Shown: positions 1 to 64,000, numbered from the stretch's first letter. The stretch: 64,000 nt of DNA from Alphaproteobacteria bacterium (GCA_965261735.1 OZ253470.1:4640001-4704000); one strand, 5' to 3'. The notes: generated by a model from the letters alone, not told the origin. A program made the numbers and translations.

Positions 1-411
1 GCTACCTCCGGGTCGTGCTCGGCGACCCGGAGAAGGTTACGTCGGCTCGCCGCCGCACGCCTATCTGGTGCACGTGCCTGAGGGTAAGAACGACCCCCGG
101 ACCTCCACCGGATGCACCCTCGACGAGCTCCCCGGCGACAAGGAAGCCGTCCCCTGGGGTGAATACCCCTTGATGGGCGAGGATATTCTTATGTTGGCCT
201 GAGCGGGGGCGGCGGCTACGGCGACCCGCTCGACCGCGATCCCGAGGCCGTGCCGCGCGACGTGAGCGGGAATCTCACGTCCGTGCACGATGCGAGGGAG
301 CTCTACGGCTTCGTGTTTACCGAAGCCAACGGCGCCGTCGATGCCGCGGCGACGCAGGCGCGCCGCTCATCGATCCGTGCGGCGCGCACGGACGCATTGG
401 CGGCGGCGTAG
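1..411 (+). pseudogene. 3' end of a hydantoinase B/5-oxoprolinase-like gene, frameshifted near 187-190
   Basis: Frame 1 from 202 reads SGGGGYGDPLDRDPEAVPRDV...ELYGFVF...VDAAATQARRSSIRAAR, ending at TAG 409-411; this is the typical hydantoinase B C-terminus. The upstream coding-like text (LDELPGDKEAVPWGEYPLMGEDIL) is in frame 2. Confidence 0.6.
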
Positions 412-468
412 GCAGTCTTTCGGGGCCGGCCGAAGGTATTCGCGAGGGCCGAACGGCATCCAACCCGG

Positions 469-1167
469 CTAGCCGGCGGCGGCGGTTTTCTCCTCGAAGA
501 GCGTGCCGGCATAGAACTCGCGCCGCTTCAAGCTGGCAACGAATTCATCCTTGAAGTTCCCCGGCACCGATCCGACGATACACTCGTTCACGAGCAACGC
601 ATCCGACCAGGCCTGGACAAGCGGGAGCGACTCCATCAGGCCGCTCGAGAGCCGCTCTTCAACGAATGCGAACCGCTGTAAGAACGGAGCGTATGCGGCA
701 TCCACCAGGCACAGGTTGGGACCATTGAAGTAGGGTCCGTCGTTGCCGCGCTCCTGGGCGATGGCCTGCTCGAGCTTGCTCAACCGCTGCGAGGCGAGCT
801 CGAGCTTTTCGCTCACCGCCTCCCTCGACTTCGTGTAGTAGACCCCGCTGAGTCCGCTCGCGAAATCCGGCACGTAGTCGGTCCACGCCCGATTGCGGGC
901 GCGCCTGATGGGATCGTCCGGATGGAGCCTCGGCTCGACCATCTCGTCGAGGTACTCGGCGATCGCGCTCGACTCGAACAGGGGCTGCTCGTCGACCACG
1001 AGGACGGGCACCTTCCCGTGCGGCGAGATTTCGAGGAACCAACCGGGTTTGTCGGTGAGGTCGACGTAGGTGACCTCGAATTCAACCTGCTTGGCGCGCA
1101 TTACAATCACGGCGCGCTGAACCCAGGGTCACAAAAGGTGGCTGATCAAGTGGTACTTCTTCACCAT
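469..1167 (-). CDS. Glutathione S-transferase family protein with in-frame UGA (probable selenocysteine) at the catalytic Cys position
   Basis: ATG at 1167 gives MVKKYHLISHLL*PWVQRAVIVMRAK..., continuing in frame into the 213-aa ORF. GST motifs SPHGKVPVL and LFESSAIAEYLDE are present. TGA at 1131-1129 sits where CP[YW]VQR has Cys. Confidence 0.85.
1094..1117 (-). promoter_or_regulatory. Candidate bacterial SECIS hairpin
   Basis: mRNA GCGCG(C)CGU-GAUUGUA-AUGCGCGC starts 11 nt after the UGA, has one bulged C, and has a 7-nt apical loop beginning with G. Confidence 0.55.
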
Positions 1168-1444
1168 GGAGCGTCTTCCCCGCGGATTTGTCGGTAACCA
1201 TAGGGCTAGATCCCACTGCCGTCAAAGGCACCCGGGCCAGGCGGCAAGCTCGACCGTAAGGGCGGCGTAGTGACGACCGGGCGCCGACGAGCACCTTCGC
1301 GTGCCAGATCGTGTTGTGGAGGGGCCGGCGCCCAACCGCGTACGCGACCGCGCCCATCGTATAGGTAATCCCGCCGACCAGGAGACGGTGAGCGCCGGAG
1401 CCCCTACTGCCGCCACCACTGCCGGAAAAATAGGGGAGGAAAGC

Positions 1445-1816
1445 ATGAATGCGACACTGGAGAGCCCGACGGAGGTCGTCGAGGCCTACGTCACGGCGGT
1501 GCGGACGTCCGATCTCGATCTGCTGCGCTCGCTCTGCGCCGACGACATGGAGTTGGTCAGCCTGCGCATGGCGGGTATCGAGAGCGGGCGGATGAAAGGC
1601 GCCGACGCGATTGTCGCCTTCTACGGCCAGTTTCTCGGAGAGTGGGGCGGCGCCGATCCGCATCCTGGACCGCTCCTGGTTTCCGGCAATACCGTCGCGG
1701 TCGAAATAGAGGCTCATCACGCCGACAGGATCGACGAGGTCGCGGACTTCTTCACCATCGAGAACGGCAAGATCACCCGGCTTGCCGTGTACTCCGGCCC
1801 GAGTCGACCGAAGTGA
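1445..1816 (+). CDS. SnoaL-like/NTF2 family protein
   Basis: ATG 1445 follows GGGGAGGA. The pattern VEAYVTAV...DLDLLRSL.ADD...GADAIVAFY...DFFTIENGKITRL is typical of NTF2/SnoaL. Confidence 0.75.
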   Translation: MNATLESPTEVVEAYVTAVRTSDLDLLRSLCADDMELVSLRMAGIESGRMKGADAIVAFYGQFLGEWGGADPHPGPLLVSGNTVAVEIEAHHADRIDEVADFFTIENGKITRLAVYSGPSRPK

Positions 1817-1835
1817 TAGGCCGCCCGACGACGCG

Positions 1836-2990
1836 CTAGTGGATTGATCGGAACGAAAGAGTCCGATTTGAGATTCCGTATTGTGCGGTGTCATGCGAGT
1901 CTGTGCTATGCGCACCGGCATCCATTTTACTGTCACGTCTGGCGACCGTCAGCGATTGCAAGCTATCGTCGCGGACCCGAAGAGCTCGCAGAAACATGTC
2001 TGGCGGGCGCGGATCATCCTGAAGAGCGACGAGGGGCTCGGGAACTCGTCGATCATGGCCGAGACCGGCAAGTCCAAGACCTGTGTCTGGCGCTGGCAGG
2101 AGCGGTTCATGCACGAGGGTGTCAACGGCTTGCTTCGCGACAGGTCCCGTCCGCCTGGCAAAGCGCCGATCCCGCCGGAGCGCGTCGCCGAGATCGTCCG
2201 CCTGACCCAGCAAGCGCCGCCGCACGAGGCGACCCACTGGACGCTGCGCGCGATGGCGAAGGTTGCTGGCGTCGCGGCGTCGACGGTCCAAGCGATCTGG
2301 AAGGCCCATGGCCTCAGCCCGCACCGCTGGCGGCACTTCAAGCTCTCCAATGATCCCGCCTTCGCCGAGAAGCTCACAGATATCGTCGGCTTGTATGTCG
2401 ATCCGCCGGCCCATGCCGTGGTGCTGTCGGTTGATGAGAAATCACAGATCCAGGCGCTCGACCGCACCCAACCCGGCTTGCCGATGAAGAAGGGCCGCGC
2501 CGGTACGATGACCTATGATTACAAACGGCATGGCACGACGACGCTGTTCGCCGCGCTCAACGTGCTGGACGGTACGGTCATCGCACAGAACATGCAGCGC
2601 CACCGCCATCAGGAGTTCATCCGCTTCCTCAACCGCATCGAGCGCGAGGTGCCGACGGACAAGGCCGTCCACGTCATCCTCGACAACTACGCCGCGCACA
2701 AGAAGGACAAGGTCCGCGCCTGGCTCGCCCGCCATCCACGCTGGACCTTCCACTTCACGCCAACCTCGTGCTCGTGGCTCAATGCCGTCGAGGGCTTCTT
2801 CGCCAAACTAACGCGGCGCAGGCTCAAATACGGCGTCTTCCAATCCGTCGTCGACCTTCAGGACGCCATCAACCGATTTGTCCGCGAATACAATGACGCA
2901 AACCCAAAACCCTTCATCTGGAAAGCCGACCCCGATCATATCATCGCCGCACGAAACAGAGGGTTCCAAACGTTGGAATCAATCCACTAG
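1836..2990 (+). mobile_element. IS630-family insertion sequence, copy 1
   Basis: Ends CTAGTGGATTGATCGGAACG and CGTTGGAATCAATCCACTAG form an imperfect inverted repeat, with CTAG at both junctions. Encodes an HTH + DDE transposase. Confidence 0.92.
1881..2990 (+). CDS. IS630-family transposase
   Basis: Motifs SVDEK, YKRHGT, VILDNYAAHK and SWLNAVE. The start may be the ATG at 1908. Confidence 0.9.
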   Translation: MCGVMRVCAMRTGIHFTVTSGDRQRLQAIVADPKSSQKHVWRARIILKSDEGLGNSSIMAETGKSKTCVWRWQERFMHEGVNGLLRDRSRPPGKAPIPPERVAEIVRLTQQAPPHEATHWTLRAMAKVAGVAASTVQAIWKAHGLSPHRWRHFKLSNDPAFAEKLTDIVGLYVDPPAHAVVLSVDEKSQIQALDRTQPGLPMKKGRAGTMTYDYKRHGTTTLFAALNVLDGTVIAQNMQRHRHQEFIRFLNRIEREVPTDKAVHVILDNYAAHKKDKVRAWLARHPRWTFHFTPTSCSWLNAVEGFFAKLTRRRLKYGVFQSVVDLQDAINRFVREYNDANPKPFIWKADPDHIIAARNRGFQTLESIH

Positions 2991-3005
2991 GTCGCGCCCA
3001 GGCTC

Positions 3006-4163
3006 CTATTCGGCGCCCCCATCCTCGGCCGGTTGGCTCGCGATTTCCTTGAAGTCCGGCTGGAACCATTTCTGGGCGATCAGTGTCGGCACCACGGCGC
3101 TGCCGATCACCGCCGTGACGAGAATGGTGTATTGATCCTGGTTGATGATGTTGTTGGTGAGGCCGAACAGGGCCGAGATGGTGCCGAAGGTAAGGCCCGT
3201 CGACATCATGAGGGTCGTGTAGATGCCCTCGCGAGGTTCGAACCTGAAGACCTTCGTCAACGGCCAGATACCGGCGAATTTGGTCAGCATTTTCAGCCCC
3301 AGCAGCACCGCGATAAGGCCCGCGGACGCGGCCACGGTCTCGAACTTCACGAGCGAGCCAGCCGTCAGGAAGTAGAACGGCGTCAGAATCGAGAAAGCGA
3401 TCATGCGCATCCGCTGAGCGATCTTCGCCTGCCGCAGGAAGAATGGCGCCAGCGCCATGCCGACCAGGTAGGCGGGCAGGACCGCCTCGCTCTTGGCGAT
3501 GGCGCCGAGGCCGCCGAGCAGGAATAGGACGAGAAGGATGAGCTTGATCTCGGGCTCGCTCACGCGCTCTCCGACCCTGGCGAAGAACCACGGCACGAGC
3601 CGCGGCAGCAGCCATAGGGCGAAACCGGTCGCTGCCGCGAACAGGGCGAGCCACAAATTGTAGTTGGCGAAAACGATGCCGAGCGCGAGCACGGTGCCGA
3701 CGTCGTTCACGAAGCATCCGGCGAGAATGATCTTGCCGATCTCGGTGCGGTTGAAGCCGGTTTCGACCATGACCGCGTACACAACCGCGACCGACGTTGT
3801 CGACAGCGCGATCCCCGCGATCTGCGCCTGCGGCCAAGGCCATTCGAGGACGAAGTGCGCATAGGCGAGCACGCCGAGATAGGGCGCGAGAAAGCCGACC
3901 ACGCCAATGCCGAGCGTCGACCAGGCATGACGCCTGATCACCGCCGGGTCGATTTCGGTGCCCGCCAGGAAGGTGAGCAACACGGCGCCCACGCCGGCGA
4001 GGTAGCCGATCCACTCGTTCGGCGTCATGCCGAGGAGGTTGCCGCCGAGCGTTCCGACGATGATTTCGACGAGGGCGACGGAGATGCCGATGCGGATCGA
4101 GATCAGCGACGCGAGGAGTGCGAGGCCGATCCACAGCGCCGAGACCAGCCAGACGTTCTCCAT
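3006..4163 (-). CDS. Cation:proton antiporter (CPA2/KefB-like)
   Basis: 385 aa, highly hydrophobic, with FLAGTEID, ALSTTSVAVV and ND (FVNDVG) motifs of Na+/H+ exchangers. Confidence 0.85.
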   Translation of the reverse strand: MENVWLVSALWIGLALLASLISIRIGISVALVEIIVGTLGGNLLGMTPNEWIGYLAGVGAVLLTFLAGTEIDPAVIRRHAWSTLGIGVVGFLAPYLGVLAYAHFVLEWPWPQAQIAGIALSTTSVAVVYAVMVETGFNRTEIGKIILAGCFVNDVGTVLALGIVFANYNLWLALFAAATGFALWLLPRLVPWFFARVGERVSEPEIKLILLVLFLLGGLGAIAKSEAVLPAYLVGMALAPFFLRQAKIAQRMRMIAFSILTPFYFLTAGSLVKFETVAASAGLIAVLLGLKMLTKFAGIWPLTKVFRFEPREGIYTTLMMSTGLTFGTISALFGLTNNIINQDQYTILVTAVIGSAVVPTLIAQKWFQPDFKEIASQPAEDGGAE

Positions 4164-4224
4164 TTTTCGTCAGCCCTCAGCTTCGCCGACGCCGGAAGCA
4201 CCGCACTCGCGCCGTTCACGCACG

Positions 4225-4246
4225 AAAAAACCCGCCGTCGGGCAGG
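4225..4246 (-). terminator. Intrinsic terminator in the antiporter 5' leader (riboswitch expression platform)
   Basis: CCUGCC-CGAC-GGCGGG-UUUUUU, about 60 nt upstream of the ATG at 4163. Confidence 0.75.
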
Positions 4247-4290
4247 CGAATCAATCAACCGCGTCGCGCGCGCTACCCGCGCGATTCATG
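4245..4290 (-). ncRNA. Probable Na+-I (DUF1646-motif) riboswitch aptamer
   Basis: The minus strand reads UCGCGCG-GGUAG-CGCGCGA then CGCGGUUGAUUGAUUCGCC: two small hairpins with GGGUA and CGGUUG...CGCC, as I recall the DUF1646 consensus. It lies in the antiporter leader and overlaps a terminator. Confidence 0.6.
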
Positions 4291-4428
4291 GGCGCGAAAC
4301 CTAGGGGATTGGCGCCTGGGCGTCAATCGGCGCCAGCGCGACCGGCATGAGCGATGCCCCATGGCGGACGCGATCCGCCACGACGTATATACTTCAAGCT
4401 CACGCACCCCTGACGACGGAGGCAGGCC

Positions 4429-5571
4429 ATGGCCGGCAACGTGACGCGGCTGCAACACAAGAACAGCTTCCACCCCGAGGCCGAACGCTCCGCCACGCTG
4501 CCGGCGCACTACTACTACGACCCGGACATCGCCCGGCGCGAAAAGGAAGAGGTGTTCTACAAGACGTGGCAGTTCGTCGGCTATCGACACGACCTCGCCG
4601 AGGCCGGGAGTTATCTCACGGCCACCATCGTCGACCAGCCGATCTTCGTCGTGCGCGCCAAGGACGGGAAGTTGCGCGCCTTCTACAACGTGTGCATGCA
4701 CCGCGGCCATATCCTGCTCGAGGGCAAGGGCAACGTGCGCATGATCACGTGCCCGTTCCACGCCTGGACCTATGACCTCGAGGGCAACCTCAAGGCCGCC
4801 GGCAACTCGGAGAACGTGGCGGGCTTCGATCACGGCGATTTCTGCCTGCCCGAGATCCAGGTCGAGGAGTTCATCCACATGGTGTTCGTGAACCTCGATG
4901 CGGACGCCCCGGCGCTCGCCAGCCAAGTGGAAGGCATGGAGGCCGAGGTACGCGAGACGGTGCACAATCTCGATGACCTGACGTTTGCCCGGCGCGACCG
5001 TTACGACATCAAGTGCAACTGGAAATTCATTTTCGACGGTCTCGAATGCTACCACTGCCCGCACATCCATCCCGAGGCGACGAACTCGCTCGACTGGGAG
5101 CTTCGCAAGTCGTGGGAGTACGGGATCTGGCAGCGCCACAGCAATCCGATCCGCGGCGACACGGGCGACAATCCCGACCGTCCTTACCGGGTCGAATCGA
5201 GCGATCCGCAGCGCGGCTCCAACATCTGGTATCTGTGGCCCAACCTGATTCTCATTTCGCACTGGGGCCTCTCCAACTTCAAGACGATGCACATTCTTCC
5301 GGCGGGCCCGGAGACGGCCGTCCAGAACGTCGACAGCTTCTGTCTCGCCAACCCGCCGACGGAGAGCGACATCGCCGGCATGAACCGTTTCCGCGACGTG
5401 GCCCAAGCCCAGGACATCCACGCGATGGAGCGGCAGCAGCTCGGCGTCCACGCCCGTGGCTACCAGCAGGGTCGCTTGATGGTCGACGCGGAGCACTCGT
5501 GGCGCAGCGAGCACGCGGTGCACCACTACAACAAGCTGCTGTGGGAGGCGCTCAACGGCCCGACCTATTAG
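4429..5571 (+). CDS. Rieske non-heme iron oxygenase alpha subunit, CntA/YeaW (carnitine/choline monooxygenase)-like, paralog 1
   Basis: Rieske motif CMHRGH...CPFHAW, mononuclear-iron ECYHCPHIH, C-terminal RGYQQGRLMVD...SEHAVHHY. Confidence 0.88.
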   Translation: MAGNVTRLQHKNSFHPEAERSATLPAHYYYDPDIARREKEEVFYKTWQFVGYRHDLAEAGSYLTATIVDQPIFVVRAKDGKLRAFYNVCMHRGHILLEGKGNVRMITCPFHAWTYDLEGNLKAAGNSENVAGFDHGDFCLPEIQVEEFIHMVFVNLDADAPALASQVEGMEAEVRETVHNLDDLTFARRDRYDIKCNWKFIFDGLECYHCPHIHPEATNSLDWELRKSWEYGIWQRHSNPIRGDTGDNPDRPYRVESSDPQRGSNIWYLWPNLILISHWGLSNFKTMHILPAGPETAVQNVDSFCLANPPTESDIAGMNRFRDVAQAQDIHAMERQQLGVHARGYQQGRLMVDAEHSWRSEHAVHHYNKLLWEALNGPTY

Positions 5572-5590
5572 GGTGTGTACTCAAAACTGA

Positions 5591-5667
5591 GGGTCTGCTT
5601 ACGGTCACATTGCAGACCTTTGAAGACCCCGCCGCGGAGTGCCGCCATGACCCAGTGCGGACATTTC
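5591..5667. repeat. Pair of degenerate palindromic units (GGTCTGC-13nt-GCAGACC; GTGCCGC-CATGACCCAGT-GCGGACAT)
   Basis: Visible stems; related units occur at about 6348-6418 and about 10491-10570. Confidence 0.5.
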
Positions 5668-5923
5668 ACAAAAGAAAATGGCGGCCTCGTGATACCGCCT
5701 TTTACCGTGCATGCACCGCGATGCTAGGTTCATCTGCAACTAGGATGAAGGACGGGGTATGGCGGAACGCGCGGCCGAAGTTCAGGACCAGTGGATACGG
5801 AAGGGCGTACTTGCTCGGATTGACGCAACTGCGCAATTTGCGTGTTGGCTTCTGTTGCCGCTGGTGACGGCTTGTCATCCGCAAGCAGATTGGCGGAATT
5901 TGGATCGATAAGGAGTTAGTGAG

Positions 5924-6334
5924 ATGGCGAGGGTAAGATATATTGTAGATGATGTTGAAGAGGCTGTTGCCTTCTACGTCTCGAAACTGGGATTTGAGAT
6001 CGAATTAAATTTCGCTCCGGCGATAGCAATCCTGGTTCTTGGCAACTTAACCTTATTGGTTTCAGGGCCCAAAGCATCAGCGTCCTTGCCAATGCTAGAT
6101 GGCATTACACCCAGTCCGGGAGGAGGCTGGAACAGAATCCTCTTGGATTTCGATGATTTGGAATCCGTCGTCTCAAGGCTCAAGGCTGATGGTGTAAAAT
6201 TCAGAAATGATATTCTGGACGGGGTAGGGGGCAAGCAGATTATCTGTGAAGATCCTTTTGGCAACGTAGTTGAGCTCACTCAGCCGCCCGCACAGGCTTC
6301 TTCCCTCCAACACGGCCTTTTCGTGGGCCTTTGA
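5924..6334 (+). CDS. VOC/glyoxalase family protein
   Basis: VRYIVDDVEEAVAFY...GGKQIICEDPFGNVVEL, with AAGGAG RBS. Visibly more AT-rich codon usage than neighbours. Confidence 0.85.
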   Translation: MARVRYIVDDVEEAVAFYVSKLGFEIELNFAPAIAILVLGNLTLLVSGPKASASLPMLDGITPSPGGGWNRILLDFDDLESVVSRLKADGVKFRNDILDGVGGKQIICEDPFGNVVELTQPPAQASSLQHGLFVGL

Positions 6335-6347
6335 CGGATCATCCGTT

Positions 6348-6418
6348 GGTCCGGTTGGCTAGAAGGCGAAGTTCGGACCAGGTCGCCGGTGCGACCGCTC
6401 TACCCCTGAAAACCGGCT
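6348..6418. repeat. Degenerate palindromic units between the VOC and methyltransferase genes
   Basis: TGGTCCG...CGGACCA stem, and GACCGCTCTACCCCTGAAAACCGGC. Confidence 0.4.
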
Positions 6419-6952
6419 CAGGGCGACGTTGCGCTGACAATCCAAGTCGCGCTGTCCATCATCACGCCGCTGTCTGTCTGAAAATCGGCAAGCGCTTGAC
6501 AGAGCTCGTCCTCAACTCGCGTCTTGATATCTTCCGGTGCATCGACGAGTAGCCTCGCCGTTGGGCCTAATTGAGCGAGCTGCTTGGACGACGCAGCCGG
6601 TTCATTCTGCAAGGGAACCGCAGCTTCAAGTGAATCTAATTCAATGTCGCTGAAGCCTGCTCCCGATAGGATTCGTTGAACTCGATCGGGATCAGCGAAG
6701 GCCATTGGACCAGGTTCTTCGGGCCCGTTGCGGAGCGGCGCCGGAAGGTACTTCAGCGCAATCTCGAACGGGATCTCCAGCCAAGGGTTCGAATTCAACG
6801 CCTGCCAACACACGAACGCGAGGCGTCCGCCAGATTTTATACCACCGCGAATATTTGAAAACGCTGAAATTGGGTCGAGGAAAAACATCACGCCGAAGCG
6901 AGAAAATACACGATCGAAAGGGGTGCGAGTCTCGCATGGCAGTGATGTCTGC

Positions 6953-8346
6953 GATCGTGTCCCGCGGAGTGGTGTAAGAGCGTTGCGCTCTACGCGGCTC
7001 CCGGCGGATAGGGCCGGGACGTTCAGGCTGCCACGGTGGGCAGCGTGATGGGGACACCATCGCTCAGCGGAGCGATGGATTCCAGCGTCATGTATCTCCT
7101 TGAGACGGCCCACTCGTCGTTCTGCTCGAGAAGGATGGCGCCGACGAGCCGTGTGATGGCGGCTTCGTTGGGAAAGATACCGACGACGTTGGTGCGACGC
7201 TTGACCTCGGCATGGAGCCGTTCGATCGGGTTTGTGGAGTGCAATTTCTGGCGGTGCTCCCTGGAGAAGCTCATGTAGGCGAGGACGTCGTGCTCGGCTT
7301 CGTCCATGAGAACTGCCAGCTTGGGCACCTTGGGCCTGAGCTGGTCGGCGACCTGGCGCCACTGGACCTTCGCGCTGTCGGCGTCCTCCTGGGCGAAGGC
7401 GGTGGCGACGAAGGCGGAGACGACGCGCCGGCCCTGGCGGCCGGCATGGGCCAGCAGGTTGCGGGCGAAGTGCACGCGGCAGCGCTGCCATGTGGCGCCG
7501 AGGATCCGGGTCGCGGCGGCCTTCAGGCCCTTGTGGTCGTCGGAGATCACCAGCTTCACGCCGCGCAGCCCGCGCCGGGCCAGCGAGCGCAGGAACTCGG
7601 TCCAGAAGGTCTCGGCCTCCGACGCGCCGATCGCCACGCCCAGGACCTCGCGGCGGCCTTGGTCGTTGACGGCCACAGCCACGGTCACCGCGACCGAGAC
7701 GATGCGTCCGGTCTGGCGCACCTTCACGTAGGTGGCGTCGAGCCACAGATAGGGCCAGTCGCCCTCCAGCGGTCGATCGAGGAAGCCGGTGACCTTATCG
7801 TCGATCTCGCCGCACAGCCTGGAGACCTGGCTCTTGGAGGCGCCCGACATCCCCATCGCCTGAACCAGATCGTCGACCGAGCGGGTCGACACCCCCTGGA
7901 TGTAGGCCTCCTGGATCACCGCAGCCAGCGCCTTCTCGGGATCTTCAGCTCGACCGTGCCGGCCCGCGTCTCCCAGGACCGGTCGCGGTAGCCGTTGCGA
8001 TGGGTGATACGATCCGCCGAGCGCTCGCCGTGCCCGGCGCCGGTCAGGCCCTCAACCTCCAGTGCCATCAGCCGCTCGGCCGTGAAGCCGATCATCTCGC
8101 AAAGCAGATCGGCATCGGAGCTCTTCTCCAAAAGCGCGCGCAGGGTCATCATGTCCTGGGTCATCGTGGTTCTCCTTCGGGTCAGGTTGGTTTGCACTAG
8201 CCCAACCCTAAACCGGAACCGCGATGGCCTCCGCTGTGGATAGCCGGCTTGCCTACGCCAGACTCTCGGCGGTCGCTACGGCAAGCCGCCTACCCACAGC
8301 TACCAGAGGCTCCAACAACTCCTACACCACGTCCTGGGACACGACC
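6953..8346 (-). mobile_element. IS256-family element
   Basis: 8-bp duplication ATGTCTGC at 6945-6952 and 8347-8354. Inverted ends GATCGTGTCCCGCGGAGTGGTGTAAGAG / GGTCGTGTCCCAGGACGTGGTGTAGGAG. Confidence 0.9.
7023..8164 (-). pseudogene. IS256 transposase, frameshifted by an internal deletion near 7935
   Basis: The N-terminus (MTQDMM...RNGYRDR...GTVELKIP) and the 298-aa core (YLWLDATY, ISDDHKGL, QRCRVH, STNPIER) are in different frames, and the usual linker segment is missing. Confidence 0.85.
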
Positions 8347-9756
8347 ATGTCTGCGGCTTGGTTCGTTGAGTTCAGGCAGCTGATTGCCATGGCTGCTGCA
8401 CGTGGACTGATGTTGTCGTTGGCCGGTGTGTCGGTTGCGCTGATCAGGGCCTTCCATGCGCGCTCGAAGCGGCCGGATTTGATCAGGGCGCGGAAGGTCA
8501 GAACAGCCTGTCCGCCGACGATCCGCCAGCGCATGCCGGAGCGCTTCATGCGCTGTGTCACCAGGGATCTTGTTGGCAGCCTCGACCACGCCTGAGCCGA
8601 TGGCGATGCCCTCTTCCTTCAGGGCGTGGTAGCGCATGCGATGGCGATGCTTGCGGAAGAAGGCGAGTTCCCGCTCGGTCTCGGCCCGGTCCGGCGCAGC
8701 GGCGGCATCGCGAAGGTGGCGCAGCGCCCGGATCACCTTGGCGACGCCACGGGGATCGTGACGGATGGATCTCGCGGCACTTCTCGAACCAGCCGGGCGC
8801 CACGGCATGGTCGGACGCGGTTTGCAGATGTTCGCAAGCATGCCAGAAGTCGATCACCTCGGTTTCGGGCGACAGGGTCTCCAGGAAGGTCCAGTTGTCG
8901 GCGGCGCCATCGGCGATAGCGACGATCCCGATCTCGGGGCGTGCTCGCCTGATGTGTGCGACTTCGCTTGCAAGCTGCGCCTTCAGCGTGAGCTTGCCGC
9001 TCTCCGGCATGGGGCCGAGATAGAGGGTCTTCAGGCGCTTGCCCTCGGCGTCGTGGAAGGAGACCGTGCCGCAGGCGGCCTCGCGCCAGGAGGCCTTGGC
9101 GCGACCGTCCTCGCCGGGTCTCAGCGGCACCATGACGCCGTCGAGGGAGACCGAGGCGGTGGTCGCGTCCTGCGGTATGCCCTCGGCCTCACGGATGCTG
9201 CCCAGCGTCTCCGGGCCGAGGCTCTCCCAGCATTCGTGCATGCTCAGGGTCAGGCGCTCACCGACGGCGTCATGGCGCCGGTCTTCGCAAAGAACGCCGC
9301 CGCTTCCCGGGCCGTGCAGCGACCCATCATCAGCAGACCGAGCTCGGCCGCCGGCCGCGTCAGGTAATCGTCGACGAGGCCCAGGCTCTCGTCGACCGGC
9401 ACCGGCGATGCCCCGCTCGCGCCGCTGCGGTAACGCGCTCGCCGGTAGGTCACCGGACCGAGCGAGGTCATGATCGTCTTCGGCGTCACCGCGACCCGGA
9501 ACCAGCTCTGCCCGTCCCGCTCGATCCGGGAAGCGCCATCGTCCCGGTTCTCGATGACGGCGCCCATGACATCGCGAGCGAACTCGTTCGTGGCCTCACG
9601 CACCCGCAACTCGACCTCCTCGGGCGCCTCGGGGCGCGGCTCGGAACGAAGCTCCTCGCGACACAGTGCGAGCACCCGGGCGACCGCCTCGACGACCCGA
9701 GGAGGCAGGCCGGAAAGATCGATGGACGAAGGCGCCGGAGGCGGGGATACTGCCAT
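8347..9756 (-). pseudogene. ISKra4/ISLre2-like transposase with several frameshifts
   Basis: Fragments contain TSLGPVTYRR, SLDGVMV, IADGAADNW, IDFWHACEHL, IGSGVVEAANK and QRMKRSGMRW, spread over four ORFs. Confidence 0.8.
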
Positions 9757-10490
9757 GGGAATGCTCCCGATGTTGGGTTTCGAGACACGGCATCGTACCG
9801 CTTCTGGCGGTGCGGAGCGTTCCCACCTTCCCCTGCTCGACCCTGCCGTCGTGACAAAATCCTGCCTTGGAGCGGCCCATTGTCACGAATAGCCGTTTTC
9901 GGCCGTTCGTCTCGACACAAAAACGCACTAAATCAATCACTTGGATTTTCCATACCAGACCCACACCCATCGAAAGTCTCCTCTTCGAAGGCATAGGTCG
10001 CAACGTCCTTGTTATCGAAGGTGACCCCGTCGATTTCGAGGGCTTCGAGGCGGGCGCGACCTACATCGAGCATGGGAGCAGAAACGTCGACGCCTAGCAC
10101 GCGACCCTTGGCGCCAACCCGGCGGGCAATCTCGATCGTGGTCGCCCCACTGCCGCAGCCGGTATCCAGCACCGTGTGCCCAGGTTGGATGTCACAGGCG
10201 TCCATTGCGGCTGCCCCCAGAGCATCAAGCATAACGTCCTGGCTGTCCGCGAGCGAAGCCCACCGGTCTCCCGCGGGGCCGTTCCAATATTCGATCTGCG
10301 GGGCGTTAACCCCGACTGCTTCCAACCGGCCCATAGGCTTCCTCCTTCGACACCAAGGATCCTTCCTGAGGTCCTTGCGGTTGGTCGAGCGTGTTCCGAT
10401 ACTGCCCGAAAATCAAGGCAAGCGGGCTGGAAGGGCTGACGCGCTGTGGCAAACGACATCGCGCTATGGTTGGCGACACCAACGGCCAGC

Positions 10491-10570
10491 GAATGTCTGT
10501 TCCCTGGGCTATACCCCGAAGTGACCGAAGCTCCGCCGGAGTTCTGCTTTCAGCGCACCTAGCGGACATC
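10491..10570. repeat. Degenerate palindromic units upstream of the methyltransferase
   Basis: GTTCTGCT-TTCAGCGCACCT-AGCGGACAT, plus a more decayed ATGTCTGTT...CCGAAGT unit. Confidence 0.45.
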
Positions 10571-10634
10571 GGTGGGGCATTCTATTACGCGATTATCAAC
10601 TTGACACGTCACGGCGGGCGAGTACGCTTCGGGC

Positions 10635-11075
10635 ATGGACCAGAGCAAGATTCTCCTGGGCAAGGCCCTGTACGTGGTGCGGCTTCTGGGCTGGTTGTTG
10701 TTCTTCGGAGGTCTCGTATGGAGCGTCGTCTCATGGATTTGGGGCGGAGGCTTGAAGGAGTTGAGCACACCGGAATATGCCGCCTTCACTGCCATGTTCA
10801 GTGTGGCGTTCATTCATATGAGCTGGCATCTGCACCAGCCTTTCCGCCCATCCAATCGCTTGGGAGGTATGACCGATGAATTCACCAGCGTGCGGGTCAG
10901 TCTTGAATGGTATGTGAACCCCGGCCGAATTGGGCAGGTAGAAATAGAAGGGCGTGATGAGGAAAACGCTCGCAAACTAGCGAGAGCTTTAGACGGATTA
11001 CGTATTCCCCATCCACCTGTGACAGAAGGGGATCACTGCGGGCTGGCACAGATTTCTCGTCCGCCTTGGTGCTGA
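10635..11075 (+). CDS. Hypothetical membrane protein (IS passenger)
   Basis: 146-aa ORF with two hydrophobic N-terminal segments, inside the IS1595 inverted repeats. Confidence 0.45.
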   Translation: MDQSKILLGKALYVVRLLGWLLFFGGLVWSVVSWIWGGGLKELSTPEYAAFTAMFSVAFIHMSWHLHQPFRPSNRLGGMTDEFTSVRVSLEWYVNPGRIGQVEIEGRDEENARKLARALDGLRIPHPPVTEGDHCGLAQISRPPWC

Positions 11076-11210
11076 AGCGAGAGTTCGGAACATACGCGGC
11101 GCTCGGCGCCTATGGGGAAAGATGCAATCGGAGGCGGGCGGTGAATAAAGACAATGCCTATCCGCCCGAGATCGCATGGCAACGCTTCGATGCGCTCTTG
11201 GACCGGATGC

Positions 11211-12065
11211 TTAGAAGCGGGCCACCAGATCGCCAAACATCGGTCCAGGCCGCTTCCGGCGGTTATAGCGATACTCAAACTCCTTCACATACTTCTGAAG
11301 GTGCTTCCCGGACACATGAACGTGCGTCCCGCGAATCGACAGCTTCAACCGCGCCCAAAAGCCCTCAATCGAGTTCACATGGCTAGAGCCGCGCGCGTAC
11401 TGGCCCGCGCTGTGGTTGACGGTCTGGTGCGTATACCCAATCGTCGCCAATCCGCTGTAAGACTTGAGTTCGTCAGTATGAACGGTGCTACCCGGCTCGA
11501 CGTTCTCGGAGATAAACGCCTGCAAAGTCCGCTTTCGAACGTTCGGGACAACGTTCGCCATCACGTCGCCGTCGCGCTCCAGCATCCCGAACACCACGGT
11601 CTTGTTCGGAGCGCCGCGACCGCGCTTGCCACCGGTCGTACGGCCACCAACATAGGTCTCGTCGGCTTCAATATCGCCGTCCAGCGGCCACTCTCCGTCA
11701 GTATTAGCCATGTGTTTGCGGATCAAATGGCCCATGCGCCAAGCCGTGGGATAGGACACGTCAAGTTGGCGCTCCAGTTCCTTCGCGGGGACGCCGTGGC
11801 GCGATGTGGTGAACAGGAATATGGCGTAGAACCACTTGTGAAGCGGCAGATGCGTGCGGTGCATGAATGTGCCTGCGCACGGATAAATGTGGTGTTTGCA
11901 GTGCTGGCAGAGATACGCGCGATCACGTGCCAGGCGGTAGAACTTCCCATGCGCCCCGCACTTCGGGCAGTCAATCTCGGTGCCGCCGTAACGCTTCACC
12001 ATTATGTGGTGAAGGCACGCCTCGTCATCGGGAAACTGCTGCTGAAAATCGTAGAAAGTCGTCAT
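11211..12065 (-). CDS. IS1595-family (ISXO2-like) transposase
   Basis: Zn-ribbon CPKCG...CQHC, EADETYVGG, VHTDE, HVNSIEGFW, YVKEFEYRYNRR. ATG 12065 follows GGAGG. Confidence 0.92.
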   Translation of the reverse strand: MTTFYDFQQQFPDDEACLHHIMVKRYGGTEIDCPKCGAHGKFYRLARDRAYLCQHCKHHIYPCAGTFMHRTHLPLHKWFYAIFLFTTSRHGVPAKELERQLDVSYPTAWRMGHLIRKHMANTDGEWPLDGDIEADETYVGGRTTGGKRGRGAPNKTVVFGMLERDGDVMANVVPNVRKRTLQAFISENVEPGSTVHTDELKSYSGLATIGYTHQTVNHSAGQYARGSSHVNSIEGFWARLKLSIRGTHVHVSGKHLQKYVKEFEYRYNRRKRPGPMFGDLVARF

Positions 12066-12179
12066 TATTTCCTCCTGTCCCCTGCATATGGGGATTGAGA
12101 TGTGACGTGTCAAGTTGATAATCGCGTTCTATTATCTAATGATGACGTCGTTCATGAGTACATGACCCAATGCCGTCCG

Positions 12180-13544
12180 ATGAGCGATAGCCTCACCGAG
12201 AGCTTCGTCACCTTCGCCACCGGAATCGGCGAGCACAATATCCCTGATGCCGCCGTGAGGGCCGTTCGCACGGGCTTCACCGACGGCGTCGCGGCGATGG
12301 TCGCCGGCCTCGCCGAGCCCGTGGCCGACGTGCTCCTGCGCACCGTTCGCGCGGCTGGCGGCGCACCCCAAAGCCGCATCGCGCTTCGCGAGGAGCGCGC
12401 GCCGGCGCCCGAGGCGGCGCTCGTCGGCGCGGCGTCCGCGCATGCGCTCGACTTCGACGATTACGCCTTCAGCTGCCATCCGAGCGCGGTGATGGTGCCG
12501 GCGATCCTGGCCGAGGCCGAGGTCGCGGGCGCGAGCGGCGCGGATATGGTGAGCGCCTATGTCGCCGGCTACGAGATATGGGCCAAGCTCATGAGCCGCG
12601 AGCCCGGCCACCTCCATACCAAGGGCTGGCACCCGACCGGCGTGTTCGGTCCCGTCGCCGTGGCCGCCGCGATCGCCGTGCTCGGGCGCTTCGATGCCGA
12701 TACGACGCGCCATGCCGTGGGCATCGCAGCCTCGCATAGCAGTGGTGTGATGGCCAATTTCGGCACGATGACCAAGCCTTATCACGCCGGGCGCGCCGCG
12801 CAGGGCGGCATCGTTGCGGCGCGCCTCGCCGCCAACGGGCTGAGCGCGGGCGATCGTGCCGTCGATGCCCCAAACGGGCTTCTCGCCGCTCTGTCGCCGG
12901 CTGGCGCCGTCGATCTCGAGACACCCATCACCACGCTCGGCCGCGACTGGTATATCGAGCGCCACGGCGTCAACGTGAAGAAATATCCGATGGTCGGTGC
13001 ATCGCAGCGCTGCATCGACGCGGCGCTGCAGCTAAAGACCGATCACGGTATCGAGGCGGCCAGAATCGCGCGGATTGTCGCCCGGGTCAGTCCCCGGCAT
13101 GCCGAAGTCATGCCCTTTCACGCGCCGGCCACGGGCCTGCAGGCGAAGTTCAGCCTAGAGTTCGCCCTCGCCAGCGCTTTCCTCACGGGCCGCGTCGGCC
13201 TCGGCGAAGTGACCGATTCCTTCGTCCAGCGCGACGACGTTCAACGCCTGATGCGCCGCGTCGAGATCGAGCGCAGCGCCGACGACGATCCGCTCTATGC
13301 GAACGGCGCCCGCGCCGATCTGGTCACGGCGTGCATGGACGACGGCGCGGTTCTCGTCAGCGATGAGGTAACCCGCGCCCGCGGCCATGGCCTGGTGCCG
13401 CTGTCGGCGGACGAGCTGTGGGCCAAGTTCGCCGACTGCACCCGTGAGCGCCTGTCGGATCGGGAGTCGCGCGCATTGTTCGAGGTGCTGCAGCGGATCG
13501 AAACCCTCGACTCGGCGGCGGAGATACCGAGCGTCCCCGCTTGA
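12180..13544 (+). CDS. MmgE/PrpD family protein
   Basis: Motifs AHALDFDD, HPS, GWHPTG, GTMTKPYHAG and AKFSL. Confidence 0.88.
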   Translation: MSDSLTESFVTFATGIGEHNIPDAAVRAVRTGFTDGVAAMVAGLAEPVADVLLRTVRAAGGAPQSRIALREERAPAPEAALVGAASAHALDFDDYAFSCHPSAVMVPAILAEAEVAGASGADMVSAYVAGYEIWAKLMSREPGHLHTKGWHPTGVFGPVAVAAAIAVLGRFDADTTRHAVGIAASHSSGVMANFGTMTKPYHAGRAAQGGIVAARLAANGLSAGDRAVDAPNGLLAALSPAGAVDLETPITTLGRDWYIERHGVNVKKYPMVGASQRCIDAALQLKTDHGIEAARIARIVARVSPRHAEVMPFHAPATGLQAKFSLEFALASAFLTGRVGLGEVTDSFVQRDDVQRLMRRVEIERSADDDPLYANGARADLVTACMDDGAVLVSDEVTRARGHGLVPLSADELWAKFADCTRERLSDRESRALFEVLQRIETLDSAAEIPSVPA

Positions 13545-13553
13545 TGCTTGCGC

Positions 13554-14387
13554 CTACCGCTTCAGGAACTCCTTCGCCAGGCTGACGACCCTCTCCGAGT
13601 GCTCGATGTGGGGCAGGTGGCCGCACTTATCGATGACGTGGAGCTCGGCCCTGGGCATGCTCTCGACCGCCACCTCGATCCTCTCCCAGTTGGCGCGCGG
13701 GTCCTGCTTGCCGGCGATGACCAGCGCTGGCACCTCGACCTGGTCGAGCTTGCCCACGATACGGTGGCCGATCGGTCCCTCCGCGTTGACGCGGTTCTTG
13801 TTGGCCTTGGTGTAGAACTCGACGCGGTCGGGCTGGGCGTACTGCGTGACCTGCATCATGAGGACGCCTTCCGGGATGCTTTCCGGGTCGTAAACGATGT
13901 TGGACAGGCGCCGGCGGCAGTCGGCGAGGTCGGGGTTGGCCATGGTCTTGGCCGAGTTCTCGAACGCGGCGCGCATCGACTTGCGGTAGTTCTCGTCGGT
14001 CGCGAAAGCCGAGCTGCTGCTGAGCATGATCAGCTTTTCGACCCGGTCCGGGACCTCGAAGTAGAGCAGGCCGACGATCAGCGCGCCGTAGGAGCTGCCG
14101 CAGGCATAGAATTTGTCTATCCCGAGCGCGTCCATGAAGTCGATCAGGTGGCGCACGGTGTAGGGCTGCGGAAGGTCCGTCCCGATGTCGACCGAGTCGG
14201 TAAAGCCGTGGCCGACGTTGTCGGGGGCGAAGACGGCGAAGTCCTCGGCCAGCGTGTCGATGCAGCGAATCCAGGCGTCCGCGGCCGTGCCGCCGCCGTG
14301 CACGAGGAGGAGCGCCTTGTCGTTGCCTTCGCCCTCGTAGAGGTAGCGCGTCCGCAGACCGCCTACGTCGATGAATTTCGCCTTCAT
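13554..14387 (-). CDS. Alpha/beta-fold hydrolase (meta-cleavage-product hydrolase-like)
   Basis: LVHGGG, PDNVGHG, nucleophile elbow GSSYG, GKQDP, CGHLPHIE. ATG 14387 follows AAAGGAGG. Confidence 0.85.
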   Translation of the reverse strand: MKAKFIDVGGLRTRYLYEGEGNDKALLLVHGGGTAADAWIRCIDTLAEDFAVFAPDNVGHGFTDSVDIGTDLPQPYTVRHLIDFMDALGIDKFYACGSSYGALIVGLLYFEVPDRVEKLIMLSSSSAFATDENYRKSMRAAFENSAKTMANPDLADCRRRLSNIVYDPESIPEGVLMMQVTQYAQPDRVEFYTKANKNRVNAEGPIGHRIVGKLDQVEVPALVIAGKQDPRANWERIEVAVESMPRAELHVIDKCGHLPHIEHSERVVSLAKEFLKR

Positions 14388-15470
14388 GCCGCCTCCTTTG
14401 CCCGCCGTGCAGGTCCAGTGCCGATCCACATGTTAGCCGCGCCGATGCCCGCGTGTCTTTCTTGCGCGGTATGGGCGCGGTCGGCTGGGAGCGAGAGGCG
14501 CGCTGTAACCCCACGAGGAACAACCGATGTCCCAAGCGGTGGCCAGATCCAAGCATCCCTTCCGCCCTGAGCCTGAATATTCGGGCACGCTACCGAGCTA
14601 CTACTACTGGGACCCGGAAATCTACGAGCGCGAAAAGGAGGAGATCTGGTTCAAGACCTGGCAGCTCGTCGGCCACACCATCGATCTCACGGAGCCGGGC
14701 GACTACTTCACCGCCGACATCCTCGATCAGAAGATTCTCGTGTGCCTCGGCAAGGACCGGAAGATACGCGCCTTCTACAATGTGTGCATGCACCGCGGCC
14801 ACGTGCTGGCCGAAGGGAAGGGATGCAAGAACATCTTCACGTGTCCCTTCCACGCCTGGTCCTATGACCTGACTGGCGCGCTCAAGGCCGCCGGCAACGC
14901 CGAGAACGTGGCCGGCTTCCGTTACGAGGAGTTCGGGCTGGCGGCGGTGCAGGTCGAGGTCCTGGCCAACATGGTGTTCGTCAACCTCGACCCGAATGCC
15001 GGCTCCCTCGCGGACCTGGTCCCGGGGCTCGAGGACGACATCCGCGCCTCGGTGCCCGACTACGATGACCTCAAGCTCGCCCGCATCGACGTGCTCGAGG
15101 TCCGCGCCAATTGGAAGTCAATCCTCGACGGGCTCGAGTGCTACCACTGCCCGATTATCCATCCCCACGTGTCGACCGGCAAGGAGGGCTATATCGAGCG
15201 CCGTTTCGTGGGCGACGAGTACGGCTACTGGCAGAAGCACACGTCCTACGGCAACCGCGAGGTCATCGAGAAGCACAAGGAGCGACTACCGCACGATCTC
15301 GGGACGGCCCAGGTCATCGACGTCCCGATCTACTACCTGTGGCCCAACCTCATCCTGATCGCGCACCAGGGGCCGAGCAACTTCAAGATCCTGCGCGCGG
15401 TGCCCGACGGGCCCGAGCACACCTATCGCATCAACCTTGCCTATCCGGTTGACACCCACACCCACTAGGG

Positions 15471-16625
15471 CTAGTGGATTGATCGGAACGAAAGAGTCCG
15501 ATTTGAGATTCCGTATTGTGCGGTGTCATGCGAGTCTGTGCTATGCGCACCGGCATCCATTTTACTGTCACGTCTGGCGACCGTCAGCGATTGCAAGCTA
15601 TCGTCGCGGACCCGAAGAGCTCGCAGAAACATGTCTGGCGGGCGCGGATCATCCTGAAGAGCGACGAGGGGCTCGGGAACTCGTCGATCATGGCCGAGAC
15701 CGGCAAGTCCAAGACCTGTGTCTGGCGCTGGCAGGAGCGGTTCATGCACGAGGGTGTCAACGGCTTGCTTCGCGACAGGTCCCGTCCGCCTGGCAAAGCG
15801 CCGATCCCGCCGGAGCGCGTCGCCGAGATCGTCCGCCTGACCCAGCAAGCGCCGCCGCACGAGGCGACCCACTGGACGCTGCGCGCGATGGCGAAGGTTG
15901 CTGGCGTCGCGGCGTCGACGGTCCAAGCGATCTGGAAGGCCCATGGCCTCAGCCCGCACCGCTGGCGGCACTTCAAGCTCTCCAATGATCCCGCCTTCGC
16001 CGAGAAGCTCACAGATATCGTCGGCTTGTATGTCGATCCGCCGGCCCATGCCGTGGTGCTGTCGGTTGATGAGAAATCACAGATCCAGGCGCTCGACCGC
16101 ACCCAACCCGGCTTGCCGATGAAGAAGGGCCGCGCCGGTACGATGACCTATGATTACAAACGGCATGGCACGACGACGCTGTTCGCCGCGCTCAACGTGC
16201 TGGACGGTACGGTCATCGCACAGAACATGCAGCGCCACCGCCATCAGGAGTTCATCCGCTTCCTCAACCGCATCGAGCGCGAGGTGCCGACGGACAAGGC
16301 CGTCCACGTCATCCTCGACAACTACGCCGCGCACAAGAAGGACAAGGTCCGCGCCTGGCTCGCCCGCCATCCACGCTGGACCTTCCACTTCACGCCAACC
16401 TCGTGCTCGTGGCTCAATGCCGTCGAGGGCTTCTTCGCCAAACTAACGCGGCGCAGGCTCAAATACGGCGTCTTCCAATCCGTCGTCGACCTTCAGGCCG
16501 CCATCAACCGATTTGTCCGCGAATACAATGACGCAAACCCAAAACCCTTCATCTGGAAAGCCGACCCCGATCATATCATCGCCGCACGAAACAGAGGGTT
16601 CCAAACGTTGGAATCAATCCACTAG
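15471..16625 (+). mobile_element. IS630-family insertion sequence, copy 2
   Basis: Same ends and CTAG junctions as 1836-2990. The transposase differs by one residue (QDAI vs QAAI). Confidence 0.93.
15516..16625 (+). CDS. IS630-family transposase
   Basis: 369-aa ORF, near-identical to 1881-2990. Confidence 0.9.
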   Translation: MCGVMRVCAMRTGIHFTVTSGDRQRLQAIVADPKSSQKHVWRARIILKSDEGLGNSSIMAETGKSKTCVWRWQERFMHEGVNGLLRDRSRPPGKAPIPPERVAEIVRLTQQAPPHEATHWTLRAMAKVAGVAASTVQAIWKAHGLSPHRWRHFKLSNDPAFAEKLTDIVGLYVDPPAHAVVLSVDEKSQIQALDRTQPGLPMKKGRAGTMTYDYKRHGTTTLFAALNVLDGTVIAQNMQRHRHQEFIRFLNRIEREVPTDKAVHVILDNYAAHKKDKVRAWLARHPRWTFHFTPTSCSWLNAVEGFFAKLTRRRLKYGVFQSVVDLQAAINRFVREYNDANPKPFIWKADPDHIIAARNRGFQTLESIH

Positions 16626-16658
16626 AATGGGCGCAACCCGGATATAGGGGAGCGCGCC

Positions 16659-17603
16659 ATGGATGTTCTCGACCGCGCCGATCTCCCATTCCCGCATTCG
16701 CTACCCGAGTTCCAGCGACTTTTCCCCGATGATGCGGCCTGCGCCGCCTACCTGGAGAAAGCCCGCTGGGGAGACGGCTTTGCCTGCCCGCACTGCGGCA
16801 CGGCGGGAGAGCCGTTCCACTTTGAAAACCGCCCTGGCGTCCTGCGCTGCCGCAAGTGCCGCCAGAACACCGGGCTGACGGTGGGAACAGTGATGGAGCG
16901 TAGCCACACTCCGCTGAACGTCTGGTTCTGGGCCGCTTATCTGGTCGCCAGTCAGACGCCCGGCATGTCCGCCGTGCAGTTTCAGCGGCAACTTGGTCTT
17001 TCGCGCTACGAGACGGCCTTTCAAATTCTCCACAAGCTCCGCTCGGGCATGGTGCGGCCCAACCAAGACAGGATCGGTGGACAGCCCAAGAACCATGTTG
17101 AGGTGGACGAAACCTGGGTTGGCGGGCGAACGCGTGGGGAAGGCCGTGGTGTTCACCACAAGGTTCCCGTCTCCTGTGCCATCGACGTCGTGCTCGACCG
17201 TAGCGCCGAGTCGCTCTGTGGGTTCGTCGAGAGCACCGTCGCGCCGCGATCGCTGATCGTTACTGACGATTGGAGCGGCTATGCTGGCCTCGGTAAGCGC
17301 GGCTATGAGCACTTCGCTGTTGCCGAGTGTGGTGATCCAGAGGTTGCCGAGCAATACCTGCCGATCATCCATCTGGTTTTCGCCAACCTGAAGACGTGGC
17401 TGATCGGTATCCACCACGGCGTTAGCCACCAGCACCTACAAGCCTACCTCAACGAGTTCACCTTCCGCTTCAACAGGCGGTTCTACCCGTTCAACGCCTT
17501 CCGCTCATTGCTCGGCATCGCGGGCGACACCTCTGCTCCAACCTATGCCGAGCTTTACTCGGGAGAGTGGCGGCACCCTACATGTAGCGGTCATGGGCGT
17601 TAA
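16659..17603 (+). CDS. IS1595-family transposase
   Basis: CPHCG...CRKC Zn ribbon, VEVDETWVGG, VTDDWSGY, YLNEFTFRFNRR. The segment after HHKV looks shortened. Confidence 0.88.
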   Translation: MDVLDRADLPFPHSLPEFQRLFPDDAACAAYLEKARWGDGFACPHCGTAGEPFHFENRPGVLRCRKCRQNTGLTVGTVMERSHTPLNVWFWAAYLVASQTPGMSAVQFQRQLGLSRYETAFQILHKLRSGMVRPNQDRIGGQPKNHVEVDETWVGGRTRGEGRGVHHKVPVSCAIDVVLDRSAESLCGFVESTVAPRSLIVTDDWSGYAGLGKRGYEHFAVAECGDPEVAEQYLPIIHLVFANLKTWLIGIHHGVSHQHLQAYLNEFTFRFNRRFYPFNAFRSLLGIAGDTSAPTYAELYSGEWRHPTCSGHGR

Positions 17604-17881
17604 CCGGATAGGCAAGGCATCAACTACAACTACTGTCTCAACGACCCGCCGAGCGAGCACGACCTATTGCAGATGAACCAATACCGCGAGGTCGTGTGGC
17701 CGCAGGACGTGGCGGCGATGGAGGGGCAGGCGGCCGGGCTCAAGGCGCGCGGCTACACGCAGGGCCGGCTCATGGCAGACGCCGAGCACACGTGGCAGCA
17801 GCGAACACGGCACCCACCACTTCGACAAGCTCGTGTGGGAGGCGCTGAACGGCCCCAACTACGACACGGCCTAAGGCCCTC

Positions 17882-18892
17882 TCAGACCAAATAGAGCCTC
17901 TCATCCGCCGATGCGGCAAGCGCCGCGGCCGGGTCGGGTGAACGGGCCGCGTGAAACTCGAGCAGCTGACCGTCGGGGTCGCGGATGAAGAAACTACGCT
18001 TGCAGGGCCCGTCGATGCTTTTCTCGATGGTGACACCGGCGCCCTTCAGCGCGCCCTCCGCGTCCTCGACCGCGCGTTCATCGGCGAGCGCATAGCCGTA
18101 ATGGTGCACCGCCGCGGCATCGCCGCGGAACAGGGCGACATCGAACGCGTAGCCGGCATGCGCGCCGGCGAAGCACACGGCGTCGCCGTCGGCCGATTCG
18201 GCAACGCGTTCGAGGCCAGCGACGGAGCTGTAGAAGTCGACCATGCGCTCGTGGAGGCGCGTGATCAGCACCGCGTGCGTGATGCGCGTGGGGTGCAGGG
18301 TAGCGCCCTCGACTTGCGTGATCTCGGGGCTGGGGTGGTAGCGGATGTCGGTCCACGAGGGCTCGCCGTCGGGGTCCCACTCGCCCGTCATTTCGCGCGG
18401 CGGAATGTGGCCGTCGAAGCAGGTCCACCAGTCCTTGACCGCATCGGCGTACATCTCGTGGAGGTGCCCGTCGGGATCGAACAGGTAGATGCTGCGTGAC
18501 ACCGTGTGGTCGGCCACGCGGTGCAGCTCGAGCCCTGTCTCCTGCGCGCGGTGGTAGGCATCGACCAGTGCTTTCTGGTGTTCGAGCTCCCAGCCGAAGT
18601 GATTGAGCCCCGGCTGGATGCCCCGGCCCTTGGGAATCTGGACGTGGCCGCCGCGGCCGATGACGGGTTCCGAATCCTCGCGCACCTGGCTGATGGCGAT
18701 GTCGTGGTGGGTGTTGCCGTTGGACATGAGGGCCGACTTGCGGCCGCCCTGCTCGCCGAAGGCGACCTCGAACCCGCATAGCCGGTGGTAGAAGTCGAAC
18801 GAACGCTCGAAATCGCCGACGAACATGTTGGCGTGGCCCAGCCGGCGCGGCGAGAACCGCACCTCGGTGCGTTCTTTGGTCTGCAAAGTCAT
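17882..18892 (-). CDS. Two-domain VOC protein, extradiol (catechol 2,3-type) dioxygenase-like
   Basis: RLGHANMFV, THHDIA, GLNHFGWE, DH..SRSIYLFDPDGHLHE; second module ITHAVL...HHYGY...DPDGQLLEF. Confidence 0.75.
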   Translation of the reverse strand: MTLQTKERTEVRFSPRRLGHANMFVGDFERSFDFYHRLCGFEVAFGEQGGRKSALMSNGNTHHDIAISQVREDSEPVIGRGGHVQIPKGRGIQPGLNHFGWELEHQKALVDAYHRAQETGLELHRVADHTVSRSIYLFDPDGHLHEMYADAVKDWWTCFDGHIPPREMTGEWDPDGEPSWTDIRYHPSPEITQVEGATLHPTRITHAVLITRLHERMVDFYSSVAGLERVAESADGDAVCFAGAHAGYAFDVALFRGDAAAVHHYGYALADERAVEDAEGALKGAGVTIEKSIDGPCKRSFFIRDPDGQLLEFHAARSPDPAAALAASADERLYLV

Positions 18893-18917
18893 GGCTTCCT
18901 CCCGATGTCGGCCGCGC

Positions 18918-20072
18918 TCACGCCGTGCCGTAGTTCTGCCCGTTGAGCGAGGTCCAGACGAGATTGTCGAACAAATGGACGATGTGTTCGCTTTGCCAAG
19001 TGCGCTCCTTGTCGACCATCAGCCGGCCTTCGCGATAGCCGCGCGCGTGCACCCCAACCTGCTGCAGCTCCATGGCGCGGATGTCCTGGGGGAAACCCAC
19101 GTCCCGGAAGTTGTTCATCGCCGCGAGCTCTACCTTGCTCGGCGGGTCGTTGAGCGTGAAATGGTCCATGGTGAGGAACGAGCTCTCCACCGATAGCGGC
19201 ACGGCGCGAATGATGGACACGTTGGGGCGCCCCTGACTGGACTGAAAGTACATGTTCGGCCACAGCCACCACACGTGCGTGTCCTGAAGCTCGTCGTTTG
19301 CGCTGAACACGTAGGGCATCGATTCGGGCCGATTGACCACCGTATCGTGATCGCCCGGGTTCACGTGCGAGGAGAAATACTCGTGCGGGACCGAGGTGCG
19401 GCGCTGGATGTGCTTGCCGATAAGCGCCTGCGGGTGAATGGTCGGGCAGTGGTAGCACTCGACCTGGTCGAACACGAACTTCCAGTTGGCATCGATCGTG
19501 TAGGTGTCGCGGCGCACGTGGTGGAGCTCGTCAAAGCGCGGGATCGCGGCGCGGTACTCCTGCTCGAGCTCGCCAACCATGTCGTGAAAGGGCCGCGCGT
19601 CCGGGTCGAGGTTGACGAACACCATGTGGGCGAGCGTCTCGACGCGAACCTCGGGCAGGCAGAAGTCGCCGTGATCGAAGCCGGCCACGTTCTCCGAATT
19701 GCCCGCCGCCTTGAGGTTGCCGTCGAGATCGTAGGTCCAAGCGTGGAACGGGCAGGTGATCATGCGTAACTGGCCCTTGCCCTCGAGCAAGGTGTGGCCG
19801 CGGTGCATGCACACATTGTAGAAGCCGCGAAGGCCCCCATCCTTGGCGCGCACGATGAAGATTTTCTGGTCGAGGATTTCGGCGGTGATGTAACTGCCCG
19901 GATCCTTCAGGTCGGCGAGGTAGCCGGCGCACTGCCAGGACTTGAACCAGATGGCCTCGCGCTCGCGCTCAAAGATCTCGGGATCGAAGTAGTAATGGGC
20001 CGGGAGCGTATACGAGAGCTCGGGGTCGGGGTGAAACCGGCTCTTGACCTCGGCGGCGGCGCTGGTAACCAT
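18918..20072 (-). CDS. CntA/YeaW-like Rieske oxygenase alpha subunit, paralog 3
   Basis: CMHRGH...CPFHAW, ECYHCPTIH, RGYREGRLMVD...SEHIVHLF. ATG 20072 follows GAGGAG. Confidence 0.88.
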   Translation of the reverse strand: MVTSAAAEVKSRFHPDPELSYTLPAHYYFDPEIFEREREAIWFKSWQCAGYLADLKDPGSYITAEILDQKIFIVRAKDGGLRGFYNVCMHRGHTLLEGKGQLRMITCPFHAWTYDLDGNLKAAGNSENVAGFDHGDFCLPEVRVETLAHMVFVNLDPDARPFHDMVGELEQEYRAAIPRFDELHHVRRDTYTIDANWKFVFDQVECYHCPTIHPQALIGKHIQRRTSVPHEYFSSHVNPGDHDTVVNRPESMPYVFSANDELQDTHVWWLWPNMYFQSSQGRPNVSIIRAVPLSVESSFLTMDHFTLNDPPSKVELAAMNNFRDVGFPQDIRAMELQQVGVHARGYREGRLMVDKERTWQSEHIVHLFDNLVWTSLNGQNYGTA

Positions 20073-20273
20073 AGCGCTCTCCTCTCGACAGTCTGTGGAG
20101 CGATTCACCGGCCTGGCCTCAAGGTGAGGTGCCCGCGGGCGAGGCGGGGTACAAACCGCTAGTATCCACCCTTATCGCTACCCGGCCCTAGTTGGCAACG
20201 GCTATTTCCGCGCGCTATAGATCAGTTGTGACCTGTCGCCCGCGCGCGGGCGAGCTGCCCTTGGACAAAGCAA

Positions 20274-21284
20274 ATGAAACTGTTCGTGATCGAGAAGCCC
20301 GGGAGCATCGATGCGCTGACGCTGAGTGAGCGCGCGGACCCCGTACCGGGTCCGCACGACGTCGTCGTGCGGGTGCGCGCGACCTCGCTCAACTATCGCG
20401 ACCTGATGGTCCTCACCGGAAGCTACGGGCGCGGATCGAAGCCGAACCTCGTCCCGCTGTCGGATGGCGCCGGCGAGGTGATCGAGGTCGGAGAGGGCGT
20501 CACCCGCGTCAAGGTCGGCGACCGGGTGTGTGCGATCTTCATGCAGCGCTGGCTCGGCGGGGCGATGACGCGCGAGGCCCAGGCCTCATCCCTCGGCGGC
20601 GCCATCGACGGCGTGCTGGCGGAACAGGTGATGCTCCACGAGGACGGTCTCGTCCCCGTGCCCGATCACCTGTCCTACGAGGAGGCGGCGACGCTGCCCT
20701 GCGCCGCCGTGACCGCCTGGAACGCCCTCGTTGCGCGTGGCCGGCTCGCGGCTGGCGAAACGGTGCTAGTACAGGGATCGGGCGGCGTCTCGGTGTTCGC
20801 GCTTCAATTCGCGCGGCTCACAGGTGCGCGCGTGATCGCGACCTCATCGAGCGATGACAAGCTCGAGCGCTTGCGCGCCCTCGGGGCCTCGGAGCTCATC
20901 AACTACCGGCGCACCCCTGAATGGGACGCCGCGGTCAAGGACGCAACGGGCGGGCGCGGGGCCGATCACATCGTCGAGGTCGGCGGCGCCGGCACGTTGG
21001 CCCGGTCGCTGGCCTGCGTCAGTCTGGGCGGGCGCATCAGCGTCATCGGGCTCCTGTCCGGCGCCGCCGAGATCGACCCCATGCCGATCCTGCGGCACTC
21101 GGCCACGGTCCAGGGTATCTATGTCGGCAGCCGGCAGATGTTCGAGGCGATGAACCGGGCGATCGCCGAGCACGAAATGCGCCCCGTGGTCGACCGGGTT
21201 TTTCCTTTCGCGGACACGGTGGCGGCGTTCCGCTACTTCGAGAGCCAGGCGCACTTCGGCAAGGTCGTCATCGCGCTGCCCTGA
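20274..21284 (+). CDS. NAD(P)-dependent medium-chain dehydrogenase/quinone reductase (MDR family)
   Basis: SLNYRD, PLSDGAG, LPCAAVTAW, QGSGGVS, HFGKVVI. Confidence 0.88.
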   Translation: MKLFVIEKPGSIDALTLSERADPVPGPHDVVVRVRATSLNYRDLMVLTGSYGRGSKPNLVPLSDGAGEVIEVGEGVTRVKVGDRVCAIFMQRWLGGAMTREAQASSLGGAIDGVLAEQVMLHEDGLVPVPDHLSYEEAATLPCAAVTAWNALVARGRLAAGETVLVQGSGGVSVFALQFARLTGARVIATSSSDDKLERLRALGASELINYRRTPEWDAAVKDATGGRGADHIVEVGGAGTLARSLACVSLGGRISVIGLLSGAAEIDPMPILRHSATVQGIYVGSRQMFEAMNRAIAEHEMRPVVDRVFPFADTVAAFRYFESQAHFGKVVIALP

Positions 21285-21306
21285 GCGTCACCGAGTAGGC
21301 CATAAC

Positions 21307-22116
21307 CTAAGGCGCGGGTTCGCCCGCCGCGCTGATACGGTTCAGCGTGACGTTGCCGCCGCCCGAATAGTCGCTGATGTGGTAGTGCGTGTTGCAGCGG
21401 TCGTCCCACAGAATGAGGTCGTTGAGCCGGAAGTGATGGCGGTAGATGAACTCCGGTCGCGAGCAGTGCTCGCCGAGGAAGCGCAGCAGGGCGTCGCTCT
21501 CGCTCGGCATGAGACCGAGGATTTCGGTGGTGAAGGCGGGATTGACGAGCAGCGCCTTCCGCCCCGACTCGGGATGGGTGTAGACGATGGGGTGTTCAGC
21601 CGCCCCCTCTGATTCGCCGGCTTCCGCTGCAAGCCTCGGGTTGCGGTGCAGGGCAACAAGCTCGCCCAGCATGCGCTGCATTGGCTCCGACAGCGCCTCG
21701 TAGCTCGCGTACATGTTGGCGAAGAACATGTCGCCGCCGCGCGGCGGAAGCTCGACCACATGGACGATCGAGGCGCCCGACAGTCTCGACTCGCAGGTGT
21801 GGGCCGCGTGCCAGACGCTGCCGTTGCGAACAGTATCGCGCGGCATAGCCTTCTCTTCGACCAGCACCTGATAGTGGTAGATCTCGGGGTAGCCCGGCAT
21901 CTGCGTCAGGTTGGGCAGTAGCAGCTCGCCGAAACGGCGGCCAAAGTCGAGGTACGCCTCGGGCGTAAGGTGTTGATCGCGAATCACCATCACCCCGTCA
22001 TGGTCGAGCCATACCTGGCGCAGTTCGCCAAACAGGTTGTCGCCGATCTCCGATACGTCGACGCCAACGACCTCGGCGCCCAGCGCCGACGAAAGAGTGC
22101 TGACCGTGTGGGGCAT
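21307..22116 (-). CDS. TauD/TfdA-fold Fe(II)/2-oxoglutarate enzyme with non-canonical HxA metal motif
   Basis: LGAEVVGVD, IRDQHLT, WHAAH (HxD expected), GGDMFF, HPIVYTHPESGRKAL, WDDRCNTH. Confidence 0.8.
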   Translation of the reverse strand: MPHTVSTLSSALGAEVVGVDVSEIGDNLFGELRQVWLDHDGVMVIRDQHLTPEAYLDFGRRFGELLLPNLTQMPGYPEIYHYQVLVEEKAMPRDTVRNGSVWHAAHTCESRLSGASIVHVVELPPRGGDMFFANMYASYEALSEPMQRMLGELVALHRNPRLAAEAGESEGAAEHPIVYTHPESGRKALLVNPAFTTEILGLMPSESDALLRFLGEHCSRPEFIYRHHFRLNDLILWDDRCNTHYHISDYSGGGNVTLNRISAAGEPAP

Positions 22117-22336
22117 TTGCGGCACCTCCTGTGAAAGGAGCTTCCCGGCGGCGGGCCCCAGGCTCGCCGCAATGGGCCTTAGCGCTACTATACGCCCAAC
22201 CCGATCGTTCATCTTCCCATCGTCGCACCCGCAAGAGGGGCGAGGCCGCTCACCCCGCGGCCGGTCGTGCCGGGCGCTGTCTTCGGCTATAACCGGCGTG
22301 CCGGGAAGGAACGGCGGCCTGACGCGCATACACCCG

Positions 22337-23533
22337 ATGCCCAAATCCACTCCAACGCCGGAACGTAATTTCCCGTTGCGGCGCACCATCGCCGATCTTC
22401 CGTCCTCCAAGATTCGCGAGGTGGCGGCGCTCGGCATGGGCAAGCCGGGCGTCATACCGCTGTGGTTCGGTGAGCCCGATCTGCCGACGCCGGACTTCAT
22501 CAACCGCGCGGCGAGCCAGGCGCTCGAGGCGGGGCACACCTTCTACACCATGAACCGCGGCGTGCCGGCCCTGCGCGAGGCGCTGGCCGCCTATCTCGGC
22601 CGCCTCTACGAGCGCCCCATCGGTGTCGAGCGAATCACGGTGACGGCCTCGGCGATGAACGCGCTCGCGATCCTCATGCAGACCCTGATCGATCCCGGCG
22701 AGAACGCGGTGCTGACGGCGCCGCTATGGCCCAACATCGCGGCCACGGTGCGGATCATGGGCGGCGAAGCGCGCGCCGTGGCGCTCGCCGAGGGCAACGC
22801 GGGCTGGCGGCTCGACCTCGACCGCCTGTTCGATTCCGTTGACGTGCGGACGCGAGCCCTGTTCATCAACTCGCCCAACAATCCGACCGGATGGATGATG
22901 GAGCGCGAGGACCAGGAGGCGGTGCTCGAGTTCTGCCGCGTCCGCGGCATTTGGATCCTGGCTGACGAGGTCTACGACCGAATCGTCTACGACCGGCCGC
23001 GCGCGCCCTCCTTTCTCGACATCGCCGAAGACGACGACCTCGTCATCGGCGTCAACAGCTTCTCCAAGTCCTGGGCCATGACGGGTTGGCGCATGGGGTG
23101 GCTCGTCGCTCCCGATGCGTTCGGCCACGTGCTGGAAAAGATGAACGAGTACAACATCGCCGGTGCGCCGAGCATGGCGCAGCACGCGGGGATCGCCGCG
23201 CTCGGCCAGGGCGAGGCCTTCATCGCCGAATCGGTGGCCCGCTACCGGCGTGCGCGCGATCTCGTGTCCGAGCGCCTCGCGGCCATGCCGCGGGTCGGCT
23301 ATGTGCGCCCCAACGCCGCGTTCTACGCATTCTTCTCCGTCGAGGGCGTGAGCGACAGCCTGGCCTTCGCCAAAGACCTGCTGCTGCGATCGGGCGTGGG
23401 CCTCGCGCCCGGAATCGCCTTCGGTCCCGCCGGGGAGGGCCACTTGCGCCTGTGCTTCGCCAGTACGCCGGAAACGCTGAGCCGCGCCATGGACCGCCTG
23501 GAGGAGGCCCTCGCCGATGGGGTTGCCGCCTGA
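22337..23533 (+). CDS. PLP-dependent aminotransferase class I/II (aspartate aminotransferase-like)
   Basis: GEPD, NSPNNPTG, DEVY, SFSKSWAMTGWRMG. Confidence 0.9.
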   Translation: MPKSTPTPERNFPLRRTIADLPSSKIREVAALGMGKPGVIPLWFGEPDLPTPDFINRAASQALEAGHTFYTMNRGVPALREALAAYLGRLYERPIGVERITVTASAMNALAILMQTLIDPGENAVLTAPLWPNIAATVRIMGGEARAVALAEGNAGWRLDLDRLFDSVDVRTRALFINSPNNPTGWMMEREDQEAVLEFCRVRGIWILADEVYDRIVYDRPRAPSFLDIAEDDDLVIGVNSFSKSWAMTGWRMGWLVAPDAFGHVLEKMNEYNIAGAPSMAQHAGIAALGQGEAFIAESVARYRRARDLVSERLAAMPRVGYVRPNAAFYAFFSVEGVSDSLAFAKDLLLRSGVGLAPGIAFGPAGEGHLRLCFASTPETLSRAMDRLEEALADGVAA

Positions 23534-23553
23534 AGGGGTGCAGGCGGCACGCG

Positions 23554-24318
23554 TCAGGCTATGCCCTTGCCGCCATCGAGCAGGATGACCTCGCCGGTCA
23601 TCCAGCTCGCACGCTCGGAGACAAGATAGGCGACGAGCTCGGAAACGTCGCGCGGCTCGCCCGCGCGGCCGAGCGGAAATGACTGCCCCTCGGAAAGGAG
23701 GAGCTCGCCGTAGGCCTGCTCGTCCATGCCCGCCGAGGTGTAGATTTCGCTCCTCACCAGCGCCGGGCTGATGACGTTGACGCGGACCCCAAGGGGTGCC
23801 AGCTCCAGGGCGAGCGCTTTCGAGAACGAATCGACTCCGCCTTTGCTCGCGGCGTAGGCGGCCGAGCCGGGAAACGGGCGGTCGGCGACGTTAGAACTGA
23901 GGTTGACGATCGCCCCCTTGGTCTTCTTGAGCGCAGGGAGGCACGCGAGACAGGAATTGATGGTGCCGAGGAGGTTGATGTCGAGGGTGTAGCGCAGGTT
24001 CTCCTGGGTGATCGCGTCGACCGGCTCGAGGCGGATGACCCCGGCCGAGTTGATGAGAGCGTCGATGCGGCCGAGATCGCGGAGGATCGCGCGCACCGTT
24101 TCGCCGGTCTCGCTTGCGTCGGCGACGTCGCACACGTAGGGGTGGAGAGTTTCACCGCGGCGTGGCGCGAGCCGCTTGGCCCGGCGGCCGATGACGGCAA
24201 CGCTGAAGCCGTCGCGCGCGAGCCGGTTGGCGCAATCGCGACCGAGCTCCGAGCCGCCGCCCGTCACCACCGCCACCTTGCGCCTCGGCTTGCGCGAGGT
24301 CTTGGCCGTACGCGCCAT
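23554..24318 (-). CDS. Short-chain dehydrogenase/reductase
   Basis: VTGGGSELG, NSAG, YAASK, VRVNVISP, TGEVILLDGG. Confidence 0.88.
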   Translation of the reverse strand: MARTAKTSRKPRRKVAVVTGGGSELGRDCANRLARDGFSVAVIGRRAKRLAPRRGETLHPYVCDVADASETGETVRAILRDLGRIDALINSAGVIRLEPVDAITQENLRYTLDINLLGTINSCLACLPALKKTKGAIVNLSSNVADRPFPGSAAYAASKGGVDSFSKALALELAPLGVRVNVISPALVRSEIYTSAGMDEQAYGELLLSEGQSFPLGRAGEPRDVSELVAYLVSERASWMTGEVILLDGGKGIA

Positions 24319-24509
24319 CGCCGCTTCCCTCCACCCGCCCCGAGTTCCACTCGACTCTACCATTAGGGGTTGGTCCCGGGCGACCCGTGGGCTGCGCTCG
24401 GCCTCGATGTTGATGCCGGTGGGCGAGGCGCGTAACCTATCCGAAACGAGACGAGACTAGCGCGCAACGCATCGACGGAGCCGCTCGCGACTCCGCCAGG
24501 GAGGGACCC

Positions 24510-25622
24510 ATGAAAAGCCTCAAGGTGGACTACAGCAAGCAGTGTGAGGGCGAGCCCCATCTGGCGCACAATCGGTGGCATCCCGATATTCCGCCGGCGG
24601 TCGAGGTCGAGCTCGGCGAAGAGCTGGAGATGGATACCCGCGACGCTTTCGACGGCCAGTTCAAGGCCGACACGGTGGCCGAGGACCTGCGCTCGGTCGA
24701 TCTCAACCTCGTCCATCCGCTCACCGGCCCGGCCTACGTCAAGGGGGTCGAGCCGGGCGACCTGCTCGAGATACAGATACTTGAAATGAAGGCGGCCTCG
24801 ACCGGCTACACGGTCCAAGTGCCGGGCTTCGGCTTTCTGCGCGATGAGTTCCCCGATCCCTACATCGCCAAATGGGCGATCAAGGACGGATGGGCCGAAT
24901 CGCCCGATCTGCCGAAGGTGCGCATCCCCGACGGCTCGTTCGTCGGCACCATAGGCATCGCGCCCTCGGAGGCCCTGCGCCAGAAGATGCAGGACCGCGA
25001 GCAGGAGCTGCTCGAGCGCGGCGGGTTCGTGCTGCCGCCCGAGCCCAAGGGGGCGGTGTGCGGACGCCACGGCGGCATCGCCGGCACGGCGCTACGTACC
25101 ATTCCGCCGCGCGAGAACGGCGGCAACCTCGATATCAAGCAGCTCAGCGCCGGCGCGCGCCTCTTGCTGCCGGTATTTGTCGACGGGGCGCTATTCTCGG
25201 TCGGCGACGCGCACTTCGCCCAGGGCGACTGCGAGGCGTGTGGCACGGCCATCGAGATGGAGTCCTCCATCCTCGTCAAGTTCGCCGTGCACAAGGGTGA
25301 GGCGGAGCGCCGCAAGATCCGCTTCCCGCGCTTCGAGCGCGACGACTACTTCTATCCGCCCGAACTGGCCGTGCCCAAGAACTTCGTCGCCACGACCGGA
25401 ATGTCGATTCGCGACGACGGCACCAACGAATCGGAGGACGCCACGCTATCGGCCCGCAACGCGCTCATGGCCATGATCGATCTGTTGATGGAGCGCGGTT
25501 GGGACCGCCAGCAGGCCTACGCCATCTGCAGCGTCGCCGTCGACCTGCACATCAGCGAAATGGTGGACGTCCCGAACTTCGTGGTCTCGGCCTTCCTACC
25601 GCTCGGCATCTTCGGCGACTAG
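24510..25622 (+). CDS. Acetamidase/formamidase family protein
   Basis: HNRWHPDIP, VHPLTGP, PPRENGGNLD, GDAHFAQGDCE, EMVDVPN. Confidence 0.9.
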   Translation: MKSLKVDYSKQCEGEPHLAHNRWHPDIPPAVEVELGEELEMDTRDAFDGQFKADTVAEDLRSVDLNLVHPLTGPAYVKGVEPGDLLEIQILEMKAASTGYTVQVPGFGFLRDEFPDPYIAKWAIKDGWAESPDLPKVRIPDGSFVGTIGIAPSEALRQKMQDREQELLERGGFVLPPEPKGAVCGRHGGIAGTALRTIPPRENGGNLDIKQLSAGARLLLPVFVDGALFSVGDAHFAQGDCEACGTAIEMESSILVKFAVHKGEAERRKIRFPRFERDDYFYPPELAVPKNFVATTGMSIRDDGTNESEDATLSARNALMAMIDLLMERGWDRQQAYAICSVAVDLHISEMVDVPNFVVSAFLPLGIFGD

Positions 25623-25647
25623 CGGGGGATCGGCGATTGAGGGGGAG

Positions 25648-25795
25648 ATGCCGTTCTTCATTCGGAAATCGGTCCGCTTCGGGCCACTGCGACTGAATCT
25701 TTCGAAATCTGGGGTAGGCGTTTCCGGCGGTGTGAGGGGCTTGCGCGTGGGCGCCGGCCCGCGCGGCAGGTACATACATGCCGGCCGCGGAGGGG
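25648..25795 (+). pseudogene. DUF4236-type N-terminal fragment truncated by an IS end
   Basis: MPFFIRKSVRFGPLRLNLSKSGVGVS.GVRGLRVG.GPRG.Y matches the DUF4236 pattern; similarity stops at the IS end at 25796. Confidence 0.6.
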
Positions 25796-25827
25796 TAGTG
25801 GGTATGGGCGTTAACCGGATAGGTAAG
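25796..25827 (-). mobile_element. Orphan terminal repeat of the IS1595-type element at 15436-17616
   Basis: Reverse complement CTTACCTATCCGGTTAACGCCCATACCCACTA vs CTTGCCTATCCGGTTGACACCCACACCCACTA at 15436. Confidence 0.8.
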
Positions 25828-25963
25828 TCCTATACAATAGGATTAGTTGTCAGGTGTCGTCGGATGGCGCCCGCCGCGTTGTGCGGCGCTAGGTCGAGGA
25901 CGGGATCTCGGGGCGCGGTGAGGGCCGCCGCCGGACAGGGGTCGCCGAACCTTTCGTGAGCAC

Positions 25964-26657
25964 ATGCAGGTCGAGAGCAAAATACGCATCTGCATTGCCG
26001 ACGACGAGGTTCTGCTCCGCGCCGGACTGGCGCGGCTCCTCCATGAACTCGGCGCCGAGGTAGAGATACTCGAGGCTGGCGATTTCGCCACGGCGCACCG
26101 TCTCGTCGCCAATGAGCACGCCCTTGACGCGCTCCTTCTCGACCTCGATCTCCTCGGCGTGCAGCCCGACCGGAGCCTACGCCTACTTCGCCAGGCGGCG
26201 CCCGACTTGGCGATCGTGATCTGCTCGGCCTCCGAGGATCCGAACACCGTATTCTCGATGATCGACGGCGGGGCCGTCCGGCTACCTGCCCAAGACGTCG
26301 TCGACCGAGGTCACTCTGAGCGCGGTAAGGCTGGTGCTCTCGGGCGGCTCCTACGTGCCCCCGAGCGTGTTCATCGCCAGCGTTCGCGAGTCGGGGGCGC
26401 GCGTCCGCTTCGGCATGGGCGAGCCGCCGCCCGATTCGGTCGATCCGCAGAACAGGGTGGCGGCACTCACGCCGCGCCAGCTCGAGGTGCTCAAGCAGAT
26501 CGGTAAGAGCAAGACGAACAAGCAGATCGCAGCCGAACTCGGCCTCGCCGAAGGTACTGTCAAGGCCCACGCCAACGCCATTCTCGCCAAGCTCGGGGTC
26601 CGGAACCGCACGGCCGCCGGGATCCTCGCCCATCGCTCCTTCGCCGAGGAACCCTAG
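25964..26657 (+). pseudogene. NarL/LuxR-family response regulator, frameshifted near 26280
   Basis: The receiver (IADDE...LLLDLDL...) and GYLPK...LTPRQLEVL...TNKQIAAELGLAEGTVKAH HTH are in different frames. Confidence 0.85.
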
Positions 26658-26669
26658 GCCGTAGGCGCG

Positions 26670-27167
26670 TCAGCGCCGATGCGCGCGCCGCCACAGCGGT
26701 TCGCGGTCGTCGATCGCCGGCTGATAGGTGACCGACACCTCCGCGAATGCCCCCAGGGCATCCTCCAAATCGTGGCGCTGGTGAATCTCGAAGGCATCGA
26801 AGCCGCACCGGTACATGTAGTAGAGCTGATCGCGCAAGACCTCTCCGACGGCCCGGATCTCCCCCTGATAGCCGAAGCGCTCGCGCAGCAGGCGCGCGGT
26901 CGAGAAGCCGCGGCCGTCGGTGAGCTTGGGAAACTCGATCGCGACGACGCCGAAACTGTCGAGGTCGTCGGCAACGTCCTCGGCGCGGTCGGCGCTCGTC
27001 AGGCGGACGCCGAGCCTTGGACTGCGGTGTCGGAGCGCGTTGCGCTCGCGCTGCCAGCGCTCGAGGCTGACAATGATGTCGCCCTCGGGTAACGCGGTGG
27101 CCGCAACGTCATCGTCAACATGCATCCACGTATCGTCGGCAATGGCGCGATTCTTAATGATGCGCAT
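26670..27167 (-). CDS. DUF934 family protein (sulfite reductase-associated)
   Basis: FPKLTDGRGFSTARLLRER.GY.GEIRAVGEVLRDQL...RCGFDAF, directly downstream of cysI. Confidence 0.88.
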   Translation of the reverse strand: MRIIKNRAIADDTWMHVDDDVAATALPEGDIIVSLERWQRERNALRHRSPRLGVRLTSADRAEDVADDLDSFGVVAIEFPKLTDGRGFSTARLLRERFGYQGEIRAVGEVLRDQLYYMYRCGFDAFEIHQRHDLEDALGAFAEVSVTYQPAIDDREPLWRRAHRR

Positions 27168-28809
27168 AGAGGCGCTTCTTGAACGGCTCCTCGCCTATTC
27201 TCCGGTAGGTCGCCAGGAAGGGCTCGTCCTCGAGCCGGTTGTCGATGAAGACACTCAGCATGGTCTCGACCGCGTCGACGATCTCATCCTTTGAGAAGGC
27301 CGGCCCGACGATCTTGCCGATCGAGGCGTCGTCCTTCGGCGACCCCCCGAGCGTGACCTGGTAGTACTCCTCGCCGTTCTTGTCGAGCCCGAGAATGCCG
27401 ACATTCCCGGTATGGTGGTGGGCACACGAGTTGATGCAGCCCGACATGTTGACGGTGAACTCACCGAGATCGTGCAGGTAGTCGACATCGTCGAAGCGGC
27501 TGCCGATGCGCTTGGCGATAGGGATCGAGCGCGCCGTGGCGAGGCCGCAATAGTCGAGGCCGGGGCAGCAGATGATATCGGTCAGCGTACCGATATTGGC
27601 GGTCGCGCAGCCGATGCGGTCGAGCGCGCGCCACAATTCGTGGAGCTCGGCGTTGGGCACGTCGGCTAGCACCAGGTTTTGGTCGTAGGCGACGCGGACC
27701 TGGCCGAAGCTATAGCGGTCGGCGATATCGGCAATGGCGTCCAACTGCGAGTCGGTGGCATCGCCCGGCGGCGCGCCCGGCGCTTTCAGAGACACGTAGA
27801 CGGCGCTGTAGCCGGGCACCTTGTGCGCCACGATGTTGCTGCGGAACCAGCGCGCGAAGGCCGCGTCCGTCGCGCGCGCCTCGTCGAGGGCCGGCTCGTT
27901 GGCCGGCAGCACCACATAACGAGGCGGCGCGAAGTGCGCCCGCAGGCGCGCGATCTCGGAATCGTCGAGCTGCAGGTTGCCTTCCCTGATCGCCTCCCAC
28001 TCGGCCTCGACGCGCTCGCGAAAGGCTTCGATGCCGAGGCTGTGCACCAGGATTTTGATACGAGCCTTGAACAGATTGTCGCGCCGGCCCTCGAGGTTGT
28101 AGATGCGCAGGATCGCCTCGAGGTAGGACAGCAGGTCGCGCTTGGGCAGGAAGTCGTGGATCACCTTGCCGATCATGGGTGTCCGGCCCATCCCGCCGCC
28201 CACAAGAACCTCGAATCCGACCTCGCCGGCGTCGTCGCGCACGAGGCGGAGCCCGATGTCGTGCAGCCTTACCGCGGCACGGTCATGCGCGGCACCCGTA
28301 ACCGCGATCTTGAACTTGCGCGGCAGGAACAGGAATTCGGGGTGGAAGGTCGACCACTGGCGAATGATCTCGCAGTAGGGCCTCGGATCCTCGATCTCGT
28401 CGGCGGCGACGCCGGCGAGCACGTCGGCCGTCACGTTGCGAATGCAGTTGCCGCTCGTCTGAATGGCGTGCATCTCGACATCCGCGAGGAGCTGAAGAAT
28501 GTCCGGCACGTCGTCCAGAGCCGGCCAGTTGAACTGGATGTTCTGGCGCGTGGTGAAGTGGCCGTAGCCCTTGTCATAGGTGCGGGCGATGTGGGCGAGT
28601 TGGCGCACCTGGCGCGACGACAGCAATCCGTAGGGGATCGCGACGCGCAGCATGTAGGCGTGGAGCTGGAGGTAGAGGCCGTTGCGCAGCCGGAGAGGCT
28701 TGAACTCGTCCTCGCTCAGCTCCCCGGCGAGGCGCCGGCGGACCTGATCGCGGAATTGCTCAACGCGATCGTTGACGACCGCGCGGTCGAGCTCGTCATA
28801 CTTGTACAT
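27154..28809 (-). CDS. cysI: Nitrite/sulfite reductase hemoprotein
   Basis: Starts MYKYDE; RLRNGLYLQLHAYMLR, TTRQNIQ, LPRKFKIA, CCPGLDYC, SGCINSC. Confidence 0.9.
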   Translation of the reverse strand: MYKYDELDRAVVNDRVEQFRDQVRRRLAGELSEDEFKPLRLRNGLYLQLHAYMLRVAIPYGLLSSRQVRQLAHIARTYDKGYGHFTTRQNIQFNWPALDDVPDILQLLADVEMHAIQTSGNCIRNVTADVLAGVAADEIEDPRPYCEIIRQWSTFHPEFLFLPRKFKIAVTGAAHDRAAVRLHDIGLRLVRDDAGEVGFEVLVGGGMGRTPMIGKVIHDFLPKRDLLSYLEAILRIYNLEGRRDNLFKARIKILVHSLGIEAFRERVEAEWEAIREGNLQLDDSEIARLRAHFAPPRYVVLPANEPALDEARATDAAFARWFRSNIVAHKVPGYSAVYVSLKAPGAPPGDATDSQLDAIADIADRYSFGQVRVAYDQNLVLADVPNAELHELWRALDRIGCATANIGTLTDIICCPGLDYCGLATARSIPIAKRIGSRFDDVDYLHDLGEFTVNMSGCINSCAHHHTGNVGILGLDKNGEEYYQVTLGGSPKDDASIGKIVGPAFSKDEIVDAVETMLSVFIDNRLEDEPFLATYRRIGEEPFKKRLYAHH

Positions 28810-29107
28810 GCCAGGTTCCGCGCCCCAAATCGCCGACTGTGGGCCCGATGGCCCGGATCTTCTCCCGTAGCGCCACCGCTTCGGTACCGGCCTGGCCGAC
28901 AACGACGTCGATCGCGTAGGGCTCGATGACGATCGCGCGGCCGGCGTCCGCCGCGGCAAGCGTCGTAAGCGCCGCGAGGGCTCCTGCGTCAGCCGTGGCG
29001 CTTGCCTCGGCGATCGATTCGGTCCACGAACGCTCATCGGCGTTGCGGCGCAAGTAAACAGGTACGCCGTCGCGGATGCGGTTGGCGGTAATGACTCTCT
29101 CGCTCAT
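28796..29107 (-). CDS. DUF2849 family protein
   Basis: VITANRIRDG.PVYL...PY...LREKIRAIGPTV, between cysG and cysI. Confidence 0.82.
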   Translation of the reverse strand: MSERVITANRIRDGVPVYLRRNADERSWTESIAEASATADAGALAALTTLAAADAGRAIVIEPYAIDVVVGQAGTEAVALREKIRAIGPTVGDLGRGTWHVQV

Positions 29108-29126
29108 TCTTGCTCTCCCTGCCGCA

Positions 29127-30551
29127 TCAACCGGCCGCGCCCGCGGCCGGTATTGGCTCTGCGGTGCTGAAGTGCCGTGCTGACGCGGCGTCGTGCAGGG
29201 CGACGACCTCGCCGATGATGAGAATTGCCGGCCCGCCCAATTCGGCCTCGCGTGCCGAGGCGCCGAGGTCTTCCAGTGTCGTGACCACGACCTGCTGCTG
29301 CGGCAGCGTGCCGTTGTCGATGATGGCGGCGGGGGTTCGCGGGTCGCGGCCGTGGCCGATCAGTTGGCGGGCGAGGGGCCCGATCGACGACAGCCCCATA
29401 TAGACGACCACCGTCTGGCCGGCCCTTGCCAGCGTCGGCCAGTCGAGGTCGAGGGCGCCGCCCTTGCCGTGGCCGCAGACGAAGACGCAGCTGTGCGCAT
29501 GGTCGCGGTGGGTGAGTGGAATGCCTGCGTAAGCGGCGCACCCGAGAGCGGCCGTGATGCCGGGAACGACCTCGGCCTCGATCCCGGCTGACGCCAGCGC
29601 CGCGATCTCTTCGCCGCCGCGCCCGAAAATAAACGGATCTCCGCCCTTGAGCCGGACGACCCTTTTGCCGGCGCGCGCCAGCGATACCAGGAGCGCATCG
29701 ATGTCGGCTTGGGCTGTCGCTGCGTCGCCCTTCGTCTTGCCCACGTCAATGCGCTCGGCGTCGCGGCGCGCATAGTCGAGGACGCGATCGCCGACGAGCC
29801 GGTCGAAAACCAGGACGTCCGCCGCCTGCACCAGCCGAAGCGCGCGCAACGTCAAGAGTTCGGGATCGCCGGGGCCGGCGCCGACAATGGCCACTCGGCC
29901 GGCGATGTCGTGGGGTGGCAGGGGCGCATTGAGCAGCGCAATCATCCGCTCGCGCGCCTTGGCGCCATCGCCACTGAGCGCCGCATCCGCGACCGTACCC
30001 TCGAGCGCGCGCCGCCAAAAGCGGCGCCGTGCTGCCGCCTCCGGGATGAGTGCCTTGACCGCGCCACGGAACGATGCGGCCAACGAAGCGAGGCCGCCAT
30101 AGGCCGCGGGCACGAGCCCTTCGATGCGGGTTTTGAGCAGCCGGGTCAGGGCCGGCGCGGCGCCACCGCTCGAAACCGCGATGACCACGGGCGAGCGGTC
30201 GATGATCGCCGGCATGATGAAACTGCTGGCTTGGGCGTCGTCGACCACGTTGACGGCGATGTCGCGCGCGGCCGCGGCCCGGGCAACGGCGCGGTCGCGG
30301 CGGGCATTGCCGGTCGCGGCGATCACGAGGCTCGCCCCGTCCAGGTCCTCGGCGCGGAATTGCCGCGCGAGGTGTAGGACCTCACCCTTGTCGAGTGTGC
30401 GCGCAAGCTCCGGGCATAGCGTCTCGGCGAGCACCGTGACGCGGGCGCCCGCGCTTCGCAGGAGGGCGACCTTCGCGGCCGCCTGCACGCCGCCGCCAAC
30501 GACGAGGCAGCCGCGGCCCTTGAGGTCGATGAATATGGGCAGATAGTCCAC
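29127..30551 (-). CDS. cysG: Siroheme synthase
   Basis: MDYLPIFIDL...VVGGG dehydrogenase/chelatase domain plus VGAGPGDPELLT...RLKGGDPFIFGRGGEE methyltransferase domain. Confidence 0.93.
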   Translation of the reverse strand: MDYLPIFIDLKGRGCLVVGGGVQAAAKVALLRSAGARVTVLAETLCPELARTLDKGEVLHLARQFRAEDLDGASLVIAATGNARRDRAVARAAAARDIAVNVVDDAQASSFIMPAIIDRSPVVIAVSSGGAAPALTRLLKTRIEGLVPAAYGGLASLAASFRGAVKALIPEAAARRRFWRRALEGTVADAALSGDGAKARERMIALLNAPLPPHDIAGRVAIVGAGPGDPELLTLRALRLVQAADVLVFDRLVGDRVLDYARRDAERIDVGKTKGDAATAQADIDALLVSLARAGKRVVRLKGGDPFIFGRGGEEIAALASAGIEAEVVPGITAALGCAAYAGIPLTHRDHAHSCVFVCGHGKGGALDLDWPTLARAGQTVVVYMGLSSIGPLARQLIGHGRDPRTPAAIIDNGTLPQQQVVVTTLEDLGASAREAELGGPAILIIGEVVALHDAASARHFSTAEPIPAAGAAG

Positions 30552-30623
30552 GGCACTAACCGATTTTCCCTCGCCCGCCGAACTATAGGACAGGCATACG
30601 ATGTACTTTTCTGACCGACATCG

Positions 30624-30651
30624 ATTGTACGCCCTGATGCGGCCATGTCAA
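30624..30651 (-). promoter_or_regulatory. Sigma70-type promoter of the cysG operon
   Basis: Minus-strand TTGACA-16 nt-TACAAT, about 70 bp upstream of cysG, preceded by an AT-rich tract (30670-30711). Confidence 0.6.
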
Positions 30652-30758
30652 ACATGCTCTGCACGAAGATTTGTAGAAATACTAAAAATTACTAGAATAG
30701 TATGTAATTTATGCGTGGCGACGCTTCACACCGGAGCGCGCAGGGGCGGGGCCGCGCT

Positions 30759-31500
30759 TTAGCGCAGATTGCGTTGGGTGATGGTCCGGGCCGTAATTCC
30801 TGGTTTCAGCCGGTTGTCCGGCCCGTAATCGTCGCGGCTGTGAAAGAACAGCGGCTCGGTCGACTCCAGCGTCGTCAACCGCTCACGATAGGCGGCGAGG
30901 TGGCGACGCTGCGTCGCCTCCTCGCCGAACGTGCCGGCCCAGGCGACGAAGGGGCGCCGCACCTCCATGCCGATGTAATACAGGCAACCATTGTGAATGG
31001 GCCACAGGTTGACGAGCACGTCGCCATGGAACCCGTCGCCCCTCATGTCGGTCTCGGCCGCACCCATGGTCACCGCCAGCATCGCCCGTTTGCCGACCAG
31101 GTAGCCGCGGTCGTAGAAGTGCTCATGGTCATAGATGGCGCCGACGGCGTAAGTGCGGTCGATCCAGCCCTTGAGGATGGCGGGCACGGAGAACCACCAC
31201 AGCGGGAACTGCATGATGAGCATGTCGCACGCACGGAGCTTGTCGATCTCGCCTTTGACGTTGCGGGCGAAGCCCGCATTCTTTGCCGCAAAGCTCTGCT
31301 CCCTGCCGTAGCGGAAGGCATCCGCGTCGCGCTCGGTCGTGAAGTCCTGCCGGCTGTGAACGGCCTCGAAGTTCATCGCGTGGAGGTCGGACAGGACCAC
31401 CTCGTGGCCCTGCTCGGCCAGGACCTCGAGCGCGAGATCGCGCAGTTTTGCGTTGAAGCTCTTGGGCTCGGGGGTGGGCATAGACGTAGAGCACGTTCAT
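30759..31500 (-). pseudogene. NAD(P)H:quinone oxidoreductase (flavodoxin_2 fold), +1 frameshift in a C5 run at 31470-31474
   Basis: MNVLYVYAHP / EPKSFN is split by one extra C. The body has QFPLWWFSVPAILKGWIDR. May be a sequencing indel. Confidence 0.8.
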
Positions 31501-31585
31501 CCGGCGCTCCTTGTTGGACCGCGTGGCGCGCGGTCGGGGCCATCGCCTGCGAATAGGAAGGCCGCACCGGAGCGCGGCGGGTCGC

Positions 31586-31864
31586 TCAATGAAGTGTCAG
31601 ATGGTGGGACGCTACCCTCAGACGGTCCGTCTTGGCCAGCGCGCTCGTTCCGACCTGGACCGAATGAATTCGGCCGTCGAGATTCTCTTCCCAGAACGTC
31701 AGGAACCGTTTCAGGCCGGGATAGTCGGGCGCGAGATCGATCTGCTGCCAAGTATAGCTTTGCAGTAGGGCCGGGTAGTCGGGCATGAAGTAGAGGATCT
31801 CGGCCGTCGTCAATCGGTACCGGAAGTACTGGCCGACGGGGCGAGTCGCCGCAACACGCTGCAT
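31586..31864 (-). CDS. usg: Usg family protein
   Basis: YRLTTAEILY.MPD.P.LLQSY.WQ..DLAPDYP.L..FL.FW...LDG.IHSV; divergent from groES. Confidence 0.85.
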   Translation of the reverse strand: MQRVAATRPVGQYFRYRLTTAEILYFMPDYPALLQSYTWQQIDLAPDYPGLKRFLTFWEENLDGRIHSVQVGTSALAKTDRLRVASHHLTLH

Positions 31865-31996
31865 GAGCCACCACTCTACACGCGCCGAGACTCACCTTCG
31901 ACGCCACGGGAATATGACACTGCGACGCCAAAAAGTCAAGAGAATCAAATGATTAGCAGCAAACCCTCGGATTGGCTAGTAAAATGAAAATGACCT

Positions 31997-32026
31997 CTTG
32001 ACACCCACGGCCAGTGGGCCAGTATC
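31997..32026 (+). promoter_or_regulatory. groESL promoter (RpoH/RpoD-like)
   Basis: CTTGACA...CCAGTATC immediately upstream of CIRCE. Confidence 0.5.
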
Positions 32027-32035
32027 GGGCATTGA

Positions 32036-32062
32036 TTGGCACTCATTGAGTGAGAGTGCTAA
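32036..32062 (+). promoter_or_regulatory. CIRCE element (HrcA operator)
   Basis: TTGGCACTC-N9-GAGTGCTAA. Confidence 0.92.
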
Positions 32063-32100
32063 CAACCAATGCCACTCTTCGCATGGAGGAGATCGCTGCG

Positions 32101-34073
<1,973 letters not shown>

Positions 34074-34087
34074 TTCGGGCAACCGTT

Positions 34088-34128
34088 CGGCGATGCCAGG
34101 CCGCGGCGCGCGCGGCTCGGCATCGCCG
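34088..34128 (+). other. Long GC-rich hairpin downstream of groEL (no U-tract)
   Basis: CGGCGATGCC...GGCATCGCCG arms, with inner GCCGCG/CGCGGC pairing. Confidence 0.5.
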
Positions 34129-34214
34129 GCAGCGGCCACGGCGGCCGCGGGCACGAACTACCGGAGGGGCGGCGCGCAGAACGCCGCAGGGAAGCAGACC
34201 GAGGGCAGCTCGCC

Positions 34215-35159
34215 ATGGATGTACTGATCGATGTCGCGGGCCTGACCAAGCGCTTCGGCCCGCTCACGGCCGTCGACGACGTTACCTTCACCGTCGCGCG
34301 CGGCGAGGTGCTCGGCTTTCTCGGGCCGAATGGAGCCGGGAAATCGACGACCATGAAGATGATCACGGGCTTCTTGCCACCGAGCGCCGGCAAGGTGGCC
34401 GTGTGCGGCCTGGACGTCGCGGCCCAACCCATCCAGGTCAAGCGCCGCATCGGCTACTTGCCCGAGGGCGCCCCCCTCTATGGCGACATGACGCCGCGCG
34501 ACCTCCTCGGTTTCCTCGCCGAGGTCAGGGGCTATGGCGGCCAGGAGCGGCGCCGCCGCGTCGACGAGGCCGTCGCCAAGCTCAATATCGAGGGCGTGCT
34601 GTATCAGCCGATCGAGACACTCTCGAAGGGCTACAAGCGCCGCGTCGGTCTCGCTCAGGCACTGCTGCACGATCCCGACGTCCTGATTCTCGATGAACCC
34701 ACCGACGGACTCGACCCCAACCAGAAGCACGAGGTGAGGACGCTGCTCGCCGAGATGGCCGGCGACAAGGCGATCATCATCTCGACCCATATTCTCGAGG
34801 AGGTCGACGCAGTGTGTAGCCGCGCGATCATCATCGCCCGCGGTCGTATCGTCGTCGACGAGACGCCGGCCGAGCTGCGCGCCCGCTCGGACTATCACCA
34901 CGCGGTCAGGGTCGTGCTCAAGAGCGAGCAAGCGCCCGGCGCGCAACAGGAGCTGGAGCGTCTTGGCTCGGTGGGGCGTGTCGAGGCCGATAGCCAGCTC
35001 GACGGCCGCACGGCGCTTCTCGCCCTATCGGAAGCGGGCCGGGACATTTCAGACGAGGTCAGGGCGACGTTGGCGAAAGCCTCGGTACCGTACGACGAAC
35101 TGCGCATCGAATCGGGCCATCTCGACGATGTCTTCCGCCGCATAACGTTGGCCGGCTGA
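34215..35159 (+). CDS. ABC transporter ATP-binding protein (GldA-like)
   Basis: GPNGAGKST, LSKGYKRR, ILDEPT, ISTH. Confidence 0.9.
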   Translation: MDVLIDVAGLTKRFGPLTAVDDVTFTVARGEVLGFLGPNGAGKSTTMKMITGFLPPSAGKVAVCGLDVAAQPIQVKRRIGYLPEGAPLYGDMTPRDLLGFLAEVRGYGGQERRRRVDEAVAKLNIEGVLYQPIETLSKGYKRRVGLAQALLHDPDVLILDEPTDGLDPNQKHEVRTLLAEMAGDKAIIISTHILEEVDAVCSRAIIIARGRIVVDETPAELRARSDYHHAVRVVLKSEQAPGAQQELERLGSVGRVEADSQLDGRTALLALSEAGRDISDEVRATLAKASVPYDELRIESGHLDDVFRRITLAG

Positions 35160-35173
35160 CAACGGTGCTCGGA

Positions 35174-35908
35174 ATGGCACAGACATGGGTCATCGCCAAA
35201 CGTGAGCTGCGGAGCTACTTCTCGACCCCGCTCGCGTACGTCTTTATCGTCATCTTTCTCGCCGCGGTCGGCGCCTTCACCTTCTACATCGGCGCCTTCT
35301 TCGAGCGCGGGCAGGCCGATCTGACTCCGTTCTTCACGTTTCAGCCGTGGCTCTACCTGATCCTCATCCCCGCTATCGCCATGCGGATGTGGGCCGAGGA
35401 GCGCAAAACCGGGACCATCGAGCTCCTGATGACGCTGCCGGTGTCGACCTTCGAGGCCGTGCTCGGTAAGTTCCTCGCGGCCTGGTTCGTGACCGCCATC
35501 GCGCTCGCCATGACGTTCCCGATCTGGATCTCGGTCAACCTGCTCGGCGATCCCGACAACGGTCTCATCGTCGCGAGCTATCTCGGCAGCTGGTTGATGG
35601 CGGGGGCCATTCTTGCGGTTGCCGCCTGCGTGTCGGCGCTCAACAAGAACCAGGTCATCGCCTTCATCGTCGGGGCCGCGGTGTGCTTCCTGTTCCTGAT
35701 GAGCGGAGTCGACCTCGTGCTCGGCGCCTTTCGCGCCTGGGCGCCCGACTTCGTCATCGAGCTGATCGCGTCGTTGAGCTTCCTCACCCATTTCGTCGCC
35801 ATTACTCAGGGCGTCGTCGACGTTCGCGATGTTATCTACTTCGTTTCGCTGATGGTCGCCGCGGTCTACGTCAACACCGTGATCGTCGACCTCAAGAAAG
35901 CGGCTTGA
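35174..35908 (+). CDS. ABC-2 permease (GldF-like)
   Basis: RELRSYFSTPLAY, MRMWAEERKTGTIELL.TLP, VLGKFLA. Confidence 0.88.
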   Translation: MAQTWVIAKRELRSYFSTPLAYVFIVIFLAAVGAFTFYIGAFFERGQADLTPFFTFQPWLYLILIPAIAMRMWAEERKTGTIELLMTLPVSTFEAVLGKFLAAWFVTAIALAMTFPIWISVNLLGDPDNGLIVASYLGSWLMAGAILAVAACVSALNKNQVIAFIVGAAVCFLFLMSGVDLVLGAFRAWAPDFVIELIASLSFLTHFVAITQGVVDVRDVIYFVSLMVAAVYVNTVIVDLKKAA

Positions 35909-35911
35909 GAC

Positions 35912-37867
35912 ATGGCTGAGCGCGGCATGAATCTCGATCGCAGGGCCCTCGGCATCGGCACCATCGCGCTCGCCATCGTGCTGTTCCTGTCGGTCAACGT
36001 GTTCTCGACCGCGGTGTTTCGGACGGCGCAGCTCGATCTCACCGAGGAGGGGTTGTTCACGCTGTCGCCCGGAACCCACGAGATCCTGCAGTCGATCGAC
36101 GAGCCGATCACGCTTCGCCTCTACCTCTCCGAGCAGCTGCGTCAGGCCGACCCGACCTTTGCGCGCTACGCGACGCGGGTACAGGAGCTGCTCGAACAAT
36201 ACGAGCGCATCGCCGGCGGCCGGTTGATCCTCCAGCTCTTCAATCCCGAACCCTTCACGCAGGAGGAGGACCGCGCCGTGGGCTTCGGCCTGCGCGGCGT
36301 GCCGGTCAACGAGGTCGGTGATCTCGTTTATTTCGGTCTGGTCGGTACCAACAGCACCGACGACCAGGACGCGATCGTCTTTTTCTCACCGGAGCGCGAG
36401 CCTTTCCTCGAGTATGATCTCACGCGCCTCGTCTACAACCTGGCGAATCCGGAAAAGAAGGTGCTCGGCCTGCTCACGCCGCTGCCGCTGTCGGCCGATC
36501 CGGCCAAGCAGTACCAGCCGTGGGTCATCTATCAGCAGATGGAGCAGTTCTTCGACGTCCGTACGCTGGATTCCAAGCGACGCGAGATTCCGGAGGACGT
36601 GGACGTCTTGATGGTGGCCCAGCCCGGCGAGCTCCCCGGCGATACCCTCTACGCCATCGATCAGTACGTGATGCGCGGCGGCCGGACGCTGATCTTTGCC
36701 GATCCCCACTTCGAGGGCCAGCCCCGCGCCAACCCGATGATGCCGTCGCCGCCGTCGAACCATGGTCTCGACAAGCTGTTCGCCGGCTGGGGTATCGAGC
36801 AGCCGGCGAACCAAATCGTCGGCGACCGGCTGTCGGCGCTCAGGGTCACGGCCCAGGTCGGCAGCCGTAACGTGGTCGCCGACTATCTGCCGTGGCTGTC
36901 GCTGGGCCCGGAGCACTTCGCCGGGGACGATGTCGTGACCGGCCAGATCGCGCTCCTCAACATGATGAGCGCGGGCAGCTTCGATGAGGTCGATGGGAGC
37001 TCGAGCGGGCTCGCGCCGCTGGTCACCTCGAGCGTCGAATCCATGCGGGTCAACGCCGAAAAGGTGAGGTACGCCCCCAATCCGATCCGCCTGCTCGAGG
37101 AATTCAAATCGGGCGGCAAGAAACTCGTCCTGGCAGCCCGCCTCAACGGCACCCTGGCGAGCGCGTTCGTCGACGGTCCGCCGCCCACGGAAGCCAAGCA
37201 GGACGGGACCGAGGCCAAGCCGGCGGCGCAGGCGAGCGACTCCGATGCCACGGATAAGGCCGAAGAGGCGCCGCGCGCGCCCCACCTGGCCGCCGCCGAG
37301 GGTCCGACGCACGTCATCGTCGTCGGCGACGTCGACATGCTAACCGACCAAGCCTGGGTCAGGACGCAGGATTTTCTCGGCCAGCGGCTGTCGGTGCCGA
37401 TCGCCAGCAACGCGAGCTTCGTGCTCAATGCGCTCGATAATCTCGCTGGCGACAGCGCCGTTATCGGTCTTCGCAGCCGCGGGCTTTCGGTCCGCCCCTT
37501 CGAGCTCGTCGACAGCATCCGTCGCGAGGCCGAGCTCAAATTCAGGTCCAAGGAGCAGGAGCTCGAAGCCAAGCTGAGCGATGTCGAGAAGAAGATCAGC
37601 GACATCCAGACCGACGAGGAGGGCGGCGTCATTCTCACCGCCGAGCAGCGCGACGCGATCCAGGAGTTCCGCGCCGAAATGGTCGACATCCGGGGCCAGC
37701 TGCGCGACGTGCAGCACGCGCTGCGCAAGGACATCGAGGCCCTCGGCGCTTGGCTCCGGGTGATCAATATTGGTGCCATTCCGCTCCTGGTCGGGCTCAT
37801 CGCCATCGGTCTCGCCATCGTCCGCAGGGTTCGCTTCGGCCGCCACGTCCAGGCGCAGAGTGGTTGA
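35912..37867 (+). CDS. GldG-family ABC auxiliary protein
   Basis: DLTE..LFTLS, EYDLTR, YAIDQYVMRGG, N..FVLNALDNL, coiled coil and C-terminal TM segment. Confidence 0.85.
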   Translation: MAERGMNLDRRALGIGTIALAIVLFLSVNVFSTAVFRTAQLDLTEEGLFTLSPGTHEILQSIDEPITLRLYLSEQLRQADPTFARYATRVQELLEQYERIAGGRLILQLFNPEPFTQEEDRAVGFGLRGVPVNEVGDLVYFGLVGTNSTDDQDAIVFFSPEREPFLEYDLTRLVYNLANPEKKVLGLLTPLPLSADPAKQYQPWVIYQQMEQFFDVRTLDSKRREIPEDVDVLMVAQPGELPGDTLYAIDQYVMRGGRTLIFADPHFEGQPRANPMMPSPPSNHGLDKLFAGWGIEQPANQIVGDRLSALRVTAQVGSRNVVADYLPWLSLGPEHFAGDDVVTGQIALLNMMSAGSFDEVDGSSSGLAPLVTSSVESMRVNAEKVRYAPNPIRLLEEFKSGGKKLVLAARLNGTLASAFVDGPPPTEAKQDGTEAKPAAQASDSDATDKAEEAPRAPHLAAAEGPTHVIVVGDVDMLTDQAWVRTQDFLGQRLSVPIASNASFVLNALDNLAGDSAVIGLRSRGLSVRPFELVDSIRREAELKFRSKEQELEAKLSDVEKKISDIQTDEEGGVILTAEQRDAIQEFRAEMVDIRGQLRDVQHALRKDIEALGAWLRVINIGAIPLLVGLIAIGLAIVRRVRFGRHVQAQSG

Positions 37868-37897
37868 CAACGCTACCATCGGCAACGCCAGGTCTTG

Positions 37898-39019
37898 ATG
37901 ATGACACCGAGAAGCTTTTTCATTCTAACGGCGGTCACGGCCGTTGCCGTCCTCGCCGCCTCCGTCGCCGCGCTCGACAGGTCTCGGCCGGTCACCCTCG
38001 ATGCCGCCGGCGAATCACTGGTGCCGGGGCTCGACGCCAAGCTCGACCAGGTCGTGGCGGTCGAGGTCGCGGCCGGCGAGGAGAGGTTCACGGTAACCAA
38101 CACCGGGTCGGGATGGGCGCTCAAGGAGCGCGAGGACTACCCCGTCCCCGAGGACCGGGTTCGCGACCTGCTGGTCGGCCTCGCCGATCTCAAGCTCCTC
38201 GAGGCGAAGACCGCCCGCCCGGACCGGCACGCACGACTCGAACTCGAGAACCCGGCGGGCGAGGACGCGAAGTCGGTCGCGGTGACGCTGCGCAACGGGG
38301 CGGGCGATGCACTCGCCGGAACGGTCGTCGGCAAACGGCGCTACAGCGTGTATGCCGGTGGCAAGGGCGGCACCTACGTCCGCCGCGCGGACGAGACGCA
38401 AACTTGGCTCGCCGAGGGCGAGCTGAAGGTCGGCAAGACCCCGCGCGACTGGCTCGACCGGGAGGTGCTGCGGGTCGATGAAAAGCAAATCCAGCGCGTC
38501 GTCGTTCGCCAGCCCGACGGCACCGAGCTGACGGCCGGCAAGGAGACGCCGCTCGCTAACGACTTCGTCGTCGACGACATTCCCGAGGGGCGTAAGCTGA
38601 GCAGCGACACCGCCGGCAACCGCCTGCGCAACGCCTTCGCCTACGTTGACCTCGACGACGTTCGGCCAGCTGCCGGCCTCACCTTCCCCGAGCCGTACCA
38701 CCAGGCCCACATGACGACATTCGACGGCTTCGTCGTCACCGCCGAGATCGCGGAAATCGACGGCGAGAAATGGGCCCGCTTTACGGCCAGGGCTGAACCG
38801 ACGGGGGCCGCCGCGCAGCCGGCGGCTACCGAAGAGTCGGCCAAGGCCGAGGACGAGGGGACCGACGAAAGCAAGCCCCTGCCGCTGCCCGAGCGCGTCG
38901 CCGCGTTCAACAAGCGGACCGGGGGCTGGCTCTACCGCCTCGACGACTGGACGACCGAGACGATGAGCCTCGGCATGGAAGCCCTGCTCGAGCCGCTCGA
39001 GGGTAAGAAGGGTTCGTAA
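37898..39019 (+). CDS. DUF4340 family protein
   Basis: N-terminal TM segment, W...YP..., VGK...GTYVR, WLDR; fourth gene of the Gld-like operon. Confidence 0.75.
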   Translation: MMTPRSFFILTAVTAVAVLAASVAALDRSRPVTLDAAGESLVPGLDAKLDQVVAVEVAAGEERFTVTNTGSGWALKEREDYPVPEDRVRDLLVGLADLKLLEAKTARPDRHARLELENPAGEDAKSVAVTLRNGAGDALAGTVVGKRRYSVYAGGKGGTYVRRADETQTWLAEGELKVGKTPRDWLDREVLRVDEKQIQRVVVRQPDGTELTAGKETPLANDFVVDDIPEGRKLSSDTAGNRLRNAFAYVDLDDVRPAAGLTFPEPYHQAHMTTFDGFVVTAEIAEIDGEKWARFTARAEPTGAAAQPAATEESAKAEDEGTDESKPLPLPERVAAFNKRTGGWLYRLDDWTTETMSLGMEALLEPLEGKKGS

Positions 39020-39104
39020 CGAGCGGCACTCGCCGCGCTCACAGTCGTTCACCGCCGCGACACCGATTCACAGCTAGAGACGCCGCCTGCGCGACGTAGC
39101 GCCG

Positions 39105-39285
39105 TCTCGGGCTTCGTGCTAGGCTCGCTGGAGCCGAAGTGAGGGAAGCCGGTGGCGTCGTTCCGCGACCAGCCCGGCGCTGCCCCCGCAACTGTAAGTG
39201 GTGAGGTCTCGGCAACACAGCCACTGATGCTTTGGCATCGGGAAGGCGCCGGAACCGTTGACCCCGAGCCAGGAAACCTCGTCGG
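39105..39285 (+). ncRNA. Cobalamin (AdoCbl) riboswitch
   Basis: AGGGAAGCCGGTG...CCGGCGCTGCCCCCGCAACTGT...GCCACTG...GGGAAGG...GAGCCAGGAAACCT B12-box, upstream of the cob operon. Confidence 0.93.
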
Positions 39286-39323
39286 CCGCCGGTCCACAGG
39301 AACCTCGGTGGGAGGACGTGTCC

Positions 39324-39866
39324 GTGGTTGAGCCGACCCGATTGCCTCCCGTCACGCTGATTCTCGGTGGCGCCCGTTCCGGTAAGAGCGATCACGCGGA
39401 GGCCCTGGTGGAGGGCCAGCCCGGCGACTGCGTCTATCTCGCTACGGCGCAGGCCGGCGATGCGGAGATGGCCGAGCGCATCGACCGCCACCGTGCCCGC
39501 CGCGGCGGGCGCTGGCGCGCCGTGGAGGTGCCCCTCGACCTCACCGGCGAACTCGGTCGGGAGGCCGGCCCCGGACGCGCGGTGCTCGTCGACTGTCTCA
39601 CCCTGTGGCTCGCCAACCTGATGGCCGCGGGCCGCTCGATCGATGGCGAGCGGGCCGCGCTAACCGACCTGCTGCCGCGGCTCGCCGGCCCCGTCGTGCT
39701 GGTGTCCAACGAGGTCGGCTTCGGCATCGTTCCCGATAACGCCCTGGCGCGCGCCTTTCGCGACCATGCCGGGCGCCTGCATCAGGCCATCGCGGAACTC
39801 GCCGAGTCGGTGATCTTCATGGTCGCAGGCCTGCCGCAGGCGCTTAAGTCTCCGGACGGCCGCTAA
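39324..39866 (+). CDS. cobU: Adenosylcobinamide kinase/cobinamide-phosphate guanylyltransferase (CobU/CobP)
   Basis: LILGGARSGKS, DAEMAERI..H, VDCLTLWL.N, VSNEVG.GIVP. GTG start inferred from GGAGG spacing. Confidence 0.92.
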   Translation: MVEPTRLPPVTLILGGARSGKSDHAEALVEGQPGDCVYLATAQAGDAEMAERIDRHRARRGGRWRAVEVPLDLTGELGREAGPGRAVLVDCLTLWLANLMAAGRSIDGERAALTDLLPRLAGPVVLVSNEVGFGIVPDNALARAFRDHAGRLHQAIAELAESVIFMVAGLPQALKSPDGR

Positions 39867-39868
39867 GG

Positions 39869-40903
39869 ATGTCGGCGGCCAAGATTCCGGTTACCGTCAT
39901 CACCGGCTTTCTCGGCGCCGGCAAGACGAGTCTAATCCAGCACCTGCTGCGGACGGCGGCCGGCCGCCGCTTGGCTCTGGTCATCAACGAATTCGGCGAT
40001 GTCGGGGTCGATGCCGAAATCCTCATGGGGTGCGGCCTGGAGTCGTGCGATCCGGGCAGCATCGTCGAGCTCGCCAACGGCTGCCTGTGCTGCACCGTGG
40101 CCGACGATTTTCTTCCGGTCATCGATGCCCTGCTGGGCCGCCCCGCTCCGCCCGAGCACATCGTGGTCGAAACCTCTGGGCTCGCGCTGCCCAAGCCTCT
40201 GGTCAAGGCCCTCGCATGGCCCGAGATCCGTAGCCGGATCACCGTGGACGGCGTCGTCACGGTGATCGACGGGGCCGCCGTGGCCGAGGGGCGGTTCGCG
40301 CCCGATCCCGAGGCGCTGGCCGCGCAGCGCGCCGCGGACCCGACGCTCGACCACGATAGTCCGCTCGAAGAGCTCTACGAGGATCAGCTCGCGTGCGCCG
40401 ACCTCGTGGTGCTCAATAAAGCCGATCTTCTCGATGCCGCGGCCCTGGCCGACCTCAGGCGCGCCATCGCGGCCGAGGTCAGCCCGGCGGTCAAGGTCGT
40501 GGCCACGCGGCACGGCGCCATCGCGGCCGGCGTGGCCCTCGGCCTCGGGGCGGCGGCCGAGGACGATCTCGAGCGTCGGCCCTCGCACCACGACAACGAG
40601 GACGACGACCACGGCCACGACGAGTTCGAGAGCTTCGCCGTCGAGTTCGGGCCGGTGGTCTCGCCGGCCGAGCTGATGGCGCGGCTCGCTCCCCTGATCG
40701 CTCGCCATGACATCCTGCGGGTCAAGGGATTCGCGGCCGTCGCCGGTAAGGGCATGCGCCTCGTCGTGCAGGGCGTGGGCGGGCGCCTGCAACATCACTA
40801 CGATCGCGACTGGACGAGCGGCGAGGCGCGCTGCGGACAGCTCGTGGTGATCGGCACCCGCGGCCTCGACGCCGCCGCCATCCGCGCAGCGATCGCGGCC
40901 TGA
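39869..40903 (+). CDS. cobW: Cobalamin biosynthesis GTPase/metallochaperone CobW
   Basis: TGFLGAGKT, NGCLCCTV, ETSGLALPKPL, His/Asp-rich stretch. Confidence 0.93.
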   Translation: MSAAKIPVTVITGFLGAGKTSLIQHLLRTAAGRRLALVINEFGDVGVDAEILMGCGLESCDPGSIVELANGCLCCTVADDFLPVIDALLGRPAPPEHIVVETSGLALPKPLVKALAWPEIRSRITVDGVVTVIDGAAVAEGRFAPDPEALAAQRAADPTLDHDSPLEELYEDQLACADLVVLNKADLLDAAALADLRRAIAAEVSPAVKVVATRHGAIAAGVALGLGAAAEDDLERRPSHHDNEDDDHGHDEFESFAVEFGPVVSPAELMARLAPLIARHDILRVKGFAAVAGKGMRLVVQGVGGRLQHHYDRDWTSGEARCGQLVVIGTRGLDAAAIRAAIAA

Positions 40904-40906
40904 CCC

Positions 40907-43900
40907 ATGCACCTGCTCGCCGCCCAGCCGGGCTTTATCAGCGATGGCGGTGGCGTGGTCGATCTCGCCCAAACCCCTGGGGATATCGTCATTCTCTCCG
41001 CCGCCGACACCGAGCTCGCCTGCCTCGCGGCGGCGCGGTCCAGGCTCGGCGAGTCCTTTCCCAGCGTCCGTCTCGCCAATGTCCTCCACCTGACCCACAA
41101 CCTGTCAGTCGACCTCTACGTCGACAGCGTCGTGCAGGGCGCCAGCCTGGTCATCGTGCGCCTGCTCGGCGGGGCCGGCTATTGGCCCTACGGCGTCGAG
41201 CAGCTGTGCGAGGCGTGCGACCGCCACGACGTCGCGCTCGCGCTCTTGCCGGGAGACGATCAGCCCGACGCCGAGCTCAAGGGGCTGAGCAACGTGCCCA
41301 GCGATGCCTATCATCGCCTGTGGCAATACTGCGTACATGGCGGGCCCGGCAACGCCGGGGGACTGCTCGCGTACGCGGCAAGCCTCGTCGGCCACGACGC
41401 GGACTGGCGGGAGCCGGTGCCGCTGCTGCGCGCGGGGCTCTACTGGCCGGGCTGCGATCGGCCGAGCCTCGATCGCGTGCGCGCCGAATGGTCCGCCGCG
41501 GCGCCCATCGCGGCGCTCGTTTTCTACCGCGCCCACTATCAGGCCGCCAACCTCGCGCCCGTCGACGCCTTGATTGAGGCCCTTCGCGATCATGGCCTCA
41601 ACCCGCTTCCCGTCTATGTCGGGAGCCTCAAAGATGCGCTCGCGGCCGAGATCCTGACCGCGCTGCTTGAAGAGGCGAAGCCGGACGTGGTGCTCAACAC
41701 GACGGGCTTTGCCGTCTCGAGCCCGGGCCGCGCACGCACCCCGACGCCGTTCGACGGCGCCGGCTGCCCGGTCATTCAGACGATCTTCTCGGGCGGCAAC
41801 GAGGCGGCATGGGAGGAGGGCAGTGCAGGCCTTTCGGCGCGTGACATCGCGATGAACATGGCCCTGCCCGAGGTCGACGGGCGCATCGTGGGGCGCGCGG
41901 TCTCGTTCAAGGCCGAGGCGCGCTACGACCGCGCGACCGAGATATCGCTCGGCGCCTACGCGGCGCGCGACGACCGGATCGCGTTCACCGCGGCGCTCGC
42001 CGCCAACTGGGCCCTTCTTGCGCGCACGCCGCCGTCCGAGCGCCGCGTCGCTCTCATCCTCGCCAACTACCCCAACCGCGACGGCCGGCTCGCCAACGGC
42101 GTTGGCCTCGATACCCCGGCCGGCACGATCAACGTCCTGCGGGCGCTGGCCGGCGCCGGCTATGGCGTGGGGCCCATCCCGGCCGATGGCAATGCGCTGA
42201 TCGAGCGGCTGCAGCAGGGCCCGACCAACGACCGGCGGCGCGCCCGCCACGGCGGCGCCGAGCTGTCCCTCGATGACTATCGCGCCTTCTTCGCCACCTT
42301 GCCCGAAAGCGCACGCCGCGCCGTGAGCGAGCGCTGGGGCGCGCCGGAGACGGACCCGTTCGTGACCGGCGACGCCTTTCATCTGGCGGTCCTCGAACTC
42401 AGCAACGTCATCGTCGGCATCCAGCCCGCGCGCGGCTACAACATCGATCCCCAGGCCACCTATCACGATGCCGCGCTGGTGCCGCCGCACGGCTACCTCG
42501 CCTTCTATGCGTGGCTGCGCGGCCCATTTTCGGCCCACGCGATCGTGCACATGGGCAAGCACGGCAACCTCGAATGGCTACCCGGCAAGTCGCTGGCGCT
42601 ATCCGCCGGCTGCTTCCCTGAGGCCGCGTTCGGGCCGCTGCCGCATCTTTACCCGTTCATCGTCAACGATCCGGGCGAGGGGACGCAGGCCAAGCGGCGC
42701 GCCCAGGCCGTCATCATCGATCATTTGACGCCGCCGCTGACGCGCGCCGAGTCCTACGGGCCGCTGAGCGACCTCGAGCACTTGATCGACGAGTACTACG
42801 AGGCGGCGGGGCTCGATCCCCGACGCCTCGGCGTATTGCGCGACGACATCCTCGACCTGACCCGCGCCATCGGGCTCGATCAGGACTGCGGCATCGCGCG
42901 CGCCGATGAGGACCAGGTCGCGCTCGCCAAGCTCGACAACTATCTATGCGAGATCAAAGAGTTGCAGATACGCGACGGGCTCCACATCTTCGGCGAAGCC
43001 CCGGCGGGGGCGCAGCTTGTCGATCTCCTCGTCGCCCTCACTCGCCTACCGCGCGAGGATGCGAAGGGCGCTAACGCCTCGCTCCTGCGCGCCCTCGCGA
43101 GCGACCTCGGGCTCGACCGTTTCGATCCGCTCGATTGCCCCATGGGCGCTCCGTGGACCGGCCCGCGACCCGAGGTGCTGGCGAGCGGCGTGGCGTGGCG
43201 GACGCAAGGCGACACGGTGGAGCGCCTCGAACATCTCGCGGGCGCGCTCGTGGCGGGCGAGGTCGAGGCGGCGCCCGCGTGGGCCGCGTCCCGCGCCGTC
43301 CTCGACGGGATCGAATCCAACCTGCGCCCGGCCGTGGAGGCCTGCGCGAGCGCCGAGATCGACGGCATGCTAACGGGCCTCGACGGCCGCTTCGTACCTC
43401 CGGGGCCGTCGGGGGCGCCGACCCGCGGGCGCCTCGACGTGCTGCCCACGGGCCGCAACTTCTACTCGATCGACACCCGCACGGTGCCGACGCCCACGGC
43501 CTGGCTCCTCGGCTGGAAGTCGGCGACCCTGCTGCTCGAGCGCTACCGCCAGGAGCACGGCGGCTGGCCCGCGTCGATGGCGCTCAGCGCCTGGGGCACC
43601 GCCAACATGCGCACCGGCGGTGACGACATCGCTCAGGCGCTGGCGCTGATGGGGGTGCGCCCGACCTGGGACGGCGCCTCGCGGCGGGTTACGGGCTTCG
43701 AGATCATGCCGCTCGGTGTGCTCGACCGCCCGCGCATCGACGTCACGCTGCGCGTGTCCGGCTTCTTCCGCGACGCGTTTCCGGCGCAGATCGACCTTTT
43801 CGATTCGGCCGTGCGCGCGGTCGCCGCGCTCGACGAGCCGCCCGCGGCCAATCCGTTGAGGGTGCGCGTTGCCGATGAAGCGGCGCGCCTCGTGGCGTCC

Positions 43901-44644
43901 GGGGCCCCGCCTGAGGAGGCGGCGCGGCGCGCGGCCTACCGGGTGTTCGGCGCCAAGCCCGGCGCCTATGGTGCCGGGCTCCAGGCCCTGATCGACGAGC
44001 GCGGTTGGGAGAGCGAGGCGGATTTGGCCCGCGCCTACGTCGCCTGGGGCGGCTACGCCTACGCGCCCGGCGTCGAGGGCGCGGCCGAGCACGCGCTGTT
44101 CGAGAGCCGGCTCGGTGCCGTCGACGCGGTGCTGCACAACCAGGACAATCGCGAGCACGATCTCCTCGATTCCGACGACTACTACCAGTTCGAGGGTGGC
44201 ATGACGGCTGCGGTGCGGGTCCTTTCCGGGGCCCAACCGGTGACCTACCACAACGACCACTCGCGCCCCGAGAGTCCCAAGATCCGGACGCTTCAGGAGG
44301 AGGTTGGGCGAATCGTCCGCGGCCGTGTCATCAACCCCAAGTGGATCCGCGGGGTCATGCGCCACGGCTATAAGGGTGGCTGCGAAATGGCGGCCACCGT
44401 CGACTACCTCTTCGCCTTCGCCGCCACCGCGCGCGCCGTCACGGACGCGCATTTCGATGCGGTGTACGCGGCCTATCTGGAGGACGCGGAGGTGCGCGCG
44501 TTCCTCCAGGCCAACAACCCGAGCGCCGCCCGCGAGATGGCGGAGCGCTTGTTGGAAGCGGAAGAACGCGGCCTATGGCACCCGCGCGCCAATGCCGCTC
44601 ACGGCGACCTGACCGCGCTCGCGACAGGCGAGGGGGCGGGATGA
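40907..44644 (+). CDS. cobN: Cobaltochelatase subunit CobN
   Basis: MHLLAAQPG, HMGKHGNLEWLPGK, LPTGRNFYS, HDLLDSDDYYQF. Confidence 0.96.
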   Translation: MHLLAAQPGFISDGGGVVDLAQTPGDIVILSAADTELACLAAARSRLGESFPSVRLANVLHLTHNLSVDLYVDSVVQGASLVIVRLLGGAGYWPYGVEQLCEACDRHDVALALLPGDDQPDAELKGLSNVPSDAYHRLWQYCVHGGPGNAGGLLAYAASLVGHDADWREPVPLLRAGLYWPGCDRPSLDRVRAEWSAAAPIAALVFYRAHYQAANLAPVDALIEALRDHGLNPLPVYVGSLKDALAAEILTALLEEAKPDVVLNTTGFAVSSPGRARTPTPFDGAGCPVIQTIFSGGNEAAWEEGSAGLSARDIAMNMALPEVDGRIVGRAVSFKAEARYDRATEISLGAYAARDDRIAFTAALAANWALLARTPPSERRVALILANYPNRDGRLANGVGLDTPAGTINVLRALAGAGYGVGPIPADGNALIERLQQGPTNDRRRARHGGAELSLDDYRAFFATLPESARRAVSERWGAPETDPFVTGDAFHLAVLELSNVIVGIQPARGYNIDPQATYHDAALVPPHGYLAFYAWLRGPFSAHAIVHMGKHGNLEWLPGKSLALSAGCFPEAAFGPLPHLYPFIVNDPGEGTQAKRRAQAVIIDHLTPPLTRAESYGPLSDLEHLIDEYYEAAGLDPRRLGVLRDDILDLTRAIGLDQDCGIARADEDQVALAKLDNYLCEIKELQIRDGLHIFGEAPAGAQLVDLLVALTRLPREDAKGANASLLRALASDLGLDRFDPLDCPMGAPWTGPRPEVLASGVAWRTQGDTVERLEHLAGALVAGEVEAAPAWAASRAVLDGIESNLRPAVEACASAEIDGMLTGLDGRFVPPGPSGAPTRGRLDVLPTGRNFYSIDTRTVPTPTAWLLGWKSATLLLERYRQEHGGWPASMALSAWGTANMRTGGDDIAQALALMGVRPTWDGASRRVTGFEIMPLGVLDRPRIDVTLRVSGFFRDAFPAQIDLFDSAVRAVAALDEPPAANPLRVRVADEAARLVASGAPPEEAARRAAYRVFGAKPGAYGAGLQALIDERGWESEADLARAYVAWGGYAYAPGVEGAAEHALFESRLGAVDAVLHNQDNREHDLLDSDDYYQFEGGMTAAVRVLSGAQPVTYHNDHSRPESPKIRTLQEEVGRIVRGRVINPKWIRGVMRHGYKGGCEMAATVDYLFAFAATARAVTDAHFDAVYAAYLEDAEVRAFLQANNPSAAREMAERLLEAEERGLWHPRANAAHGDLTALATGEGAG

Positions 44645-45273
44645 GCACGCCGAGCGAGCACGAGATCAATGCGCGCGCCAACGAGAAGGCGCGCAAGCGC
44701 AAGGCGGCGCGCGCCAAGATCCTCGCCACCAAGACGATCGAAAAGGGTCTGATGATCGTCCACACGGGCAAGGGCAAGGGCAAGTCGACGGCCGCCTTCG
44801 GTCTCGCGATGAGAGCGCTCGGCAACGGCATGCGGGTCGGCATCGTGCAGTTCGTGAAGGGTAAATGGGAGACGGGCGAGCGCAAGGTACTCGAGCGCTT
44901 CCCGGATCAGGTGACGATCCGCACGATGGGCGAGGGCTTCACCTGGGAGACCCAGGACCGCGCGCGTGACATCGCCGCGGCGCAGGCGGCGTGGGCCGCG
45001 TCCAAGGAGATGATCGAGGCATGCCGGGGCGCCGAGCCGGCCTACGACATGATCGTCCTCGACGAGCTCAACATCGTGCTGCGCTACGACTACCTGCCGC
45101 TCGACGAAATCGTCGCGTTCCTCGCGGCAAAGCCGCCCGATCTCCATGTCGTGGTGACCGGGCGCAATGCCAAGCCGGCGCTCCTCGAGGCGGCCGACCT
45201 GGTAACCGAGATGACGATGGTCAAGCACCCCTTCACCGTGGGCGTCAAGGCGCAGCGAGGCATCGAGTTTTGA
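44641..45273 (+). CDS. cobO: Cob(I)yrinic acid a,c-diamide adenosyltransferase
   Basis: [43 protein letters not shown]. Confidence 0.95.
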
Positions 45274-46736
45274 ATCCGGCGGCGCTGATGCTGCAGGGCA
45301 CGGGCTCGGACGTCGGCAAGTCCGTGCTCGCGGCCGGCCTCGGCCGTGCCTATGCGCGCCGCGGCCTGCGTGTGCGTCCGTTCAAGCCGCAGAACATGTC
45401 CAACAACGCGGCCGTCACGGCCGACGGCGGCGAGATTGGGCGCGCCCAGGCGCTGCAGGCGCGGGCCTGCGGCGTGCCGCCGAGCAGCGACATGAATCCG
45501 GTGCTGCTCAAGCCGCAGAGCGAGGTCGGGGCGCAGCTCATCGTTCAGGGGCGGCTCGTCGGCAACGCCGATGCCGCCCACTATCACGACCTCAAGCGCT
45601 CGCTCCTGCCTAAGGTACTCGAGAGCTTCACGCGGCTCGGTGAGGAAGCCGACCTGATCGTGGTCGAGGGCGCCGGAAGCTGCGCCGAAGTGAATCTGCG
45701 CGAAGGCGATATCGCCAACATGGGCTTCGCCGAGGCCGCGGGCGTGCCCGTGGTGCTGATCGGCGACATCGACCGCGGCGGCGTGATCGCCAGTCTCGTG
45801 GGCACGTGCGCGCTTCTAAGCGAGGCCGAGAGGGCGCGGCTCGCCGGTTTTATCGTCAACAAATTTCGCGGCGATGCCGCCATGTTCGCGGCCGGCCTGA
45901 CTGAAATCGGCGCGCGGACCGGTTTGCCGAGCCTCGGCCTCGTACCCTACTTCGAGCGCGCCAATCGTCTCCCGGCCGAGGACGCGGTGGCGCTGTCCCG
46001 GTTTGTCCGCCCGGCCAATGGCGCCATCCATATCGCCGTGCCGATGCTCTCGCGCATCGCCAATTTCGACGACCTCGATCCGCTCGCGGCCGAGCCCGAC
46101 GTGGCGCTCGACATGGTACCGGCGGGCCGCGCCCTGCCGGGTAATGCCGACCTCATCGTGGTGCCGGGGTCGAAGGCGACGCTGGTCGACCTCGGGTTCC
46201 TGCGTGCCCAGGGTTGGGACGTCGATATCGCCGCGCACATCCGCCGCGGCGGCGCCGTGCTCGGTATCTGCGCCGGCTACCAGATGCTCGGGCGCCGGAT
46301 CGCCGATCCCGCCGGCATCGAGGGTGCACCCGGCGATGCCGAGGGGCTCGGGTGGCTAGACGTCGAGACCGAGCTTACCGGCACCAAGACGCTCGCCCCC
46401 GTCGCCGGCCTTGAGATCGCCAGCGGAGAGCCGGTATCGGGGTATGCCATGCACGTCGGGTGCACTCTGGGGCGCGATGCGGAGCGGCCTATGTTCCGGC
46501 TCGCGGGCGCCGAGGGCGGTGCGACCTCGCCCGACGGTCGTATCCAGGGCTGTATGATCCACGGCCTTTTTTCATCGGACCGCTTTCGCGGTGCCTTTCT
46601 CGCCCGGCTCGGCACGCGCGCACCGAGCGGCGTCGCCTACGAGGCCGAGCTGGACGCCGTGCTCGATGACCTCGCCAGCCATCTCGAGCGCCATGTCGCG
46701 CTCGATCGACTCCTGGAGGTCGCTCGTGCCGGCTGA
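45270..46736 (+). CDS. cobQ: Cobyric acid synthase
   Basis: [38 protein letters not shown] start overlaps the cobO stop. Confidence 0.93.
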
Positions 46737-46740
46737 GGGG

Positions 46741-47736
46741 CTATTTGACCAGCAGCAGGGCCGCGACCGACAGCGCGAGGGCGGCCCCGGCGGCGCGATA
46801 CAGGGTCAACGCCGCACGGATGTCGTCCGCCGTGGCATCGCGCCGGCCGCCGCCGATCCACGCGTCGTCGCGGCTGATCCCGTCGTAGCTGCGCGGACCC
46901 GCGAGCGCCACGTCGAGCGCACCGGCCATCGCCCCTTCCGGCCAGCCCGCATTGGGCGAGGCGTGCTGGCGCGCGGCCTTGAACATGACCTGGAAAGCCC
47001 GCTTGCCGTCGAAGTCCGGCAACACGTACGCGGCGAGCGCGATCAGCCGGCCGGCAATGCGCGCCGGCACCCAGTTGGCGACGTCGTCCGCGCGTGCCGC
47101 GGCACGGCCGAACGCCTCGTGGCGCGGCGTGCGATAGCCGATCATGCTGTCCATCGTGTTGACGGCCTTGTAGGCGAGGAGGCCAGGGAGCCCGAGCACG
47201 ACGTACCAGAACACCGGCGCGACGACGCCGTCGGAAAAACTCTCGGCCAGGCTTTCGATCGATGCCCGCGCGACGCCGTGGCTATCGAGCGTGTCCGGGT
47301 CGCGGCCGACGATGTGGCTCACGGCCTCGCGTCCCCCGGCGAGCGACGCCGGCAGCGCCGCCGCCACGGCGCGAACGCGGTCGTCGAGCGTACGGAATGC
47401 GATCAGGCTACTCACGAGCGCCGCCTCGACCAACCATCCCTGCGGCAGCTCGCGCAGCCCGTAGCCCGCCCCCCATCCCACGGCAAAGGCACCCGCGATT
47501 ATGGCCATCGTGGACGTAGCGCCGAGCCGCGCCCGTGCATCCTCGCTGAGGAGCGGCCTGTTCCAGCGCGCCTCGACAAACGCAATCAGGCGGCCGAGGA
47601 TCTCGACCGGATGCGGCACCCACCGATACAGCCAAGCCGGATCGCCGACGACCGCGTCGATCGCCATCGCCAGCAGCAGCACGAGAAGCGGGTCCGGCGT
47701 TTCGGCGTAGACGGGGAACCCGGGGTTGAACAGCAT
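46741..47736 (-). CDS. cbiB: Adenosylcobinamide-phosphate synthase (CbiB; CobD in P. denitrificans naming)
   Basis: GDP...PHPV, IVGRD, ESLAESFSDG, YKAVNTMDSMIG, SPNAGWPE. Confidence 0.92.
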   Translation of the reverse strand: MLFNPGFPVYAETPDPLLVLLLAMAIDAVVGDPAWLYRWVPHPVEILGRLIAFVEARWNRPLLSEDARARLGATSTMAIIAGAFAVGWGAGYGLRELPQGWLVEAALVSSLIAFRTLDDRVRAVAAALPASLAGGREAVSHIVGRDPDTLDSHGVARASIESLAESFSDGVVAPVFWYVVLGLPGLLAYKAVNTMDSMIGYRTPRHEAFGRAAARADDVANWVPARIAGRLIALAAYVLPDFDGKRAFQVMFKAARQHASPNAGWPEGAMAGALDVALAGPRSYDGISRDDAWIGGGRRDATADDIRAALTLYRAAGAALALSVAALLLVK

Positions 47737-47819
47737 CGCGCAAGAATGGTCGCGGCGGCGGCGCCGGTCAACGCCGGTACCGGCAGGGGCGCAGGCCAGC
47801 ACGAGCACGGGGGCAGAGG

Positions 47820-48812
47820 ATGACGCGGACGGGGATCATGGTGTGCGGCCACGGCAGTCGCGACGTCGATGCGGTGCGCGAGTTCGAGGCGGTCGCCCGC
47901 GGCATGGGCGAACGGCTCCCCGAGTACGATGTCGATAGTGGCTTTCTCGAGTTCGCGCGGCCCGTGATTCGTGACGGGCTCGATGCCCTGCGAGAGCGGG
48001 GATGCCCGCGCATCCTGGCGATACCCGGCATGCTGTTCGCGGCCGGCCACGCCAAGAACGACATCCCCGCCGTGCTCAACGCCTACGCCGCCGAGCACGG
48101 CATCGACATCCGCTACGGCCGTGACCTCGGGATCGATCTCAAGCTCCTCAGGGCTGCCGGCGAGCGTATCGAAGAGGCCCTCGCGGGCGGCAGCAACGGC
48201 GTCGCGCGCCACGATACCCTGCTGATGGTGGTGGGCCGCGGCGCTTCCGATCCCGACCACAATGGCAACGTGGCCAAGGTCTGCCGCCTGTTGTGGGAGG
48301 GCATGGGCTTCGGCTGGGCCGAGACCGCTTATTCCGGCCTTACCTTCCCTGTGGTCGAGCCCGCTCTGGAGCACGCCGCCAAGCTCGGCTACCGGCGCAT
48401 CGTGGTGTTTCCCTACTTTTTGTTCACCGGCCGCCTCGTCAAGCGCATCTACGCCCACACCGACCAGGTCGCCGCACGCCACCCCGACATCGAATTCCTC
48501 AAGGCGCCCTACCTCAACGACCACCCCCTGGTACTCGATGCGTTCGCCGAGCGGGTGCGGGAGATCCTCGACGGCACCAACAACATGAATTGCCAGCTGT
48601 GCAAGTATCGCGAGCAGCTCCTGGGGTTCGAGGACGAGGTCGGCGCCCCGCAGATGAGCCACCACCACCACGCCGAGGGCGCCGGCACGGATGCCGATGA
48701 GGCGGCCACGCCTCACCACCACGGCCACGCGCACGCTCATCATCATCCCTATCCGCAGGCCGACCACCCGCTCGGCCCGCGCAGCATGGCGCGGCCCACG
48801 GGCGAGGACTGA
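47820..48812 (+). CDS. cbiX: CbiX-family chelatase-like protein with MNCxxC motif and His-rich tail
   Basis: CGHGSRD, FLEFA.P, AGHAKNDIP, GRGASDP, PYFLFTG, MNCQLCKYR, HHHH...HHHGHAHAHHHP. Confidence 0.88.
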   Translation: MTRTGIMVCGHGSRDVDAVREFEAVARGMGERLPEYDVDSGFLEFARPVIRDGLDALRERGCPRILAIPGMLFAAGHAKNDIPAVLNAYAAEHGIDIRYGRDLGIDLKLLRAAGERIEEALAGGSNGVARHDTLLMVVGRGASDPDHNGNVAKVCRLLWEGMGFGWAETAYSGLTFPVVEPALEHAAKLGYRRIVVFPYFLFTGRLVKRIYAHTDQVAARHPDIEFLKAPYLNDHPLVLDAFAERVREILDGTNNMNCQLCKYREQLLGFEDEVGAPQMSHHHHAEGAGTDADEAATPHHHGHAHAHHHPYPQADHPLGPRSMARPTGED

Positions 48813-49435
48813 TGTTCGACTACCTGCGCGACCCCGAGGAGATCTATCGCCGATCCTTCGCGATCGTGCGTGCCGAGACCAATCTCCCTGACTGGCCCAC
48901 CGACATCGCCGCCATCGCCCGGCGCCTCACCCACGCCTGCGGCATGCCCGACATCGTGGCCGACCTCGCCTGGTCCGTGGATGCGGCGTCCGCGGGCCGC
49001 GCCGCGCTCGCGCGAGGCGCGCCGGTGCTGTGCGATGCGCGCATGGTGGTCGCGGGCATTGCGCAGAATCGGCTGCCTCGCGCCAATGCGGTGCTCTGCC
49101 GCCTCGACGGCGTGGCCTCCGGCGCATCCGCGCCCCGGGCGATGACACGTTCGGCGGCCGCCGTGGAGCTGTGGCGCGGCGACCTCGACGGCGCCGTGGT
49201 CGCCATCGGTAATGCACCGACCGCGCTCTTCCGGTTGATCGAGCTGATGGCCGAGGGCGCGCCCAAGCCCGCCGCGATCTTCGCCTTCCCCGTCGGCTTC
49301 GTCGGCGCGGCCGAAGCCAAGGAGGCGTTGATCGCGACCGGTGAGGTGCCCTTCATGACGCTGAGGGGGCGCCGCGGCGGCAGTGCCCTGGCGGCCGCCG
49401 CGATCAACGCACTGGCGGCCGGCGATGACCGATGA
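48812..49435 (+). CDS. cobH: Precorrin-8X methylmutase
   Basis: IYRRSFA, TRSAAA, IGNAPTALF, PVGFVGAAEAK, GRRGGSA. Confidence 0.93.
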   Translation: MFDYLRDPEEIYRRSFAIVRAETNLPDWPTDIAAIARRLTHACGMPDIVADLAWSVDAASAGRAALARGAPVLCDARMVVAGIAQNRLPRANAVLCRLDGVASGASAPRAMTRSAAAVELWRGDLDGAVVAIGNAPTALFRLIELMAEGAPKPAAIFAFPVGFVGAAEAKEALIATGEVPFMTLRGRRGGSALAAAAINALAAGDDR

Positions 49436-50628
49436 GCAAATGGCTCGGCATCGTCGGGATCGGCGAGGACGGGCTCGATGCGCTGGCGCCGGTGGCGCGC
49501 GCGATGGTTGAGTCGGCCGAGGTTCTCGTCGGCGGCGCGCGTCATCTCGCGATGGTGCCGGAAGATGGACGCGAGCGCCTGACCTGGTCGACACCCCTGT
49601 CGCGCGTGGTCGACGACGTGACCCGGCGCCGCGGCCAACGGGTGTGCGTGCTGGCGACCGGGGATCCGATGTGCTTCGGCGTCGGCGTAACCTTGGCCAA
49701 GCACGTGCCGATCGGCGAGCTCACGATCATCCCAGCGCCGTCGGCTTTCGGAATGGCATGCGCGCGGCTCGGCTGGCCGCTCGCCGAGGTCGAGACGCTG
49801 ACGCTGCACGGCCGTCCGCTCGATCTCGTCCACCTCTACATCAATCCCGGCGCCCGGCTCCTGATCCTGGCCAACGATGGCGACACGCCGGCGCAGGTCG
49901 CCGCCACCCTGTCGCGGCTCGGCTACGGCAATAGCCGGCTCGTCGTTCTCGAGCACATGGGTGGAGCCGCGGAAAGAACCGTCGAGGGCCGCGCGAACAC
50001 CTGGGCCGGGCGCGCCGCCGACTTCCACACCCTCGCGGTCGAGTGTGTGGCCGGGGCAGGGGCCGTGGTGCGCCCACGCGTTCCCGGGCTCCCGGACGAG
50101 GCCTTCGCCAACGACGGCCAGCTGACCAAGCGCGAGGTGCGGGCGGTGACGCTCGCCGCGTTGGCGCCCCTGCCGCGCGCCCTGCTGTGGGACGTCGGCG
50201 CGGGCGCGGGCTCGGTGGCCATCGAATGGATGCGCGCGGGCGGCGACGCCATCGCCATCGAAGGCGACGCCCTACGCGCCCGCACCATCGCCGACAACGC
50301 GGCCGCCCTCGGGGTGCCGAACCTGCGGATCGTCACCGGGGCTGCGCCGGCCGCGCTCGAAGGCCTCGATCCGCCCGACGCGGTCTTCGTTGGTGGTGGC
50401 CTGACGTCCGAGGGGCTGCTCGAGGCGTGCTGGCGCGCCCTCAAGCCGGCGGGCCGGCTCGTCGCCAACGCGGTCACCCTCGAGGGCGAACAGGTGCTGG
50501 CCGAGTGGCGCGCGCGCGTGGGCGGCGAACTCACGCGCATCGCCCTATCCCGCGCCGGCCCGATCGGCGGCCACACCGCGTGGCGGCCGATGCTGCCGAT
50601 CACGCAGTGGACGGCGCACAAACCATGA
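49432..50628 (+). CDS. cobL: Precorrin-6Y C5,15-methyltransferase (CbiE-CbiT fusion)
   Basis: VGIGEDG, LATGDPM, GLPDEAF..DGQLTKREVR, WDVGAGAGSV, NAVTLE. Confidence 0.92.
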   Translation: MSKWLGIVGIGEDGLDALAPVARAMVESAEVLVGGARHLAMVPEDGRERLTWSTPLSRVVDDVTRRRGQRVCVLATGDPMCFGVGVTLAKHVPIGELTIIPAPSAFGMACARLGWPLAEVETLTLHGRPLDLVHLYINPGARLLILANDGDTPAQVAATLSRLGYGNSRLVVLEHMGGAAERTVEGRANTWAGRAADFHTLAVECVAGAGAVVRPRVPGLPDEAFANDGQLTKREVRAVTLAALAPLPRALLWDVGAGAGSVAIEWMRAGGDAIAIEGDALRARTIADNAAALGVPNLRIVTGAAPAALEGLDPPDAVFVGGGLTSEGLLEACWRALKPAGRLVANAVTLEGEQVLAEWRARVGGELTRIALSRAGPIGGHTAWRPMLPITQWTAHKP

Positions 50629-51329
50629 CCGGCAGGCTCTACGGTCTCGGGATCGGCCCCGGCGATCCCGAGCTCATCACGCTGAAGGCCCTGAAGCGCC
50701 TACGTGCCGCGCCCGTCATCGCCTATCCCGCGCCGCTCGCGGGCGACAGCCTGGCGCGCGCCATTGCCGCGCCGCACCTGCCCGGCGAACAGATGGAAAT
50801 CGCTATCCGCATGCCGATGGTAGCGGCACGCTTTCCGGCTCGCGAGGTCTACGATGACGCCGCGCGGCGCATTGGCGAACACCTCGCGGCGGGGCGCGAC
50901 GTCGCCGCGCTGTGCGAAGGTGACCCGTTCTTCTACGGCTCATTCATGTACCTCTTTGGGCGCCTTGCCGAGCGGTACCCTGTGGAGGTCGTGCCGGGGG
51001 TATCCTCCCTCACGGCCGCCGCCGCGGTCCTCGGCGCGCCCTTGGCCGCGCGCAACGATGCGCTGTCGGTACTGCCGGCGCCGCTCGGCGAGACCGAGCT
51101 GGTCAAGCGCCTCGAGGCGGTCGAGGCCGCCGCCATCATCAAGGTGGGCAAGCACATTGGCGGGGTGCGGCGGGCGCTGCGCACGCTCGGGCTCGAGGGT
51201 CGCGCCCGCTATGTCGAGCACGCGACCATGGCGAGCCAGCGCATCGTGCCGCTGTCGGAGGTCGACGAGGGCGCCGCCCCCTACTTCTCCATGGTGCTCG
51301 TACACCGTCGTGGCGACGCCTGGTCGTGA
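50625..51329 (+). CDS. cobI: Precorrin-2 C20-methyltransferase
   Basis: LYGLGIGPGDPELITLKA, LCEGDPFFYGSFMY, PYFSM. Confidence 0.93.
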   Translation: MTGRLYGLGIGPGDPELITLKALKRLRAAPVIAYPAPLAGDSLARAIAAPHLPGEQMEIAIRMPMVAARFPAREVYDDAARRIGEHLAAGRDVAALCEGDPFFYGSFMYLFGRLAERYPVEVVPGVSSLTAAAAVLGAPLAARNDALSVLPAPLGETELVKRLEAVEAAAIIKVGKHIGGVRRALRTLGLEGRARYVEHATMASQRIVPLSEVDEGAAPYFSMVLVHRRGDAWS

Positions 51330-53125
51330 AGCCGGTGCCGGCAATCCTCGTTCTCGGCCCGAGCGGGCTCGACACGGCTCGGCGTATCGCGACCGTATTG
51401 CCGGGAGCGAAGCTGCATGGGGTGGTGAGCCGGGTGGCTGCGGATGTCGCGGTCGCTTCGGTGGCGCCACACGTGCGCGCGCTTTTCGAGGCGGGGACGC
51501 CGATCATCGGCGTGTGCGCGGCCGGCGTGCTGATCCGTGCACTGGCGCCCGTGCTCGCCGATAAGCGGCGCGAGCCTGCGGTCGTCGCCGTCGCCGAGGA
51601 TGGCAGCGTCGCGATTCCGCTCCTCGGCGGCCACGGCGGCGCCAACGATCTCGCGCGCGCCATCGCCAGCGCGCTCGGCGCTAGCGCCGCCATCACCACC
51701 GCTGGGGATCTTCGTTTCGGCGTCGCCCTCGACACGCCTCCCCAAGGCTGGCACCTCGCCAACCCTGACGACGTGAAGGCCTTCAGCAGCGCGCTCCTTG
51801 CCGGTGCCCGGGTCCGCATCGAGGGGGCCGCGCCGTGGCTCGCAGCAAGCGACCTGCCGTTCGCGGACGGGGCCGAGCTGTGTTTGACGATCGGCACCGA
51901 AGTGGCCCGCGGTGGCGCCGCCAACCTCGTCTACCATCCGCGCTCGCTCGCCGTGGGCGTGGGCTGCGAGAGCGGTGCCGATCCGGGCGAGCTCATCGCC
52001 CTGGTGCACCGCGTGCTCGACGAGGCGGGGTTGGCGGAAGCTTCGGTCGCCGGGGTCTTTTCGCTCGATCTGAAGGCCGACGAGCCCGCCGTTCACCAGG
52101 CGGCGGCAGCGCTCGGTGTCGGCGCGCGGTTCTTCGCCGCCGCCGAACTGGAAGCGCTGACGCCGCGCCTCGCCAACCCCTCGCCGGCCGTCTACCGCGC
52201 GGTCGGCTGCCACGGCGTCGCCGAGGCCGCGGCCCTGGCCGCCGTGGGCGAGGAGGGGAGGCTCGTCGTTACCAAAACCAAGTCCGCCCGCGCGACCTGC
52301 GCCGTCGCGTGGGCACCGCACGTGATCGAGGCCGTGGCGCGCGGTCGGGCGCGCGGGTCGCTGGCGGTCGTCGGTATTGGGCCGGGCGATGCGCGATGGC
52401 GGACCTTCGAGGCCGAGGCGGCGCTCGCCGCCGCCACCGACGTCGTCGGCTACGGCGCCTACCTCGACCTCGTCGACCTGCCCGGCAAGAGCCTGCACGC
52501 GTTCGCTCTAGGCGAGGAGGAAGCGCGGGTCAGGTGCGCCCTCGACCTCGCCGCAAGAGGCCGCGCGGTCGCCCTGGTCTCCTCCGGCGATGCCGGCATC
52601 TACGCCATGGCGGCCCTTGTCTTCGAGCTCTGGGAGCGCGAGGAGCGGCCCGAGTGGCGGCGGGTCGCGATTTCCGTTTGCCCTGGCATATCGGCCCTGC
52701 AGGCGGCCGCAGCCCGTGCCGGCGCACCGCTCGGCCATGATTTCTGTACGATTTCGCTATCCGATCTGCTGACGCCGTGGCCCGAGATCGAGCGGCGCCT
52801 GGTCGCGGCGGCGACCGGCGATTTCGTGGTGGCGCTGTTCAACCCGGCTTCGCGGCGGCGCTTCTGGCAGCTCGCGCGGGCGCGCGACATCCTGCTGAGC
52901 CACCGCGCGCCGCAAACGCCGGTTGTGCTCGCACGCAATCTCGGCCGCACCGGCGAAACCGTGAGGGTAACGGCGCTCGGCGATCTGACGGGGGAAGACG
53001 CCGACATGCTGACGCTCGTGCTCGTCGGTTCCTCGACGACGCGGCGCGCGGCCGGTCGCCACGATACATGGGTTTACACGCCGCGCGGCTATGCCTCCAG
53101 GATCAAGCCGGAGGACGCGGCCTGA
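51326..53125 (+). CDS. cobJ: CbiG-CobJ fusion (precorrin-3B C17-methyltransferase with CbiG domains)
   Basis: N-terminal CbiG (EPAVVAV..DG...[23 protein letters not shown]) and C-terminal CobJ ([36 protein letters not shown]). Confidence 0.9.
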
Positions 53126-53892
53126 CCGTCCACTTCATCGGGGCCGGCCCGGGTGCCGTCGATCTCATCACCGTGCGCGGGCGCGACCTGATCCGGCGCT
53201 CGCCGGTATGCCTCTACGCTGGCTCCCTAGTGCCCGAGGCCATCGTGGCCGAAGCGCCCGAGCGTGCGCGCGTGATCGACACCGCACCTCTCACGCTCGA
53301 TGAAATCATTAGCGAGATGGCGGCCGCGGCCGAAGCCGGCCTCAATGTCGCCCGGGTGCACTCGGGCGACCCGAGCCTCTACGGGGCCATCGGCGAGCAG
53401 ATGCGCCGGCTCGATTTACTCGGCATCGGCTACGACATCACGCCCGGCGTGCCGGCCTATACCGCCGCGGCGGCCGCGCTCGGGGTCGAGCTCACTTTGC
53501 CCGAGGTGAGCCAGACGGTCGTGCTAACGCGAACGTCGATGGCGAGCTCGCCCATGCCGCCAGGCGAGGAACTTGCCGTTCTGGCCGCCTCGCGATCGAC
53601 GCTCGCCATTCACCTGTCGATCCGCAACCTCAAGAAAGTCGTCACGGAATTGCTGCCGTTCTATGGCGCGGACTGCCCGGTCGCCGTCGTCCATCGCGCG
53701 AGTTGGCCGGACCAGCGCATCCTGCGCGCAACCCTCGCCGATATCCAACGCGAGGTTCGCGCCGCCAAGATCACGCGCACCGCCCTCATTCTCGTGGGCC
53801 GGGTGCTGGCGGCGTGTGACTTCACCGATAGCCGGCTTTACGACCCGCGGCATGCCCATCTGATGCGGCCGCGCCGAGGCGCTCGGCGATAG
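53122..53892 (+). CDS. cobM: Precorrin-4 C11-methyltransferase (apparent CTG start)
   Basis: [17 protein letters not shown], [31 protein letters not shown]. Confidence 0.92.
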
Positions 53893-54622
53893 CGGCCACC
53901 GCCCCGTCGACGTCGGCGACGCTTTCGCCCGCGGGTGCCGGCGGGCGCGCGATCATGATGACCGGGAGATGCGCCTCGCGCGCCGCCGCGATCTTGGCGT
54001 AGGTCGCGGACCCACCGCTGTTCTTGCTCACGAGTCCGGTGATGCGGTGTGCCGCGAGCAGCGCCCTTTCGCCCTCGAGCGTGAAGGGGCCGCGGCCGAG
54101 AATGAGCCGGTGGTGGGCGGGCGCCACCGGCGTCTCCGGCGGCTCGATCAGGCGGACCAGGAACCAGGCCGAATCGATGGTGGCGAACGGTGCTAACTCC
54201 TGGCGTCCAAGCGAGAGAAAGACACGCGCGCCGGCCTCAGCCACGCGAAGCGCTGCCGCGGCCGCATCCGGCACCTCGATCCAGCGATCGCCCGGCTCGC
54301 GCGGCCACGGCGGGCGGCACAGCGTCAGCCGGGGTACACGCGTCGCCGCGCACGCCGCCTCGGCATTGGCCGAAATGGTCGTCGCGAAGGGATGGGTCGC
54401 ATCGACGAGCAGATCGGTGCGCTGTTCGCGCAGGTACGCAGCTAAGCCCTCCGCGCCCTGGAAGCCCCCGACGCGCACCGAGCCGGCGAGCCGGCTCGGT
54501 GCGCGGGTGCGCCCCGCGAGCGACGAGGTAACCGCGATCGCGGGCTGCGCCGCCGCCCACGCCGCCAGCGCGGCGGCTTCCGCGGTGCCGCCAAGGATCA
54601 ACACCCGGAGCGGCTCAGCCAT
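53822..54622 (-). CDS. cobK: Precorrin-6A/cobalt-precorrin-6A reductase
   Basis: [36 protein letters not shown]...KI.AA. Confidence 0.92.
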
Positions 54623-55700
54623 CGGCACGGCCCACGAGCTCACCTCGCCGATCGAAGATCGCGACGCCCACATCGATGCCGCCGGCGAGCGTCGCCAGCG
54701 CCGTCTCGCGGGCGCACGCGGCGACGCGGTCGGCGAGGGGTAAGCCAGCAGCCCGTACGAGGGCCAGGATTTCGCCGGCGCTGGCGGCGCCCGCGATCGC
54801 GCGGACAATGCCCCCGGCACTCTCGGGATCGGCAGCCAGCGCCGCGAACCAGGCGGGATCGATGGCGCTCCGGTCCGAGTGAAGGTCGAGGTAGCCCATC
54901 CCGAGCTTGGCGATCTTGGCGAAGCCTCCCGCGATCGTGAGCCGCGGGATCGAGTGACGACGCAGATATTTGAGCGTGCCGCCGGCAAAATCGCCCATGT
55001 CGATCAACGCCTCCTCGGGTAGGCCAAGCAGGCGCTGGGCTGCCCTCTCAGACACAGATCCCGTGCACGCCGCGACATGTTCGATTCCGGCGGCCCGTGC
55101 GACATCGATCCCGCGATGGATCGAGTGTATCCACGATGCGCACGAGTAGGGGATGACGACCCCGGTCGTGCCGATGATGGACAATCCGCCCTTGATGCCC
55201 AGGCGGGCGTTGGTCGTTCGCTCGGCCAGCGTCGCGCCGCCCGGGATGGCGATTTCGACCTCGATGTCCGGCGCCGCGTCATGGCGAGCCGCTATGGCTG
55301 CGGCCGCGTCCCGCATCATGCGCCGCGGCGCCGGGTTGATGGCCGGCTCGCCGACCGCGAGTTCGAGGCCGGGCCGGGTAACGATGCCCACTCCCTCGCC
55401 CGCGCGGAACGTGGCGCCCGAGCCGGGCGCGCCCCGGCGCACGGTCGCTACGACAAGGCACCCGTGCGTGACGTCGGGGTCATCGCCCGCATCCTTGACG
55501 ACGGCGGCCATCGCCTCGTCCGGCGCGAGAGCCTCGCGCGCCAGGGCGAAGCTCGGCGCCTCGCCGCGGGGCAGGGTGATGGTGACGGGGTCGGGGAAGG
55601 CGCCGGTCAACAGAGCCTCGTAGGCGGCGCTGCTCGCCGCCGTGGCGCAGGCGCCCGTGGTCCAGCCGCGGCGCAGCGAGCCGCTCGGTTTTCGCACCAT
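54615..55700 (-). CDS. cbiD: Cobalt-precorrin-5B C1-methyltransferase
   Basis: LRRGWTTGACA, KDAGDDPDVTHG, PAINP.PR, N.RLGI.GGLSIIGTTG, MGDF.G. Confidence 0.94.
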   Translation of the reverse strand: MVRKPSGSLRRGWTTGACATAASSAAYEALLTGAFPDPVTITLPRGEAPSFALAREALAPDEAMAAVVKDAGDDPDVTHGCLVVATVRRGAPGSGATFRAGEGVGIVTRPGLELAVGEPAINPAPRRMMRDAAAAIAARHDAAPDIEVEIAIPGGATLAERTTNARLGIKGGLSIIGTTGVVIPYSCASWIHSIHRGIDVARAAGIEHVAACTGSVSERAAQRLLGLPEEALIDMGDFAGGTLKYLRRHSIPRLTIAGGFAKIAKLGMGYLDLHSDRSAIDPAWFAALAADPESAGGIVRAIAGAASAGEILALVRAAGLPLADRVAACARETALATLAGGIDVGVAIFDRRGELVGRADG

Positions 55701-55775
55701 GCGCGGAGTGTAGCGAGGCACGCGCGTCCGTGGCTAGCGGGCCCGGCGCCGCATGTGCGACAATCGTGGCCTGCC

Positions 55776-56573
55776 ATGGATCGGTTGATTCCCGACTTGC
55801 CGGAGTTCGCGCCGGGTTCGGTGTGGCTCGCGGGGGCGGGCCCCGGCGATCCTGGACTACTGACGGTGCACGCGCTCGCGGCGCTCGGAGCCGCCGAGGT
55901 GGTGATCTACGACGCGTTGGTGAGTAAGGGCATTCTCCGACTGGCGAACCCCGGGGCGGCGCTCGAGTTTGCGGGTAAACGCGGCGGGCGCCCGTCGGCT
56001 CACCAGGGCGATATCTCGGCCCGCCTCATAGAGCTTGCCCGACAGGACAAGCGGGTCTTGCGCCTCAAGGGCGGCGACCCGTTCATTTTCGGGCGCGGCG
56101 CCGAGGAGGCCGCGGCGCTGTCGGCGGCCGGCGTGCCCTTTCGCATCGTTCCGGGCATCTCGGCGGGTATCGGCGGCCTCGCCTACGCCGGTATCCCGCT
56201 CACCCACCGCGATACCAACGCCGCTGTCGCCTTTGTCACCGGGCACACCTCAGCCGGCCATGGGCCAGATCGTGTCGATTGGGCGGCTCTTGCCCGGGGC
56301 GCACCGGTTCTCGTCGTCTACATGCCGCTCCGCAACCTCGCCGCGATCGCCGACTCCCTCCTCGCGGCCGGGCGCGGTGGCGAGGAGCCCGTCGCCATCG
56401 TCTGCAACGCGAGCCTGCCGGACCAACTGGTGATAGAGACAACCCTTGGTGCCTGCGCCGAGGAGGCGGCCGCGCAGGGTGCGACGCCCCCGGCGCTCGT
56501 CGTTGTCGGCGAGGTCGTGGGGATGCGCGGGAGCCTGGATTGGTTCATCGCACCGGCGGCCGCGCACACCTGA
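55776..56573 (+). CDS. cobA: Uroporphyrinogen-III C-methyltransferase
   Basis: VWLAGAGPGDPGLLT, GKRGG, RLKGGDPFIFGRG.EE, GIPLTHR. Confidence 0.93.
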   Translation: MDRLIPDLPEFAPGSVWLAGAGPGDPGLLTVHALAALGAAEVVIYDALVSKGILRLANPGAALEFAGKRGGRPSAHQGDISARLIELARQDKRVLRLKGGDPFIFGRGAEEAAALSAAGVPFRIVPGISAGIGGLAYAGIPLTHRDTNAAVAFVTGHTSAGHGPDRVDWAALARGAPVLVVYMPLRNLAAIADSLLAAGRGGEEPVAIVCNASLPDQLVIETTLGACAEEAAAQGATPPALVVVGEVVGMRGSLDWFIAPAAAHT

Positions 56574-57886
56574 TGGGGCAGAGCGCCCCAGCGTTCGTGA
56601 TCGGGGCGCCGGCGTCGGGGAGCGGTAAGACACTGCTTACGCTGGCGCTCCTGCGCCATTTCAGGAACGCCGGTCTGGCGGTGTCCTCGTTCAAGGTCGG
56701 CCCCGACTACGTCGATCCCACCTTCCACGCCGCGGCCAGCGGGCGCGCGTGCACCAACCTCGATCCCTGGGCGATGCGGCCCGAGACACTTCTCGCCCTC
56801 GCCGCGGCCGCCGGCGGCGGCGCCGACCTCCTCATCGGCGAGGGCGTCATGGGCCTGTTCGACGGTGCCCCGGACGGTACCGGGTCGACCGCCGACCTGG
56901 CGGTGCTCACCGGTTGGCCCGTGATCCTCGTCGTCGACGTGGGTGGCCAGGCGGCCTCGGCCGCGGCCGTGGTGCACGGCTTTGCCAGCTACCGTCCCGA
57001 TGTCGGCATCGCCGGTGTGGTCTTCAATCGTGTCGGCGGGTCGGGCCACGTCGAGACCCTGCGCGAAGCCTGCGCGGGGCTCGGGATTCCGGTGCTCGGC
57101 GCCATCCCCACGGCCCCCGAGGCGGAGTTGCCCGAGCGCCACCTCGGGCTGGTGCCGGCACACGAACACGGCCAACTCGACGGCATTCTCGACGGGGCGG
57201 CGCGCCTCGTCGGGCGCTACGTCGATACCGCGGCCGTGCGTGCGCTCGCCCGCCCCGCCGAGTTTGCGCCGGGGCCCCGCGACGCCCCACTGCCAGCGCT
57301 CGGCCGGCGCATCGCGGTGGCGCGGGACGCGGCCTTTGCGTTCTCCTATCCGTTCGTTCTCGAGGGCTGGCGCCGCGCAGGTGCCGAGATCATGACGTTT
57401 TCGCCGCTTGACGACGAGGCGCCTGACGCGGCGGCCGACGCCGTCTACCTCCCGGGCGGTTATCCCGAGCTTCACGCGCCGCGCCTCGCGGCGAACGCCG
57501 GCTTCCTAGGCGGCCTGCGGGCGGCCGCCGCGCGCGGGGCGACGGTGTATGGCGAGTGCGGCGGCTACATGGTCCTGGGCGAAGTCCTGATCGATGCAGG
57601 AGGGGTGCGCCACGCCATGGCAGGCTTGCTCGCGCTCGAGACGTCGTTTGCCGAGCGCAGGCTCCACCTCGGCTATCGCCAGGCACGGCTCACGGATGCG
57701 AGCGCGCTAGGTGTCGCCGGCGCCGCCTTTCGCGGCCACGAGTTCCACTATGCGGCGGTGGTCCGCGAACGCCCCGCGGCGCCCCTCTTCCAGTGCCGCG
57801 ACGCACGCGGCCGCGAGACCGGTGCGACCGGCGCCCGCCGTGCCAACGTGATGGGCTCGTTCATCCACCTGATCGACCGCGCCTAG
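56573..57886 (+). CDS. cobB: Cobyrinate/hydrogenobyrinate a,c-diamide synthase
   Basis: SGSGKT, FKVGPDYVD, EGVMGLFDG, ERHLGL, GGYPEL, ECGGYM, GHEFHY. Confidence 0.94.
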   Translation: MGQSAPAFVIGAPASGSGKTLLTLALLRHFRNAGLAVSSFKVGPDYVDPTFHAAASGRACTNLDPWAMRPETLLALAAAAGGGADLLIGEGVMGLFDGAPDGTGSTADLAVLTGWPVILVVDVGGQAASAAAVVHGFASYRPDVGIAGVVFNRVGGSGHVETLREACAGLGIPVLGAIPTAPEAELPERHLGLVPAHEHGQLDGILDGAARLVGRYVDTAAVRALARPAEFAPGPRDAPLPALGRRIAVARDAAFAFSYPFVLEGWRRAGAEIMTFSPLDDEAPDAAADAVYLPGGYPELHAPRLAANAGFLGGLRAAAARGATVYGECGGYMVLGEVLIDAGGVRHAMAGLLALETSFAERRLHLGYRQARLTDASALGVAGAAFRGHEFHYAAVVRERPAAPLFQCRDARGRETGATGARRANVMGSFIHLIDRA

Positions 57887-57895
57887 GCGCGTTGA

Positions 57896-58576
57896 TCAGG
57901 TGGCGGCAAGCCGGCGGTAGGCGAAGCCTGCGACTCCGCCCACGGTAAGCCAGAACAGGAGATTGGTCACAAGGGTCGCCGATACGAACGCGGCCGCCAG
58001 CTCGGCCGGCACCAAGCCCGCCCAGGCCTCGGGGTGCGGCGCGCCGATGACATGCGGCAGGATGAGGAGCCCAGCGCCGAGCGCCTTGAACGCGGCGTGG
58101 CGGGCGAATACGAGGAGTGTGAGCCCGGCGGCGCTGGCGCTGACGGTGCCGAGCCACCAGATCTGCCGCGCGGCTACATCGCCGGCGGCCATGCCGGGAA
58201 GTTCCGGCGGCAGGCCGAGGGCGGGCGCGAGATGAAACGCGAGGAAGCCGCCCAGCCCCCACAGGAGCCCGCGCCGCCAGTCGACGCCGCCATAGAGCGC
58301 AAACGCGGCGACCAGCAGAAACGCGAACCCGACGCCGAGGAGGACGTTAGCGAGCACGGTATAGGCGATGCGCTCTGCGCCCTCCGCGGGCGCCCATTCC
58401 TCGTCGTCAGCGGCGTGGTCGTGGTCTTCGCTCGCGCTGCTCGCCGAGGGCGCCGCAACCTCGTAGCGCTCGGCCTCGATGATCAGCGGCGTTACCCTGG
58501 TCGCCTGCAGGGCGCTGACCAGAAGGCCACCGACGAGGCCCGCGAGCAGCGCCGAGAATACGATCTCGCGCAGCAT
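57896..58576 (-). CDS. cbtA: Cobalt transporter subunit CbtA
   Basis: PLI..AE.YE, His patch, WAPAEG.ER, LAPALGLPPELPG, RQIWW, PH.IGAP. Confidence 0.9.
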   Translation of the reverse strand: MLREIVFSALLAGLVGGLLVSALQATRVTPLIIEAERYEVAAPSASSASEDHDHAADDEEWAPAEGAERIAYTVLANVLLGVGFAFLLVAAFALYGGVDWRRGLLWGLGGFLAFHLAPALGLPPELPGMAAGDVAARQIWWLGTVSASAAGLTLLVFARHAAFKALGAGLLILPHVIGAPHPEAWAGLVPAELAAAFVSATLVTNLLFWLTVGGVAGFAYRRLAAT

Positions 58577-58579
58577 AGC

Positions 58580-58750
58580 TCAGTGGCAGGGAAAGCCGAG
58601 GGCGTGCCGTGAATCGTGCGCAGCGTTGTGGAGCGTCGCCGAGTTGGCGATGCCGGCACCGTAGATCAGCAGCGCGCCAAAAAGGATCGCCGCGACGATC
58701 GATCCGACCCTCATCCATGGCGTCGCGCTTAGCGCTTTTGTCGTGGCCAT
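58580..58750 (-). CDS. cbtB: Cobalt transporter subunit CbtB
   Basis: One TM helix then HNAAHDSRHALGFPCH. Confidence 0.9.
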   Translation of the reverse strand: MATTKALSATPWMRVGSIVAAILFGALLIYGAGIANSATLHNAAHDSRHALGFPCH

Positions 58751-58818
58751 CCGCCGATCACCCTTGTTGATTTGACCGCCGCCGAATCTTAGCGCCAGCC
58801 CATCTGGGGAGCAAGCCG

Positions 58819-59607
58819 TCAAGCGCCGGCCGCGGACGCGAGGCCGGCGAGAAACAGCGCTTCGGCGGCCTGTTGGCCGGCGCCGAGCACATCGCCGGTC
58901 TGTCCGCCGAGATGGCGACGGGCGAGGGCACTGACGGCGGCGGCGGCGAGGGCCGCGACGACGACGCCAGCCACGAGGGCGCCGAAATCGAGCCAGAGCA
59001 GCGCCGCCGCGGCGATCGCCGTTGCGGCGATGGCGCGGGTACGCTCAGGCCGTCCCGCCTGGGCGCCGAGCCCATCGGCGCGGGCAGGCGCCAGGCCATG
59101 CATCATCCACACGACGGCGGCACGCGAAACGGCGCCCGCGGCAATGAGCACGCCGACCACCGCCGCCGGCTCGGCCACGGCGGCGATGGCGGCGATGCGC
59201 GCCGCGAGACCAAGCACGAGGGCGATAACGCCATAGGTGCCGATACGGGCGTCGCGCATGATCGCGAGCTTGCGCCGGCGCGTTGGCCCGCCGAGCGCGT
59301 CCGCGAAGTCGCCGAGGCCGTCCTCGTGGAGCGCCCCCGTGGCCCAAATCTGGGCTCCGACCGCGGCAATGGCGGCGAGCGGCGCGGGTGCGCCGAGCAC
59401 GTGCGCGAGGCCAAAGGCGCCGGCGCCGAGGAGGCCCACGCCCATGCCCACGAGAGGAAAAGACCAGGCGGCCGCGGCCAACCGACCGGCGGCCGGCGGG
59501 GCAACGCCAAGCGATAGCCGGGTGAGAAAGCTCGCGGCAACGCGCACATCCTCGGCCCAGCCGTCGCCGGTGGAGTCGGGCCCGTGCTCTTCGTTCTTTG
59601 TCGTCAT
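58819..59607 (-). CDS. cobS: Adenosylcobinamide-GDP ribazoletransferase (CobS; CobV in P. denitrificans)
   Basis: FLTRL, FPLVG, TGALHEDGL.DFAD, IMRD.RIG.YG, GGQTGDVLGA. Confidence 0.92.
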   Translation of the reverse strand: MTTKNEEHGPDSTGDGWAEDVRVAASFLTRLSLGVAPPAAGRLAAAAWSFPLVGMGVGLLGAGAFGLAHVLGAPAPLAAIAAVGAQIWATGALHEDGLGDFADALGGPTRRRKLAIMRDARIGTYGVIALVLGLAARIAAIAAVAEPAAVVGVLIAAGAVSRAAVVWMMHGLAPARADGLGAQAGRPERTRAIAATAIAAAALLWLDFGALVAGVVVAALAAAAVSALARRHLGGQTGDVLGAGQQAAEALFLAGLASAAGA

Positions 59608-59678
59608 CGCGGGGTCTGCCCGAATGCGCAGGGCGCGCTGTATGATGCCGGCCATTGGGGCTCAGCTAGGGGGAAAGC

Positions 59679-60704
59679 GTGGCGCTCGCGAAGCCGGTAA
59701 ATGGCGAGGACATTCGCGCTCTCGTGGCGGCCCTGCCGGGTCCCGACACGGCGAGCGCACGCGCCGTCGAGCGTCGCGATGCGATGCTCACCAAACCCGC
59801 GGGCGCGCTCGGCCGCCTCGAGGAGATCGCCGTGTGGCTCGCGGCCTGGCAGCGCCGCCATCCGCCGGCCGTCGAGCGCGTGAAGGTGCTCGTCTTCGCT
59901 GGGAATCATGGCGTCGCCGCGCGCGGCGTGTCGGCCTACCCGGCCGCCGTCACCGCGCAGATGGTGGCGAACTTCGACGCCGGGGGTGCGGCCGTCAATC
60001 AGCTCGTTGGCGCCGTCGGCGCCGAGCTTGCGGTGCACGCGCTGTCGCTCGAGCACCCGACCGCCGACATCACGACGGCGCCGGCGATGAGCGACACCGA
60101 GTGCGCCGCGGCCGTGGCGTTCGGCATGGAACAGGTGGAGGCGGACATCGACCTGCTGTGCGTCGGCGAGATGGGCATCGGCAATACCACCGTGGCCAGC
60201 GCGCTGTGCCACGCCCTCCATGGCGGCGCGGCGGCCGACTGGGTGGGGTCGGGGAGCGGCATCGACGATGCCGGCCTCGAGCGCAAGCTCGGTGCCGTCG
60301 AGGCGGCGATCGCGACGCACCGTACCACGCTCTCCGACCCGGTGGCCGTCCTCGCGCGCCTGGGCGGGCGCGAGCTCGCGGCGATTGCGGGCGCTGTCAT
60401 TGCAGCGCGCCTCGAAGGCGTACCGGTGCTGCTCGACGGCTTCGTCGCGACCGCGGCGGTGGCGCCGCTTGCGGCCCTCAATCCGTCGGCCCTGGATCAT
60501 TGCCTGGCCGCGCATCGCTCGGCCGAGGCCGCGCACGGCCGGCTGCTCGACGCGCTCGGCAAGCAGCCGCTTCTCGATCTCGGCATGCGCCTCGGCGAGG
60601 CTTCGGGTGCTGCCCTGGCGGCATCGATCGTCAAGGCGGCGGCGGCGGTGCACGGCGGCATGGCGACGTTTGGGCAGGCCGGGGTGAGCGAGCGCTCGCG
60701 CTAG
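59679..60704 (+). CDS. cobT: Nicotinate-nucleotide-dimethylbenzimidazole phosphoribosyltransferase
   Basis: LTKP.GALGRLE, FAGNHG, GEMGIGNTT, GGRE, LDGF, MRLGE.SGA, MATF..AGV. Confidence 0.94.
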   Translation: MALAKPVNGEDIRALVAALPGPDTASARAVERRDAMLTKPAGALGRLEEIAVWLAAWQRRHPPAVERVKVLVFAGNHGVAARGVSAYPAAVTAQMVANFDAGGAAVNQLVGAVGAELAVHALSLEHPTADITTAPAMSDTECAAAVAFGMEQVEADIDLLCVGEMGIGNTTVASALCHALHGGAAADWVGSGSGIDDAGLERKLGAVEAAIATHRTTLSDPVAVLARLGGRELAAIAGAVIAARLEGVPVLLDGFVATAAVAPLAALNPSALDHCLAAHRSAEAAHGRLLDALGKQPLLDLGMRLGEASGAALAASIVKAAAAVHGGMATFGQAGVSERSR

Positions 60705-61786
60705 GCCGATACCGCGGCGGGCGCGAGCGCCTCGCGAAGCGCGGCGTCGAGGCGGCTGAGGGCGCGTCCGTCGGGGGGGAGACCGATGCGCAGCCAATCC
60801 GGCCGTTGCGCGAAGTGCCGGATCAGGATCCCACGTTGCGCGAGCCGCGCGTGTAGCGCCGGGGCCGCCGGCGTGGCGACCAGCCGGAACAGCGTCGTGC
60901 CGCCGACCACGTCAAGTCCGTGCCCTGCCAGCACCGCATCGAGCGCGACCGCCTCGCGCGCGAGCCGGCGCCGCATGGTGTGCGCCCATTCGCGATCGGC
61001 CAGGGCGATACGGCCGATTTCGAGCGCCGGGCCGGCAACGGCCCAGGGTCCGAGCCGGCTTCGTAGACGGCCGGCCAGGGTAGCGTCGGTCAGCGCGAAG
61101 CCGAGCCGCACACCCGCGAGGCCGTAGAACTTGCCGAACGAGCGCAGGACGATCAGCCCCGGGGATCCCGCCTCGGCCGCAAAGGTAAGCTCGGGCGCCG
61201 TGTCGGCAAAGGCCTCGTCGACCACGAGCCAGCCGCTCCGCGCCGCCAGATCCGACCGTAGGGCGCCAAGATCCGCCGGCGGCACGCCACGGCCATCAGG
61301 ATTGTTGGGGTTTGCCAGGACGGCCACGTCGGCTCGCGCCAAATCCGCGAGCGATGCCACCTCTTCGACCTCGTGGCCGGCTTCGCGCCAACAGCGCGCG
61401 TACTCGCCGTAGGTTGGCCCGAGGACAGCGACGCGGCCGGGCACGCGCAGGTGGGGCAGCCACTGGATCAGAGCCTGGCTCCCGGCGGCGGCGACCACCT
61501 CGGCCTCTTGTAAAACGCCGTAGCGGCGACGTGCCTCATCGAGAAGCACGGCCTCGTCGTCGCGCTGAGGTAAGCGGGTCCAGCACCGCGGAGGGAGTTC
61601 GGGTACCGGGTAGGGGTGCGGGTTGATGCCCGTGGACAGATCGAGCCAGCCACCCGCGGGCCCACCGTACAAGGCCGCCGCGCCCGCGAGATCGCCGCCG
61701 TGGGCCAAGGGTTGGGGCGGCACCGGGCTGCTGCCCCGTGGGCCGGCGTCGCGCGCCCACGGCGCGGGCGGAGGGGCGCGGCTCAT
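60701..61786 (-). CDS. cobD: Threonine-phosphate decarboxylase (CobD; CobC in P. denitrificans)
   Basis: HGG...[46 protein letters not shown] 61786 overlaps the gltD stop. Confidence 0.9.
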
Positions 61787-63234
61787 CGCGGAAGGTTGGT
61801 CTCGCCCATAAGGAAGGCATCGACCGCGCGCGCGGCCTGCCGGCCCTCGCGAATGGCCCACACGACCAGCGACTGGCCGCGCCGCATGTCGCCGGCCGCG
61901 AAGACCTTGGCGATCGAGGTCTGGTAGGCGTCGGTGTCGGCTTCGACATTGCCGCGCCTGTCCAGCGCCACGCCGAGCTCGCTCAGCATGCCCTCGTGGA
62001 CGGGATGCACGAATCCCATCGCGAGCAGCACGAGGTCGGCGCGAATTTCGAAGTCGGTACCGGGCTGTTCGACCATGTTCATGCGTCCGTCATTGCCGGC
62101 CTGCCAGTCGACGTGCACGCAATGCAGTGCCTTGACCTCTCCGTTCTCCCCCTTGAAGGCCTTGGTGGTGACGCTGTAATCGCGCTCGACGCCCTCTTCC
62201 TGCGAGGACGAGGTGCGATATTTGAGCGGCCAGTGAGGCCATGTCAGGGCTTTGTTTTCCTCGTCCGGCGGGGTCGGCAGTATCTCGAGCTGAACGATTT
62301 GTTCGGCACGCTGGCGGTTCGCCGTGCCGATGCAGTCCGATCCGGTGTCACCGCCGCCGATGACGACGACGTGCTTTCCCTCGGCCAGGATGGTGTCTTC
62401 CGTGCCCGGCGCCGGCGCGTCGTCGCCGGCGACCCGCCGGTTCTGCTCGACGAGGTATCTCATGGCCTGATGGATGCCAGAGAGCTCGCGCCCGGGAATC
62501 GGCAGGTCGCGCGCATCCTCGGCGCCACCGGCAAGGACGACGGCATCGAAGTCATCGACGAGCTGCGCCGCCGGAACGTCGGTGCCGACATGCACGCCGG
62601 CGCGGAATTCCACGCCCTCGGCCGCCATCTGCTCCATGCGTCGGTCGATCGCCTGCTTCTCGAACTTGAAGTCGGGAATGCCGTAGCGCATGAGACCGCC
62701 GATCCGATCCTGCTTCTCGAACAGGGTCACCGCGTGGCCGGCGCGCCCGAGCTGTTGGGCGCAGGCCATGCCGGCCGGACCCGAGCCGACGATGGCGACG
62801 CGCTTGCCCGTCATTCGGGCAGCGGGCAGCGGCGTCACCCAGCCTTCCGCGAACCCGCGGTCGATAATGGCGCACTCGATCGTCTTGATGGTGACCGGGT
62901 CGTCGTTGATGTTGAGGGTGCAGGCGGCTTCGCACGGAGCGGGGCAGATGCGCCCTGTGAACTCCGGGAAGTTGTTGGTCGAATGCAGAACCTCGAGCGC
63001 GTCGCGCCAGCGATCGCGGTAAACGAGATCGTTCCAGTTGGGGATGATGTTGTTGACGGGGCAGCCGGTGTGGCAGAAGGGAATGCCGCAGTCCATGCAC
63101 CGCGCGCCCTGAGTGCGTAGCTCGTCCGGGGACAGCGGCGTGTAGAACTCGCGCCAATGCTTGAGGCGCTCGTCGACCGGCCGCGACGGACGATCGCTGC
63201 GTCCGAATTCCAGGAATCCGGTGACCTTGCCCAT
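61783..63234 (-). CDS. gltD: Glutamate synthase small subunit
   Basis: [64 protein letters not shown]. Confidence 0.96.
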
Positions 63235-63245
63235 GGAGGTCGCGG

Positions 63246-64000
<755 letters not shown>

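Follow-up and report, generated by a model that had tools for sequence, protein, structure and literature searches.

A selenocysteine (Sec)-containing glutathione S-transferase (GST) was described from the Sargasso Sea in 2005 on the basis of four sequences (PMC1088965), and 12 Sec sequences of this Sec-GST were given in the GOS report of 2008 (PMC2398784). The reviews of 2022 and 2026 present the family as GST-like (COG0625/PF13409) and their entries give it no second redox residue (PMC9312934, PMC13188914), the later review regarding nearly all such computationally found selenoproteins as functionally largely uncharacterised (PMC13188914). A full-text literature search retrieved no biochemical study of the Sec-GST family.

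The gene analysed here, located on the minus strand of a 64,000 nt stretch of DNA (the window) from an alphaproteobacterium (GCA_965261735.1, OZ253470.1:4640001-4704000), is probably a new member of this known, biochemically uncharacterised family. As far as the published descriptions extend, the gene and the family have in common a GST assignment (COG0625; best Pfam match PF13409), a single TGA in frame where homologues have Cys, a hairpin following that codon and an origin in environmental Proteobacteria, and the published tables give Sec-GST no CxxU/UxxC motif, in agreement with the lone U in the UPWVQR motif of the present protein. The published family is likely to be the same as the UPWVQR subfamily, a comparison made by description only; the published representatives PPR62222.1 and MEK9676863.1 were absent from the accessions of the 10 database clusters. 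An earlier note on the window had stated that reported Sec-containing GST homologues came mostly from environmental sequence, and the published family was described from metagenomes (PMC1088965, PMC2398784). Added here to the published family are a complete 5.03-Mb genome context, a ratio of 69 TGA to 11 Cys forms, co-occurrence with selA, frozen wobble bases in the SECIS element and the extent of mis-annotation; for selenoprotein specialists the gene is a confirmation and no surprise.

The frame MVKKYHLISHLL opens on the minus strand with the ATG at 1167-1165 and is followed by TGA at 1131-1129 and then by PWVQRAVIVMRAKQ (Table 1). The codons from ATG to TGA read ATG GTG AAG AAG TAC CAC TTG ATC AGC CAC CTT TTG TGA, and those following begin CCC TGG GTT CAG CGC GCC GTG ATT GTA ATG. 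Translation of 469-1167 with TGA read as U yielded 232 residues (MVKKYHLISHLLUPWVQRAVIV...), the single further stop in the frame being the terminal TAG at 471-469, just as the earlier note had described the frame. We consider it very probable, from the comparative sequence evidence, that the locus is intact and encodes an omega-like GST of 232 residues whose nucleophile would be selenocysteine, U13 in UPWVQR, because the TGA is kept in orthologues, it alternates with Cys, a hairpin follows it and selA, selB, selC and selD are all present in the genome.

Table 1. Features of the Sec-GST locus and its surroundings, in window coordinates.
Feature	Position	Strand	Description or basis
Selenoprotein GST, full CDS	469..1167	-	232 aa, predicted U13 in UPWVQR, TAG stop
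Twelve pre-Sec codons (MVKKYHLISHLL)	1132..1167	-	start codon and first beta strand; coding-type entropy
TGA, predicted selenocysteine (U13)	1129..1131	-	orthologue conservation; alignment with omega-class Cys
SECIS-like hairpin	1094..1117	-	stem GCGCGC 1117-1112 / GCGCGC 1099-1094, loop CGUGAUUGUAAU 1111-1100
Gene-caller short frame	469..1110	-	213 aa from GTG 1110; mechanical ORF list
Shine-Dalgarno-like GGGGAAG	1175..1181	-	7 nt before ATG; read from sequence
Sigma-70-like putative promoter	1197..1225	-	TTGACG-17 nt-TATGGT, ~30 nt upstream of ATG
Hydantoinase-B/oxoprolinase-family remnant	1..375	+	convergent with GST, 5'-truncated, frameshifted
SnoaL-like gene	1274-1813	+	nearest upstream neighbour, IS630 next after
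IS630-family insertion sequence	1836..2990	+	Pfam DDE_3, HTH_32/23/29
Rieske alpha subunits	-1576..-374; 4414-5568; 14509-15465

Pfam searches with the 232-residue form returned GST_N_2 (8.6e-19), GST_N_3 (7e-17) and GST_C_2 (4.7e-7), with GST_N_2, GST_N_3 and GST_N at 56-68 bits and both GST_C_2 and GST_C exceeding their cut-offs. The GST_N match began at residue 5 (profile position 3 of 76) and that of GST_N_2 exactly at residue 13, from which it follows that the 213-residue frame is missing both the first strand and the residue of the active site, bearing out the earlier observation that this frame lacks the N-terminal GST strand; the GST_C_2 match spanned residues 125-190 of the long form. 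At 77 alignment columns of at least 95% conservation, the window's protein deviated at only two (T12L and N67S), and other orthologues deviated at up to five of the same columns. The first of these places a Leu just before Sec, where 69 of the 70 Sec forms have Thr.

A species-level collection (one genome per species) yielded 405 relatives, of which the best 80, picked by likeness to a Sec form, were analysed. These 80 loci had 58-73% identity to the window's protein and originated from metagenome-assembled genomes labelled as Alphaproteobacteria, Rhodospirillales, Hyphomicrobiales and some Gammaproteobacteria. The aligned codon was TGA in 69 of the 80 and TGC or TGT in the other 11. In 40 related genomes, all five of the closest matches, which span three families of the class and share 64-73% identity, carried TGA, and an even sample of the class gave matches at E<=1e-60 in 8 of 251 genomes, with TGA in seven of the eight. 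Homologues at 31-40% identity had CPYVQR, CPYAHR or CPFAQR at the site. The assignment of this position to a Cys-type GST motif, also proposed earlier, is thereby supported both by the Cys of the 11 close loci and by the CPY and CPF of the distant homologues. When the genomes of 50 of the 80 loci were searched, selA was detected in 37 of 39 with the TGA form and in 2 of 11 with the Cys form, counts in which related genomes are not independent.

The codons preceding the TGA also bear the marks of a protein-coding sequence. Among the 70 Sec-form genes, the third positions of codons -9 to -1 had entropies of 0.8-1.8 bit and positions 1-2 had 0-0.5 bit (one value being 0.80), the variable residue -2 excepted; this third-position variation indicates that the region upstream of TGA is translated in frame with the part downstream. 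An ATG was present at codon -12 in 47 of the 70 genes, at -11 in 17 and at -10 in four (68/70 in total), and a Shine-Dalgarno-like word lay 4-16 nt ahead of codon -12 in 60.

These data weigh upon the best surviving alternative, that UGA terminates translation and that the functional product is a protein of 210-213 residues made from an internal start at M23 or V20. The public call for the gene in its own genome is of this kind (210 residues from M23, starting at the ATG at 1101), and 86 of the nearest 120 database proteins are N-truncated calls that begin just after the TGA with VQRA..., V/MI.LRAK or MRAK, the genome's own call included; P0002 and P0122 both have 210 aa and start MRAKQVEF. 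Such a product would be without strand beta-1 and the catalytic residue, and it is further contradicted by protein-level selection on the nine pre-TGA codons, by the start codons at -12 to -10, by the promoter-like site upstream of the ATG at 1167, by the co-occurrence of TGA forms with selA and by the full length of the Cys orthologues, which have CPWVQR. The Cys-form orthologues were 224-233 residues long, with a few calls longer, and 33 of the nearest 120 database proteins were full-length CPWVQR Cys forms; one further cluster (P0086, 50 members) had W at the site, in WPWVQR. We therefore regard the internal-start product as very improbable and retain the 232-residue Sec-GST, which, as the earlier note had anticipated, gene callers truncate. 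Functional predictions made from the headless entries concern an enzyme stripped of its active site, and the gene provides a clean, well-supported example of a selenoprotein missed by standard annotation, in a family widespread in uncultured Alpha- and Gammaproteobacteria.

A SECIS-like hairpin begins 11 nt after the UGA. Its six stem pairs were formed in 98.5% of 390 cells (65 distinct sequences), with one pair converted from G-C to A-U on both sides in three related sequences and one stem pair that switches between G-C and G-U. The GCGCGC arms slid by 2 nevertheless still paired in 82% and 67% of cells, and, as self-complementary arms allow slid registers to pair too, covariation alone constitutes weak evidence. 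The stronger signal for the hairpin lies in its frozen synonymous sites. The codons of the 5' arm and the loop start in Sec forms were CAG (66/70), CGC (70/70), GCC (68/70) and GTG (67/69), whereas the 11 Cys forms encoded the same amino acids with CGG (5), CGC (4) or CGT (2), with GCC (6) or GCG (3), and, for Val, with GTC (6), GTG (3) or GTT (1). Elsewhere in the Sec forms, four-fold codons varied (1.4-1.9 bit). Wobble bases frozen in Sec forms only indicate a constraint at the RNA level that exists only where UGA needs to be recoded.

The hairpin was compared with the bacterial SECIS model of Zhang and Gladyshev (E. coli fdhF/fdnG type; PMC13188914), in which the limits are a loop of 3-9 nt, a stem of 4-16 bp, a G at one of the first two loop positions, a distance of 16-37 nt from UGA and an energy of at most -7.5 kcal/mol (PMC13188914). 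The fold of the window's sequence satisfied these limits, with an apical loop GAUUGUA, a spacing of 20 nt and an energy of -15.3 kcal/mol, which answers the earlier suggestion that a bacterial SECIS be sought. Minimum free energy (MFE) folds met the published constraints in 51 of the 70 Sec forms and failed in the other 19, all 70 folds being at or below -8.5 kcal/mol. As in the model, the hairpin is located within the reading frame, close behind the UGA, a G falls within the first two loop positions (CGUG...) and the energy lies far under -7.5 kcal/mol. In the commonest MFE folds, 16-22 nt separate the UGA from the start of the apical loop, a distance of 17 nt when only the 6-bp stem is considered. 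Unlike the model, Sec-GST has as its stem a short hexamer that is composed entirely of G and C and is complementary to itself, and the 6-bp stem alone leaves a nominal 12-nt loop, above the 3-9 nt of the model. Three orthologues (L068, L089 and L102) had an altered 3' arm, and in these the 5' arm was able to pair with a nearer CGUGCU. An Rfam scan of 1000-1250 (E<=10) returned no family, just a 5.4-bit chance match to a lncRNA model.

The genome consists of one contig of 5,031,631 bases and is 98% complete. A search for the Sec machinery, as had been proposed with the initial reading of the locus, recovered all of its components: a tRNA-Sec gene of 75.7 bits (gathering score 47) at G000:C1:1506224-1506315, which ARAGORN also labelled tRNA-SeC with anticodon tca; selD (298 bits, cut-off 125), 1.3 kb from the tRNA-Sec gene; and selA (517.5 bits) and selB (404.3 bits, cut-off 242), both above curated cut-offs and adjoining each other as a pair ~70 kb before the window. 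All four genes, selC, selA, selB and selD, were without an internal stop. Other clients of this machinery were sought among five selenoprotein families (FdnG-type and FdhA-type formate dehydrogenases, AhpD-like, Rdx/SelW and SelD), none of which had an in-frame TGA; TIGR01553, TIGR01591, TIGR01926 and TIGR00476 matched the genome, each without an in-frame TGA, and PF10262 had no match. The SECIS words of Sec-GST gave chance-like matches only when sought elsewhere in the genome.

The composition of the genome also bears on a still less probable alternative, namely that UGA is read here as something other than Sec, whether as Trp or Gly under a reassigned code or as Cys or Trp by near-cognate read-through. 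The WPWVQR cluster P0086 would suit this proposal, although it was presumably called with a table in which TGA is Trp. TGA terminates 1242 of 2284 long open frames and is the commonest frame end in the genome, which is accordingly not TGA-recoded, and TGA also serves as the terminal stop of the GST orthologues of L025 and L026. Moreover, the 11 of the 80 loci that lack the TGA all have Cys at the aligned residue, none of them Trp, and the genome holds a complete Sec machinery, which tracks the TGA form, and a hairpin that is kept at the RNA level. The decoding of this UGA as Sec is thus much to be preferred.

The earlier note had itself raised the caveat that the TGA could be a recent nonsense mutation, from TGC or TGT, in a decaying gene. 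The surroundings are indeed decayed, as that note had observed, with a 5'-truncated, frameshifted hydantoinase-B remnant directly downstream and a multicopy IS630 element nearby, and the Leu before the TGA in the window's protein is unusual. A recent mutation is refuted, however, by a TGA shared by 69 of 80 orthologous loci and by seven of the eight matches of the class sample, by a frame that is otherwise intact and departs from 77 conserved columns at two, and by post-TGA wobble positions that are frozen in TGA forms alone. That the TGA stems from faulty sequencing or assembly of this genome, a proposal for which no supporting point was found, has negligible probability, since contigs from four runs of four studies (two DNA and two RNA-library) extend over the codon without a difference there and the orthologues agree with them. 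The DNA contigs of two studies span 300-1403, and 1129-1131 is unchanged in them. The TGA is likewise present in the RNA-library contigs of two other studies, which extend over 750-1172 and 916-1172 and attest to the presence of the sequence without proving transcription; the independent runs therefore show TGA where a TGC or TGT in the reads would have spoken against Sec.

The relationship of the protein to GSTs of known structure was investigated with a profile search of the PDB, in which the query profile was built from six orthologues and the best 60 of 153 matches were examined. The nearest solved structures were TDR1 of Leishmania (4ags; 9.6e-31) and GST omega-1 (1.8e-24 to about 2e-21), followed by Tau, DHAR and lambda GSTs and by SspA. 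In the alignments, U13 fell on the CPF cysteine of GSTO1 (8qll) and on that of CPFCHR/CPFVDR in TDR1. In human GSTO1 (1eem), residues 9-197 of the query aligned onto residues 28-212 of the chain, placing U13 on residue 32, the position of the catalytic Cys32, at which the mixed disulfide with glutathione arises. Residues K52-V53-P54 and E65-S66 were invariant in the orthologue alignment, and the VP and ES motifs are presumably the cis-Pro and Glu-Ser motifs of the glutathione site. NCBIfam gave seven weak matches, all far below cut-offs, indicating that it has no dedicated model for the protein. By sequence, then, this is an omega-like, Cys-type GST, with a predicted thioredoxin-like N-terminal domain and a helical C-terminal domain. 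It has in common with omega GSTs and TDR1 the [C/U]-P-aromatic-x-x-R motif at the start of helix alpha-1, where GSTs of other classes use Ser or Tyr in place of the nucleophilic Cys, and differs from them in having Sec for Cys and Trp for Phe after the Pro, in its low identity to them, and in being bacterial and without an N-terminal extension, with the Sec at residue 13.

The UPW of the present protein resembles the Cys-Pro-Trp active site of the Xi class (PcpF, YqjG), and the reductive deglutathionylation chemistry of that class would suit an aromatic-catabolic setting. Xi-class enzymes are glutathionyl-hydroquinone reductases ~310-330 aa in length that are extended at the N-terminus and carry a CPWA motif. 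A protein of 232 residues with Sec at position 13 does not fit this class, and none of the best 60 of the 153 PDB matches was a Xi structure.

A mechanism can be proposed by analogy. Under the established bacterial mechanism, SelB with Sec-tRNA(Sec) would bind the hairpin with the ribosome at the UGA, and Sec would be inserted in place of termination. Homology to the omega class and TDR1 would place the resulting selenolate at the N-terminus of helix alpha-1, from where it could attack a glutathionylated or oxidised substrate, the candidate reactions being thiol transfer or deglutathionylation, and the reduction of dehydroascorbate or of S-glutathionyl aromatic adducts. The enzyme probably works via a Se-S glutathione intermediate; this enzyme-Se-S-glutathione adduct would be resolved by a second glutathione with the release of GSSG. 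No second conserved Cys was present in the orthologue alignment, which points to a single-nucleophile ('monothiol') mechanism. Natural Sec/Cys pairs at 60-70% identity offer a means of testing what selenium contributes to GST chemistry.

The putative promoter listed in Table 1 was the one promoter-like site found in 350-1500, where 0.1 were expected, and a comparable TTGACC-17-TATGGT is legible upstream of the orthologues L022 and L023. With its promoter-like site, start codon, UGA and SECIS, the gene furnishes usable material for expression work, and its SECIS is compact, with the constrained bases mapped through natural variation. As a separate observation, both RNA-library contig sets stop at 1172, 5 nt before the ATG, with the DNA contigs continuing beyond. 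This endpoint lies ~18 nt from the start predicted from the promoter-like site, and it is at most a weak hint of the 5' end of a transcript.

Within ~15 kb of the gene, there are three Rieske ring-hydroxylating alpha subunits, a VanA-like oxygenase, a luciferase-like monooxygenase and an OYE-type flavin oxidoreductase, a stretch that is broken up by IS630, IS1595 and IS256 elements. Over its 1155 bp, the IS630 element at 1836..2990 matched a copy at -5033..-3879 of the window's coordinates, and many other copies in the genome, with 100% identity, and it gave 52 BLAST rows in the genome, with 99.5-100% identity among the matches listed. The hydantoinase-B remnant adjoins the 3' end of the GST gene and is separate from the selenoprotein gene. 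A blastx comparison of the remnant with the genome's own 11 HyuB paralogues matched it to a 607-residue paralogue (E 3.4e-38), with window positions -103..196 (frame 3) corresponding to residues 443-536 and 244..375 (frame 2) to residues 553-596. Pfam searches of the short frames 2-202 and 199-411 returned nothing, and the matches of a genome-wide PF02538 search stopped short of the window.

ORF clustering across 81 loci, GST shadow frames aside, found the largest common neighbour in 15 loci; in L070 this is a class-IV aminotransferase beside an alanine racemase. The neighbours across the 81 loci gave no pathway hint. Thus, of the earlier description of the gene as part of an oxygenase-rich catabolic island, the presence of the Rieske and other oxygenase genes holds for this genome, whereas a link between them and the GST is unsupported as a trait of the family, no neighbour being widely kept in the orthologues. 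Given the gene's own promoter-like site and the absence of this neighbourhood in orthologues, we read Sec-GST as a stand-alone redox or detoxification gene that would lie outside the oxygenase pathway.

The history of the Sec and Cys forms was approached with a quick maximum-likelihood tree (short search) of 81 orthologues, rooted with a pair of distant Cys homologues. The 11 Cys forms were all nested within the Sec forms, in two places and with three changes on the tree. A clade of nine Cys forms came from genomes without detected SelA, and the two SelA-bearing Cys forms were located elsewhere. This distribution fits replacement of Sec by Cys upon loss of the Sec trait. A broader joint reading, which we put forward as doubtful, would have a complete Sec machinery with very few clients in this lineage, of which Sec-GST is perhaps the main one, an ancestrally Sec-containing family in which conversion to Cys would track loss of the Sec trait, and a mobile module of gene plus SECIS. 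The SECIS (GCGCGC stem, CGUG loop start) is nearly invariant and common to Alpha- and Gammaproteobacteria; were the joint reading true, this near-invariance would mark a gene-plus-SECIS module moving between lineages.

Short contigs of other organisms, retrieved from metagenome runs X5 and X13, matched the Sec-GST locus only at about window 1105-1132, over 28-43 nt running from the UGA through the 5' arm of the SECIS-like hairpin (1-4 differences), and beyond this stretch they diverged into other Sec-GST N-termini. This pattern independently shows conservation of the putative SECIS nucleotides. Two residues preceding the selenocysteine were found to be atypical in the glutathione transferase of the window: residue 12 (codon 1134-1132), directly before Sec, is Leu as opposed to the Thr of 69 of the 70 orthologous Sec forms, whilst position -3 from Sec is His, where 65 of the 70 encode Ser. 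The protein is otherwise conserved.

In the database protein cluster P0086 (50 members), some public calls of a Sec-GST orthologue spanned the entire protein and carried W in place of Sec (WPWVQR), evidently through translation of TGA with a TGA=Trp table; other members were truncated calls of 212 aa. Elsewhere in the genome, a match resembling formate dehydrogenase alpha (G000:C1:1320035-1322005) contained a single in-frame TAG, and may represent a broken gene or two neighbouring genes.

The surroundings of the Sec-GST gene harbour insertion sequences of several families. A BLAST search of the 5.03-Mb genome with the 1155-bp IS630-family element gave 52 rows, counting the query, and among the matches listed 39 rows besides the query were 99.5-100% identical over 1080-1170 bp. 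Such a bloom of IS630-family elements would explain the broken genes nearby. The remnant of a hydantoinase-B/oxoprolinase-family gene retains only residues 443-596 (numbering of a 607-aa paralogue) and is split over two frames, with the frameshift located between window 196 and 244; 11 intact paralogues are encoded elsewhere in the genome.

Coordinates of insertion sequences, the gene remnant and Sec machinery genes (negative positions precede the window; L131, locus including sequence before the window; G000, genome of the window; G001 and G004, related genomes)
Feature	Position	Strand
IS630-family element, 1155 bp	window 1836-2990; 15471-16625; -5033..-3879 (L131 6967-8121)	
IS1595 elements	window 11214-12128; L131 9090-10139	
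IS256/Mutator transposase	window 7026-8051	
Hydantoinase-B/oxoprolinase-family gene remnant	window 1-375, extending to -103	+
tRNA-Sec and selD	G000:C1:1504014-1506315	
tRNA-Sec/sel region of relatives	G001:C7:48286-51523; G004:C2:238730-241946	

RNA-library contigs from two different studies shared an exact end at window 1172, 5 nt before the ATG at 1167; they had no loose end there, and DNA contigs continued past the same point. This common end could reflect either a transcript 5' end or a k-mer effect, and it disagrees with the initiation point that the promoter-like site (1225-1197) would predict.

With regard to the Sec machinery, the tRNA-Sec gene of this genome adjoins selD, with selAB located far away. 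In the relatives G001 and G004, approximately 2.0 kb separates the end of selA from the tRNA-Sec gene that follows it, which places this gene where selB ends or slightly beyond; alphaproteobacterial tRNA-Sec genes nested in selB are the subject of PMC8124441.
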